DNA of 63,747 nt, counting the filler, from Reticulomyxa filosa (lineage: Eukaryota; Protista; Foraminifera), in the NCBI GenBank assembly GCA_000512085.1. It is 15 parts of 15 records of this genome, joined end to end, with 100 filler letters (N's around TTAATTAATTAA, not from the genome) between each part and the next. Parts side by side here need not be neighbours in the genome. Positions count along the whole stretch, not along the records: positions 1 to 9,705 come from ASPP01001255.1; 14 more parts are not named here. One strand, given 5' to 3'. The stretch's first letter is position 1; each line of letters begins with the position of its first letter. Below the pieces are notes generated by a model. It worked only from the letters and a program-made list of their open reading frames with translations. It was not told where the DNA came from and made no database searches. Both the position numbers and the translations under genes were made by a program. Shown one piece after another: positions 1 to 63,747 of the stretch.

Positions 1-345
1 ATTCATAACTGGATTCACTTTCATCTAAATCAGAATTAGATAAATTTAAATATTTTTTCTTTTTCCATACACTTTCATATTTCATAATCCAAATATGTTT
101 ATATTCAGTTGGCCCTTGTCCACCAAATGATAATAAAATATGATAATATTTGGAATTATATTGAATACGTTTATAAATAACACATTGTCCAAATAAAGAT
201 TGATTAAAATTATAAAAAGAATAAGTTGAAACATATTTAAATAAATTTTTGGATGTATGAAATGAAAAATAATGATTTGTAAAAAAACTTCCACAAATAA
301 TAATTTTATTTGAATTTGGTATGGATATACATTGAGAAGTGTAAT
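1..345 (-). CDS. Kelch-like beta-propeller family protein, partial (runs off the window start)
   Basis: Manual translation of a stop-free frame missing from the ORF track: SQCISIPNSNKIIICGSFFTNHYFSFHTSKNLFKYVSTY...LFGQCVIY...ILLSFGGQGPTEYKHIWIMKYESVW. Kelch-type GG motifs; probably the same family as the 54471-54918 fragment. Confidence 0.65.
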
Positions 346-1175
346 GCATATAAGATGAAATAGTATATATGTTCGTTTCGTTTGTTTATACAATCAACAG
401 AAAAAAAGTAAATTATTTGTATAATCAAATTCTGTTTGTTCTAACGACTGCTTTTTCTAAATTTATAAAAAAAAATTTAAAAAATAGTATAAATGTATGT
501 GGTATCAAAAAATTGCACATACATAACACTTTTTAAAAGAAAATTTTTTACAGTTTACGATGTCTGTCCTTTGAATATTTGAATTTTTTTAAAATCCATT
601 TCTCGTCTTCTTTTTTTTTTAGTTTTTAGATTTACATATCAGCTCACCCTTTTTTGACGACAAAAACAATCATTGTACTTTATTTTTGTTGAAGAACAAT
701 TACCTCGGACTACTTTATAAAATGATCGATCCGTCGAATTTAATATTCGGAGTCAAATCCATTTTATCAACTTTGTCTCTTTCAGACTGTTTAGTTTGTT
801 TATTAAATATGTCTGTGTTGCTTACAAACAATATATCTATAAATGAAATTGAAAAAGTTTACCAACTGTTATATTAAAATTATTTTGTTCCATGCGTGTA
901 TAACTTCGAGAAGTTTTTTTCAAACAAATATACAAATATGTGATCAAAAATATGCTTTATAAAAAAAAACAAGAATTTTGAAAATTCACAAAAATTTGAG
1001 AGAAAAATTGACTTATATTTTTCTTTTATTGCTATTGAAAGTTCTTTCAAAAGTTATTCACAGTAATACGACAAAATAATTAATGAAAACAGCTTCGCTT
1101 TGACCTCTGTCCCTCCAAATAGATGTCTATTTGAAATTGTATTTAAAAAATGTATGCTCTCGTGTGTAATTGTCA

Positions 1176-2345
1176 TTATCCCCAAATTCGAATTGTGTCA
1201 TCCCAAGAACATGATACAATTGTGCTTTCATTTGGTGAAATATCCACAGCTGACACTAGCTTAACATTCCCTTCTAGCCTCTGTATTTCATAGCCCGATT
1301 TCACATTCCACAATCGAATTGTCCTATCATTTGAACAAGAGACAATAGTTCGACCGTCTCGAAAATATTTCGCAGCTCTCACAATTTCTGTGTGCCCCTC
1401 TAATTGTTTTAATTCTGTTCCTGATTCAACATCCAATATCCGAATTTTAGTGTCCCATGAACATGACACAAGAGATCGGCCATCTGGAGAAAAATTTGTA
1501 CGCATTACATAATCTGAATATTTTTGTAATTCTTTTAATTTTTCACCTGACTTTGCATCCCACAGAATAATTGTTTTATCACTAGATGATGATACAAGTG
1601 TTCGATCATCTGGTGAAAAATGTACATCATTTATTGTATCTTGGTGACCCACCAATTTTTGAATTTCTTTTCCGGATTCCACATCCCAAATCCTTATTGT
1701 CTTGTCAGACGAACCTGACACAATTTGTTTACCATCAGAGGAAAAATTCACACTCCATATCCACTTCAAATGCCCTTCCATTTTTTTAATTTCCTTTCCT
1801 GATGTTGCATCCCACAATCGAATTGTTTTGTCACATGAGCATGAAACAACACTATGTCCAGATGGTGAAAATTCTGCAGCATTAACCCAATCGGTATGTT
1901 CTGCAAAAACCTGAATGCTTTTTCCTGATGCAATGTCCCATATTTGGGCCGTATTATCAGATGATGACGAAACAACCCTTCGACCATCTGGTGAAAATCG
2001 TACATAATTTACTGTTTTGGTATGTCCTCGTAGAATTTTCAATAATTGAAAATATTTGCTCTATGTTTTCAAGTTCGTAATCTAATAATAGCAATAGACA
2101 TTTTCTTGGACTTAAAGAAAAACAATTAGTATTACTTAACATAACTGATAACAAGTTTGTCAAAATCATGGATCCATCCTAATCTTACATTCAAACTTCG
2201 AAGCCAGTTCTGAATTACAATTTTTACTTCTTTCTCTGTCTGTTTTTTTTGTTAGCTGTTTTACAGTGATTTGCTAGTCCGAAATATTGGACACGCTTAC
2301 CAACTGTGGGATCGAGATCCCTTGTTGGTCGTTAGTAGTATTCAT
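1176..2345 (-). CDS. WD40-repeat protein (7 blades) with N-terminal LGWIxDFDK module; 3 exons: 2345-2301, 2239-2141, 2060-1176
   Basis: Seven GH...WD repeats. Two phase-0 GT-AG introns (2300-2240, with CTAAC branch site, and 2140-2061) join MNTTNDQQGISIPQL|TEKEVKIVIQNWLRSLNVRLGWIHDFDKLVISY|SKYFQLLKILRGH in frame. Confidence 0.88.
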
Positions 2346-3483
2346 TCATACACTTTCTTTTATTGTGTTAGAAAATGGCAAATCAGTCTTCGAGGATTTA
2401 AAATAAATTTGGCTTTATATCTTCTTGTTTTTCTCCTTTTTTTGGTTAACTTGTTTTTAGTACCCTTTTCTTTCAAAGTTTCAAATTTGGCTTGCAATGA
2501 AACTACAAAAATGAGAATAATTTGTTTTTTAAAAAATTGATCCCGAATTTATCTGCTAAGTTGATTTGAGATAGAGCGCTTACAACAAACCAATTAAGGA
2601 GTAATATACTAGTTCTTCGAATTTCATTAAATTGACCAATTTTTTAAAATACAATGGTATAAAGAGATATTTCAAATTTAAAGATAGCATATTCACGACA
2701 ATTTCATCAAGATTATTATAAATCCAGTTAATAAAAGAAACACGATCAAAGATATAATAAGAAAAAATAAAAGAATAGTAATTGTACCCGTGATATGTAT
2801 TTTTTAATTCTGATAAATTTCATAATATTCAATCACAAACTCAAGTAAAATGTAGATAGCAACATGATAATTTTAAGATAAATAATCTTGTTTGCACTCA
2901 AATCTCGATGTTCAACAATTTGCGCTCGTTTATTTCAAAAAATTCTGTTTTTGTTGCCAGTGCTTTTTCAAAGTACTTAACTGCTTTCACTGCATTATTT
3001 GGAAATAACCATTTAATGTTCGTATTTTTGTTCAAGCAACAGGCAAACTGTATTTACTTAAAAGGGCTTCCTCAAGTATTTATTTCAACACTTGGAGTTG
3101 ATAGTAATTTAAAAGATTAAGTGCTTAAAAATGTAATATCAACTTGCATTCCTTGATATTCAACATTTTATTTTGTTGGTGTTGAGCCCTTTCATCTGTA
3201 GAAAGCACTGTCGCTTTTTTTTAATGATTGTAAGAAGACATGTGTTAGGATTTGGTTTTTCGATTCCTGAATGTCCAATATCTTGCCAATTGCTTTGCAA
3301 AATTGCTATAAAAAATATTTTGAAATGGTTTGACTTTTACTTGGTGCACAAAAGCGCAAGGAAGAGAAAGATTCCATTCTCCTTCACAAATACTCTCAGT
3401 GTTATGAAAACAAAACAATGGAAAAGAGATCCTACATTTTTTGTTTTTTGAAAGGAAAGAAAAAACTAAAAAAAAATTTGGTT

Positions 3484-4943
3484 TTAATGGCAAGCCACAT
3501 ATTGCACGACATCGGAATCAAATGGGTAATATCGGAGAATCGTATTACTGTCGCTCAAATACTGACAATTTTCAGCTGAGTCCAAATCATCGAGATAACC
3601 GAGTACAATTTCGACCACTCCTTTTTCTCCAAACTTTCGGGTCAATGCATCGTAACGCATGTTTTGGAGCCACTCCTTTTTGCGATAGAACTTTTGAATA
3701 CTGGTTCGGAATCGGTATGCGTCATATTGTTTGGAGGCAAACTCTTTGATGAAAATGCACGGAACGCACGGAAAATTATAGATCGTGTATACACAAGTTA
3801 TAGAAAACAGTAAAACAGAGAACCAAAACATCAAAGTTTGCGAAATATCATATTGAAAGTTGAACGTCATTATCGATTCTTCTTCGCCATTACTATTACC
3901 ACTTCCATTTCCATTGTCATCACTCCCGTACGCACCACATAATGAATTTGTAGTGAAATTGATAGACATAAGGTAATAAATGGAGGGATAGTCATTACGA
4001 AACAAATGAGAGGATGGCAACGTAATCTCCATTTTGAGGCCGTCCGTACTTTGGCGCACTGTCTCGCAACGAAACGAAGTCACTCCATTTCCACGATTGC
4101 CACTATAATTGTATTTGGGCAGCTCCACAAGAGACTCCAGATCAGAGACTAGTTCCACTGCCAAACATGCCTCCGACTGGAATTTTCTTTGCCATGGCAA
4201 TTGCAGCTTTTTTTAAAAAAATTAAAAAATCAAAGTTGATTTGAATTGAATGAAATCGAGTGTTTGGAATAGGAGAAAGAGAGGGAAAAAAAGGATGCCA
4301 TTTTGCACACCTTAAAAGTGATGGTAAACGAATGGACAATAGATTGGTAATGAAGCAAGTAATAAAACATGGTAGTTTCGGGTTCAGACGCGGACTGAAG
4401 TGTGTAGTGAGGATAGTCATAACAGGGATTGACATGGTAACGTCGATGCTGCAAAGTGAACAACGGTATGGTAACATATTGATACGTAATCCGATAATTG
4501 CACATTGCAAATTTGTTATTGGTAAGTCCAAGACGGATATTTGTGTGTGGTGCAAACAGTTTTTGATTGGACCATTGGCACACACAACCACTTACAGTAT
4601 TATTTAGCTGACAACAGTTTTCAAGTGAGATGTCGCTATTGTTTTTGATTTGTTTTCCTGTTATTTTTTCTTCGATAGTCATGTTCCATGGAGTGTCACA
4701 ATTCGAATTAACTTTTGCAAACACTTGATATACGTTTGGATATTGCACTAACGTTGTTTTATTGTACTCTATTGTTGTTACTGTTGATTCGTTCATCCTC
4801 AGTCCTACCAATTTTGTCCCAGGATTCAAAAACTCACTGTCGATTGCTGTTGGCTGCAGTACTGACGCCAATACAAATAGTGTCACCGTTGCACACATCA
4901 AAAGACACAGTCCGTAAAGCTTAAATAGTGTTGTTATTTCCAT
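3484..4943 (-). CDS. Uncharacterised membrane protein (N-terminal hydrophobic anchor, Cys/N-glycosylation-rich luminal part, second TM near the C-terminus); 2 exons
   Basis: ORFs 4230-4943 and 3484-4200 join in phase 0 through a GT-AG intron at 4310-4207 (TITFK|LQLPW). Hydrophobic stretches GLCLLMCATVTLFVLASVL and LMFWFSVLLFSITCVYTIY. Confidence 0.65.
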
Positions 4944-5383
4944 TGCTCCGGCTGTGGATTATTTCAACATTGGAGAATGTGAGCAATCAAAATTTAAAAA
5001 AACAACTGAAACTAAAAACGGGAAAAGATTAAGTTTGGGTCACAACACAAGCTGTCTACCTCTGTTCAGATATAGATTTTTTTTTTTGAACAAATTTTTT
5101 TCAAAAGAGAAAGGGACGTGGTGTGTTTCTTCGGATACTTCTAGCAATTTTTGGTATAACAACGTTTGAGTGGATTACTTCTTAACAACACAAAGGGATA
5201 AAATTATAATTCAATAAAACTACTTGCCTTTTGTTTTTGAATATGGCGAATTCTTTTTGTTTTTATTTTTCAAAAAGGATTATTTGTCCCTTTTTTAGGC
5301 TATACTATGTGCAACAGAGTGATTTTCATCTTAGTATTTTCCAGACTGTCGCTTAAACGAACTTTTTTGTCTTAAAAAGGAAA

Positions 5384-7560
5384 ATGTTGCGATTAGATTA
5401 TCATCAACAACACTACAATGATTGTATATATGACAACTTTGAAAACGCATGTTTTGACAAGAAGTGGATATCAGTGTTGCATGAAGACAAAAAGATAAAC
5501 AAATACGTTTGCTTTGTTTGCAAACAAGTTGCGAACAAAGTAATGCGCAGTACCGAAAACGAAAAGGCTTTGATAGTTGGAAGGAAGTGTCTGAAAAAAT
5601 ATAAAAATGACACAAGCATGCATGATCCAAACCAAAGCCGCCATAATTACCCCTACGATATCGATGCCTCAATGCAAGTGCAAGTAGAAAATTTACATGT
5701 GGTGTGCTGGCAACAATATCAACTCGATGTGCAATACACTAAAACTTTGGAGAAGAGAGAAGGCAAGTATCTTCCAATGCTGAACACCGCAGTATGCACA
5801 TTCCGAGGAAAACTCAAATGCATGAAAGAGCATTTGGAGCAGTCATGTCAACTTACCAAATGGAGATTTTACATCAAATCCGTTGAGCTCAATGCGTCGC
5901 AGCAAAAAATTGAGCAGCTGGAAGTTAATAAAACGTACCTATGTTTTTTGTTGTTTGGAACAAAAATATGGAGCCAATAAAACTCAGGGCAAAATATATG
6001 TGACAGAAAAGAGTAGTAAAATTGGAAAATGAAAATAAACAATTGAAATTGCAAGCAGAGTCCAATACAAAAAATGAAATTCATTCGTTTAAAGAGAAAA
6101 CAAGCGCCAAGCCACCAACAGAATTGTCAATTGAATCAGATCAATACGAACTAGGTTTTATTTGTATTTTGAGTTGTTTTTAAAAAAGAAAATTTTTAAG
6201 GCAAAAAAAAAAAAAACAACTTATTTGCCAAGATTACTCCCTTTTTTTTGTTTTCTGCAAAGATAAATATTGTTTCAAAAATGCATATAAAAACAAAAAT
6301 TGATCCAAACTAGGAAAGCTTTACCAAGAAGAAACAACAGATTCTAACTTTGGATCCAAACACGTTAACCTTGTGCGTTAAAAATGTGCATAAGTATGTG
6401 CGTGCACAAAAAAAAAAAAAATGAAAAAAAGATAAAGTGATAACTATTGATGCAAATGTATTTCCCCTAAAATACAAACTAAAAGAAGCAGAAAAATAAT
6501 GACAACAATGACATGTAGCAATCGAGTGCGGCTGTTGGACAAGTTGAAAGTGAATGTGAAAAGGAAATGAAAGAGTTGGAGGCATCGCCACAAAGGAAGC
6601 AAGTCAAAATTAAAAACGAAATAGAACAAGAAAGTGATGACGAAATTGACAATATTCCATTCCGTTGGAGCAAAGTTGAGCGTCCAAGCGAATTAAGAGT
6701 ATTGGAACAACACACAAGCAAATTGAAATGTGTACAATTTTCACCAGATGGACTCGCAATTGTTTTTGCGGCGGACAAATGTGCTGAAATTCAATCGATC
6801 CAATCGCATTGCAAAATGGCCACACAATTCAATGGCCATTCGAACATTGTGAAATAGTGTTCGCTTTTCTCCCGATGGTCGTTGTATGGTTTCTTGTTCA
6901 TGGGATAAAACAATTCGATTGTGGAGTACAAAGACAGGTAGAGAACTCACAGCATTTAATGGACATTCTGATGTGATTAGGTGTGCACAATTTTCACCGG
7001 ATGGTCACACGATTGTGTCGTGCTCACGTGATAGGTCCATTCGCTTGTGGGATATCGCCACTGGCCGGGAATTACAATTCTTCGGGATACACTCGAAAAG
7101 TGTGGATTGGGTGCAATTTGCTCACGATGGCCACTCCATTGTATCATGCTCTTGGGATCTAACTGTTCAATGGCTTGATATAAAACAAAATAAAGCTGTC
7201 AAAGTATTCACCGGACATTCTGACGCTGTACACAGGATCAACCTTTCACCTGATGGATGCAAGATTGTTTCTTGCTCCAGTGACAAAACTATTCGATTAT
7301 GGGACGTCTCGACAACTAAGCAACTTTATGCGCTTAACACGCATTCTGGAGACGTCAATTGTGTTCAATTTTCACCAGATGGTCGCACAATTGCATCTTG
7401 CCATGAAGACAATGCTATTCGCTTGTGGCGTTGCGATCCCACAAACCCGATACATATAATCAAAGGGCATTCTGCTGCTGTCAATGATGTTTGCTTTTCA
7501 CCTGACGGACACAGAATTTTGTCATGCTCGTCAGATAAAACTATTCGATTGTGGAAATGA
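5384..7560 (+). CDS. Degenerate RING/TRAF-type zinc finger - coiled coil - WD40 protein (TRAF7-like architecture), multi-exon
   Basis: CFVCKQVAN...GRKCL, then a TRAF-like C...C...HLEQSC finger, coiled-coil exons, and WD40 repeats at ~6700-7560. One extra A at ~6853 (GTG AAA TAG instead of GTG AAT AGT) splits the WD40 frame. Joining these parts into one gene is an inference. Confidence 0.6.
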
Positions 7561-7754
7561 CTTTTTTTTAGTAATTTGTCTTTGCTTAAAATAAATCAAA
7601 ACTATTTATTGCTAAACAATTCACAAAATTTTGTTTTATTACTGGAAACCTCGTTCCAAATGTATTTGCCCGTTCACTACCAAAACGTGATTTAACAAAA
7701 GTTAATATTTTGAAACAACATAGCTAATGAAGCAATAACTAACATAAGAATACA

Positions 7755-9550
7755 CAGTAGAATGCAAAGGATGTTAACACATAAAATAGTATTTGTATAT
7801 ATTATCTATTTTCTTCATGAAGAAACAACATTTAAGCTTAATTTTTTTTTTAATCTTAAAAAAAAATCCATAAATCATGTAGTTTTTAAATATAGTTTTG
7901 ATTTTTTATTATTGTTTCAAAAATTTGAAACTTTTTGAGAAAAAGGCAACAGTCATTAACAATGAAATTTGCCAACTTTTTTAAGCATTTTCAAAAAATA
8001 TTCTACAATGAATATTTGCATAAATTTTCTTCAAGAACAAAAAATTTTATAGTCGAATAAGTGTATCAAAAACAAAAATTTCTAAAGAGTAAAAGAAAAG
8101 TAAAGAGTTAATTTTAGTGTTAATATTATGATAGCAAAGTAAGATCTTTTTTGACTTTTGTTTTTTTATTGTGTATATTTAATTGCTAAATTTGTACTTT
8201 TGAGATTAAGTTTTGTTTTTGCTTAGTTTATCATTGTTCAAGATTTGGCAGCGATTATAAACAACATAAAACAATGCTTAAAAATAATTTAACCAATAAC
8301 TTCCAACATTACTTTTTTCTAGAATAAATACCATTTTGGTTTTTTATTACATCTTTCCTAATTGTTTAAAAAATGTGAATATTTTATTCATTTTTGAAAA
8401 TTTTCGAGAAAAAGTTGACAATCGTGCCTATGTCGTAACCATGAAACTTGACAACTTTTTTTAAGCATTTTCAGAAAGTTCTCAGTGCATATATATTTGT
8501 AAAAAAAAGATTAGTCTTTTAGTGCGTAGTTTTTGAAAAAGCTCAATTTTTTGTTAACCAAAAAATTTTTTTTGCAGATTTAATGTTATTTTGCAAAGTT
8601 TGTACATTGTGAATGTATGATGGTTTTTGACTACTGTTTGCTTTGTCTTTACTTATTATTGGTTTTTTTGCTTTTTTTTTTGTCTAGTACCAATTAAGTC
8701 AAGTTAATTCAAAAGCATCAGAACTGAATTTTTTTGTGGTAAAATTGTTTTTAATGAAAATTACCATTTAGTCACATTACTTTTTGCATTGTATACTGCT
8801 TGCATTTTCTTCAGAATTGATTTTGTTAAGTTTGTGCATGTTTATTTGTTATTTTTTTCCATTTTAGTTTAAATTGTTTCATGAGTTCTTTTGACCCGAA
8901 TGGTCCATTTTTGAATAATTTCGTTTTCACTATCCACCACAGATTTTCGATTTAGTTCAGGTCTGTAGAATTTGTATTGAAATGCAATACTTTGATATCA
9001 TTTAGTTCAAACTATTTTTTGGCATTATCTTGCTAAAATATACAATTTTCATTATCTTCTAAACACAATTAATGCTTTTTGAGCATTTCATCGACTAGAA
9101 TTTCTTTGTAAATGTATGAATTTACAAATCAATTAATGTTACATGCATAAAAAGGTCTTGACACTCCAAAGCAAGACCACACTATTATGCATCTACTACC
9201 AATTTGACATTTTTATGATCGATTTGCATAACATTCATGACTTACACAATATTGTTTTGCAACTTTGTGCAAACTCCAGCACTGATTCAACAGCGCAAGT
9301 CTTTTGTTAAAATTCTCAATCATTTCAAAAAAATAATTAAAAAATTCAAATATTGAACAACATTGATCTAAAAAAAAAATAAATGATAAATATTGAAATA
9401 ATTATGAAAGATTTAATAAAAAAACCAATATGATATTTAAAAAGTACACTATTTATAGATATTTTTTAAAATGTTGTTTTTTCATGTAGAAAATCAATCA
9501 TATCTATAAGGTGCCATTCTATGTGTCAACTTTCTTTTGCATTCTTGTGA
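7755..9550 (-). mobile_element. Decayed Tc1/mariner (DD34E-type) transposon with ~160-bp degenerate TIRs
   Basis: Inverted repeats at ~7755-7915 and ~9410-9550. Transposase remnant at 9300-8761 (-): VES...IIVWSCFG...VNSYIYKEIL...F*QDNA...NSTDLN*IENLWWIVK...AVYNAKSNVTKW*. Confidence 0.85.
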
Positions 9551-9705
9551 ATGTTGTGTTGTATGTTATTTGACTTAGATTAATTGATTGCAATTTTGTT
9601 TTATCAATTTCCACCATTAGAAAGTTATACATCAATATGTTTAGCTACGTGTTTAGTTAATATCATACCTAGTACATATTAATCATGACTGACGTATCAT
9701 ATACA

Positions 9706-9805
9706 NNNNNNNNNNNNNNNNNNNNNNNNNNNNNNNNNNNNNNNNNNNNTTAATTAATTAANNNNNNNNNNNNNNNNNNNNNNNNNNNNNNNNNNNNNNN
9801 NNNNN
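9706..9805. other. Artificial contig-joining spacer (first of 14)
   Basis: N44-TTAATTAATTAA-N44, a six-frame stop linker. Identical spacers at 19569-19668, 31473-31572, 39348-39447, 40491-40590, 44720-44819, 46631-46730, 49388-49487, 52341-52440, 53809-53908, 54919-55018, 57719-57818, 59093-59192 and 62500-62599. Confidence 0.98.
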
Positions 9806-11302
9806 TTGTTGACGGCGATCATATCAATGATCGCCTACCCAGATTTTTGGTACGACGCGCTAATTCGCATGAAGAAGCATAGCGTGCACTTTTGGGTATG
9901 GCGTCACGCATCGGGATCGATAATTTTTTATTACTTGTGGTTCCTGGCAGTGAACCGCCAAGGGGTGTTCCCCTGGGGTACGTATATCCATCACGGCTTT
10001 GCGATCATGGCAGCAGCGTTGATTCTGAATGGGACATTTTTGCCGCACGCATTGTGGTACGGCACGACAGGTACGTCACTGGCCTTTATGGTGGACGTGC
10101 TGTTCGTGTGGAGAGGACGCTACGCCTTCAAGAGTCCGGAAGGCACGCAAAAGTTTGCGCGTTTTACTATGTATTGGTATGCCATGTGCTGTCTGCTCAA
10201 TCTGACGGGCCAGATCTTTATTACCATCAACGGCGTCGTTCGAGGAGTCTTCAATTGGATCAACGTGGTCTTGGACGTCTTTATGATCGCGGGTTGGGTG
10301 TATGACGACCAGATCCTGCTGCGAGCCTTGTATGAGTATTCCGTCACGGTGTACACCTCGGACGAGCTGAAGATGAAAATGCCCACGCAAAGGGTCAATC
10401 CTATTAAAGGTGATAATGATGTTGATGAAGTAGATCATGCTATTGCAAATATTACCGATGCAAATACAAAAGCAAATACAAATGCCAATAATAATGATAA
10501 TGATAATAATAATAATAATGATAATGGCCATCCCTCGCCCATCTATGTTTCGTCCCAACATTCTGAACGCACCAGGTCTCCTGAAAATATCACCTTCTCT
10601 CCTGCTGTCAAGATTGTGTCACGCTTGTTCTCGCTGCGAGACTCGGTTCGACATACCAATCGACTCCCTGCTGTCTTCACTGTCGCCTTGTCTGATCCTG
10701 TCCTGCCCCTCACTCCTCTCAGTCCTCGCGCTCATGCTTACGATACAAAGTTCCCGTCCATTCGGACCAATCCACCAAAGTCCGCCATAGGACCAGGAAC
10801 AGGGGTTGAAGCGAAAGAGGCTCAACATCTCAAACACACAAACTTACTCGCCGTCAATGAAAATATACATGTTGCTCCGCTCACCATTAGCCTCTCCGTT
10901 GATCTAGCCACCGAGTCCGCCAATCCAAATCCAGCGTCGGAACAAGGCAATAGTCCTGTTGTGACTCCAAAAACACCCATTCTGTCTCATCCTGTTCAAA
11001 GCGTGAACGAAATGGAATTCATTGAAGTCGCAAAGACTAATCAAGTGAATGCTATTGCTGGCACTACGGCCGATGGCGACGCCAAGGAAAAACCAATTGA
11101 AGACCAACCACCTTTACAAAGAACCACTACTGAAACTTTCCGCAGAATTCAGTCCCATAAAGGTGGCGTTGACTTGGGATTTGTTATGTTCATCACTGAG
11201 GAGTTGGCAAGGGAATTTGATCAAATAGATGCTAATGATAATGCTGACAAAGGCTTTTCTCCAAAAAGTCCACAAGAAAAGACTCATTCCACAAAGCTAT
11301 AG
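9806..11302 (+). CDS. Multi-pass membrane protein, TLC-domain-like, with long disordered C-tail; 5' partial
   Basis: 498-codon open frame from the contig edge. About 5 hydrophobic helices, a YIHH motif as in TLC (TRAM/LAG1/CLN8) domains, then an N/P/S-rich tail. Confidence 0.65.
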   Translation: MLTAIISMIAYPDFWYDALIRMKKHSVHFWVWRHASGSIIFYYLWFLAVNRQGVFPWGTYIHHGFAIMAAALILNGTFLPHALWYGTTGTSLAFMVDVLFVWRGRYAFKSPEGTQKFARFTMYWYAMCCLLNLTGQIFITINGVVRGVFNWINVVLDVFMIAGWVYDDQILLRALYEYSVTVYTSDELKMKMPTQRVNPIKGDNDVDEVDHAIANITDANTKANTNANNNDNDNNNNNDNGHPSPIYVSSQHSERTRSPENITFSPAVKIVSRLFSLRDSVRHTNRLPAVFTVALSDPVLPLTPLSPRAHAYDTKFPSIRTNPPKSAIGPGTGVEAKEAQHLKHTNLLAVNENIHVAPLTISLSVDLATESANPNPASEQGNSPVVTPKTPILSHPVQSVNEMEFIEVAKTNQVNAIAGTTADGDAKEKPIEDQPPLQRTTTETFRRIQSHKGGVDLGFVMFITEELAREFDQIDANDNADKGFSPKSPQEKTHSTKL

Positions 11303-11916
11303 CTCCGAAGCGCTTTCTTTTTGTTTGTTTTTTGATTTTTGTTATTGTTACTTTTTTTATGTTGTTTTCGTCAGAGACTGTCAAATCACTTTTGTGTTGA
11401 TGTTTTATCTCCCTTTTTTTTTTTGTTATCGAGTGCTTTTGTTTTTTTGGATAAAGTGAGCAAGGGGATCTCGAATTTCTTATAGTGTAATATAGTGGAA
11501 ATTTTTTGGTGATGGCAAAAATTACGCGGTGTTTTTTTGTTGTTGTTGTTTCAAATACGTTTGTTTCAGTTTGCTAAATACTTTCAGAGAACAAAATCCG
11601 CAGGCAAGTGTAAGTCACTTCAAAAAAATCAGCAAAACAAATTTTTATCAAGGCTATTTTTGCATTGAAAAAATCTGTCTTACAAAAAAAGTGCAATAAG
11701 GTGCTCGCATGAACGTTTCATATGAACTGCTTATTTTTTTTTTAAAGACCAAACCCTATCAAAAATTTGGACATTTGAAATGAAAAATGGATTGCAAAGA
11801 ATAAACTAGAAGTTTAAAAGGCGATGAACATTTGTTTCACTGTTGTCATACCCACTTTTCTCCCAAAAATTTCAAAAAACAAACACGCCTCACATGTCCT
11901 GAATCAACGAATTAGG

Positions 11917-14110
11917 TCATAACATTTTGTTTTTGTACATATTGGTAGCAAGACCATCTTCTCTTTTTCGTGCTCTCCCTTTCTTTTTTTCAGATTTACT
12001 AGCATATGCTGTATTATCATTAAATTCGTTGTGTTGTTCCGATTGCATAAGACCATCAAAGTTAACATTGCTTGCAACGTAAACCTGTGCTGATTGTATT
12101 TGATCTTCATTTACAGCGTTTCGATCCATCCATAAAGCATTGCTGTAGATGTTTGCTTGATAAACATGACAAACAACAGATCGATTTTTTAAAAAAACAA
12201 ACAACAACAAATAAATTGAATATCTGTTTCAACAAAAGAGTTCATACCTCGAGCAGCTTCGTAGTCCCCTGTTTAACAACAAAATCATAAATTCACTCAG
12301 GGAACAATTTCAACCTTTTTCCCTTTTCTCTCTCGAAATGAAATAGATAAAACTTACCTTCTTCACAAAGCCTTGCGGCCTTTCTGGACGCATTAGCTGT
12401 TTGTAATATTTTTGTAATGTGCGAAAAAACATAAAATCAACAACAACATTGATACACAAGAAAACAATTTCAACATACCAGCAATGACATCCATGTTCAA
12501 GTTTTTCAAAACTTCTTCCTTGCTTCGAGTCAATGGTTTTTTTTGTGTGATAATGCGCAACATCTTGGCTAGATTTGTCACATATATGCATACACACGTA
12601 TATAGATTTTCTATACCACTTTACGATAAGACAAAAAAAGCATTGACAAAGAATATCGCAAGTAACCTCCGTCAGTCCGAACATAGTGAATTTGGACTTG
12701 GAAGATGACGTCTTTCAAGTCCTTGTACTCTGATTTCTTCAAAAGCTCTTTGGAATGACATACTCAAAGTAGATTCTAGAATCCTGGAAGACGTTGCCAA
12801 CGTCTTGTATTTGCTTTGTAATTTCAATTTGCGACGACTTTTCTTCGTTCGGAGTCGATTTTTCCGATGTCGGCTTTTCGCTTTGTTCTTCGGAGATAGT
12901 TGTCAATGTTGATTTTTCTTTTTCTGCTTTTTGTTGTTCTCCAAGAACGAGGCGATTTTCTTCCTCATCGTCCTTTTTGAATCGTAACACCGGATGCAAC
13001 AGCATGGTTGCCTGCACTTTTGTAGCCAACACCTTCTTTTCCAAAATGCCTTTGAAGTTGCTTGCCAATTGTATTGGGTTAATTCGTTCCACTGCTCCTT
13101 GCGTGATGTCACACAGTTTGCCCAAGTTTTCTAACTTGCACTGACTGTCAGTGATAGAGATGACATTGACTACCACGCCCTTTTCCAAAGCCCAGTGAGC
13201 CACTTGCGCGTACCATTGCTCCGCTGTCTCCACGTCTTCTTCACGCGTCACATCCAAGTTTCCCAAGCCAATGTTGGCCAGGCCGTCAGTGCACAAGATC
13301 ACCTGCGAACCCGACTTTTGTGCGGCAAGTGCAATGGAAACAACCAACGCTGGGCCCAACGCGGTTTGTCCCTTTTCCACTAAACTCCACAACTTCTCCG
13401 TCAATGGTTTTAACGACTCCTTTATGGTTTTGTCGAGTTTATGCTTTGATCCAATCTCTTTCAATTGCTCCATGTTGTTCAGTTTATCGCCTGCAATAAA
13501 CTCTGGGTCGTTGACACCATCACCAACAACCGTCACCTCATTGGAAAATGTCACCAATCCCACTGTCATTTTTTTGGTTTGTTTTCGCATTTAGGTATTG
13601 TTATTTTCCAAAAAAAAAAAAAACTTCAAGGTTTGAACCTTTGCATTTAGGCTTGTCTTTGGCAAGCGATTCAAACTGATCGTCGACTGCGGCTTGCACA
13701 CTTTGCAATCGCGAAACCCTTTTTTTTTTTTTTAAAAAAAAAAAAGACATAGCATATGTAATAACGTATACTTGCTGCACAAGAAGAAAGTGCATTCAAA
13801 CACAATAATGAAAACAATGTGATTCCAATACGTGTCACAAAAGATATATACATACATATATGTATGTATATAGTCAAGTCATTACAAACAAATGTTACCA
13901 GGTGGTGTCTCGCTTTTGACCAGGGAAGAACTGGTCGCTGCGATCTTCGTTGAAGGCGTTAATTTCAGACAAATCATGCACGCCACGCAGTTTGATTTTC
14001 CCTTCCATTTCTTGCGTGACACACTTTCAATTGTTTTGTTATTTGTTTGTTATTGTTGTCAACTTTTGTTTGGTGCATCTTTATAATAGAATGTATATGT
14101 TGTATGGAAT

Positions 14111-14144
<34 letters not shown>

Positions 14145-15371
14145 AGTAATGAAAAAACACACCATTGATCCGGAAATGTCGACACAGAATCTTGAATGAT
14201 AGTTGTTATCATTTTCATAACATAACACAACAATACAATGAGTAACCTTATTTTGGTTTTAGTAAAACGAGTGTTTATACGTGTTTTTTCTAAAGCTAAA
14301 CAAAAAAAAAATTAAATAAATAAATACATGATGTTATAATCATCCGACGATTTTTCATCCGAAGGTGGTTCTAAAAATAATCAATCGATTCTCCTTGAGG
14401 TATTTCTTCTTTTTGAATTTCGACAATGTTGCGCTGACCGCACAATTGACAAGTCCAAATCTTCTCGTCGTCGTCCACTTTCATGTCTTTGTCTTTGGTC
14501 ACCAATTCATCAATCCCAGACAATATTACTTTGCATTTCGCATTGGCGCATGTGAACGGATCACCCGTTGCCACCGTGTTGGCTTTGTCGCCCAATGTCC
14601 CCAAATCCAAAGCCACTACATTGGTATTGATTTTTTGCTTTCGCACTACCTTACGTTCTTTTTCTTCCTTTTTCTTTTTTTTACAAAAAAAAAAAATTTT
14701 TTTTTTTTTTACGTACAAAAAAAAAATTTAATAAACTTTATGGAAGAACCCCAATTTTGACTTGGGCTTAGCCGAGTCTAAATCATCCGCGAAAACGCTG
14801 TCAATGCTGCTGCTGTTATTGTTATTATTGTTATTATTGTTATTGTTGTTATTGTTGTTATTGTTGTTATTATTATTGTTGTTGTTACTAGCCGCTGAGC
14901 GCCTGAATACGCTGAAGAACCCACTACGAGGAGGAGCAGAGCTAGCTGCACCTGGTTGTTGTTGCTGCTGCTGTTGTGGTAGTGACCTGTTCAAACGATT
15001 TGTAATCAAAAGGAATTGTATTTTATCAATTTTACTTTTGATAAGGACACACAGAAGGAGAGGTACGTACATACAGAGTTTTTTTTCCTCATACACCCCC
15101 CTTTCTTAATACAAATAAAAAAACATTAACTCTCTTAAAGCTGGCTTCGGCTGTGCCAAAACACTTCTATCAGCGCTCCCTGGTTGATTCAAATTACCTT
15201 TAACCTCTTGCAAACCAACATCAAGTTCCTCTTCGTCTAGCGACACATAGTCATCACTGAAATTTTTGAAGTATATTTGTTATTGTTAGGCTCACGTGTT
15301 TGTGTTTCAAGTAAATTTTTTTTTAACTCGTCAGAATCTGCATTCGACACAAATTTAGACGCGTGAAACAT
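11917..15371 (-). CDS. Sec23/24-like zinc finger + von Willebrand A domain protein (CPRAS1-like), multi-exon
   Basis: Likely start MFHASKFV at 15371, poly-Q/poly-N exon, CANAKC...WTCQLCG zinc finger, MIDAS motif CVDISGSM, TALGPAL and ILCTDGLANIGLG. Many short T/A-rich introns. Confidence 0.8.
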
Positions 15372-16388
15372 ATCAGGCAATCAATTAATTGCAACCTCTT
15401 TTATCAAAGCAAAAATGTGGGATCAAATAAAATTTGTTAGTTTTTTTCCAACAACGTTCTCCCCGTATACTTTTCCGTAACAAATTTTGTTTGTTGAGTT
15501 TTTAGTCATTGCAAGTGCACAGCAAGAAATTCTTCAATTTTAGTATGTACGGTCATTTGCTAGTTTTTTAATAAATAGATCAAAACAAACAGAAGAACGC
15601 GTTCAATTGGGATCGTTTTCATCTTTTTTTGGTATAGTATGCGTAGCAAGGATAAAAAATAATCGTAGGGGGAGGGGTGCTATTATTTTTAGCTGCTGAG
15701 ACCTGACATGTCCCTGATGTTGATTGTGTCAACTTTTAACTCGATGAATGAACGTACACATCGACTAGCTTCGCCGTTATAGAAAATATGGAAGAAAAAT
15801 GAATAAAAAGATGGCGAAAAAGACTGGGCAAGTGTTCTATTCGTTAGTAGTACCAGAAAACTTAAACAACAAACAAAAAAAATCAAACACTCACGGAAGC
15901 AGGAAAAAGTAAAAACAAACACAGCGAAAAGAAAAAAAAGGACACAACCAGGAACAGCATTGAAGTGAACAAGCATGTTCAGTTTCTTCAGTGTTGCAGT
16001 GGAGAAAAAAAAAAAAAGCGACACATCGATTCCAATTTGTTTTCTTTTGTCTTTTTATTTATTCGATTTTGTTTTTATTTCTTTAAAAAAACGAAAAAGA
16101 AATACAAATAAATAAAAATTAAACGAAAGCTGGATGGAAAGCAAACGATAGAATCTATTTGTAATGTCCGATGAGGGCACACAAACTTGAAAAATTTTTG
16201 ATTTTCTGTTAACCAAAAAGAGCATTTGAGAGAGAAAAAAAAGAAGAAAAAAAGAAAGAGGATGGAGGAGAGGGAAAACGAAAAAGGAGCCAAAACAAAA
16301 ATTCAAATAAATACATATATTGAATTTAATAAAAGATAATACGGGTGGAAAGAAAATACTCATTTCATTTCGCTTATTTATTTATTTT

Positions 16389-17870
16389 TTAAGACTTAGG
16401 GAGATACGTATACAAATCTTGTTGCCACGCAGATGAACTTTGATAGTAGTGGCGAGAAAGGAAGGGATGCTTTAAGGCGTGGCGGGCGGTGCAACGATGA
16501 TTCGGACGAAGGGTCAACAAAGACTGAATAAAGTGCTCGGCCAAGTGGTGCTGACAATGTTCTGGAAAAGTCCATGCTCCACTTGTAACTTGCTTTTTCA
16601 AAGCGCTTGGAGAATTGCTTAAAGCAAATAACCGCTTTCGAAATAGCATTTCATAGCAAATGACTCCAACTGACCACACATCCGAAGCGTACGCTTGCCA
16701 CAATACATAAGGTTTATATCGTTCTGGGGACATATAATTTAAAGTACCACTGCATTCTGTTAGAATTTTATTCCAATCTTTTTCATCTTGTAATGTAATC
16801 CCACTTCCAAAATCGATCAGCTTTACTCGCATCCTTTGTTTTTGCTTTTGCTTCTTTTGTTCATCGCAACTTTGCTGTGTGACTAATATGTCATGTCCTT
16901 TCATAATCACCACGTTCTCAGGTTTTACATCTCGATGTGCAATGTACATTTCATGTAAATCCGCCAATGCGCGCAACAACTGTTGGGTTATACTTTTAAT
17001 GTTTCCTATGTCTAAACCCTCCCGAATTGCCGCTGGAACCGTCCCGAAAAATACGCATAAAAAAAAAAAAATAAAAAAAAATGCAATTAGAGATTCTTTT
17101 CAGAGCCAACCCTCCCAAAAAAACAAAAGATGTACAAACAACAAAAAAAACTATACTAAACAGTGCAAATCTGTACTTGCATGTTCCATGACGATGTAGT
17201 AACATTGTGCATCTTCAAAATGGTCTTTTATTCTATTATTCAAAAACAAATTTTTTTAAATACGTACACACTGTGTTCATTTTTTTTGTTTTTCTGCGCT
17301 GAATAATATACATACGCAACAATAAAATAACAAAAAAAAACACACAACAAAACTGGATGATCCCATCCGTTCCGACACACATTTGAAGCAAAAGACATTC
17401 AGTGTTGAACAATTGCCTACTTTGTTCCAGGTGTTTCTGTACCAAACAAAAAAAAAGATTTCATACATAGCAAAAATAATAACTAGCCAAATAAAATTAA
17501 CTGGGATGACTTTCATTGCACAACAATTGTCAGGTCGGGATTCTTTATTACATTGGACTCTGTACACTTGACATGTTGTTCCGTCGTTTGTCTCGTCGAC
17601 GATTTGATACATTTCTTTATTGCTCAATCTTAATGTATTATCGTCTTTTTTATTATCAGTTATCTCACTTTCAAGCGGTTCTGACGATTCTCCGGTCACC
17701 AAATTTGGCAAAAATAATGTCACGTTATTGCGAATATCATTTTGCTCACTAATATATTCATTCAAAGTTATCGAAATCGAACCTGTTCGTTGTTCTGAAG
17801 GTACACACTCGTTTGTGTCTTCTGCAATATTTGCATTTTGGAAAAAATCACAGTCTAAGGACATCAACAT
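16389..17870 (-). CDS. Ser/Thr protein kinase (CAMK-like), multi-exon
   Basis: AMK lysine, HRDVKPEN, DFG, GTLNYMSPE, DVWSVG and subdomain XI Arg are all present. Start codon uncertain. Confidence 0.85.
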
Positions 17871-19018
17871 GTTTGATAATTTTCTCTTGCTTATTTCCGA
17901 ATGGCAACACCTTCAACGGCGGGTTTTGTTCCCAAGATTTTTTACAGAAAAAAAAAACTGTACTACGAGAGTTATCTCATAAAACTATTTTTTGTTCGAT
18001 CACATCACGCTTGACTTTCATACCTTAAGGCGATCAGAACAAACAAGTATTAACTTTTTTTTTTGGCAACAGCTGTGAAATTGATTTAAAGACGTGCCCA
18101 CAGTTTCTCTTGAACGTTTATGTAATTGCATTGACAAAGATTTTTTTGTGATGCATATGTCCCTGCACTGCAGTAGTAATAACAAAATTCGGTTGGACAA
18201 GGAGGGATTCTCTAATGTCTCATCGAATAAGAATTTTTATTCTACAATTTCATGTCATGTTTTGGTGTTTTTCCTCAAGAAAAATACTCCCAAACAATGA
18301 TTATGGGAGGAAAAACAAAAAAAAAAAACTCAAACTGACACAGAGAGAACAGCCCAGCAAAGAGAGGGAAAAGAATCCAGCCACGCAAAAAAAGTACTGT
18401 GTTGAAGAAAAACAGCTGAAAAAAGACCAAAGACAAACAAAACCGACACAGACGAGTACAGAGCAAGAAAGAAGAAACACAAAAAAACAAAAACAAAACA
18501 AAAAAAGAACAAAATAAAAAAACACGACAGCAATAAAATTTCACGCATAAAAATTCTTTTAGTGCTGTCTTATCATGTCTTCTCTTTTTTTTTTTTGCAA
18601 AAAAAAAAAAAACTTTTGTCACGCATCCTCCACTCAACAAGAAGGAATTGTCCCCCCTTTTTTTTAGACAAAAACTTTTAACCAAAAAAAAAAAAAAAAA
18701 AAAGAGGAGAAATTGTACCAAAAAAAAAAACACGAGCGGACAAAATCAAAATAAGGACATATGATCTCGCTCTTAAAGACAAAATGAACTCATTATTTTG
18801 AATACAATGACGACTCTTGAGAAGAAAGAAATCTTTGGAAAATAAAACAAGTCAAATCAAATCAAGTCAAGTCAAAAGAAAAAAAGGATGAAAAAAAAAA
18901 AATAAAGATTAGTGGAGGAGAAAAAAAGAAAAAGGAACTATTAAAAAAAAAAAATATTGTCTGCTTTGGTGCAATTTTTTTTTTTCCTTGTAAAATAATA
19001 ATAGTAATAATAAAAGTG

Positions 19019-19490
19019 CTACGACTTAGCAGGGACTTTGGATATTTGTTCTTCGGACTCAAGGATCATTTCGTCTTCGTCAATTGATCGATTGGAATGT
19101 ACGATTTGTAAATGAGGTTTGTTCGAATGGAGACCCCCAAGACTACCTGTCGAACCCCCAACACTCAATCGCCCATTACTACTCACAGTCGTCCCTGAAC
19201 GATTATTGTGTGGATTTTGTCGACTATCATTTGTTTTTGTCGAATTGTTGTTGTTGTTGTTGCTGTTGTTGCTGTTATTATTGTTATTGGAACTATTACT
19301 ATTGTCTTTTGTGTTATTGGAATTGCTTTGACTTTCTGTTTTTCCATTGGCTTTGCTATCGTTTTTGGTTTTCTCGGATACCACTGGCTTTTTCTCAAAG
19401 GTATGTAAATCCTCGTCTGTTGGAGAGCCTGGGATTTCGACAGGATCCTCACAGATGTAATTGCTCATTTCGAGCAACGATCGTCCCTTT
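19019..19490 (-). CDS. 3' exon of an unknown protein with N/S-rich low-complexity region
   Basis: 152-aa frame with poly-Asn next to the contig edge; no recognisable domain. Confidence 0.45.
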
Positions 19491-19887
19491 GATGTTGTGT
19501 TTTGTCAGAAGCAAATGAAATGTAACATTTGTTTTGAGCATGCAATGTGAACTAGTCTCTCTCTCTCTNNNNNNNNNNNNNNNNNNNNNNNNNNNNNNNN
19601 NNNNNNNNNNNNTTAATTAATTAANNNNNNNNNNNNNNNNNNNNNNNNNNNNNNNNNNNNNNNNNNNNAAAAAAAAAAAAATCTTTTTCAGTCCCCAGGG
19701 CCAATTGAACATTACACACGTAGCAAAAAAAATGTGTATATATATATTTTTTTTTTTTTTTTTTAATTGATATTAATTATTTTTTTTTATATTTATATAT
19801 TTAAAAATAAAAGGGGAGGCCAAGGGGGCAAAAAAAAAAAAAATTCTATGCACACATATATACATTATGAAATTGGGATAAAACAAG

Positions 19888-20793
19888 GTTCAAGATATTG
19901 AGGAGTTAGACCGATTTCAAGAAGTACCAAGAGAAGGTCCTTTTTGTGACTTGCTGTGGGCGGACCCCGTGGACGAAGACAAGGACCGCGACGAAACACA
20001 ATCGGGCGACGAGAACACGGATACAGAAATAACAACATGGTTTGCATACAATGAGACAAGACAATGCTCATATGTGTTTGGAATTGACGCAGTGGTGACA
20101 TTCCTGAAAAAAAACAATTTGACGGCAATTATTCGGGCTCATGAGGCACAATTTGATGGATACAAAATGCAATTTATCAATGAACAAACAAGTATTCCTC
20201 GTGTAATAACAATATTTTCAGCTCCAAATTATTGCGATGTTTATAAAAATAAAGGAGCTTGTTTAAAATTTGATGACGAATTGTTAAATATTCGACAATT
20301 TGTTAGTTCGCCGCATCCTTATTATTTGCCAAATTTTATGGATGTTTTTACATGGTCATTACCTTTTGTAGCTGAAAAAGTGACAGATATGTTGTACAGT
20401 ATTTTATCGTATGGAACTGATGATGAAATTGATACAGATGCTGCTGTAAAAGCTCAAGGACCTTCTGAAGTTTTACGAAAAAAAGGCGGGGTTTTGAAAG
20501 ATAAAGTTGTGGCGGTCACCAAACTTATGAGAATGTATCGAGTATTAAAAGAAAATCAAAATAATATCATTCAATTGAAACAATTGTCACCAAATCGTCA
20601 ATTACCTGCTGGTATATTACAAGGTGGACAAGCTGCTATTGAAAAAGCTTTATCAAGTTTTAATGAAGCCAAACGAGCAGATAAAGCAAATGATGCAATG
20701 CCTTTACAAGAAAAAGATACAAAATCCCCTAAAAAACAAGGACAAGTCTTTTATAGAGGTTCAAAAGATACCAAAGCACCAGAAAATAAATGA
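19888..20793 (+). CDS. CNA1: Calcineurin catalytic subunit A (PP2B), last exon; 5' partial
   Basis: CDLLWADP, IIRAHEAQ, TIFSAPNY, CnB-binding PHPYYLPNFMDVFTWSLPFVAEKV, CaM-binding KDKVVAVTKLMRMYRVLKE and autoinhibitory SFNEAKRADKANDAMP. Confidence 0.95.
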   Translation, partial: VQDIEELDRFQEVPREGPFCDLLWADPVDEDKDRDETQSGDENTDTEITTWFAYNETRQCSYVFGIDAVVTFLKKNNLTAIIRAHEAQFDGYKMQFINEQTSIPRVITIFSAPNYCDVYKNKGACLKFDDELLNIRQFVSSPHPYYLPNFMDVFTWSLPFVAEKVTDMLYSILSYGTDDEIDTDAAVKAQGPSEVLRKKGGVLKDKVVAVTKLMRMYRVLKENQNNIIQLKQLSPNRQLPAGILQGGQAAIEKALSSFNEAKRADKANDAMPLQEKDTKSPKKQGQVFYRGSKDTKAPENK

Positions 20794-21331
20794 TAGTTTA
20801 CAATTTTTTGTTTTGTTTTTTTTTTGTGCGAGTTTTGGCTTTGTTTGATTAAATTGCCTATTTTGTTGTTGTTTTTTTGTCTTGTCTTGTTCACTAAGCG
20901 TGCCAAATAAAAGCTACAAAGTCCTCAAAATATTTATTCTTTGTAAAAATGTAAAAAGATATCCGAAAAGGGCTTCTTCAGGGCAATTGTTTATTTTTTT
21001 TAACAAAAATTGACAAAGCTTTTTTGAAAATTTATATTTTACATACTATTGAAATTATTTATCTCAAAAAGAGGAATAAATAAATAATTTGTTGTAAAGA
21101 GAACTTATGTTGAACGATGTTGATCCTTTTTTGAACTAAGACAATACTGTTACACTTCTCTTTCGATAACCTTCTCGACTTTCCTTTGTTGCTTGCCGAT
21201 TATCTTTTCAGCATTTCATATACTTTTTGAAAATACTTAAAGATTTCAGTGGAAAAAAAAACATTTCGTATTACACTTAGTGCAACTTCTTAATATTTTT
21301 TTAAAAATGAATGAATAAATGAAAAAAAAAA

Positions 21332-21634
21332 AGATATCGACAGGGCTTGAATCCTGAAGATGATCACAATGTCGAAGTGATCACTGTAGGTTAGCTTGGG
21401 CCCCATAAGAGCGAAGACATTTGCTTTATGGAACTGGTCACCAACTTATGCGATAGCAGCCTACAGAGCACTTGCACATATGTGATTGTGATGGCAGTAT
21501 ACAGATTGGGCCCAATCTGGATAGTCTCAACACCTTTGTCTCAGCACTACAAAGGTTTTCAACTGCTCACATACAGCCCTAGGGCAATACGACCTGTAAA
21601 CTGTTGTTCCATCACATTATCTAGTTCGATATCT
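21332..21634. ncRNA. Candidate ~300-nt structured non-coding RNA, family unidentified
   Basis: About 45% GC island in much more AT-rich flanks, closed by a 9-bp terminal stem, with at least six internal helices. A T11 run follows its 3' end on the minus strand. Confidence 0.6.
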
Positions 21635-22305
21635 GATTTATATATATTTTCGTTTTTTATTATATATTAACATTTTTTTATCATAATAATCATTTTGTCA
21701 ATTTACATAATTTACACATATTTTTTTCATTCAATTGTCATTTTTGTCTGATTTATATCTGCAATAGATTAATATTATACAGAGTTTGTTAAAGAATTAT
21801 ATTAGTTACACAAAAGTTAAAGATTCAGTCAAATGATGAAATATATTCTAACAAAAGAATTTTAAATTATGTTTTTGTCAATGAAATAAATTTTTCAACA
21901 TGTAGGGAGATGAATCACCACGAAATGTTTCTAAATATTTTCTAAATATTTTCTAAATATTTTCTCAATATTTCCACTCTTCACCCGGAAAATCCTTTTG
22001 AAACAAGTTATCACGTAAATCAAAATATATTTTGAACAAACTTTGCTTCAACAAACAAACCATATCAAAAATGTGTTAAGCATAAAAAACAACGAACAAA
22101 CAAGGAAAAAATTAACCGCGTGCATCAAAACGAGAAAAAAACAAAAAAGAACGAAATTGTGAAACCAAACGAATATCATTAATTTATGATCCAAACCAAG
22201 AAATTAAAAAGAAAGGGAAAAAAAAACAACACGTTAAAAAATTAAAAGTATTCTGTGTTGAGGGACCAAACAATGCGCAATGTGACTGACTGGCAATATT
22301 CGAAA

Positions 22306-25300
22306 TCACACATGGCTCATCTTGTTTTGTCCCTTTTGAGAAAATCCTAAACTGTACTGTAAATTACTGTCCGTTGTGGTATGTTTGCTAATATCGCTTT
22401 TGGTATGACTGCTGTGCTTGTGACGATGTTTGGATTTGGATTTCAATCTTTGTCCATCAGTTAGCTCACTCAAAGCACGAACCCAATGGACGGACTCTTC
22501 CGGCATTTGAGTGACAACAAATACAGGGACGTCACTGGAAAAGGTGTAGCTTGATGACGAAGAAACAGAAGGAGATGTATCCGATGCTTGATCGGAGGGA
22601 GGGGGATTTGTATTAACAGATGATTGTGGCTTCAAGACAATTATGAATAGTCGATGAATAAGAGCTTCATTGTTTGCAATGGCATTGGAAAGAGACGGAG
22701 GATAGTCATGTAAAAAGTGATCCGTCTGTGATATATTAGCAGACGCATCATTCGAGTCATCAGCAGGTCGATACACATAACTTACGTCATTGATATCAAT
22801 TTTTCCAACGATCGGCAATTTGTCAGTATGTTTGGTTTTTTTTTTGGACGCTGCAGGACTTACTTCTGTTTCTTCCAAGACAATGTAACGGCAGTCCAAA
22901 CTCAAGCGCATGCGCTTTGTCTGCTTGTCCAATTCAATAATATCAGGTCTCGACAATACATTTTTTGTTTTTTTTGAAACGAGCATACGAGACCCATACA
23001 AGGTGATAAAGACACCGTTGACTAGTACTGCAATTCTTTCGTAATCTGTCAGTTTGTATTTGACAGCAAATTCCAGACAATTGTTGGCAATGTATCTTTG
23101 AAATTGATTCCATTCTTGGACAAGCTCGTCATTATTCGAGCTTTGTCTTTGCTTGTTTTGTATCAATGTCTGCATGTGTTCATATTCACTGGAAAAATGA
23201 CCCATTTCTTCAAAGCAATACCACAAATCCTGAAGCCAAGCATTTGCCAAAATGCGCAAAATCCACACAATATGGACTGTCTGATTGCCATCCAACGTTT
23301 GTATTTGGCCAGCATATGCCAATAGCACTCCAATTAATCCAATTCCAAGCAAAAAATCACAGGGCTGACTATAGATGGTCATTCGATACAAAAGAGTAAG
23401 CACCTTACCAACTTCGTTTGATTCGTGTTTCAGCAGAACATGCAGTAGTTCTTTTCCTTTTGATCGACTCAGTTGAAAAGCATAATACTCCCCGCCATGG
23501 TTGGATCGATCATGAAACATTTGCTGTTCCAAATACTCGTCAATGTTAATCTTGGCCCAAACTTCGTTCTCTCTGCCAATCATCGCGTTGTTGTGAATTG
23601 ACGCCGGGTTGATCACTCCGTCTTCGGACTTGGATTCCGACTCCATTTCCAACTTTGACTCATACTCGGACCACATATCCGAAGACTCTTTTTTTTGGGA
23701 TGTCTTGTTTGTATTGGCGCTTACTTTGTCCTTTGGCAAAGTCGCGGATAGCATGAGCGAATGCGACCCAATGCTGTTTTGCCTCTGTCCTTGTGATATC
23801 CTCCTCTGTTGATAAATGCTAAGTCTTTGATGAATTTTCAAACACGCAACGCACTCCTTTATTTGGCCATAGCTGCATAGCAGACCATAATCCTTTAACA
23901 GCGCATAGATATTGTCATTGTCCATGTGTGGAAATAAATCATTCAACAAGTACCAGATTTCGTCCAGCAGCATTTGTACTTCGCTGCCATTGGGATTGCG
24001 ATTGCTCTTTTTCATCGCGTCAACGACTCCGACGTATTTTTGTAGAGTCGCAATGATAACCGCCAAGACATGACTCTCCAATAGTTGTGTAATACAATAG
24101 TTATTGATACACAAGATGCGCAAGACGGCCGCGCATAACTTGATGATCTGCGGTGCTCTGTCTATGTTGTTTGCGTTGTTTGTGTTGTTTGTGTTGTTGG
24201 AATTGTTCGTGTTATATTCGTCTTGTTCGCAGTACGAGGTGATGAGTTTGTACAATGTCCGATGATGCTCTTTTTTCACAAACAAGCCAATTTCTGTCTT
24301 CTTTTCGTTTTCTTGGTCTTTTCCTTTCATTCGTTGCCACGTCTGTTGCAAACAAACGAGCAAAGAAACGTGTATGTCTTGCTTCATCGCAATGATGATG
24401 TGATGATGTTCCAGCTCTTGCTTTTTGTTTGCGACGGGCATGTGCTGGTTGCAAAGGGTAATGAGTGATGTGACGACGTCTCCGGAGGCGCGCCATAACT
24501 CCTGCAGCAAATCACTACGTGATAAATTGGATAACAGCACGCTAGTGCGATGGACAATGGTGATATGTCCGGTATGCGTCGTAATGATCTGCAGACACAC
24601 TTCCATGAGTCCCTTGATCACACCCTGCTGATGGGACTGCGCTTCGTCGGGCAATTGCATTTGTTTGTGTTTCTTGGCGTGGAACTTTACAGACCTCATG
24701 TGGAGATCCTCCAAATAAAGCAAATGCGTATCGTACGATGTCATTTGCACCAAACACAGAATTGCGTCGCAAATGATGTTGAGGTTCTTGTGACTGGTGC
24801 TTACGCTGCTGCCGCTTTTGCTGCTGTTTTCGTTACTACTGCTCACGCTCCTTTGTTTGGACCACAGCGGACTGACGTCGCGATTGGACTGATTGTCGGC
24901 CTCCTTCTTGTCCTCCGCCGCTTGTTCGCGAAGATAGAACTGCGCCATCAGTATGCACGCGTGCAGTCCCTTGCTCTTTAGCACCATGCCGTTCAGTTGT
25001 TCGTTGTACTTTAGCATGGAGAGAAGCAAGGGTAGCATCAACTCGCACAATATTTTGTCCTTGCGATAATTGTGTAGCAACAAATCAATGATGCATTGAA
25101 TGTAAGAAGGATCCGAATGCGACGCTTTTTTCTTTTGTCCATCCTTGGCCTTTGGATTTGCTGTGTCGTCGCTGCTTTCTTTACCCATCTGCTGAGAAAA
25201 CTCCAGAGACAACAACATCTCCATGTTGTCGTCGACACTCAGCAAATGCCACAGCATGTAGCAACACTTGTGTGTAATATCGTTGTCCTGCTCCTCGCTC

Positions 25301-26161
25301 GTGCTTTGTATTTTCAGCATTTCCAACAGCACCGCAATTGCGCCGTTGTTTCCAAGCAATCGCTTCATCTCTTCCACTTGGTCTGGCCGTTGGTCGTGTC
25401 TTCGTATGAAATTGTGCAGCAATTTCAACACTTCCAGAAACATTTTCTTAACTTCCTCTTGACGATAGGTCGGCGATTGTGATTGCGATTGTCTCTGTTG
25501 TTGCTGCTGCTGCTGCTGCTGTGTATCCAATGGTAAAAAGCGAAAGAGCTGCGAAATAAACGTGGTCGCATGGGCGCTTTGCACAAGTGACTCTGTCAAA
25601 GAGACGGCATTTTGTTTGTTTTGATAATTCACGGATAGCAATTGGCTGTTGTTTCTGTTCTTGTTGCTTACAATATATCTGCGATTCATTTCTTCGATCA
25701 ATTGAAGCCATTGTATCTCATTGTCCACCTAATCCATAATACAATACATATATACATATATATATATATGTGTATATATTATTATTACGCTTTCTTTCAA
25801 CGTTTAACTTTGCAAAACAATTCAATCAATGGATTATTTGTCACTCCTTGCAAATACTTTGCGGGAAAGCCTTTTTTTGTCGCTGACATTGGATACGGCT
25901 GTGCAGTGTTATCTCTCGGTTTTGTCGACGTGGCACTGCTCGTCCTCATCTCCTCTTCATCTTCCTCTTTGTCATGCTTGCTTTCTCTCTTTGTTGAGTG
26001 TTGCAAGACGGCCATGGAACGCTCGCTCACTTTGTCGTTGTTGTCGGCATAACTGCTTTCAACGGACCACGTTGCTTGTGAAGACCGTTCGGAGTCGAAC
26101 TTTTCCTCTTTGCCGAGCCCTCTTTCGCGTTCGCGAATACTGTTCTTTTCATCGTCGTTAC

Positions 26162-26192
<31 letters not shown>

Positions 26193-29100
26193 GTTGACAA
26201 GTGGCACCTTTTTCAACGGCTGAATGGACACACGATTATCATTGAACTGCAATGCATTGCCAGCGTTGCCGCCTTTGCGATAGGCGTGCAGTGTCTCGGT
26301 GTTGTTGACAGGCTGTTGCGAGGACGAGGACATAGACATCGACGTGGACGTCGAGGCAGAGGCGGAAGAGGACGTGGCCAAGAACGAAGGAGCAGCCCTC
26401 CGACCCAAATGAGACAGCGGTTTGGAAGTATTGGATTTAGGCAGCGACAGCGATGGCGTGGCAGACGTGGAGTTACTACTGCCACTCATCAAAGGTCGAT
26501 TTTTTAACACGCCTTTATTTGGGCGCGACGACTTGCTCGTTATGGTGCTGTTTTCGCTTCTCGAGTCCGAAGAAGAGCTCGACGATTTTTGCATTTGCAA
26601 TCCGCGTCGAATGATTGTCACTGACGTATGCACACTTTCATTGTCATTATCATTGTCATTATCATTGTCATTATCATTGTCATTATCATTGTCATTATAA
26701 TTATCATTGTTATTATCTTTTGCATTTGTATTTGTATTTGTATTTGCATTTGCATTTGCATTTGCAGTTTCATGTCCGTGTGTCTTTGCAAGTGGCTGCG
26801 AATGTAAATTACGCAAAGTCATTGTTGGCTGAGCAGCGGAAACATTGGGTTGATAGGGTTTGAGTCGTGGAACAATCTTGGTGGTAGGCGATTCCAAGAG
26901 ATCCTTCAGATCAATGATCGGCTCCGTTGTTGTTGTTGTTGTTGTGGCTGCGATTGCTGCATCCTTTGGCTTGGCCTTTTTGTGATCCGAAGTTGGATTA
27001 GACAGTTGACTGCTAGTATTGCTGCTCTGAAGAGTGCCACCCCATGTTCGAGGCACGTGAGATACACCGCTTTCGCTGTCGGTCCCTGTCATCATGCTAT
27101 AATCACTGCACGAAACAGAGGTCTTGGACGTATGCGCGAGTTCTCGATTGGTGTCATCTTCGGTCGTGCCGCTGTCGTCCGGCATCAACGCGTGGGACTG
27201 TCTTCCATCCAATCTAATCATATATATACATATATATATATATATAATATATATGCACACACACACATACGCTTTGTTTGTGTCGCAGACAAATGCAAGA
27301 CAAGACTTTGTTTTGAGACGGAAAACAGTGCACGAAGATATTGCACTTGTTTGCACTGCTGTTAATACTATTAAGACTAGTAAAGCTATTAATGCTATTA
27401 TCACTGTTGTTACTGCTTTGGTGCATTATGGTTGTGGCGCTCTTTGGTGGATTGATGAAAACATTGGCGTTTCTTCCATACGGATTCACATTTGCATTTC
27501 GATTGGCTGGATTGATTTGTTTCGGAATCGAATTCGTGTTGCCGGTTTGATTCTCCGATTGTTTGAACAGCGATATCAGCGAATGATTTCGGAGATGGTC
27601 GCCCACCGAGATCTGCGTATCGGATTCGTTGTCCGTGTGACTCGTCTCTTCCATTTTGTCGCTTTCGTAGCCACTGTGAAGAAGAAGGAGGGGCTCTTCT
27701 ATCGGCCAACGCTTATCTCCAGTCGCTTGTTTCGTGTCCGCGTTTGTTGATGTTTGTGAGTTGGCATTGGACTTGGTATTCACATTGACAGTTGAATTTA
27801 CATTTGTATTTGCATTTGCATTTGTATTTACTTTGGGAAGAGTTGAAGACAACCAAGGCTTATTTTTTGACACGCGATCTTCCAGTGGGCCCTCGGCAAG
27901 CACAAATGGGTTGGAGGAGTCATTGTTATTGCTCTTTTTGCTCATGGGCGAGGTGGTAACATTTTCGCTCATAATGTGTGATGCCACAGCGAGGATCTTT
28001 GAAATTTTGTCAGCAATCACGTTCAAGACTTTGGACGAGGAGATCTTTTTGCCAAACTGTCCCTGGAAATACTTTTCCAACTTGAGCAACTCACCGTCTT
28101 GGAACAGCTTCATAGTATTGTCCACACCTTGCACTGGGTCAAACACCAATGCATAAATGCCATTCACATGCCGCAACATTTCTTGTAACGACTCTTCGTC
28201 CGTGTCGTCTACGTGTATTCTGCTCTCTTGCTGTGTTGTTGTTGTTGGTGTGTCACTGTCGTGGCCGTTGCCATCGTCACTCCTTGCACTTGCACTGGTT
28301 GTTGTTATTGCCACAGTGGGTAATTGACTCAACAGGAGTTTGTCCACAGCCGTACTGTCTTCCACGTCTCCGGACAATTTCTTCTCGGCTTGCAGCGCTC
28401 CAAACTTGGTGCGTCCTCTTGGCGTGCTCGGAGCATTGGCATACACTGCAGGCTCTTGTTTGGTACCAGCCTTTTTTTTTCCCTTTGCAGCTGCTTTGCT
28501 TTCGCTGCTTTTTTTGTTGTGCCCTTTCAGACTTTGTTCTTTCTGGTCTTGCGTTTCCGATCTCGTGTCGCTCTTTTCGCTTTCCAACCTCTCCAGTTGT
28601 AATCCAATATGAAGCTGTCTCTGTGGCTGTTTCTCTTCCTTCCTGCTCGCTTCCTTGTCCGAATCGCCTACGCATTTCATTACAAAGTCATTGTATCATG
28701 TCGACAAGTTGAAAACACATCACGATATTTAAAAGAGTCCAAACTTTTGGGTCCATCTTCCGTTTCGCTTTGGATAGTTTCTGTCTCTTCCTCTTCACGC
28801 TCTTCTTCTTCTTCTTCTTCTTCTTCTTCTTGCTTTCTTTTGTGTTTGTCCTTGGGATGAGATACCAACTGCTGTTCATAGCGCTTTGACATCTTTTGTT
28901 CCATTACCAAGACATCTTGTTTGGTCATTGGATGCAACAAAGGAATGAATAGCTCTTCTTCTTCTTCTTCTTCCTCTTCTTCCTCCTCTTCATTGTTGTC
29001 TGGCTCATCTCCGTTTTCTTCTTCCATATCTGCGTCTTCGTCACCATTGTCATCTGTTTCTTCTTCACTTTGAGAGCGAGGACCGGCGGTGGACAGCTGC

Positions 29101-30400
29101 ATATATACATATATGTAAATATATATACATATACATATATGTGTATATGTGTTTCACAAAGAAAGAGATAGTTCTCGAAACAGTGTCGTCGGATAAGACC
29201 AAAGATGAAACGCCTCCACGCGATCGATTGCTCGACTTGGTGAGCAAAGACAGACGATTGTTTGTAGTGTCGAGTCGGACTTTGTGATCTGACGACAGCG
29301 TGGACGTGCGTGGGATGGTTTTGAAAAAGTGCAAATTTTGCTGTCGAGTGTTATTGTTGAGTTGGCCATGTTTCAAAGAGACTTCGTCGTGACTGGCGTT
29401 GGAGTCGCTTCTCTCACTGTCGCTGTTGTTATGACTTTGGCTGTAACTGTGGCTATGAGTGTGACTGTAGCTCTTCTTCAGACTTTGGTTTTGACTTGGA
29501 CTTTGACTTTGACTTGGACTTTGGCTCGATTGCTGAGTTAGATTTCGACCGAAAGCAGAATACGCGAGATTCGTGGTCGGGGCAAACATTTGCGATTGCT
29601 GTTTGGATTGCAGCCACGAATTCTTCAGCGCGACCAAAGACATTTGTTTCCAACGGAAATGAGTGGCCGACGTTTGCTTTGAAATAAACTTCATCGCAAA
29701 GAGTAAAAATTCGTCCAATTGCAGTTCTGGATTTTCAACAAAAAGATGATACACCTCAGACACCTCGCTTTGATTCAATTCGGCCATGCCAATGTCGGCC
29801 AGCTTTTGGCCAAATTCCTTTACATTCATATCTCTGATATTGGTTGTCTTTTTTTTTTTGTGCGTTTGTGAATGCGAGGAAGAGGAAGAGGAAGAGGAAG
29901 AGATGATGATGATGATGATACGAAAGAAGCACATTGTATCCATTGCCATGCGTCATTTTCGACTACATACATTTCCATCTTTCTGGTGTACGACGTTGGC
30001 GAAGAGGTCGTCATCATAATGTGTCGCAATTTGGAAATAAAGTCGGAAATGCAAAGCATGTTGACATCGTTGTCGCCACTTGTGTTGTTGACAAATAATT
30101 GCGTCATACTGGCAGACATCTCTTCGCTGTCTTTGCGATTGTCCTCCTCGTGACTCGCCTTCGCATTCGAATGCTCAAGTGCTTTCATCGCTTTCACAAA
30201 CTCCTCCAACGTCAGATAGTTCTCTTTGCTTTTGCTCGCGTTCTTTAATGCCCCTTCGATCTCTTTTAGTATTTCCTCGCGCTTTTGTATTGTTTGTTGT
30301 GGGGATTGACAAAAGTGGAGAGGTCTTAGCACGTTTTATGCATTTTTGTCTATGCACGTTGCCATGTGTATAGAAAGGGGGTAGGTATAAATACATATAA

Positions 30401-30442
<42 letters not shown>

Positions 30443-31063
30443 ATTTATGTGTATATTTCTTTTTTTTTTTTTTTAAAAAAAAACCATACAAACTGCATAG
30501 GTCTTGGCCAATGCCAACGTTGTCGTCAAAAAGGTATCCATATCTGCACTACCTTCGCTTTGCAATACTTGCACGAAAAATGCAACGGTTAACAAGTTGG
30601 ATTTGGCACTGCTCTTGTTTTGTTGCGTCGACTGCCAATACAGCAAGTAGTCGAAAATGCATTTGACGTCAGTCATCGACATTGCACGTGTTTGATAGTG
30701 TGTCACAATGTTGTTATAAAACTGCGCAAAAGTCATTTGCGTCTGTTTGTTTAATGTGTTTTCGCAGTGCTTTTGGATCATTTGGACAAATAAATGTTCG
30801 TCCTCCGTTGCTTTTTTTTGGCTGTTCATCATCGCATTTGTCTCCTCACGTTGTTTATTTTTCTCTATATAAGCCATTAATACATTCGACAGATACGAGG
30901 AGATTTCGTTGCCTTTCTTTTGATTCTTGGTCGCTTTGGAGACAATTTCGTTATTATTGCCTTTCTCTCGCAAATAGGCCACAAACAAACTTACTGACTC
31001 TTTGACATGTGCACTATAAAATTCTCGCAAGTTTTCCAATTGCGTTTCTATCAAACTACCCAA
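22306..31063 (-). CDS. Very large multi-exon protein: EF-hand-like N-terminus, low-complexity linker, ARM-like repeats, C-terminal PH-like domain
   Basis: Consecutive same-strand ORFs separated by (TA)n/(TATG)n-containing introns. EF-like helices LTLEEFVKAM and LQLDEFLLF, ARM-like GAIAVLLEML...CCYMLWHL, and PH-like terminal helix EESVHWVRALSEL. Could be more than one gene. Confidence 0.6.
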
Positions 31064-31730
31064 ACCATATTTTCAAAAACACCAGAAAATTTTCAAATGT
31101 GAAGCCGGTTCCACTGTAAGAAGCGAGAAGCTCTAAATGTATAATGCTTATCAGATCAGAAGCCGGAGATTTTGATGATACTGGCTTCATTGATGTTTGT
31201 TTTATGTTTTTTGTTCAGTGCCAAAAGACCTTTTTTCGCTTCCTTTCTTTTTTTTTTCATTTCCAAAAAGAAACGCGTTATCAAAAATCTGCTAAAAAAA
31301 GAGAACCTACAGCTTTTAAACCTCTTTATCGATTCTTTATTTGCATATAGCTTTGCTTTTGTTTTTTCTGTTATCAACTTTTTGATAGATATTTAATAAA
31401 AAGCTAAAATCAAAAATTCAGTAATACTTGGCACTGAAGAACACAAACTTTTTTGTCAATTGTAGACCAGTGNNNNNNNNNNNNNNNNNNNNNNNNNNNN
31501 NNNNNNNNNNNNNNNNTTAATTAATTAANNNNNNNNNNNNNNNNNNNNNNNNNNNNNNNNNNNNNNNNNNNNTATGTATGTTTATATGTGTTTTTGTCCA
31601 TTCTTTTTGCTTTGTTTCATTTTTGTTTCGAAATCAAAGTACATTAACAAACAAGCAAAAAAAAAAAAAATAAAAATAAAAATAAAATCAAAAGACGGAG
31701 GCATTTTTTCACCATTCCTCATTTTCCGCA

Positions 31731-32363
31731 TTGCTAGACAAATCTTGGAATGCAACCAATATTAATCCCAACGACCCAAATAACAAGGCAAAAAACATTG
31801 TCTCGAAAGAAACTGACAAAATCAAAGCATTCGTTCCAACCGACAACAGCTTGCTAAGTACCATTTCTACAAGTGAAATTGAAAATCGACGCGTCGAACG
31901 CCAGAAATTGCATCATCGGTTGAACAAGAGAATTACATCAATTGACAGCACTCATGATGAAAAGCAAGACAAAAAAAAGAGTGAAGAAGAAGAAAGAAAA
32001 GAGATGGAAGCAGAAGACAGCAGCGATGATGATAACGATAATGGCAAGGATGATTACGATGATGATGGTGATTACAATGATGATGGTGATTACAATGATG
32101 ACGATAATTACAAACCATTCTCTAGACCGGGAGCCGACCCATTTTTGCCCAAACTACAAACCAAACGTGAGTCCGTGGACGTATATCGAGATGTCTTGAC
32201 AAGGTTCAGTAAAAATGGCGAAGAAATTATGGATGACGTTTTGAAAGAAGCCTTAAAGGACAAGACGAAGCAAACGAACAACCAAGTACCGTCAGCTGCT
32301 TCTCGCAACCGAGAAAAAAAACAAGAACTGAAAGCAGGAGGGACGTCCGAAATGAAAACTTAA
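31731..32363 (+). CDS. 3' exon of an unknown acidic/charged protein
   Basis: 210-aa frame with DDGDYN repeats; 5' part lies beyond the contig edge. Confidence 0.55.
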   Translation: MLDKSWNATNINPNDPNNKAKNIVSKETDKIKAFVPTDNSLLSTISTSEIENRRVERQKLHHRLNKRITSIDSTHDEKQDKKKSEEEERKEMEAEDSSDDDNDNGKDDYDDDGDYNDDGDYNDDDNYKPFSRPGADPFLPKLQTKRESVDVYRDVLTRFSKNGEEIMDDVLKEALKDKTKQTNNQVPSAASRNREKKQELKAGGTSEMKT

Positions 32364-32882
32364 TAAAAAGGCTTACTTATCCGTGTGTTTGTTCTTTTTC
32401 TTCTTTAATATTGTTTGTCCCACATACCACCGTTTTCTGTACAAGGTGGTCCATCTTTTTATATATTATTCTCTCGTTGATTGTAACACGATCACAATGT
32501 CGTGTTAGTTTTATCCTTTTCCATTTTATCAACACTATCACAAATTATGACAGCATTAATCAATATTTTGTTACGATGTTTCGAGTTTGTAATTTTCGAG
32601 AAAAGTTTAATTTTAGTTTGTTCTGTTTTTTTCTTTAGTGATAAGTGTACAGAAATTGATCAATTAAAAAAAAAAGCACTGGTAGTTTTAATGACAAGTG
32701 CAAGAAATGCGCGAATTTTTCTTATCGAACCCCAAATTAAAAAAAGAAAAACTTGCTTTGATGTAGATGTGGAGTAGGCGATACAACCGGAACAAATTTT
32801 TTTTTTATGACACATGAACAACCTCATTGGTGGTGTAAATTCAAATGTTCTACCCAAAAAAAAATGTTTCCAATTTGGCAAA

Positions 32883-34060
32883 TTAAACCACACCATGGAA
32901 TCCACCTTTGTTTCTTTGGTAGTGCATAAATTTGATATCGTAGTTCCAAGATTCGTTATTCCAGTTCAAGTTTCGATCTGTTCAAGGTCACAAAGCCGAA
33001 TAGTTAGACATTGTCCGATATCAGACCAACAAAACACAAAAAAAATATGAGATAAAAAAGACATAACAATGAGCTCCGCTTGCACTGGCGCTCAGCAATA
33101 AAGCACAATATAAAGTGATAAAAATAAAAGTCCTGTCGATATGCGACGCACTGAAAGCGCGTGAAATTCGCTGTGTCCATGGCAACTCTGCTTGTCTGAA
33201 ATGAATGGGGTAACTGCTCATGACCTTCATTCCTGAAAGCAACGGTGGTGGTTCACTGGCACCAACGCTAACCAAGTATCGTTTTTCCCAGCCTAATCGA
33301 CTGAACAGTGAGGCTGTATATCCGTTAGCGGCTATATTTCTTCTCCAGTCAAATCTTCCATTAGGCTTTAACGGCAAATAAAAATCTTGTTCTTGAGGAG
33401 GCGTCTTTGGCACACCCAATTTCGAAAATCTCGGCAAATGCGATTGATCGCCGTGATATTCCGCCATCACTGGAGTGATTACTTTTGGTTTGGGAGAGTT
33501 TTCATTTTGAATCATTGGCCAAAAGTGATAATCTGGTAATTTGCTATCAGTTGCATAATCATTTTTTTTGTTTGTTTTAGTATGCGTATTATTTGGGGGA
33601 AGGAAAAAAAAATGTTTCGTTTAGAATTCAGGGGGTACACCAAAAGAAAAAAAACTCAATTCATAAATACAACCAACTTTCATCGATTTGAAGAGAAGAA
33701 GGAGATTAAGGGGAAAAAAAAAATCTCAAATATAGTATAAACCAACCTAGCATGCACTTCGTGAGTTGGTGTATGATCGAGCAATCTCTCAATTTCCAAG
33801 TCTTGCCATAATCGTCGATTTTTTTCTGGGGAACTGAAAACAGGTGGAAGAGATCCATTTAATTGATAGTTGTACCAACTGTTTCTTGCAAGCTGTGGCG
33901 TACTTTCAACAAATGTATCGGCCTCCTTCACGTCAAACCCATACATCGTTGTCAGTTTCTCGTCTTTCAGTGGACCATAACCAGTTCGTCCTTCGTTTTG
34001 AGGATCCATCGCTGGTGCAGGAGTATCCTTACTCACCACTGGTTTGTGAGTTGCTGGCAT
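32883..34060 (-). CDS. Uncharacterised single-TM protein, about 3 exons
   Basis: ORFs 33680-34060 and 33021-33515 plus a probable last exon (RNLNWNNESWNYDIKFMHYQRNKGGFHGVV*). TM segment TFIFITLYCALLLSASA. Confidence 0.55.
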
Positions 34061-34407
34061 TTCTTTTTTCTCCTGTAATCAATATCAACAATTTGATAAA
34101 CAACTTTCAAAATTGAAAGGGGAATATACGACCTCTTTGCCAGTCGTTTTGTCTTCTTATTTTTACGTCTTTAAAAACACTTGTCGTAAACGCTATTTGT
34201 TTTCAGCTTTACGCTGTATATCGTGTAAACAATACTTTAATTTGTTTGAATGCAAAAATTAATACTCGTCTTTCACAGGAGTAAAAAGCAAATAAGACAA
34301 AAGATTGTTTAATTAACTTCATAAACTAGACAATGAAAAAAAGTATTCAGCATGTAAATTGAATATCCTTTTGTCAACAAAAAAGTGTGTAAATGTAAAT
34401 TTATATA

Positions 34408-35150
34408 CATTAGATTGTAGAAAAATTGTCACACCTAAAGGCTACCTTATGAAGATGATTAATTTTCTCAATGAAAAATAAACATTTAAACTAATTTTTA
34501 AAAATTTCTACAAATATTGTAGTTTTTATTTAAAATTTTTTTTAAGGTGTTTGATTGTTAGTTTTTTGTTTAATATTTTTGTATTCATTTTAAATTTGAC
34601 TGTTTGAAATGGATTAATTGCAGCTACTAATAAGAAAAAGATAAACTTGGAAGCTGGTCATACTACTAGCATCAAATTTCAAACAGGTGCAAACGGGACA
34701 GTAAATTATTGTAAAAAGGTTATTTTTTCAGATTAAATAAAGATTAGATTGCATGTTAGCTATTGAATCAAATACGCTTGAAAAATAACAAATCAAGACT
34801 TAGGAGATAATGCCAGACAAAAGATAAAGATTTGGTAAATACAGTGTCATGATTTGAACTTGTTTTAGTTCAAAAGGTTTTTAGGCTGCATGCAAGATAG
34901 ATTGTGAAATCAATTAAAAAATTAATAAAGAAATATTAAAAGATTACACCAAGCAGTGTCTTATCGTTTATATTATAAAATGACACTTAATTCTAACAAG
35001 TCAATAATTTCACAAAACTAAACACAATAAAAATTCAAAAAAAACTTTACATAAAATAAAAGTTTAAAACTAAAATACAATTTCACAAAAAAATTTCAAA
35101 AGATCAAATTTTAATGGTTGAATTTTTCAAAAGCTACGAAAGATACAATG
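34408..35150 (+). mobile_element. Second decayed Tc1-type transposon copy (left TIR plus transposase remnant)
   Basis: TA|CATTAGATTG terminus and TIR at 34408-34532. Remnant at ~34608-34947 reads TVNYCKKVIFSD*IKIRLH...IKYA*K...FGKYSVMI*TCFSSKG...IDCEIN...KEIL. Confidence 0.8.
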
Positions 35151-35345
35151 CGCCTCATAAACAACACTTTACTTCTTTGTTGCGTTATTTTCTTTTGTCT
35201 TATTTTAGTATATTCAAAGAGTGTTAAATTAAATTTTCAATAAAACTATTTAAAAAACACAAGCCTTCCCAAATTAACGAAAAGCCTTTTTTTTCTTTTT
35301 GAACCCCTCGGTTCTTCCTTCATTGGACGATAAACAATTTCCAAA

Positions 35346-37638
35346 ATGTCTCAATCCGCAAGCATAGCAAAGAGAATCACTGGCTTGACTTCAAAAATGG
35401 TTTGTCCTTGTTTTTCTTTTTTTCCTTGATCAGACTTCCGAAACGTACCAGCCGAAGCAAAAAAAAAATGAAAATAACAAACTTAATAAACGTGCAGACG
35501 TCAAGTGGAATGTTTGCTCAAGCCGTGAACCAAGCCATTGGACGCTCCACTTATAAACCCGTCGGCTTGAACGAAAAATATCCCGGTGTAATTGACGTTC
35601 CCCCCCAAACATATGAGCCTGCAGTGACAACAGTGTCCACGTTATCTAACGGTGTTCGAGTGGTGACCAGAAACACCAAAGACCCCATTTGTAACGTTGG
35701 GGTAAGTTGATTTTTGTTTGTTTGTTTGTTTCGAATTTTTCGGTGCATACGTATAATAAATGCGATTAACCTTTGAAATCATATGACGAGATTTTAAGGG
35801 GGGGGTGCTTTTTGAAATATTGAAGCATTGTTAGAACATCATGTGTATGTATGTGTGATATGTCAAGTTATTTGTAAATGCCGGCAGTCGATACTGCAAT
35901 CCAGCTATTTCCGGAACAGGCAATTTTTTGGAAACCCTTGCCACTGAGGTCAACAAAAAAAAAAAAACGCACTTTATTCTCGAAATTGAACGACATTTGG
36001 AAAAACAAAAATAAAAAATAAAAAAAATGTTTAAATATTTATCATCATTATTACGACAAAAAATTCAACACAGGGCACAAATCAAATCCCTCCTCTTCGA
36101 TTTCAAGAAAATTTGGCTAGAACTGGAACTTCTTGTGAGTCTACCCCTCCCCCCCCCCCCCCTTTTTTTTTAAATTTTCTATTTTTTATTTTTTTGCACA
36201 GCAACAAAAAAAAAACCCCTTTCATAACACACTGTGATGGCAATTCTTTGGATCAATAGTGTCAGTTCAAGCATTCCGTGACTGCATCTTTTACCAGTGC
36301 GACACATTCAAAAAAAATGTTGACTTTGCTTTGGAATCTGTTGCTGAACTGATTTGGAACGCTCGCACAGTTTTGCTTTTTTTAAAACAAATACCTTTTT
36401 TTTTTTTTTGCAATTAATTAGTTTATTTATCTAAACTTTTCAATTAAAAAAATGTCTTAGGACTCTTGGTTGCTGAAACAACTACACAAAGAATATTTGT
36501 GGCGCCGAGGAGATGTAATGAAATCGGCAGAGCATGAAATCCCGGAATATATGCATCAAGCAAGCTATCAAGGAAACACGCTTGGTTTGCCATTGTTTTG
36601 TGATCACAACACCATTAAAAATGTGACTGGAGAATTAATTAATGATTACATTAAAGTATTTTACCAACCCAATCGGTTGATCGTTGTCGGTACTGGTGTA
36701 GAGCACTCTGAGTTTGAGCGTTTTGCCTCTCAGACATTTGGAGATATTCGCTCGGATCCTCAACATACCAATTTAGAAATTGAAAAAGCCAGATACACTG
36801 GTGGTCAAATGAAATTTAAATATGATTTTGGTGCTGAAGATCATAATACACATGTGGGATTGTGCTTTGAAACAGGCAAATTTTTCTTTGTTTTTTTTTA
36901 ACATAAATCATATTTCGAATTGGTAGTTTTAAACCCTAATAATTTTTTTATTAAAAAAAAAATAATAAAATCACTCAGAAAATTGGCGCAGCCCCGACTT
37001 GATGGCTTTGTGTGTGTTAAACATGATGATGGGTGGTGGTGGTAGTTTCAGTGCTGGTGGCCCTGGAAAAGGTATGTACACCAGATTATATCGCGATGTG
37101 TTAGGATCTCATCATTGGATCCAGCATATCTCATGCTCACATTCCATTTTTGATGATTCTGGAATTTTCTGCTTTTATGGCCAAACCGAACCCGAAACTG
37201 CAGGAGATTTGACAGGTAAAATTCACAAAACAAAGAAAAGTATTGCCAGAATTAAACACAAACACAACATAAATCACTACCTCACTATCAACAATAAAAT
37301 CAGGCGTAATTGTCAGAGAGGCCTTAGACATGGTGCAGAAACCACCAAAGAGTGACGAATTAGATCGCGCTAAGCGAACGTTGTCGTCGAATATTTGCTT
37401 TGAATTTGAAAATAGACATGTTGTGTTTGAAGATTTGGCCAGACAAGTTCATGTATATGGCGATCATCGTCCACCAGAACAGTGGAGAGAACTGATCATG
37501 GCAGTCACAAAAGAAGACGTGGTTCGAGTTGCCAAGAAATTGTTGCAAAGCAAACCAACTTTATTGGCACTGGGCCCTGATGTCTCAAGAGTGCCCAATG
37601 TGGATGAAGTCGAGGCTGCTATCCGACGTGAACAATAA
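35346..37638 (+). CDS. PMPCA: Mitochondrial processing peptidase alpha subunit (M16 family), multi-exon
   Basis: STLSNGVRVVT, AGSRY, NTLGLPL, YTGG and the diagnostic glycine-rich loop GGGGSFSAGGPGKGMYTRLY; basic/Ser-rich presequence. Confidence 0.93.
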
Positions 37639-38091
37639 CCGTCTGTTGCCATTTTTTCCCCCTCTCTTCCCCCTCCCCATTTTTGTGCAAAGGTGGCTTG
37701 TTTTGTTATCAAAATGAGTTAACATTCCTTTCAAAACATCAAGATTACAAGTGGAGGAAAAATGTTTCTTTCCACTGTTAGGCTTCTTCTTTCACTACAG
37801 TCATATCCTCGTTAATTGAGTCCTTTTCAACACAAAGAAAACAGTGTAGCTTTGAAATGGCCAAAAAAACAATTGACTCCAACTAAACTGTTTTTTTTTG
37901 AAAAAGTACGATAAAGGAAAAAAGAATAAAATAAACAGTTGACTTATTTGTTTGAGATTCAGTAAACTCTTCAACAAAACTTAGGCTCAATATTAAAGAC
38001 TGGTCATCCAAAAAAAATTTACAACGTCACTTTTTACAAAATTTTTCATGCATATAATTTTAACACTTGTTCATCACTCCCCTATTTCAGA

Positions 38092-39347
38092 TTAAATATT
38101 TTTTGGAGGGGGTTTAGCAGGGATTTGTGAAGATTGCAATGTAATATGATCCGGTGGCTTTTCCATATTGATTGCGGGATAGTCGGTGTCATCTTGAGCA
38201 TTAGGATCAAAAACGAAAAGATCAGAATCATCTAATTGCGGTTGTCCATCATTGGGCAAAGGATACCACCTTGTCCGACTACCACAAAAGATATGCAATA
38301 CACGACAAGATTCATGCCAGGGTTCGGTCATGAGCGTCATTGAGACAGATTCGACGTCAAACAAGGCCGGTGTAAGCCACAGAGTATCATTTTGAAAATC
38401 GTATTTCAGAGCCACATTGGAAGCGCAACGACCACAAAAAAAGCGGCATCCATGTTCGCTGGACGAAAACGATTTCAAGCTATGCAATCCTTTTGTCCAT
38501 CGAATATTATTTTCGGCCACTGGGCACCAGCTTGCAACGGGTGCACCTTAGCCAAGCAAGTCAATCAAAGTAAATCAATCAGCTAAAAAAAAAAAGAACA
38601 TATATACATACATATATGTATGCAAATATATGAAAACATAAATGGACATCGAATACCATGCATTTTGCGACACATTGAACAATAGCAATGTTGAATATCT
38701 TCTGGAAACTGCAGTAACTCGTATTCAATGTCTTTGCAAAAACAGCTGGCATGTAGCACAGCTTTTCTACTATCATCCAAGCGTGCACATTGGCCAATTG
38801 CAATTGCCTTGCACAATAAAGCAAAGCAAATCAAAATATCAAAAATGTGTGTGTGTGTGTTTGTCCATATATATTCCGATAAATGGGATAGTAATAACAA
38901 AACAAAACAAAAAAAAAAAACTATAAAGAACACCAATATGCTTTATCATAACAAATGAAAACAAAACAAAACAAAAAAAAACCCCAAACCTTTTGTTTTG
39001 AAGTGCTGTGGCGACACCTCGTTCCTGTTTGTCACTATTTGTTTGTACGGCACCCGACCGCGGGGAGCTTGCTTTTTTGGGTGGGATGGTCTGGGGTACG
39101 GCTTTGATCACTCGCGAAAGTGTCGATGGCTTTCGTGGTGGCTTCGGTTGTGGACTGGTTGGCCCAGTCATCAAATTCCGAGGCAACGCCCTTTTATTTT
39201 TTTTGTTCGGGTCATTCGCATTCTCGTCTTTTTCGTTGGTCGTGTCTTCTTTGGCTTCCACATCGAAAGATATATCGGTACCTTTCGGACTTGTACTGGG
39301 CAAAATTTTCCTGGACGAACTTGGCTTCGGCCTCGAAGCTGCTGCTG
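38092..39347 (-). CDS. GFA/CENP-V (Mss4-like zinc-binding) family protein with Pro/Lys-rich N-terminal extension; 5' partial, multi-exon
   Basis: HASCFC...HCYCSMCRKMHG...RFFCGRCAS...HIFCGSRTRWY matches the GFA cysteine pattern. Confidence 0.8.
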
Positions 39348-39447
39348 NNNNNNNNNNNNNNNNNNNNNNNNNNNNNNNNNNNNNNNNNNNNTTAATTAAT
39401 TAANNNNNNNNNNNNNNNNNNNNNNNNNNNNNNNNNNNNNNNNNNNN

Positions 39448-40490
39448 CGAGCGTCTGCATCACCTCGAGCCGCTTCGCTGCCGCCTCATTCAGTGCGCGG
39501 CCCGGCGGCACCGTGAGATAGGCATAGGCCCGCGTCTTGCCTCGCCCGACCCGGCCGCGCAGCTGGTAGAGCTGTGCCAGGCCGAACATGTCGGCGCGAT
39601 GGATGATCATCGTGTTGGCGTTGCGGATGTCGAGGCCGCTTTCCACGATGTTGGTCGAGAGCAGCACGTCGAACTTGCCCTCGACGAAATCCTGCATCGT
39701 GTTCTCGATGGTCGTCGGCGACAGCTTGCCGTGGGCCATGCCGAGCCGGATCTCCGGCACCAGCTCGCGGATTCCTCGGCAACCGACGCCAGGTCCTCGA
39801 CCCTCGGGCAGACATACGAAGGTCTGGCCGCCGCGATACTGCTCGCGCAGCAACGCCTCGCGGATGGTGACGCCGTCGAACGGCGTGATGAAGGTGCGCA
39901 CGGCCAGACGGTCGACCGGCGGTGTGGCGATCAGGCTCATGTCACGCACGCCGGTCAGCGCGAGCTGCAGCGTGCGCGGGATCGGCGTCGCGGTCAGCGT
40001 CAGCACATGGACGTCGGCGCGCAGCTCCTTCAGCCGCTCCTTGTGGCCGACGCCGAAATGCTGCTCCTCGTCGACGATCAGCAGGCCAAGATCCTTGAAC
40101 TCGATGCTCTTGGCCAGCAGTGCATGCGTGCCGCATACGATGTTGACGGTGCCGTCCTTCAAGCCTTCCTTGGTGGCCTTGGCCTCCTTGGCCGTGACCA
40201 GGCGCGACAGGCGTCCGATGTTCACCGGCATGCCCTGGAAGCGCTCGACGAAGGTGCGATGGTGCTGGCGGGCCAGCAGGGTCGTCGGGCCGATCACGGC
40301 CACCTGCTTGCCCGAAAGCGCCGCGACGAAGGCCGCGCGCAGCGCGACCTCGGTCTTGCCAAAGCCGACATCGCCGCAGATCAGCCTGTCCATCGGCTTG
40401 CCGGACGACAGATCGTCCATCACGTCGGAGATGGCCTGAAGCTGGTCGTCGGTCTCGGCATAGGGGAAGCGTGCGCAGAATTCGTCGTAG
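39448..40490 (-). CDS. mfd: Bacterial transcription-repair coupling factor, internal fragment (foreign contig)
   Basis: [33 protein letters not shown] and QLRGRVGR motifs. High GC, no introns, fills the whole contig. Confidence 0.96.
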
Positions 40491-41284
40491 NNNNNNNNNN
40501 NNNNNNNNNNNNNNNNNNNNNNNNNNNNNNNNNNTTAATTAATTAANNNNNNNNNNNNNNNNNNNNNNNNNNNNNNNNNNNNNNNNNNNNTTTTCAAAGA
40601 GTATAATTCGTTCTTCCTGTCTTCCTGTCTTCCTGTCTTCCTCTTCAAGAGTTGAATCGTGTCGATCTTTGAAATCATAGCTCGAAAAAGAAAACTTTTA
40701 CTTGATATGATATAAACTTATTGATTATGTCAGTGAACTTTTGTCAACTGCTATCTCCTGTCACAAAGAAATCAACTTTTTTTTTAATACTTATAAATTT
40801 TTCAATATTAAAACTTTTATCACTTATTTTCATTAATATCATCACATTTTTAAAAATAAAATTTAATTTACTTATTAAATAAAATATAAAACAAAATAAC
40901 CATTTTTGTTAATACTTCACTTTAACCAAACGATCAAAATAGAATTCAATTTTACTGCAAAGTAGTTGTGAAGAGCTTTGAAATTATTGCGGTTAGCTTT
41001 GAATCATGATTGATCTCATATTTGTTAAAGTTACATTTTTTGATGCTTGTGGTAAAAAACTTAAGAGTCAATGCAACTAGAAATAAAGCCATTTTAATGT
41101 AAGTGTTTCTTGATACTATTTTTTTATTTTTTAGAACTCACCGATTGTACAAAATTTACACTTGACAAAATCTGTTTATCTTTATTTTGTTTGGTTGTGA
41201 TCCTTTTTACCTTTCTTGCGCTCTCTTTATATGAGATCTTATTCATGTTGTTAGGCATTCATTTCTCTGTAATGCCGCGTTGAA

Positions 41285-43066
41285 TTACTCACCGCCTTGG
41301 GAAAAAATGTTAACTTCCTTAAAAAATAGTTTACCAATCACATGAATTGTCTCATAATCAACCAATCCTCGTTGAATGGTACTTTCACTGTTAAGCCATA
41401 ATATTTTGATAGCATTGATAAATTTTGACCATTCGTTTGGATGTTTGTGCGCTTCTTTTACTTTCAATTGTTTGAATTCACACTGCACAAATTTAACAAA
41501 ATCTGCCAAACTCAAAGGCAAATATTCAATTGGTGGCATCCACTTAATCTACAGTTTATTTGGAATAAAAATTTAAAAAAGTATTTTTTTAAGACATAGA
41601 TATATGTATAGTTTTCAAAAGTCTCAACAAAGTGGTGCTGAAAATTCATCATGTAATTATCGACATCTCTATTGACATAACATAAGTTGTTTTCAAAATT
41701 CAAAGTCTGCGTGATGCACCACGGGCTAATGAAGCGATTGCGTTGTGATCCAATGTTGATATCCATGGCGTACGTTGAGGAATACTTTTGTAATGTTTCA
41801 TTGAATATATTATATTTTTGCAACCAAACTACCTCAATGCATTGATAGATCGAATACGCCAACGCATTTCTATCCAATGGAACAACATCTACGATCAGCC
41901 CTAATCGTTCTTTTTGTTGCACTTGTGTATTGTTGGATAATTCCATCAATACGCATTTCACTACATCATATTTTTTTAATGTGAGCAACATTTTCCTCGC
42001 CTCTTGAAACCTGTTCATCGAAAGAACGTATGTGGATAGCAATGGAATACCATATCTGGAACAAACGTTATGAACCAATAGCTCTTGTGTTACATATGTG
42101 CATCGCATTGAATCTTTGTGCTCCTGTTTATAGCTCATTACAAGAATATACCAATTACGAAATTGGGACGTATTATAGCGATCATCACTGCCTTTGATTA
42201 TAACACTTTTATAAATTTGTTTAATTTCGCATGGAATTAACCCATTACATTGATTGCCAATTTTGATTATCTGATCAATGTGTCTTTGATAACAACTATC
42301 ATTACCTCCATACACTTTTTCACAGATAGCGCGACGATAAAAACGCATCCATTTGAGATATTCTTGGACAACCAACACAATAACTTGCCAACGTTTGAAC
42401 GTCATCAGTTGGCAATCAGTTCGATCATCAAATGCACTTTCTACTTTCTCTAAAAATGGTACATTTCTTAACTTATCATTCGTTCTATTTTCAATCGGCT
42501 TGGAACAGATCTGTGCTTCTCTCATTTCGACATTTTCCTCTGGCAATTGAGATTGACCAGGCGTTATATTACTTTCTTGAGATATAAGACTGTGCTCTTT
42601 GTTATTATTATACTGTTGTTATTGTTTGTTTGTTTGTTTTTTTGGTCATAAATGTAAAAGGTTCTTCTTTTATTAACCTTGCAAAGGGGAGGGATCAATG
42701 CACTCGGATGGTAATTTCGTATTACAGTTGTCATTTTCTGAAAAAAAATGTTGTTTGTAAAATGTTTTTGAGTCAATGATTTTTAAGAAAAAAAAAAGGT
42801 AATGACAAACCACTTGATAAAAAAGTTTCATTATTTTGGTCAGTTTCTTTCCCAGATTTGGGTAATCTTGTTGGACTTTCGTCAATTGGTGTTTGTTCGA
42901 GTGCGTTTTGACTGAGTGTGTCTTGAGTTAAATTCATAGCAACGTCTCCTTCCTCGTCCTTGTTTAGGTTTCGCCGTGAACGAAGACGAGTTTTTGTGAC
43001 TATGTGTATTCTCCTCATCAATACCCTCAAAATAACGACTAATTGTCGTCTACAATTTGTTAACAA
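41285..43066 (-). CDS. Uncharacterised protein, multi-exon
   Basis: Same-strand ORFs of 97, 344 and 84 aa with plausible GT-AG introns; no motif recognised. Confidence 0.45.
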
Positions 43067-43767
43067 TTTTCAATCTTGAAGTTTTCTTGCTGAGCTAGTA
43101 TTTTTTAGGGAAAGTTTATGACTCTCAAAGGACAATTTTTCAATGTGTGATCCAAGTACAGGACAAAAAATGGTAAAAAGCAATGACTTTTCACCAGAAA
43201 GACTAAAACAGATGCTGCGACTATGTTTAATGTAAGTAGAATTTGATGGCACTCTTGTCAAAATTTTACTGAACACAATTGGTGTGAAGTTTTATTGTTT
43301 TAATGGATGATGACGACTTGTGGCAGCCTAAGGTACTCAGTTTTTTTTTTATTGGAATGGCAATGTAGTTTTATTGATCGTTGCGCTATTCAGTAGTTTT
43401 AGGTTAATCTCAAATTACAAAAATCTGTGTTGTACTATTTCCAAAGATTCCATTACAGTCCAAAAATGTGTTCAAATTGAATATAAGATATTTTTGAAAA
43501 ATTAAACGGGTTTTTGTCCTACATCCACTATATTATTGTATGTACTAATAGTTTTTGTTGCAAGTGAATTTTTAGCAAAAGCTGCACCTGAGCTTCATAA
43601 ACTCTCGCTAAGCATGGGATCTTGTTGCATAACAGCTGAAAAGGATGATATATATAAAGTTCCCTTGCTAGAGGCACAAGAATTGAATGAAACAAAGGTG
43701 AGTATCTCCCTAACTTGTCTTGCGTTGTCAAATATTGAATAACTGAACACTCGAACAGGGAATTATC

Positions 43768-44696
43768 GTGTTTGATGATAAGTTACAACAAGAAAACGAA
43801 AAGACTGATACAAATGACATAAGAACGACAAAGAATTTAAATAATGACAACAAGATAGAGCAGCCGAAAACCTTGCAAACAAATGAGACGGAGAAAAATG
43901 TGAGCACAGTAGCAATAGAACAAAATAACAAAGCAAAAGAAGAGAACATCAATTTGCTTTGGATGTCTGAAGATGTTATCATCAAGCCACATGCAAATGG
44001 AGAGATGAGAGACGACGAATATAAAAAAGAGCAAGAAAGAGAAAAGGAGAGAGAGAAGGAAAGGGAAAGAGAAAAAGAAGAGAAAGGGAAAGAAAGGCCG
44101 AAGAAGAGGAGAGAGAAAGAGAAAAGGAAAGAGAAAAAGAAAAAGAAAAAGAAAAAGAAAGAGAAAAAGAAAAAGAAAGAGAAAGAGAGGCTGAACAAGA
44201 ACGAGAAAGGGAAAGAGAAGCTGAAAAAAAAAGAGAAAAGATGAAAGAGAAGGAAAAAGAAGAAGAGAGAATAAAAGAAAATGAAAAAGAGAAAGACAAA
44301 AGCGAGAATAACGGAAAAGAAAAGGAAGACGTACGTGGCAAAGAGATTTCAAACGAACCAAAGCAGGAGAAAAATCAAGTGATGGTTGTGTCGGAAAACA
44401 AGGATGTGACATGGACGGACAACAAACAAGGGGTCAATTACGTGATCAAGGACCCTCGATTACAGGAGTTGCGACGCCAAAAAGACGCTCAAAACGAGTC
44501 GAAAGTCCAATCGATTTCGGACAAAAAAGTGACGCTTACAATCAAATCAATCGATCCGGGATTTCCGGTGTTGCAAATTGTCGATATAAGTTGGAGAAGC
44601 ACTGTGCGCTCCTTAAAACAAGAGATCCAAAACAAATCCACTGATAACGTTGAAATTGGACGTCAAAGGTTAATTCACAAAGGACGAGTTAGGTAA
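43768..44696 (+). CDS. Lys/Glu-rich protein with ubiquitin-like domain; frameshifted in the purine repeat, 3' partial
   Basis: UBL at ~44529-44692: VTLTIKS...STVRSLKQEIQ...RQRLIHKGR. The frame changes inside the (GAAA/GAGA)n tract. Confidence 0.55.
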
Positions 44697-45331
44697 TCTG
44701 AGAGAATGTGTGTGTGTGTNNNNNNNNNNNNNNNNNNNNNNNNNNNNNNNNNNNNNNNNNNNNTTAATTAATTAANNNNNNNNNNNNNNNNNNNNNNNNN
44801 NNNNNNNNNNNNNNNNNNNGCATTAATTCATATAAATAACTTAGTTTCCTTTGCACCAAAATATGAAACGAAAAAGCACATAATACAGTATGTAAATAAC
44901 TAATCAAATTTTGTAATAAGTACAAGATTTCGGCAAGAATTCATTATAATTTTTTTCTCCTCTTTTGAACTATAAAACAATCTTTCTTTTGGACTCAATA
45001 GAGCTTTTCATGAAAAAAAAAAAGATCATTTGCTATATACCTATCAAAAGTGCATGTTTTGGGATATCGTGATAAAATTGTTACTGTATTTTTATCAAAA
45101 ATTTTTTATACTATTTTGTAAAACAGTTAAAAAGTGCTCGTTTTGACAAGCAATAAAACTGCATTGTTTAGAACACATCCTCATTTTTTTTGTCTAGTGT
45201 CCCAAAAAGACTAGAAATTGTTTTAAAAAAACTAGCTAATTTTTTTTTAGTCTGATATAATAACTTTATTTTTGATTGTGTACTTAGTTTGGTCCAAAAA
45301 AATTATCAATATATATAAATCAAACCCGAAG

Positions 45332-46150
45332 CTAAACTATAACATAAATTCCAATAATATCTATAGTTCTTTTTGAATCTATAAATTTAAAATCCGATAC
45401 TTTTTCATTTCCTTCTATCACATACAATTCATTCTTATTTGATCGAATATCCCAAAAACGAATTGTATTATCCAATGATCCAGAACATATCACATTTGAA
45501 TTACCAATATTATTCTTAATTATTAATGGTGAATATTCGGCAGATGATACAATATCTAAATGTCCATTGAATGTATTGATTAATTTGGATGATGATCAAA
45601 ACATGTCGAACATGAATGCAGCATATACCTATGTAAAATCAACATTTTGTTATTTGATTGATATTTAAAAAAAAGATAGAACAAATGAAATAACATAATT
45701 GATAAAGATTTTATCAAAATAGTTAATCCATCCAAATCCTATTTGCTGCACCCGAATCAAATGCTGCAATATTAGTTCGATATCTTCTGCCTATAGTAAA
45801 ATGAGAAAAAAAAAAAGGATAAAAACACAAAGTAACGTACTGGGTTTTGTGAATCCAATTGACAGGTTTTTTCAGCATCACTGGTAGCTTCACTATATCT
45901 TTTCAATTCTAAAGCAGCTTGATTGCGTCGGATGAAGGCTTTGACATTATTTGGATCGAGTTTGATACAAATGGTGCAATCATCAAATGCTTTTTGATAT
46001 TGGGCTTTTTTTAATCCAAACAGCGGCGCTGTTGCAGTACAAAACACTATTGAATCCATTGTTGCATGGGTTGGCGTGAATGCGTTGAGTGTATTTATCG
46101 ATCGCTTCGTCCAACAAACTATTTTTATATGCTTCTTTGCCATCCTATTT
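45332..46150 (-). pseudogene. TPR (DNAJC7-like) - LGWIxDFDK module - truncated WD40 chimera with lesions
   Basis: TPR GKEAYKNS...YTQ...FNSVLYCNSAA with a frameshift at the T7 run 46006-46012, module exon 45790-45695, and a WD40 exon with in-frame TGA at 45598-45596 and about one remaining repeat. Confidence 0.7.
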
Positions 46151-46730
46151 CATTCGCAGTGCCAGTTTAAATAGTTTTGTGTTGGGTTATATCAATGTGA
46201 TTTTGCAAATGTCCCAATTCATTGTCGTTTGAATATATACTCAATGCATCTGTTCATTTTTATGTTTATGTTTATTTTTATCTTTATTTTTCTCATATCT
46301 TTTTTCTTCATCCTTTATTCTCCCTCTATCTATATCTTTTTCTTACAAACTGTCGGCAGCTTGTTTGGCTTCTTCCACACGACATAGACATGTGTAACAT
46401 TTAATTGCTCGGAGATGTGACTATTTTAAACAAAAACAATATGAAAATCAATTTCAAGTATGATATAAACACTTTGCTCCGACTTCCTTGCGTTTTTCCA
46501 CCCTTTTTTTTTTACAAATTTTTCTTTTGTAGTCGGTCAAATACAACAAACAGCGCAAAGCAAAGCGTAGGGGAAAAAAAAAAGGAGATGGAGAGAAACT
46601 TACTTTGCGCAATTGCGAGTCCAAATTTAANNNNNNNNNNNNNNNNNNNNNNNNNNNNNNNNNNNNNNNNNNNNTTAATTAATTAANNNNNNNNNNNNNN
46701 NNNNNNNNNNNNNNNNNNNNNNNNNNNNNN

Positions 46731-49379
46731 GCACAAACATATATTGATTGTCATCCAGATTCACAAAAAGTAACCATGAATCAAGAAATATTAATGTATT
46801 TATTAAAAGGCTGTGGTTATAAAGAAGGTAAACCAATACCAGATAATATAGCAAAATCTTTAGAAATAACTTCTATTGGTGCATCATTAGTTGGTAATTT
46901 ATATCAATTAAATGGTTTTGATTCTTTACAAAGTGAAATTGAAAAAAATGTTGAAGAATGGATGAATTATCGTGGTGGTCCTGGAGATGCTAATATACCT
47001 AATAATTGGGAAAGTGGTCATGCTACATCTAGTCATGCTAAATTATTAGAACAATTAGCTGTACAAAAAGCATTTAGACCAGATCAAATGATTAAAACAG
47101 CTAAATTATTTGTAGAAGAAGTATTTAATTGGAAATTATATGAATTTGATGCTAATGCAGATAGTTTACATACTATAGTTACAGAACAACAAAATCAAGA
47201 TACACCATTATTAATGGCATCTACACCTGGTAATGATCCTTCTAGTAAAATTGATGCATTAGCTTCAGAACATTTTGAAAGTAAAGCTAAAAGTAGTTAT
47301 GAAGCATTTGCTATGGGTTCACCAGATGATTATGCTAAAGCAGATAATGCTATTACTGCTGCTACTAAAAAAGGTACATGGATATTATTAAAAAATGTAC
47401 ATTTATCACCACAATGGTTACAAGGTTTAGAAAAACGTTTACATCGTATGAAAAAACATGATGATTTTCGCTTATTTATGACTATGGAAATACATCCTAA
47501 AGTACCTGTTACTTTATTACGTAAATCTTTAATTATTATTAATGAACCACCACTTGGTATAAAAGCTTCTTTACAAAGAACTTTTAATAATGTTACTTCT
47601 GCTAGAGTAGATAAAGCACCAAGAGAAAGAAGTCGTTTATATATTTTATTAGCATGGTTACATGCTGTTGTTTTAGAAAGATTACGATTTGAACCTATGG
47701 GTTGGTCTAAAGGTTTTGAATTTAGTGAAACAGATAAATCATGTGCTATGGATGCTATGGATGAATGGATTGATCGTTTATCACAAGGACGTGATAATGT
47801 AGATCCTAATGATATACCATGGGATGCATTACATAAAATGTTAGTACAATTTGTTTATGGTGGTCGTATTGATAATGAATTTGATACAAGTCGTTTAACA
47901 TCATTTGTAGAAAATTTATTTAATTCTGAAGCATATAATCCACAATTTGCATTAGCATCAAAATGTATAGAATTAAGTAAAGAAAAAAAGAATAATAATA
48001 ATAATAATGGTGATAGTAAAGAAGAAGATGATATACAAGAAGATTATTCTACTGTACAAGTTGGTAGATTAGGATTTGTTGTACCAGAATTTAAAAATGA
48101 AAAATTAAATAGAGAAGTATTAGCAAGAGTTGTACAAGTTACTGATAAAGATTTAAAAATTGTATTCTTACAAAAATATGTTGTATTTGGTAATGTACGT
48201 GTAAATTTAAATGGACAAGAAAATTGGATTAAAAGAGAATTATTTAGACCACAACAATATTTAATGAAACCTGCAATTATATTACCTAGTAGTACTAAAC
48301 TTGTTGATATTAAAAAATGGGTATTAGAAGTAGATGATAATATTGCTTCTAATCCTGCTATGTTAGGTTTACCACCAAGAGCAGAATTACTTATATTAGC
48401 TGATCGTGCACAAAATATGTGTATTGATTTAATGCAATTACAAGATGTTGAAGCAGATAATGCTATGGATGAATTAACTGCATTATTAGATAATACTGGT
48501 AATGAACAACAAGGTACTGTTCCTGGATGGATGAAAGATTTACGTAATAATGCTGCTAAATGGATGGATATGTTAAATGATGCTTTACCACAAGGTTTAG
48601 GTAGTTTACGTGAAAAACCTGATTCTATACGTAATCCATTATTCCGTTTTATGAGAAGAGAATTAAATATTGGTAGTAGAGTATTAAAAAGTATGAAACA
48701 TGGTTTAACACAATTAATACAATTTGTTGATGGTAATATTAAAGCTACTAATGATTTAAGAAGATTAGTACATGATTTATCTAAAGAAACTATACCTAAA
48801 CAATGGTCATTATATATTGTTGGACAATTAGGTGTTACTCATTGGATATTTGATTTTATTAAACGATGTAAACAATTAAATCAAATTGCACAAATTAACT
48901 TTGTTGAAGATCCTTATCAGACTTGTTTATGGTTAGGTGGAATGTTTAGTCCACAAGGTTTTACTGCTGCTACGAGGCAATATGTTGCTCAAAAAAATAA
49001 AGATAAAAAATGGTCTTTAGAATCTTTGGCTTTGTCTTTGGAAGTTGGTAGAGAATCTCCAGAAGCTAATTGCTTCATTTTTGAAGGTTTAACATTATTT
49101 GGTGCTGGATGGGATAAATCTTCTGGTTGTCTTGTTTTAAGTGATAAAACAAGTACCACACTTCCTGTTTCAAGATTCCGTTGGACTAATATTAGTGAAG
49201 AAAAAGATACTACTGAACTTGTTGGACAAGCTCCTGATATTACTTATGTTGCCATTCCTGTTTATTTGAATCAATCATTTAAAGAACTTTTATTCTCTGT
49301 TCGTTTACCTGTCTTTTCTTCTTTACCATCGGAAACTTGGACTCAACGTGCTGTTTCTATTTGTGTGTGGAGCACATAA
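46731..49379 (-). other. No feature on the minus strand of this contig (see the dynein CDS on +)
   Basis: No antisense ORF of 60 aa or more in the track, consistent with strong A/T-ending codon bias on the + strand. Confidence 0.3.
46731..49379 (+). CDS. DYNC1H1: Cytoplasmic dynein heavy chain, AAA6 and C-terminal domain; 5' partial
   Basis: AFRPD, AMGS, GTWILLKNVHLSPQWL..LEKRLH, FRLFMTMEIHPKVP, LLAWLHAVVLERLRF.P.GWSK.FEF, YGGRIDNEFD and WLGGMFSP..F.AATRQYVAQ are typical of dynein-1. The 867-aa frame has no introns. Confidence 0.94.
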   Translation, partial: AQTYIDCHPDSQKVTMNQEILMYLLKGCGYKEGKPIPDNIAKSLEITSIGASLVGNLYQLNGFDSLQSEIEKNVEEWMNYRGGPGDANIPNNWESGHATSSHAKLLEQLAVQKAFRPDQMIKTAKLFVEEVFNWKLYEFDANADSLHTIVTEQQNQDTPLLMASTPGNDPSSKIDALASEHFESKAKSSYEAFAMGSPDDYAKADNAITAATKKGTWILLKNVHLSPQWLQGLEKRLHRMKKHDDFRLFMTMEIHPKVPVTLLRKSLIIINEPPLGIKASLQRTFNNVTSARVDKAPRERSRLYILLAWLHAVVLERLRFEPMGWSKGFEFSETDKSCAMDAMDEWIDRLSQGRDNVDPNDIPWDALHKMLVQFVYGGRIDNEFDTSRLTSFVENLFNSEAYNPQFALASKCIELSKEKKNNNNNNGDSKEEDDIQEDYSTVQVGRLGFVVPEFKNEKLNREVLARVVQVTDKDLKIVFLQKYVVFGNVRVNLNGQENWIKRELFRPQQYLMKPAIILPSSTKLVDIKKWVLEVDDNIASNPAMLGLPPRAELLILADRAQNMCIDLMQLQDVEADNAMDELTALLDNTGNEQQGTVPGWMKDLRNNAAKWMDMLNDALPQGLGSLREKPDSIRNPLFRFMRRELNIGSRVLKSMKHGLTQLIQFVDGNIKATNDLRRLVHDLSKETIPKQWSLYIVGQLGVTHWIFDFIKRCKQLNQIAQINFVEDPYQTCLWLGGMFSPQGFTAATRQYVAQKNKDKKWSLESLALSLEVGRESPEANCFIFEGLTLFGAGWDKSSGCLVLSDKTSTTLPVSRFRWTNISEEKDTTELVGQAPDITYVAIPVYLNQSFKELLFSVRLPVFSSLPSETWTQRAVSICVWST

Positions 49380-49742
49380 ACTTTATTNNNNNNNNNNNNN
49401 NNNNNNNNNNNNNNNNNNNNNNNNNNNNNNNTTAATTAATTAANNNNNNNNNNNNNNNNNNNNNNNNNNNNNNNNNNNNNNNNNNNNTTTAACTGTTTTC
49501 TAGTCAACTAGTGTTTTAACCCCAACGAAAAAAAATCTTTTGAAGCAGGTGGCCATCTTTGCAAAAACTAAGTAACTCAGCATTTGTGTTATCGTTTGGA
49601 CTGAATAGTTTTAGTTCCACTTGGATCAAAAGAATTAATTGCTGTGACTTGAACAATGGTACGTTTAAAACTCCAAATGAAAATAAAGAAGAGAAACGTT
49701 CAATACAAATACATAAAATGCATAAACACAGGGAATACCAAA

Positions 49743-51478
49743 CTAAAACAATGACACACTTTGAAGTAAGTCAATGTTATGTTGAAAAGTCAACATAAGT
49801 TTGCACAAGTCTGTGGGGAGATCCGTAACAGTGTCGGCAATTGCCAATTGTGTGCATAATTGCACACAACTTAAGGTGTGTTTGCCTTCTTTCATTGTTG
49901 CAGTTAATTGTTCGGTCAGCTGTTCTGCGTTTCTTGTGTGTTTGGTGACGCCGCAGCAACAAAGAAACCTAACAATTTCGGATTGATTTTGGGAGATGGC
50001 GTAATCCAACAACGTCATTCCGCTATCGTCGGTACTGTTCAAGTCAAACTCTGGATGTTGTACGTATAATTGTTTCAATATATCCAATTTTCCGTGCAAA
50101 CACGATAAATGCAACGACGTTGTTTTGCTCGACGTATTTGTCTTCATGTTCACTAAGCAGTTCCCTAACAAACTTGCATGCAGATCATTATTATTCGATT
50201 TCAAAAATTCCAATACATGCTCTACCCCTCGGACTCGCAAAAAATTGTCGACAAATCCATTTGCTGACATCTGTATACGTGTGTATATTTTTTTGCATGT
50301 AATACATAAAAATTTTATTTTGTTGGTTTTAGCAACAAAAATTTTTATTTTCGAAAAAAAAAAAAAGCAATAGTAAAACCTCTTAACCATATTGTTCAAC
50401 GCAGCACATGTGTTTCGGTACAATGGCTCGTTTTCCTCTTTATTTACTTCCCATGTCAGTACACCGACTAACAAACCCAATGCTTGTTTTTTCACCAAAT
50501 TGGCTGCGTGTTTATCTGATCATTTCATTTCCAAATAAAATAAAATTTAAAAGCAATTATACGTGTGTATTTTAGAAACAGCAACGTTACGAATACACGC
50601 ACAGAAACAAATGCATCCCTCACCCCAAAAAAAAACCCGCATTTTTTTTTTGTTTTTGTTTTGAGCTGTCCAGTTTTGGAAAGTGTACATACCGGAAACG
50701 GCAATATTTGCGAGAAGACTGGTACCACTAGTTATCACAGCGATTGAGGGTTGGATGGAGTATTGAAGCAATACTTGAAGGATTAAATCCAAGTGGATTG
50801 GTTGCGCAACGACGTCTTTCAAATTCGACAAAAGGCTTAAATTGGACAATGCGCCAATGACGGTACATGCCACTTTTTCTTTGTTTTTGTGTTGCTCGAG
50901 CATTTGTAACAGCAAATTCACACCATCAACACCAATAATAGCACGGTTGGCTGGAGGGCGAGCCAAATTCCATAGCGCACTTGACGCCAGCCAACACAAC
51001 TTGTAGTCTTTGTGAAACTTGGTCACCGCTTTTTTTATCAACTTGATGCCTCCCTTTTACAATAAACACAATAAAATTATTACAAAATTGAAACGATAAT
51101 TTTGGTTTCTGTCTTTTTTGTTTTGTTTTGGTGTTGTGCGGAAAAACGTTTGTTACCAGTTCGACTGTCAAAAGGGCCCCTTCGATCTGCATTGCCAGGT
51201 TTGACAAGGAATGGCAAGCAGTTTTCTGGAGAAGAATGTTGTTTTGAAACGCTTCATCAACGCCAAAATACTTTCGATAGCTGTCCGAGTTTCGTTTTCA
51301 TTACCTTGGATCAAAAGGTTTCCCAAAGTTTCAACTTTTGAAACTACGCAGCAAAACAAACAGTTGGAATTGTTTCTCTTAAAGCAAGCAAAAAAAAAAC
51401 CAAACTTGCGTCTTCAACTGATTCTTGTTGGCATTTGCAAGCAAGCAAACTTGGTAATTGCATTAAATTTGAAAACAT
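49743..51478 (-). CDS. Armadillo-repeat + ankyrin-repeat protein, multi-exon
   Basis: ARM motifs ASSALWNLA, IGALSNLS and CAALNNM; ankyrin motifs TSLHLSCLHG and GMTLLDYA; C-terminal LPTDLCKLMLTF. Confidence 0.8.
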
Positions 51479-52063
51479 GTTGATTCTTTTTTTCTTCTTG
51501 TGAGGTTTCAACGGCAGCAAGTTATAACGTTGCCGGAAAATATTCAATCACAACGAGATGAAAAAACAAATGCTAGAAAAAAACAAATGCTAGAAAAAAA
51601 AAACTGAAAAAGTACGAGTAAATTGACTCAAAATTTTTATATTGAACAATAAAAAATAAATATTCACATAGGAAAAATTGTATAGTACTTTTCAATGTAA
51701 TATATTTTTTGTTTTAGTTCTATCCTTTAAAGATTTTTAACTTTGGGTAGGATTAAGTAATGGTTTAGCGACTATTCAATTTCAAATGTTTATTTTTTGC
51801 ACTATTTATGCATTGATTATATTTTATTAGAACTTGTGGTTTTCGTCTGTATTCGTTGTGTCTTTTTGACCCGTAACAGATCAAGCAAGTTGATTACATG
51901 TTTCAACTTTAACGTACTACCGAATAATGTATTGTGAATAGGTCTTTTTTGCTTTAAATTACGCCAGAAGTAGTTTGGCACACTTACACAGTTTTTTACT
52001 TTTTTTTTTTGAGACGAGACCAAAAAAAAAAAGACAAACAAAAACCAAGTTACTACAGTGACA

Positions 52064-52318
52064 ATGACATTTGTTCCCATATCAGGTTCTGGAGAGGCTC
52101 AGCAACACAACTATTGTGTGCAAATTCAGCCACATACATCACTGTTGCGTCCGCTTCCCCCTCCACACCCAGTTCCTTTCGTTGTGAACACGTTGCCTCT
52201 GACTCCAAATCAGAACATTCCATACAGTAAAGAATACTGTCCGGATGTATTTCCACCGACGCCCTTTTGTAAAGAGAGCAAGGGTTTCCCGTTTGTCAAT
52301 CCACCAAGTCCTCCCATG
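52064..52318 (+). CDS. First exon of a proline-rich protein; 3' partial
   Basis: ATG-initiated Pro-rich frame ending at a GTATG donor next to the contig edge. Confidence 0.4.
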
Positions 52319-52440
52319 GTATGTTCCAAAAAAAAAAAAANNNNNNNNNNNNNNNNNNNNNNNNNNNNNNNNNNNNNNNNNNNNTTAATTAATTAANNNN
52401 NNNNNNNNNNNNNNNNNNNNNNNNNNNNNNNNNNNNNNNN

Positions 52441-52512
52441 TTTTTCATGTAGAAAATCAATCATCTATATAAGGTGCCATTTTAGGTATCAACTTTACTT
52501 TCCATTTTACCG
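52441..52512 (+). repeat. Terminal part of a Tc1-family TIR ending ...CATTTTACCG|TA
   Basis: Close match to 9478-9545 (TTTTTCATGTAGAAAATCAATCAT...TAAGGTGCCATT), followed by TA. Confidence 0.75.
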
Positions 52513-52719
52513 TATTTCTCACGAAAATTATGTTTAAAAGGAATGTCATTAGATTTTTTTTAAAAGTGTATTGAAAAGCCTTCTTTGGGGTCAGTGTAAT
52601 TATTAGTTTTGTTTATCAAATATGGAGCAATCAATAACTTTTTTGTTAAATCTCACGCAATATACTGTTTTCTTTCTGCACTTAAGCAAAATAATTTTTA
52701 AGCTGATTTTCTGTTTTTG

Positions 52720-53370
52720 GAAAAACTGCCATACCTAAATGGCATCTATATGAAAGAATCGATTTTCTTCATGAAAAATAAACACAAATCTTGTAGTTTT
52801 TAAATATGAAATTGGTTTATAATAACTTTTTCTAGATTGATCAAAAACACAGTTTTTTCAAAATTTCACAGAATGCAGATAAATCAAACCTTTAAATCTT
52901 TTGTTTCTTTTTTAGGAATCTTCAAGTCACGTAGATACTTTTTAAAAAAGAATTAGCCTTGTATCTTTTGTAGTCTTTGAAAAAAATTAAAGTTTAAAAT
53001 TTAACTTTTTCAAATTTAGTTTTTCACAACGCCTTTTGCACCAAAATATCTCCACCAGATCTTGACCTTTTGGTTATACCTTTATCTAAGTCTTGGTTTT
53101 GCTTTTTCAAACATATTTGATTCTATCACTTCCGTACAAATTAATCTTTATTATCTTTACAATTTTACACTAAACTCGTAAAGGAATATTTTCTGACTTG
53201 CCAGAGCCAGCATTTCTCAAAATAACAATTAAAAATGTCAACAATAAAAAAAAATTATATTTAAAAACTATAGATATTTTTTTAAAAAATTAGGTTTAAA
53301 TGTTTATTTCTCATTAAGAAAATCGATTCTCTTCATATATGTGCCATTTAGATATGTCAGTTTTTTGTAA
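52720..53370 (-). mobile_element. Internally deleted (MITE-sized) Tc1-family element
   Basis: Inverted TIR copies at ~52720-52825 and ~53245-53370. Remnant at 53151-53028 (IKINLYGSDRIKYV*K...FGAKGV) is alignable by eye to ~34737-34880. Confidence 0.75.
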
Positions 53371-53628
53371 AATCTATTAAAAATATTCGGCGCTTTTCAA
53401 AATAGTCTTAATCATGCCATTGTGTGATATAATTTTTATTATTATGCTTTGAACTCTTTACAAAACATTGAATGCAGTTTTTCAATTTTTTTAAAAAACA
53501 AAGTAAAATAAAACACATATTTCAATGCTTATATTCAATCAAATCAAACGAATTTAATATCATCTTACTTTTCTTTTAATCAAACTTTCGAACAAAAACA
53601 CTTTCATTTCTATTCGATAAAAAATAAA

Positions 53629-53808
53629 TTATCCATAAATATAAATGGGACCTTTGATTGAACCATAACACAAATTCAAATCATATTTAACATTATTTGT
53701 TTTCTCTTTTTTTTTCAATACAATACATTTAAGACATAATATTCCATTATATTCTTTATCATCCCCTTTGATCATATACAATTGATCCTTATTTGATCGA
53801 ATATCCCA
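53629..53808 (-). pseudogene. 3' end of a WD40 family gene, frameshifted
   Basis: WDIRSNKDQLYMIKG... then stops/frameshift before LCYGSIKGPIYIYG*; paralogous to 55019-55366. Confidence 0.65.
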
Positions 53809-53908
53809 NNNNNNNNNNNNNNNNNNNNNNNNNNNNNNNNNNNNNNNNNNNNTTAATTAATTAANNNNNNNNNNNNNNNNNNNNNNNNNNNNNNNNNNNN
53901 NNNNNNNN

Positions 53909-54367
53909 ACAATACTCAATTCAGCTAATGTTGATATGGACTATCAAAATTGAAATAATATAAAAATTCCTTATGCAATTTTAGATTGTGCATTTCTTGA
54001 AGGAACTGATTTTAGCAATGCAAAATTGGATCATGTGCATTTTCATCAAGCTTGCTTAACCAAGGTTAATTTCACAAATGCATCAATGAATAATATTTAC
54101 TTTTGAGAATATGCATATTTAGAAGGACATTCAAAGGGAGTAAAGGGAATTAAATTTTCACCAGATCGAACAAAAATATTATCTTATTCAAATGATAAGA
54201 CAATTCGAATATGGGATACATCATCAAGAAAACAGCTTCATGTACTAGAAGAACATTCAGATGGAATAAATGCAGCTGATTTTTCACATGACAGTTCCAA
54301 AATTGTGTCACGTTCAGGGAATAAAACTATTCGAATATGGGATATGATCTTTGTAAGTTTGGATTAG
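53909..54367 (+). pseudogene. Pentapeptide-repeat + WD40 fragment (NACHT-WD40/NLR-like architecture)
   Basis: TILNSANV...IKIPYAILDCAFLEGTDFSNAKLDHV...ACLTKVNFTNASM...LEGHS...DKTIRIWD. In-frame TGA at 53951 and 54104; ends after two WD repeats. Confidence 0.75.
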
Positions 54368-54470
54368 TTTTTGAACAGAAAAATTTTCTACTTTTGCATT
54401 AAAAAAAGATAACTGTTCATTAAAAAAAAAAATAATAATTTATTTTAATTTTGCTACTTCAAAATTTATT

Positions 54471-54918
54471 TCATCGAATGTATTTCATAATAATTTTATC
54501 AAAATCATCGATCCACCCTAATTTTATCTTTAAAATTTGAGTCCAGTATTCAATAATACATTTTATTTCTTTTTTTGACTATTCATATTTATTATTTGTT
54601 AATCAGTTTTATATAATCAAATTTATTTGTGTTTGATCAAAATAAATAAATAGACAAATCATTACCAATTGTAAAGGATCCCATACACGCACGTTTGTTT
54701 TCATGTGTGTTGATACAGATCTGTTATTATATCCTCCAATAATGTGTATATAATTGTCTTCTTCATTCAATATTGCAAAACAATCACACAATGGACTGGG
54801 TAAAGTGTTTTGAAATTTCATCCATTTTTTTTCTTGAATTGAATACTTGTGCACTGATTTTGAAACAATATGATCCTTCCAATTATATCCACCAAAGAAC
54901 AAGATGACATCATTGATA
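54471..54918 (-). CDS. Kelch-like protein, 3' end, with C-terminal LGWIxDFDK module exon
   Basis: LFFGGY...KYSIQEKKW...IHIIGGY...VWDPLQL | intron 54665-54579 | SKKEIKCIIEYWTQILKIKLGWIDDFDKIIMKYIR*. Confidence 0.8.
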
Positions 54919-55018
54919 NNNNNNNNNNNNNNNNNNNNNNNNNNNNNNNNNNNNNNNNNNNNTTAATTAATTAANNNNNNNNNNNNNNNNNNNNNNNNNN
55001 NNNNNNNNNNNNNNNNNN

Positions 55019-55366
55019 CGTTTGTGGGATATTCGATCTGATCAACAAATTCAAATGTTCAATGGACATATAGATACTGTGATGTGTGTTGAATATTCGC
55101 CATTTGTAAATGGATTTGTTGGCGGCAGTTCAAATGTGATATGTTCTGGCTCATATGATAATACAATTCGTTTTTGGGACATTCGATCAAATAAGAATGA
55201 ATTGCATGTGATCAAAGGAAATGAGAAAGAAGAGAGTAGAGTATATTGTCTTAAATTTGTTCCATTGAAAAAAAAAGGACATAACAATGAACAAAAATTA
55301 AATGATTATTGTGATATTTGTTTATGTTATGGTTTACACAATGGTCCGATATGTGTTTGGGGATAA
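55019..55366 (+). CDS. WD40 family protein, 3' end
   Basis: FNGH...EYSPF...ICSGSYDNTIRFWDIRSNK...GPICVWG*. Confidence 0.8.
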   Translation, partial: RLWDIRSDQQIQMFNGHIDTVMCVEYSPFVNGFVGGSSNVICSGSYDNTIRFWDIRSNKNELHVIKGNEKEESRVYCLKFVPLKKKGHNNEQKLNDYCDICLCYGLHNGPICVWG

Positions 55367-55842
55367 AAAAATTTGTTCAAGGTGATTGACTTTATTGTAG
55401 GAGAAATGCAATTGTTTTTTAATCTGACTATGAAAGAAGAATAATTTGAAATGTCTGTTACTTTTACTCTTAATATAATATTGTCATATGCACACATAAT
55501 CTGAAAATTCTGCTATAATTTTGGTTTTGTACAAACGCAACTGTACATTAATACTTTTTTTCTTCAAAAAAAAAGGCTTTCTAATCGAACATTTGCCAAT
55601 ATTGGCTTTATTCATCTTACAAGACTTATAATCAAGGTTCTGAAAAGAAAAAGATAAGGATTGAATGTTGTATGACAGATCGAATTCTTTATTATTTGAA
55701 TCATTAGAGAAAGTGAACATGAACCATTAACAAAAATAAGGACATATAATGAATTTTCTAATTCAAGTGATTTTTTTGTTTCACAAGAAAAAAATTCAAG
55801 TACAAAATTTTTAAATTTATTTGGAAGAAAAGCTTATAATTT

Positions 55843-56279
55843 TTATCTTCGGATACGACGAGCTAAATGGATATCTTTGGTCATATTGATGACTCGCTTT
55901 GCATGAATTGCACACAGACTTGTACTCTCAAACAACGACACAATATATGCTTCGGTCGCTTCTTGCGTGCCATTATGCGGATGACTGAAATCGCAAGTCT
56001 TTTTTGGATTCTTGTGCAATATCACGACAAATCGTTGAAAAGGCAGTTTCCTAATTTAAAATAAAAATAAAAATATCAAAATATTACTATAAATGCTGAT
56101 CAATAATTCTGTTGATTTTTGATACTTTCGAATTTCTCTTAAAGTAACTGTTCCTGGTCGATAGAGTGTGCTCTTTTGGTTCTCCCAGCGATTGTGTTTT
56201 GCAAGATACTTCTGTGGAATATTGTACATCGACGTCCTAAGGCACAAACATTTTTTGCTGTTAGTTTTGTTCGGGCCAT
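55843..56279 (-). pseudogene. H3: Histone H3 pseudogene
   Basis: MARTK..., [44 protein letters not shown] and LCAIHAKRV lie in shifting frames (several indels). The intron after ELLI has lost its GT donor. Confidence 0.88.
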
Positions 56280-56877
56280 AGACTTTTAATGTAGGTTTTT
56301 TTATTTGAAAAAAAGAAGAGTTTTTTAGTCTTGTTTAAAAGAGTTTTTTATCATCCAGTTCTTTTTTAGAACACGCAATAATTTTTAGAATATTTGTCGT
56401 TGTCATTTTTTTTAACTTTAGAAAATTTGAAAAAGAATTTTTGAGGAAAAATTTCAATTCATGTTTAGTGAAGGGTTCTATTCGTTTTTGGGGATAGTGT
56501 CATTTTTCCAACAATAAAAGTTATTGAGTGAATAAGTGCAAATTTTAAGAAGGCAAAGTTTTATATTTTGTTTTGAATTGCGATATTTTAGCAATTCTTC
56601 AATTACTTGTCCATGAACAATACTCAACAGTGAAATAAGTTGAAAATTTTTTATTTTCAGTTGTTGAGAATAAAGATACTTAAAGATGAATTTTACTCAC
56701 AAAAAAACCCCAAAATATTCCACCATGTTGTTTCACAAGCAGTCTTTGTCCATCTTTCAAACCTTTTGTGTTTTCCTAATATTATCTTTCAATGTTGACT
56801 AAAACACAAGGAGGTAAGAAAGGGAGTTTTAAAAAAACTGGAGTATGCGCAGAACTTTTTCATCATAACTTATAACC

Positions 56878-57718
56878 ATGAACCAAAACAAAAAAATGTC
56901 GTACAAGGCTTTTGTCTACTTTGAAAAAAAGATGCATCGAGTACTACTTGCCTCTTTGAAATTAAAAAGATTGGAAAAAAAAGTGGTGGAGATCATTAAC
57001 AGTACTAAAAATGACAATGATAAAACAGTGAATTATACACCACGTTTTAAAATTGTTGACAATAATAGTCGAGAAATTACCAACGATAAGCAATTAAAAA
57101 CTGCATTTAACGCTGAAGATGTTTTCTTTTTTGTTCATCCCATTGGTATGTTTGTTTCTATTTTCTATTTAGTACTTGTTAATTTTAAAACTAATAAAAA
57201 TAACAATGATTGATACAATAGATAATAGCAACAATGAAATGAAATATCCAGAAGATGAAAAAATAGAAGAAGAAGAAGAAGACATTGATGAACATCACAG
57301 TATTTTAAATCCATTAGTGCTGTTAACTGGGGCTGCAGAATATAAAAATTTAAAGTATTTGCCTGGAGTGAAAGTAGATTTAATGAAGTTTCGAAATTTA
57401 TTTGAAGATGTGTATGGATATGAAGTGCACTGTACATATGATCCAAACAAACATGAAACCGAATCATTAACATTCAATGAGTTAAATATTTTTTTAACTC
57501 ATCATTATTCTAACTTAATTAAAACAAATAATAATGAAAAGAATTATGATTCATTAATATTTATATGGTGTGGTCATGGTAACACAACAGAAGAAGGAGA
57601 TACATTAATAACATCAGATGATGATAACTATAAACCTTTTAAAAAAATTCAAGAATTATTTACAAGTGATACAAATGTATTTTTAAATAAACCAAAAATA
57701 TTTATTAAAAATGCATGT
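56878..57718 (+). CDS. Caspase-like (peptidase C14/CHF) protease with N-terminal prodomain; 3' partial; intron 57146-57221
   Basis: Catalytic dyad motifs IFIWCGHG (His 57575-57577) and KPKIFIKNAC (Cys 57716-57718). A phase-1 GT-AG intron joins the two ORFs. Confidence 0.85.
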
Positions 57719-58169
57719 NNNNNNNNNNNNNNNNNNNNNNNNNNNNNNNNNNNNNNNNNNNNTTAATTAATTAANNNNNNNNNNNNNNNNNNNNNNNNNN
57801 NNNNNNNNNNNNNNNNNNTTTTTTTTTTTTTTTTTTTTTTTTTTTGACAAACCTTTCAATTCTTCATTCTTCGCTTTGTTTAGTTCTTCTTGTGTCTTTT
57901 CCAGTTCTTTTTTCTATTTATTATTTTTTTTTTTTTGCCCCCCCTCCCCCCTCCCCTCTTGTCCATAGTATTTGTATCTACCTTAATGCGAAACAAAGAG
58001 GAAAAAAAAAAAAAAAAAAAAAAGGGAGAAGATGAAATAGAGGGTCGAGAGTTACAGCAATTGACAAACAAGAGAAAGAAACAATTTTGCAATAAGAGAG
58101 ACAGAGAGGGTTGAAACAAATGCCACTCTTTGTATGTGTATATGTGTGTTAATCAATAGTGAAGCGGTG

Positions 58170-58995
58170 GTGGGAATATTCATATGTGTATGACTTATAA
58201 CTGTATCATTGTATTTGCTTTTCCATTCGTTCACTTGCGCCTCCAGATTTGATAGCTTTCGTGTGTGTGTGTGTGTGTGATGCGCATTGTGTAAGAGAAG
58301 AATGGAGAAGGTGCGAAGATGTAAAAGGAGAAGACCATATATGTATATGCATATATGTATACAAAATTAAACAAACACAAAAGTAAATAGATAAATAGAT
58401 AGAGATATTGTCAAAAATCGAAAATCAAATATGCCACAACGTACATTGCCTTGATCCTGTGCATTGGCCAACAAAGACAAAAACAAAAACCAAACCTCGT
58501 ATATAAAATGTTTCGTGTTTCAAATTTATTTATTTTTTTATTTTATAAAAAAAAAAAAGGTGTTTCGTTTGTCGTGGACAAACAAAAGTATGTCAACAAA
58601 AAAGGGGGGGAAGCAATCTCAACTATATTTTGGTGTTTAGCTTGTTTTAAGGTGGAATTCTCCAACTCCAATAATTTGATCGTTTGTTTTAACTCTCTGA
58701 TTTGCTGGGCATAGTTGTCAGATATGTGTTCATCGCTACGAACAGAAGAAGGTTGATCCAACCCTTCGATCCTTTCGTCCGACATCAGTGCTGTCTCCAA
58801 CTCCCTCACGCGCGCTTGGAGCATGCTTATCTTCTCTTCGCTCGTGTCTTTGGCGTCCAGTAGTTTTTGAAACATGCGATTGTGCAATGTTGTCACCGAC
58901 TGTCTACGGTCCAACTCACTGTCATTGCTTTTCATTTTTTCTATCCTTATTTCGTTTTCCAATTGTTTGTTCTGATTTTGCAATTCCTCCACTTT
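58170..58995 (-). CDS. Internal exons of a coiled-coil protein
   Basis: VEELQNQNKQLENEI...LQARVRELE...IRELKQTIKLLELEN heptads flanked by intron-like sequence. Confidence 0.45.
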
Positions 58996-59192
58996 TTTTT
59001 TTTTTTTTATTTTTTTTAAAATGTATGTTTGCACGAATGCATAAAGAATGCACTTAACATTATAATATACAGATACATATAATATATACATANNNNNNNN
59101 NNNNNNNNNNNNNNNNNNNNNNNNNNNNNNNNNNNNTTAATTAATTAANNNNNNNNNNNNNNNNNNNNNNNNNNNNNNNNNNNNNNNNNNNN

Positions 59193-60067
59193 TCTTCTTC
59201 TTCTTCTTCTTCTTCTTCTTCCTCTTCCTCTTCTTCGTCTTCATCCTCCTCATCTCCGTCCTCATCCTCGTCCTCCTCTTCATTTACTCTCTTATTTTTT
59301 GCCTCATTCGGATTGGATGAGTTCTTGTCCTTGTAGTGATCCTGCTGATTCATGTGCGTTTCCATATCGACTTCTGTTTCTGTTTCTGTTTCCATCCCCG
59401 TTTCGGTCTCTGCTTCCAATGTGTCGTCGTCTGCTTTTGATCCACTGCCGATATGCCCATTGTTTCGATTTTCATGCTCTGGGTACAGTATCCCATTTTT
59501 GTTCTTATTTTCGTTTGGCATTTTTTTATTTGCTTTCCCATTCTTTTTCTTTGCACACACACATATATGTATATGTATATTCATTTTCATATTTATATTT
59601 ACATATTTTTTTTTTTTGCGATTTTTCAAATATAACAAAAATTAAAAAGTTAAAGGGAACAAAATTTCACCCTTTCTTTCTTGCTCTCTCTCTCAATCCC
59701 TTCTTTCTGAACACACAAAATCTAACTGGTCTGATTTCGAAATCCGAGTATTCCGACACAACATCTTGTGAATGCTCTTCTTCAATTGTTTCGTTTTGAT
59801 TGAGTGATTGACTGAATGTATCTAAATCCGAGTCTGAGTCAAGTCCGTTACTGTTTTTAACTTGCATTTTTTGTTTTTGTCTATGCTTGATTTTCACTCA
59901 TTAAAAATAATTTAAAGTTGGTCTGTTTTTTTACAGTTGTTACCAAGGTCCGGTCTCGCAATTGATGTTCTTCTTTGTTCAGACAAATGGATTGCCGGAT
60001 TATCCCTTAAGGCCGGCATTTCTTTAAGCCCCCATCCTGGGGGATTGGTTAAATCAGAGCTTGACAT
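59193..60067 (-). CDS. 5' part of an acidic low-complexity protein
   Basis: MSSSDLTNPPGWG... start, with later exons ending in poly-Glu at the contig edge. Confidence 0.45.
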
Positions 60068-60540
60068 GATCTTTATCGTCTCGTATTATTGATCCCCCTT
60101 TCTTTCCTTTGTTGTCCAACTTCTAAAGCACATACAACTTCAACATTTTGCTGAATTTTATATTTTAATCTTTTTTCTGCACAACGTGGCAGAATAATTG
60201 AAAAATATTGATAGCTTATCCAAAGATAAGATAAAACAATCAACAATTTACAAAAATGCATCAATACTTAAGAATTTCTAAGATTTGGACAATGGCCAAA
60301 TTTACTCCAAACTTTAAATATATAATAAATTGGACAATATCTATTCCGGTAATATCTGGAGCCACCTCCTAATGGATACAAAATGCAAAGACAAGCTAGT
60401 AATTTGTTGAAGAATTTTGTTTTATTAAGATTAAACAAAACTATTGGGTTTTCTAAACCCTCTCGAAGCTGTTTTATATGAAAGCCGATCGGTTAAGTAA
60501 CGAGGTTTTGTTGAGAATATTTAAAGGCAAAATTATCCTA

Positions 60541-62382
60541 ATGTCGTTCGTATCATTTTTACTGTTGTGCATTATGGCAACAGCACAAGCATCAGAAGAA
60601 CAAAAACAAGATGTATTTTGCAGTGAAGAGCTGCCTTTGATTATTGTAGGCTCTGGTTTGGCTGGTCATGCCGCCGCAGCGGACGCCTATCGTGCCCTTT
60701 CGCAGCTGCGCAACAAAGCTCCGGCTCGTGGAAGTATTGTAGTGTTAGAGAAAGAGGACTCGTTTGGAGGAAATTCAATGAAGGCCACAAGTGGGATTAA
60801 TGGTGCTTTGAGTGAGTTTCAAACAGAGCAAAAGATTGAAGACAGTTTGGAGGATTTTAAGGAAGTTTTGTTGACGCACATGCAAGTCCACGTTTTTAAA
60901 AAAGATAGCATCCATGAAAAGAATTGAAGTGATTTTGTTTGTCCCAGCCAATAAAAGTGTGTGTTTGAAACAAAAATCAATCCAAAGGATGTGATGTACT
61001 CGTATACGGACAAACACGGAGAAAAAGCGAACGAGCTCGTGACAGTGTTGACGGAATCTTCAGGAGACGCTGTGAACTGGTTGCGTCATGAATTTGGATT
61101 GGAGATGACAAGTATATCACAATGTGGTGGCCATTCACATCCGCGTACCCATCGTCCACCTTCTGGTCCTGCTGGAACAATGATTGTTAAAGCGGTCCAT
61201 AGTCGTTTGCAAGACTTGTTAAAACTAAAATGTTGCCTCCTCGTTTTTTGTTGTTGTTGACCCCTTTTGTTTGTGACAGAGTCGATTTTCGCTACAAGTG
61301 TGAAGTAAAGGAACTGTTGATCGACGATGAAACGAAAACGGTGATTGGTGTCAAATATCTGGACAAAAGCAACGCCGACAAACCAGAAACAAAGATATTG
61401 CGTGGAGGCGCTGTGATTCTCGCCAGTGGCGGCTATGCGAATGATCACACGTCAGACTCATTGTTGAATCGCTACAGTTTGATGCATGAAAACGAATTAC
61501 CAACAACGAATGGACCATTTGCCACTGGCGACGGCGTCAAAATGGCCAGCAAAATCGGCGCAAACTTGATTGACATGAGTGCCATTCAAATCCATCCCAC
61601 CGGGTTCATTGATCCCAAAAAACCCAATGAAAGAACCAAGTTCTTGGCTCCTGAAGCATTGAGAGGATGTGGAGGCATTCTCATCAACAACAATGGTCTT
61701 CGCTTCGTCGATGAGTTGGACTTGAGGAGCAAAGTAGTCGACAAAGAAAGGGAACAACAAAAAAAGAGCGCAATATCATCTAACGAGAGAAGCAATGAAC
61801 CTTTTCGAATTTTGCTGAATGAAGAGGCCGCAAACAAATTCGGTCCCAATTTGGGATTTTACATCAAAATGGGTTAACTTTGTATTTCAAATCTGTTTCA
61901 AACGCTCGACCTTTGTCGAATTTGCTTGTATGTACGCGTCAACAGGCTTGGTTAAAAAATATGCCAATGTCGACGAGTTGGCGGAGGACAGTGGCATATC
62001 CGCTGATGTCTTGCGTGAGACTTTGGCCAAATACACCAAAGTTGCGCTGTCTGGAGAACGGGATGAATTCGGCAAAACCGTGTATCCTGTTTCCAAATGG
62101 GACAGTGACCAAACCATCTATAGTGCTTTGATCACTCCAGTTATTCACTACACCATGGGGGGACTCCAAATCAATACCAAGGCTCAAATTCTCGACCAAA
62201 GTGGGGAACCCTTACACGGCCTATTTGGAGCTGGTGAGGTCACTGGAGGCGTTCACGGTATGAATCGATTAGCAGGAAATTCTCTTCTTGAATGTGTTGT
62301 TTATGGCAGAATTAGCGCCAAGTCGGCCATTGACTATTGTCTCCAGATGGAAAAACAAAAAAAGATCAAACATGAGCTGTAA
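60541..62382 (+). CDS. Soluble FAD-dependent fumarate reductase (Osm1/Frd1, flavocytochrome c flavin-domain type); 4 exons; signal peptide and C-terminal KHEL
   Basis: [78 protein letters not shown]. Confidence 0.92.
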
Positions 62383-63747
62383 TGCAAATTACTAAAACAA
62401 TTCATTTTTATTTATTTATTTTCTCCCCGTCATTGTTACTCGACAATCAAATGAGATCACTCATCAGTCAACATATTTTTTGGTTTATTTTTTTTTTTTN
62501 NNNNNNNNNNNNNNNNNNNNNNNNNNNNNNNNNNNNNNNNNNNTTAATTAATTAANNNNNNNNNNNNNNNNNNNNNNNNNNNNNNNNNNNNNNNNNNNNT
62601 CTGAAAGCTTGTAATAAAGCTTACCAACGCTAATTGTGTTGAAGTTTGCTTCTCATTGCTAAGAGTTGTCATTTTGTTTTTTTGCTTAAGACCGCTTTTG
62701 ATGATGTGAAATGGATGATATTTAGCTTTTTTTTTTCTCAAGAGTAATGAAAGGGGTTTTCAAAAATATTTTGGCAACATGAAAAATAGGATTTTAACAA
62801 TGCATATGATTTTTTTTTTAATAACTAATTTTAAAAAAGAACTTGTCCAAAACTAAGTATGTAGTTACATCACATATTTTTTTTTCAAAAGTTTTTCAGC
62901 AGAATCTTTGAAACAGTTGTTCAACTTTTTTTGTAGTTTTAAAGAATGTTTGAAACAAAAAAGGAACTTTGATGTTGAAATAAAAAGTTTAATTTAACAA
63001 GGCTTTACATGTGTTTGCTCCTTATTTTTAAATTGATTATTGCTTTGCTAAGCTTGAAAAGTAAGCATTTGAATATCCGATTGTGTAAATAATCGAAGAT
63101 TATATATTTGCATAAATTTCATAAATTACATAAATGATATGTTTTTATGATTTCCAAACACTGAAAAATTAGTATGACATTTGGAGAGTGTATATATTTT
63201 TGTCATATCAAATAATAATAATAATTGTGGTAGTTGTTTTTTCTGAAAGCAAAGTCAAAAATCAATGAAAACTTTAAACAAGTCACTTAAAATTTCAATT
63301 AAAATTGTTTTTATAACTATTGAGTCGCATGGTCACATCAAAAGTAATACAATGTCAGTTTGAAGCTTTTTTCAATCCAATTTTTTTGTAGTAGGATAAA
63401 CATGACTCTATCTTTTAGTAAAACTCTTAGAATGTATTGTTTGATATTGGATAAAACAAGATTTTTGAAAGTTAATTTGATGTTTTGCGTAATTCATACT
63501 TGGATTGTGAAATCAAAGAAAAAACGCTTTGTTTTGTCATCGTGATGGACAAATACTTTTATTTCGTGTGCGTGTATAATGCATTTTTTGATAGCCACAG
63601 TTGATCCAACATCATATTTTTTCTTCTTATTATGTTTAACTGGTAAAAATTACCAATATCCTTACTTTCTTGATGCATTATCTGCAATGATTCAGAATTC
63701 CTACAATTGATTTTCCTGGCATAATCTAAAATATTTAACCCTTTTTG

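What the first reader, a model, noticed from the sequence alone, without database searches (positions are those of the whole stretch)
2141..2239. A mobile ~33-aa single-exon module shared by unrelated repeat-protein families
Seen: TEKEVKIVIQNWLRSLNVRLGWIHDFDKLVISY (2239-2141, N-terminal to WD40), SKKEIKCIIEYWTQILKIKLGWIDDFDKIIMKY (54578-54471, C-terminal to Kelch) and AEDIELILQHLIRVQQIGFGWINYFDKIFINY (45790-45695, between TPR and WD40), plus a decayed copy at 704-786. Each intact copy starts a phase-0 exon. Two are preceded by the same ...QL|gtaa junction, and two are followed by ...Y|gtta. Established: F-box, SOCS/BC-box and BTB adaptors are short helical modules fused N- or C-terminally to WD40, Kelch, ankyrin or TPR substrate-binding repeats. 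Inference: this is a lineage-specific, exon-shuffled adaptor, possibly a cullin-ligase recruitment box, behind a large receptor repertoire. I do not recognise it as a named domain, and it lacks canonical F-box or BC-box consensus residues.
Basis: partly seen in the sequence, partly recalled or inferred. Interest (0 to 1): 0.85.

Follow-up and report, generated by a model that had tools for sequence, protein, structure and literature searches.

The report
Foraminifer-specific helix-loop-helix box on propeller proteins
A 99-base exon in this Reticulomyxa filosa gene encodes a previously unnamed 33-residue helix-loop-helix box that is attached to WD40, Kelch and probably TPR repeat domains in at least 215 protein clusters of this organism; it looks like a shared interaction handle, but its partner is unknown.

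Summary
Window 2239-2141 (minus strand) is a 33-codon exon with phase 0 at both ends. It lies between a 15-codon start exon and a seven-repeat WD40 exon.

- **Distribution:** a profile of the box finds 215 proteins (E <= 0.001) among 1.84 billion representatives. All 35 whose source was checked are Reticulomyxa filosa.
- **No named relative:** nothing matched in Pfam, Protein Data Bank sequences, Foldseek or the ESM Atlas.
- **Architectures:** box then WD40 is dominant (98 of 108 proteins with enough downstream sequence). Kelch, box, four residues and stop also occurs, as do Kelch-box-WD40 and, weakly supported, TPR-box-WD40.
- **Exon borders:** eleven intact genomic copies keep the exon borders, conservation stops at those borders, and dN/dS is about 0.3.
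- **Fold:** AlphaFold2 with 149 copies predicts helix 2-16, loop, helix 23-32. The box is not the propeller-closing strand.

Box subtypes follow the partner subfamily, so a few shuffling events were followed by large duplications.

The cullin-ligase idea could not be tested. A homodimer prediction gave no verdict. My best guess is a docking handle for a shared partner (confidence 0.4), with self- or cross-pairing of box-bearing proteins as the main rival.

The parts
2301..2345 (-). Exon 1 of the WD40 gene: ATG plus 14 codons, ending ...PQL, followed by gtaagc
   Evidence: Translation; sequence
2240..2300 (-). Intron 1, 61 nt, gtaagc...aacag
   Evidence: The length fits the R. filosa mean intron of 87 bp (PMC13746701). 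Splicing is inferred; no RNA run was listed
2141..2239 (-). The box exon: 33 codons, phase 0 at both ends, encoding the helix-loop-helix module
   Evidence: profile score 58.6; AlphaFold2: helix 2-16, loop 17-22, helix 23-32, mean pLDDT 78.5
2061..2140 (-). Intron 2, 80 nt, gttaag...acatag
   Evidence: The alternative acceptor at ...ttattag runs into a stop codon in frame
1176..2060 (-). Exon 3: short linker with the propeller-closing strand, seven WD40 repeats and the stop codon (1178-1176). With exons 1 and 2 it gives a 342-residue protein
   Evidence: WD40 E 1.5e-76, 7 stretches
709..791 (-). Decayed copy of the box exon (five indels, stop codons in every frame)
   Evidence: nhmmer with a profile of five intact exons, E 8.8e-4; frames
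857..893 (-). Exon-1-like remnant upstream of the decayed copy: ATG...cagttg followed by gtaaac, the same junction letters as at 2306-2295
   Evidence: Read directly; not tested statistically
2..385 (-). Start of a neighbouring Kelch-family gene, cut by the edge of the piece. It belongs to the family whose members carry the box at their C-terminus
   Evidence: BLASTP against P0196 residues 20-103: 37% identity, E 5e-12

Best explanation
Shown: the exon encodes a real protein module restricted, as far as the data show, to Reticulomyxa filosa. It has 33 residues and is under purifying selection. AlphaFold2 predicts two amphipathic helices joined by a five- to six-residue loop. Near-invariant positions are W12, R14, G21-W22-I23, F26, K28 and Y33. 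The module sits outside the repeat domains. It is found about six residues before the closing strand of seven-bladed WD40 propellers, at the very C-terminus of a Kelch family, and as the only link between Kelch and WD40 in fused proteins.

Inferred: a 33-residue hairpin in which about 40% of residues are large hydrophobics cannot stay exposed. It most likely works as a docking handle whose hydrophobic face is buried in another protein. I commit to the reading that all box-bearing proteins dock onto one shared, invariant partner. The variable WD40, Kelch or TPR domain would then act as the recognition end and the box as the common connector. This is the same logic as F-box with Skp1, BC-box with Elongin C, or the helix-loop-helix of DCAF proteins with DDB1. 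A ubiquitin-ligase adaptor is the leading specific candidate, at about half of this probability. The family grew by a few exon-level fusions followed by massive gene duplication and decay.
For: - Exon structure and selection: 215 hits for the profile. Eleven intact genomic copies keep the borders. dN/dS is about 0.31 at dS about 0.95, and exon identity is 72% against 39% in the adjacent intron.
- Conservation boundaries: conservation collapses immediately outside the 33 residues.
- Fold: helix-loop-helix prediction with 149 copies.
- Position relative to the propeller: in a full-length paralogue the box does not pack on the propeller, and the closing strand comes after it.
- Several architectures: WD40 lies downstream in 98 of 108 proteins. 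Kelch lies upstream in about 8 of 91 by Pfam, and more by sequence. Kelch-terminal copies end four codons after the box in three of three loci, and one such gene is followed by another Kelch gene, not by WD40.
- Invariance across subfamilies: the same eight positions are near-invariant in all subfamilies despite near-saturated synonymous divergence. This fits one common binding surface better than drifting pair specificities.
- Family dynamics: a large family with tandem clusters and decayed copies resembles the birth-and-death pattern of ligase substrate-receptor families (general knowledge, not tested here).
Against: - No partner was identified and no binding was tested.
- No similarity to F-box, SOCS/BC-box, BTB or any other profile.
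- None of the seven WD40 repeats of the window's protein has the WDxR signature common in DDB1-binding WD40 proteins (read; the signature is from memory).
- The structure prediction is of moderate confidence (pLDDT 78.5). With a shallow alignment the same region came out as one long low-confidence helix.
- Expression and splicing are unverified because no RNA run was listed.
- Invariance would also be expected if all boxes pair promiscuously with each other.
Confidence: 0.4

Rival explanations
1. Self- or cross-association module. Two boxes form a four-helix bundle, as LisH motifs or the PKA RII dimerisation/docking domain do. This would dimerise propellers, or pair a Kelch-box protein with a box-WD40 protein. 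The fused Kelch-box-WD40 genes would then be the 'Rosetta stone' for that pairing.
For: - Complementary placement: the box is at the C-terminus of Kelch proteins and the N-terminus of WD40 proteins, and a single box joins the two in fusions.
- Kelch and WD40 box genes are neighbours in L007 and in the window.
- Solved hairpins of this size that align best include dimerisation domains (PKA D/D, rabies P, CENP-B), but only at Z 3.2-4.5, which is not significant.
- LisH is also about 33 residues long and sits before WD40 or with Kelch (general knowledge).
Against: - No LisH, RIIa or Dpy-30 profile match in 149 copies.
- Dimerisation motifs are not usually the conserved core of families with hundreds of members.
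- Near-invariance across subfamilies is not required for pairwise association.
Confidence: 0.3
2. Another role for a real module: for example an autoinhibitory or regulatory helix pair acting on its own repeat domain, a localisation or cytoskeleton tether, or a degron.
For: Purifying selection and sharp domain borders show function but do not specify it. R. filosa has an unusually elaborate microtubule transport system (general knowledge).
Against: The same box serves WD40, Kelch and probably TPR domains, which argues against a tailored intramolecular contact. AlphaFold2 does not pack it on the propeller.
Confidence: 0.2
3. No independent function: a leader segment that looks conserved only because the gene families expanded recently.
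For: Box subtype follows partner subfamily. The assembly is fragmentary and may hold near-duplicate contigs (N50 3.6 kb; PMC13746701).
Against: Synonymous divergence between copies is near saturation (dS about 0.95) while dN/dS is about 0.31. Flanking residues and introns are not conserved. Hits are representatives of clusters at 50% identity.
Confidence: 0.07
4. An integral part of the propeller, such as a closing strand or a structural cap, and not a separate module.
For: It is nearly always within ten residues of the first WD40 strand.
Against: It is predicted to be helical, not a strand. The closing strand is the following segment, residues 53-58 of P0015. The box also ends Kelch proteins that have no WD40.
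Confidence: 0.03

Closest known systems
F-box (Skp1-binding box of SCF substrate receptors)
   Same: A short helical box fused to WD40, Kelch or other repeats. It forms very large lineage-specific families with tandem clusters and pseudogenes, and the box is the only part conserved across architectures.
   Different: No sequence match (0 of 149 copies). The box has two predicted helices in 33 residues, against three helices in about 45. It lacks the L-P and other F-box signature residues. It occurs at the C-terminus of Kelch, whereas F-boxes are N-terminal. Skp1 binding was not tested.
Helix-loop-helix of DDB1-binding WD40 receptors (DDB2, CSA and other DCAFs)
   Same: A helix-loop-helix directly before a seven-bladed WD40 propeller, serving as the docking element (known structures, from memory).
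   Different: No family profile exists to test against. The window's repeats have no WDxR signature. The Kelch C-terminal placement has no DCAF counterpart. DDB1 binding was not tested.
LisH motif
   Same: About 33 residues and two helices. It is found before WD40 (LIS1, TBL1) and with Kelch (muskelin), and it is an oligomerisation handle outside the propeller.
   Different: No match to the Pfam LisH profile. The loop is longer and holds a conserved G-W. Conservation is far stronger, and copy number within one genome is far higher.
SOCS box / BC-box
   Same: A short helical box at the C-terminus of WD40, ankyrin or SPRY receptors that docks on Elongin C. The C-terminal placement resembles the Kelch-box proteins.
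   Different: The BC-box consensus is absent and there is no profile match. Most copies here are N-terminal.

Membership tests
F-box (PF00646, PF12937 and related) | Sequence match to the F-box profile | tested here: not met
   hmmscan of the window copy at E <= 1 and of 149 copies at E <= 10 gave no F-box family. This is a sequence-to-profile test only; no profile-to-profile comparison was possible.
F-box | Binding to Skp1 | not testable with these tools
SOCS box / BC-box | Profile match, or the BC-box consensus (S/T/P)-L-x3-(C/S/A)-x3-(L/I/V) | tested here: not met
   No Pfam match. The column make-up shows no such pattern.
BTB/POZ | A domain of about 95 residues matching the BTB profile | tested here: not met
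   The box has 33 residues with sharp conservation borders and no Pfam match.
LisH | Sequence match to the LisH profile | tested here: not met
   0 of 149 copies matched at E <= 10.
LisH | Two-helix motif that homodimerises into a four-helix bundle | tested here: inconclusive
   A two-helix hairpin is predicted. The dimer prediction returned no verdict, so dimerisation remains open.
DDB1-binding WD40 receptors (DCAF) | Helix-loop-helix immediately before a seven-bladed WD40 propeller | tested here: met
   Helix 2-16, loop, helix 23-32, followed by seven WD40 repeats. This is a resemblance in layout only.
DDB1-binding WD40 receptors (DCAF) | WDxR (DWD) signature in the repeats, and binding to DDB1 | tested here: not met
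   None of the seven repeat ends of the window's protein reads W-D-x-R. The signature is not obligatory for DCAFs. DDB1 binding was not testable.
WD40 propeller (as an integral strand) | The segment forms a beta strand of a blade | tested here: not met
   The segment is predicted helical in both models. The closing strand is the next segment.
PKA RIIa / Dpy-30 dimerisation-docking domain | Profile match or a significant fold match | tested here: not met
   No Pfam match. Fold alignment reached Z 3.8-3.9, within the noise for a 33-residue hairpin.

The most novel reading that the evidence does not exclude
The box defines a foraminifer-specific class of substrate receptors with at least 215 protein clusters. 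Through it, WD40, Kelch and TPR recognition domains would plug into a ubiquitin-ligase (or comparable) core by a docking element unrelated in sequence to F-box, BC-box or BTB. This would be an independent invention of the 'box plus repeat' receptor system.
Probability: 0.2. Interest if true: 0.75.

Novelty: new variant of a known kind. Interest (0 to 1): 0.45.

Why it matters
If the box is a docking handle, it marks out at least 215 protein clusters as one functional system in a giant syncytial protist whose biology is almost unexplored at the molecular level. It also gives a simple bait, a 33-residue peptide, for finding the core of that system.

It is a clean example of a symmetric phase-0 exon reused across repeat-protein families in Rhizaria. 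This bears on how widespread exon shuffling is outside animals.

There is a practical point too. About half of the public R. filosa gene models read through the splice donor after the box, so the box could be used to repair those models.

Tried and rejected
- **Own-genome search:** not available for this window.
- **Word-indexed homologue search on the box region of P0015:** it found only the query itself. The region is too short for the word filter, so this says nothing.
- **Homodimer prediction of the box (two copies):** the tool returned no verdict (score 0.00). This is no evidence for or against binding. The alignment was not used by the tool.
- **RNA evidence:** no run was listed.
- **Fold searches:** the full-length paralogue model returned only generic WD40 propellers. 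Foldseek on the box model returned nothing. The exhaustive aligner gave at best Z 4.5 to generic hairpins. The ESM Atlas feature search gave no usable hit.
- **Protein Data Bank sequence search with the profile:** only a chance-level hit, E 3.2.
- **Genome paper:** the R. filosa genome paper (Glöckner et al. 2014) is not held in the library. No held paper mentions Reticulomyxa together with Kelch.
- Exons were searched separately, and a full-length public paralogue (P0015) stood in for structure prediction.
- **Rejected readings:** propeller-closing strand, and an amyloid-type signalling motif. The second was considered because of the N-terminal and C-terminal placement, but the sequence has clear helical periodicity, the prediction is helical, and no NOD domain is present.

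Full report
**What is in the window**

The piece is AT-rich eukaryotic DNA. Its WD40 exon is 45-62% identical to many Reticulomyxa filosa proteins, so it comes from that foraminifer or a very close relative.

On the minus strand I read a three-exon gene:
- Exon 1 is 2345-2301: ATG plus 14 codons, ending QL and followed by gtaagc.
- Intron 1 is 61 nt.
- Exon 2 is 2239-2141.
- Intron 2 is 80 nt.
- Exon 3 is 2060-1179 plus the stop codon. It has seven WD40 repeats.

Both introns are phase 0, and their lengths fit the species' mean of 87 bp (PMC13746701). Splicing is inferred because no RNA run was listed.

**Is the box real and recurrent?**

Fourteen of 18 R. filosa WD40 paralogues fetched first carry the same segment just before the propeller. 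A fifteenth, the partial P0120, begins with it and was added by eye. A 33-position profile of 16 copies (A1) was scored against 1.84 billion representative proteins. It found 215 at E <= 0.001 and 37 at E <= 1e-10. All 35 hits whose source I checked are R. filosa.

An alignment of 149 distinct copies (A3) has 60% mean column identity. W22 is invariant, and W12, G21, I23, F26 and Y33 are at 94% or more. R14, K28, I8 and I18 are above 80%.

**Not a named domain**

- Pfam gives nothing for the window copy at E <= 1.
- For 149 copies at E <= 10, Pfam gives only seven unrelated families, six matched by a single copy and one by two. None is an F-box, SOCS box, BTB, LisH, RIIa or Dpy-30 match.
- The profile finds no Protein Data Bank sequence, best E 3.2.
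- Foldseek finds nothing with the box model.
- An exhaustive structural alignment tops out at Z 4.5 on generic helical hairpins.
- The ESM Atlas feature search has no usable hit.

**Architectures**

- Of 108 hit proteins with at least 60 residues after the box, 98 have WD40 there. By linker sequence they fall into at least three WD40 subfamilies.
- Of 91 with at least 60 residues before the box, about 8 have Pfam-detectable Kelch repeats. More are recognisable by sequence. One to two have WD40 upstream, probably merged neighbouring gene models.
- A Kelch family ends with the box plus four residues and a stop. Examples are P0122, P0196, P0154, P0194 and P0199.
- P0165, P0163, P0226, P0217 and P0040 are Kelch-box-WD40.
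- TPR is weaker. P0240 has a TPR-like tail running into the box. Locus L006 has a TPR_1 match (E 6.5e-6, just under Pfam's threshold) about 1 kb upstream of its box exon.

**Exon structure elsewhere**

Six-frame profile scans of seven public R. filosa loci plus the window give eleven intact copies.
- Seven of eight WD40-linked copies have GT directly after codon 33. The eighth has it two codons later.
- Three of three Kelch-terminal copies lack a donor there. They run four more codons to a stop.
- In L007 such a gene is followed by another Kelch gene, not by WD40. The C-terminal placement is therefore genuine and not a truncated model.
- An AG sits directly before codon 1 in seven of eleven copies, and one to four codons upstream in two.
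- In TPR-linked L006 the open frame starts about 15 codons earlier.
- In 72 of 149 public protein models the residue after Y33 is V, followed by junk. This is read-through of the GT donor and is independent evidence for the intron position.

**Selection and history**

Pairwise dN/dS over the eleven exons is about 0.31 at dS about 0.95. The 52 usable pairs are not independent. Exon identity is 72%, against 39% in the first 60 intron bases. The copies are therefore old, and the peptide is constrained.

A tree of 68 boxes labelled by context needs 10 label changes, against 34.7 on shuffling (0 of 500 shuffles as low). With 33 columns most branches are unresolved. Kelch-linked boxes group together. 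The Kelch-box-WD40 fusions P0165 and P0163 carry Kelch-type boxes in front of a WD40 of the window's subfamily. This pattern fits a few fusion or shuffling events within or next to the box exon, followed by large duplications. It does not fit continuous mobility.

Decayed copies exist:
- window 791-709 (E 8.8e-4 with five indels), with an exon-1-like remnant at 893-857;
- L003 1066-1164 and L007 4146-4048.

The window's decayed copy lies between the WD40 gene and the start of a Kelch-family gene at 385-2.

**Structure**

With 149 copies as the alignment, AlphaFold2 folds the box as helix 2-16, loop 17-22 and helix 23-32. Mean pLDDT is 78.5.

In the full-length paralogue P0015, modelled with 15 sequences, the propeller is confident. 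The box region came out as a single low-confidence helix that does not touch the propeller. The closing strand is the next segment, residues 53-58.

Both helices have a continuous hydrophobic face: positions 5, 8, 9, 12, 13 and 16 in the first, and 23, 26, 29, 30 and 33 in the second. Such a small, greasy hairpin must be buried in an interface.

**Mechanism**

Shown: a constrained, exon-bounded helix-loop-helix box outside the repeat domains, reused at either end of them.

Inferred: it is a protein-protein docking element.

I favour docking to one shared partner (0.4). The same eight positions stay near-invariant across all subfamilies. The family also has the size, clustering and decay typical of adaptor-box receptor families. 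A ubiquitin-ligase core is the leading candidate within that reading.

The main rival (0.3) is box-box pairing. It is suggested by the complementary Kelch C-terminal and WD40 N-terminal placement and by the fused genes. The one dimer prediction I could run returned no verdict and counts for nothing.

Other roles (0.2), no function (0.07) and an integral propeller element (0.03) follow.

**Comparison with the known**

In layout the box works like an F-box, a BC-box, the helix-loop-helix of DCAF proteins, or LisH. It is a member of none by any test available here (see the membership table). I file it as a new variant of a known kind: a new sequence family with a familiar design logic.

**Limits**

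- Only the best 150 of the 215 hits were seen.
- Taxon restriction rests on 35 checked hits, and few foraminiferal genomes exist for comparison.
- No expression data were available, and no partner protein sequences were available.

Noticed in passing
window 5384-7560 (+): A second WD40 gene without the box. ORFs at 5384-5980, 6022-6183, 6567-6857 and 6886-7560 appear to be its exons. The N-terminal part is Cys-rich (CxxC pairs) and is followed by a coiled-coil-like stretch with no Pfam match; the last two ORFs carry WD40 repeats. It shows that not all R. filosa propeller genes of this type use the box.
   Followed up: partly
window 3484-4943 (-): Two adjacent ORFs of 237 and 238 residues, probably one gene. 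The start is hydrophobic and looks like a signal or anchor segment. There are several N-x-S/T sites and no Pfam match.
   Followed up: partly
public R. filosa protein models (for example P0131, P0136, P0143, P0168, P0174, P0188): About half of the deposited gene models (72 of 149) read through the GT donor after the box. They continue as V plus intron-encoded junk, or end there. This is a systematic annotation error that the box profile could be used to correct.
   Followed up: partly
L007 205-6229: A cluster of three box-bearing genes on one 7.4-kb contig: one box-WD40 gene (minus strand) and two Kelch-box genes (plus strand). A decayed box copy lies at 4146-4048 between the two Kelch genes.
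   Followed up: partly
L003 1066-1164 (+): A decayed box exon with two stop codons that still keeps tag| and |gttatg at its borders. It lies upstream of the Kelch-box-WD40 gene.
   Followed up: no
P0121 and P0187: P0187 has WD40 repeats on both sides of its single box. P0121 has two boxes, each followed by WD40. Both are probably neighbouring genes merged by the gene predictor and not true two-propeller proteins.
   Followed up: no
window 857-893 and 2295-2306 (-): The same letters, cagttg followed by gtaa, end the start exon of the intact gene and the remnant upstream of the decayed copy. This suggests the duplicated unit included exon 1 and intron 1, not the box exon alone.
   Followed up: no

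Follow-up and report, generated by a model that had tools for sequence, protein, structure and literature searches.

The closest described counterparts of the locus studied here are the type 3-like Pol III genes of AT-rich protists and the telomerase RNA genes of ciliates and plants. These genes are GC-richer islands of about 300 nt in AT-rich intergenic DNA, they have a TATA-like sequence near -30, and their products combine a terminal stem and a multi-domain fold with a 3′ hairpin that is followed by a T run. In RNase P and MRP RNA, the segments CR-I (GNAANNUCNGNG) and CR-V are universally conserved and form P4. SRP RNA carries in helix 8 a symmetric loop of the AGGU/AGCA type, which lies between Watson-Crick flanking stems, and a GNRA-type tetraloop. 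In telomerase RNA, the template is single-stranded and comprises one telomere repeat or more with 2-5 additional nt; a pseudoknot lies next to it, and TERT is bound by a stem-terminus element. Pol III type 3 genes of related supergroups have been reported to carry an upstream element of the CCCA type (PMC8287931). In Rhizaria, telomeres have been described for two species only and no telomerase RNA is known (PMC8287931, PMC13746701); a search guided by Pol III promoters gave no supportable telomerase RNA candidate in this group (PMC8287931), and the foraminiferal telomere repeat is undescribed (PMC13746701).

We identified a 303-bp island without annotation in contig ASPP01001662.1 of Reticulomyxa filosa (assembly GCA_000512085.1) which shares with the type 3-like Pol III genes its size, its setting in AT-rich intergenic DNA, a terminal stem, a multi-domain fold, a 3′ hairpin with a T run behind it and a TATA-like sequence near -30. 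It differs from them in that the 170 nt on each side show no CCCA-type upstream element, in having no family-specific motif, no verifiable template and no identified pseudoknot, and in being known from sequence alone. Positions are given along the window, which is the whole stretch of DNA that was analyzed (63,747 nucleotides). The contig itself is 11,804 nt long, and its deposited annotation holds two genes. The locus is organized as follows:

19951-20793, plus strand: calcineurin-A-like open reading frame (gene fragment), with its stop at 20793
21332-21634: the island
22306-31472, minus strand: gene for a lineage-specific protein of 2817 amino acids, with its stop at 22306 (deposited annotation)

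The location between two convergent genes, as described in the initial annotation, agrees with the deposited annotation. The island lies on the 3′ side of each gene and is sense to each, 540 nt from the calcineurin stop and 670 nt from the stop of the 2817-aa gene. The proteins closest to the calcineurin-A-like product are other R. filosa proteins (93% and 80% identity). A GC content of about 45% between AT-rich flanks had also been noted, and was measured as 0.43-0.44 in the island versus 0.20-0.25 on both sides; the sequence separating the island from both genes has 20-27% GC. The GC island is sharply delimited, its edges matching those of a 9-bp terminal inverted repeat exactly. No vector, plasmid or phage contamination was found in comparisons with plasmid and phage collections. 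An exact 12-nt direct repeat (TCTGATTTATAT) overlaps the right edge of the island at 21632-21643 and recurs 115 nt further at 21747-21758, which is improbable by chance even given the AT-rich context. Further to the right, an 11-nt unit (TTTCTAAATAT) is present in three tandem copies at 21928-21971 in the intergenic DNA.

Nine helices and one loop-loop pair had been proposed for the island. All nine helices are exact Watson-Crick reverse complements, and the two 6-nt segments of the loop-loop pair (21368-73 and 21416-21) are exact complements as well. Comparison with dinucleotide shuffles, a check that the initial annotation had suggested, confirmed an excess of folding on both strands. The MFE is -96.1 kcal/mol on the plus strand (z -4.52) and -96.9 kcal/mol on the minus strand (z -3.91), and on each strand 0 of 100 shuffles were as stable. 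The island is the most extreme 303-nt window of the 11.8-kb contig on both strands, the remaining 303-nt windows having a mean z of -0.16 (sd 1.13) and a minimum of -2.7. The island has eleven perfect inverted repeats whose stems are 7 nt or longer, compared to a shuffle mean of 2.46, and 0 of 1000 shuffles reached this count. Exact self-matches of at least 7 nt are inverted in 14 cases and direct in one, so that the excess is one of self-complementarity and not of repeated words, which points to folding rather than to arrays of binding motifs. The island is a real, discrete and non-random unit. Its structural elements, to which no strand is assigned, are:

21332-21340: left arm of the terminal stem (AGATATCGA), 9-bp exact complement of 21626-21634
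21626-21634: right arm of the terminal stem (TCGATATCT), exact complement of 21332-21340
21341-21356: small hairpin, CAGG and CCTG around an 8-nt loop (P 0.96 on the minus strand)
21361-21486: domain II, either a local hairpin with a stem or a long rod
21361-67/21377-83 and 21384-90/21460-66: hairpin and stem of the local form of domain II
21363-68/21481-86, 21369-72/21476-79 and 21375-79/21469-73: helices closing the rod form of domain II
21400-21434: tip hairpin of domain II
21487-21616: domain I, with closing stem 21487-94/21609-16
21532-39/21549-56: robust hairpin of domain I
21502-19 and 21576-85: perfect 18-nt palindrome and 10-nt palindrome of domain I, either as local hairpins or paired with each other in a rod

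The predicted ensemble favors a fold in which the 9-bp terminal stem (pair probability of 0.72 or more on each strand) closes two long irregular rods and the small hairpin. In a minus-strand RNA the rods would occupy positions 19-148 and 149-272 and the small hairpin positions 279-294, making it the final hairpin ahead of the terminal stem and the T run. The initial annotation had drawn the helices as local hairpins, and although these helices are exact, the local-hairpin model lies 5-6 kcal/mol above the ensemble fold on either strand. These models leave the exact fold ambiguous. For several arms there are two perfect partners; 21363-70, for example, can pair with 21377-83 or with 21485-92. 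Arm 21396-403 is complementary to 21508-15, and the 6-bp loop-loop complement competes with a long-range helix. A motif centered on TTGGGCCC occurs in two copies 110 nt apart (21394-21409 and 21504-21519), one of which lies within the perfect 18-nt palindrome and can also be read as two inverted CCAAT boxes. Among viral contigs, the 18-nt palindrome was found in one virus only (three contigs); its flanks there are unrelated to those of the island, and the match was rejected as a relative and attributed to chance.

The flanks were inspected for signals of transcription, and two candidate elements are present on the minus strand:

21322-21332, minus strand: T11 (A11 on the plus strand), candidate Pol III terminator, abutting the terminal stem
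21660-21666, minus strand: TATATAA, at -32 to -26 from 21634

Both bear out the earlier remark that the minus-strand flanks suit a Pol III transcript. The T11 run is weak evidence for a Pol III terminator, since T/A homopolymer runs are common in the genome and many contigs end in them. The specificity of TATATAA is low, the entire flank being AT-rich, and the plus strand also has a TATA-like string near -30 and runs of T4 and T6 located 16-27 nt beyond the stem. Many R. filosa contigs start or stop in long A/T homopolymers, as seen at the ends of L002, L003, L004, L005, L007, and L009, and the assembly evidently breaks at homopolymer runs, which weakens any argument built on a single T run. 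The strand had been left open in the initial annotation, and it is true that folding energies, G-U counts and the composition of unpaired bases fail to separate the strands; G-U pairs are few on both (6 of 87 pairs on the plus strand and 4 of 82 on the minus strand). The loop at 21345-21355 is loosely similar to a B box or T-loop on the minus strand, matching the B-box consensus (GGTTCGANNCC) at 7 of 9 specified positions when compared by eye. No A box, which in type 2 Pol III genes stands 30-60 nt upstream of the B box, was found by eye, and ARAGORN finds no tRNA. A tRNA-derived or type 2 Pol III gene was rejected because of the missing tRNA-like match, the only loose likeness of the loop to a B box and the missing A box.

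The explanation that we favor, if tentatively, is that the island is an orphan gene for a small structured non-coding RNA, perhaps transcribed by Pol III from the minus strand. Such an independent gene would give rise to a highly structured RNA of ~305-315 nt that belongs to no recognizable family, the minus strand being the most economical choice. Transcription would start near 21634, 26-32 nt downstream of the TATA-like box, and would end in the T11 run (21331-21322), as in a Pol III gene with an upstream promoter (type 3-like). The ends of the RNA would be closed by the 9-bp stem, the junction would bear two arms of ~125 nt, and a short 3′ hairpin would stand beside the U tail. This architecture would be typical of RNP scaffold RNAs, with La/LARP-type proteins at the 3′ end. 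The transcription of the island, its strand, its polymerase and any function are things that we only infer. The island may represent a new class of non-coding RNA.

The strongest competing explanation, which the initial annotation did not contain, is that the self-complementarity acts or arose in the DNA, the island being either the remnant of a non-autonomous transposon with 9-bp terminal inverted repeats or a cluster of palindromic protein-binding or cruciform sites. This explanation was raised because the island has four perfect even palindromes of 10-18 nt and because G-U pairs are equally few on each strand. The number of even palindromes of at least 10 nt (four, compared to a shuffle mean of 0.33) was reached in 0 of 1000 shuffles. 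Four hairpins have palindromic centers of four self-complementary nucleotides (GAUC, AUAU, GGCC, and CUAG), and for an ordinary RNA tetraloop the chance of a self-complementary center is 1/16 each; perfect even palindromes with such centers are not explained by selection at the RNA level. An origin in the DNA is also consistent with core helices that are all Watson-Crick and equal on both strands, with the two alternative perfect partners of several arms, and with a repeat-rich genome, for which 30% repeats are quoted in PMC13746701. Like MITEs and foldback elements, the island has perfect terminal inverted repeats (9 bp), a length of about 300 bp, many palindromes and a presence/absence pattern between paralogous loci. 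It differs from them in being GC-richer than its flanks, where foldback elements and MITEs are usually AT-rich, and in having many independent internal helices instead of a single long foldback. It also differs in lacking a target-site duplication at its ends, since the left flank, an A run, and the right flank, GATTTATA, share no direct repeat. No second copy was found in the 11.8-kb piece and 49 kb of other R. filosa contigs (of an assembly of 102 Mb), and no predicted protein from such a copy was found either. The DNA pattern of the 3′ hairpin followed by a T run was also searched for in metagenome contigs and was found in none of them.

In favor of the explanation at the DNA level, the duplicated locus has the island in one copy but not in two others. 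Such islands as a general feature of convergent intergenic regions in this genome were considered but not seen in L001 or L002, the contigs with calcineurin paralogs, neither of which carries the island itself. As a synteny query, the C-terminal 1140 amino acids of the 2817-aa protein, in which no Pfam domain was detected, were compared with 1.84 billion proteins (cluster representatives). This search found 19 cluster representatives, which are fragments and paralogs, and the 15 sources that were looked up (8 by cluster and 7 by contig) are all R. filosa. Four of the copies (L004, L005, L007, and L013) lose similarity at window position 22481, ~175 nt before the stop codon, and this shared end indicates that part of the 2817-aa gene behaves as a dispersed repeat unit. 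Only L008 and L006 continue into the intergenic region; both are colinear with it, decayed and without the island. L008:1-1603 is colinear with window positions 23489-20731 at 73-91% identity and stops 62 nt into the end of the calcineurin coding sequence; compared with the window, it has four or more deletions (~227, 169, 514 plus ~150, and 59 nt). The 514-nt deletion takes in the island:

21323-21836, no strand assigned: 514-nt segment absent from L008, which spans the A run, the island and a further 196 nt on the right side

The 6-nt sequence AAATGA forms a direct repeat at the boundaries of this segment in the window (21317-22 and 21831-36). L006, the closest of the paralogous contigs, is 90-92% identical to the window in the gene and ~69% in the intergenic DNA. 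Following a homologous A-rich left flank, L006 carries ATATCGACA, a 9-mer identical to the nine bases that follow the initial AG of the island; the next ~45-120 nt are unrelated or can barely be aligned, after which the right flank resumes. L006 thus seems to have retained, at the position expected, the initial 9 nt of the island. From this one 9-mer and from alignments of AT-rich sequence, we read the pattern as loss of the island from two decaying duplicates rather than as its insertion into the window copy. The deletion breakpoints in L008 and L006 differ from the ends of the island, which argues against such an element at the DNA level, and the 9 nt apparently left in L006 favor loss over insertion. 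If the reading as loss is right, the island predates the duplication and 62 perfect base pairs were kept while the neighboring DNA diverged by ~30%, which would suggest selection on pairing. On the reverse strand of L006 (3445-3425), at the place where the island is expected, a 14-nt palindrome (TGACCA TT TGGTCA) is found that uses the same half-site as TGGTCACCA of the island (21435-21443). In L001, a ubiquitin-like reading frame without a called gene is located at 3100-3330, downstream of the calcineurin paralog RFI_04354.

Overall, we consider an element that acts or arose at the DNA level possible but rather doubtful. Returning to the orphan RNA gene, this reading draws on the sharp-edged GC island at an unannotated intergenic position, the folding z-scores, the excess of inverted repeats, the non-coding score of the reading frame described below, the T11 run together with a TATA-like box at -30, the absence of a target-site duplication and of a second copy in 49 kb of other R. 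filosa contigs, and the possible retention of the first 9 nt in L006. It is opposed by the lack of a homolog and of an Rfam family, by the equal folding of the two strands with few G-U pairs on both, by the even palindromes, by the commonness of T/A runs and TATA-like strings, by the missing CCCA element and by the two paralogous copies of the locus without the island.

A structured element in a long 3′ UTR of one or both of the convergent genes, with a role in stability, localization or termination and possibly active on both strands, is improbable in our judgment. The island is located downstream of both stop codons in the sense orientation of each gene, it folds equally well on both strands, and it is flanked by an A run and, on the opposite side, by T-rich sequence, all of which would suit such an element. 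However, with a median intergenic distance of just 426 bp in R. filosa (PMC13746701), it would be unusual for UTRs to reach 0.5-1 kb; the low-GC sequence that separates the island from both genes also argues against a UTR element, as does the absence of the island from two paralogous loci, which are themselves decayed.

To a similar degree we regard it as unlikely that the island belongs, as a very divergent member, to one of the known families of housekeeping RNAs (telomerase RNA, SRP RNA, RNase P/MRP RNA or U3), although a length of ~300 nt, paired ends and two domains would fit. At gathering thresholds, Rfam gave no match in the whole contig piece. At E-values up to 10, searches with sub-ranges of 561, 173, 191, and 81 nt returned only noise of 10-15 bits, from unrelated models that include snoRNAs and miRNAs (ceN54, ES239, sR11, mir-351, MIR394, and SNORA30), the ceN54 and sR11 matches being weak and far under their gathering scores. 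Neither the strict search nor the relaxed one, which the initial annotation had called for, matched a family; the lack of any match even in the sub-searches of 81-191 nt argues against a divergent family member. Scans for CR-I, CR-V, CR-IV, box C/D, the Sm site, UGUNR, and helix 8 found nothing canonical. Box C (RUGAUGA), expected near the 5′ end, has no exact occurrence on either strand, and none of the CUGA strings that could be box D, expected near the 3′ end, sits inside the terminal stem; a box C/D snoRNA or U3 was rejected.

Two of the families named in the initial annotation were not supported. With RNase P/MRP RNA the island has in common a P1-like terminal stem that closes several domains, one domain that can be drawn as a four-way junction, and a short hairpin before the 3′ strand. 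It differs in having neither CR-I nor CR-V nor an Rfam match: the best CR-I matches on both strands have 2 mismatches in 7 specified positions and miss their partner, no CR-V of RNase P was found inside the island with 1 mismatch allowed, and the best MRP CR-V has 2 mismatches. SRP RNA resembles the island in length, paired ends and a Pol III-like end, and yet no SRP covariance model matched at E-values up to 10 in the sub-ranges of 561, 191, and 81 nt. The string that echoes SRP helix 8, pointed out in the initial annotation, does exist: on the minus strand, 21596-21555 reads CAGGUCG ... GAGCAG..AAAAC. As a structure it fails, because in the register homologous to helix 8 the stems that flank the symmetric loop are mismatched, and the sole register that does pair yields a different 3x3 loop. 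In place of the tetraloop there is a palindromic extension of ~20 nt centered on CUAG, with no GNRA or GNAR. The echo would be located at RNA positions 39-80, near the 5′ end instead of in a central S domain. There are also no 5′ Alu-domain hairpins (helices 3/4) with UGUNR, the two small adjacent hairpins of the island being at the 3′ end of the strand that has the echo.

Among the known families, telomerase RNA is the sole remaining candidate. That the island is a foraminiferal telomerase RNA, transcribed from the minus strand by Pol III, in which CUAACCUA would template repeats of the TTAGG type, is nonetheless very improbable. The 3′ hairpin beside a U run is shared with the Pol III telomerase RNAs of ciliates and plants (general knowledge; PMC8287931). 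The only telomere-like template string in the island is the 8-mer CUAACCUA (21394-21387, minus strand). It partly coincides with a 7-bp stem, and ~19 short periodic strings of a comparable kind occur on each strand by chance. No templates of the TTAGGG, TTTAGGG or TTGGGG type are present in the island, and the absence of the canonical TTAGGG and TTTAGGG types argues against this assignment. No telomere repeat was found at the contig ends examined, and no literature on small RNAs or telomeres of R. filosa was found.

A reading frame is open across most of the island:

21395-21670, plus strand: 91-codon open frame, judged non-coding

This frame (80-91 codons) spans 240 of the 303 nt of the island and ignores its edges. 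Its codon score of 0.078 is ~4 sd under that of local coding sequence (0.289 ± 0.05), yet above that of off-frame sequence (-0.31 ± 0.17). An exact look-up of its product gave no record, and no relatives were found in translated scans of metagenome, viral and prokaryote sequences or in a word search of 5.8 billion proteins. The concern that the segment might prove to be a coding exon was thus examined, and from the codon score and the lack of relatives we judge the frame to be non-coding. Of all explanations, a small unannotated exon or gene at 21395-21670 is the most improbable: a 91-codon frame would arise by chance in only a few percent of cases by our estimate, but the low codon score, the lack of a homolog in the protein and DNA collections searched and the disregard of the island edges stand against it, and coding does not explain the extreme self-complementarity.

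The non-coding RNAs of foraminifera are essentially uncharted, and an orphan element of ~300 nt offers a concrete and cheap target. The island is a well-defined lead rather than a discovery, with helices that may have been kept intact by selection. Should it turn out to be a DNA-level module or a foldback element, it would document a type of repeat in a genome with 30% repeats. Should it be a telomerase RNA, it would be the first for Rhizaria and would add this group to the Pol III telomerase RNA lineage known from plants and ciliates.
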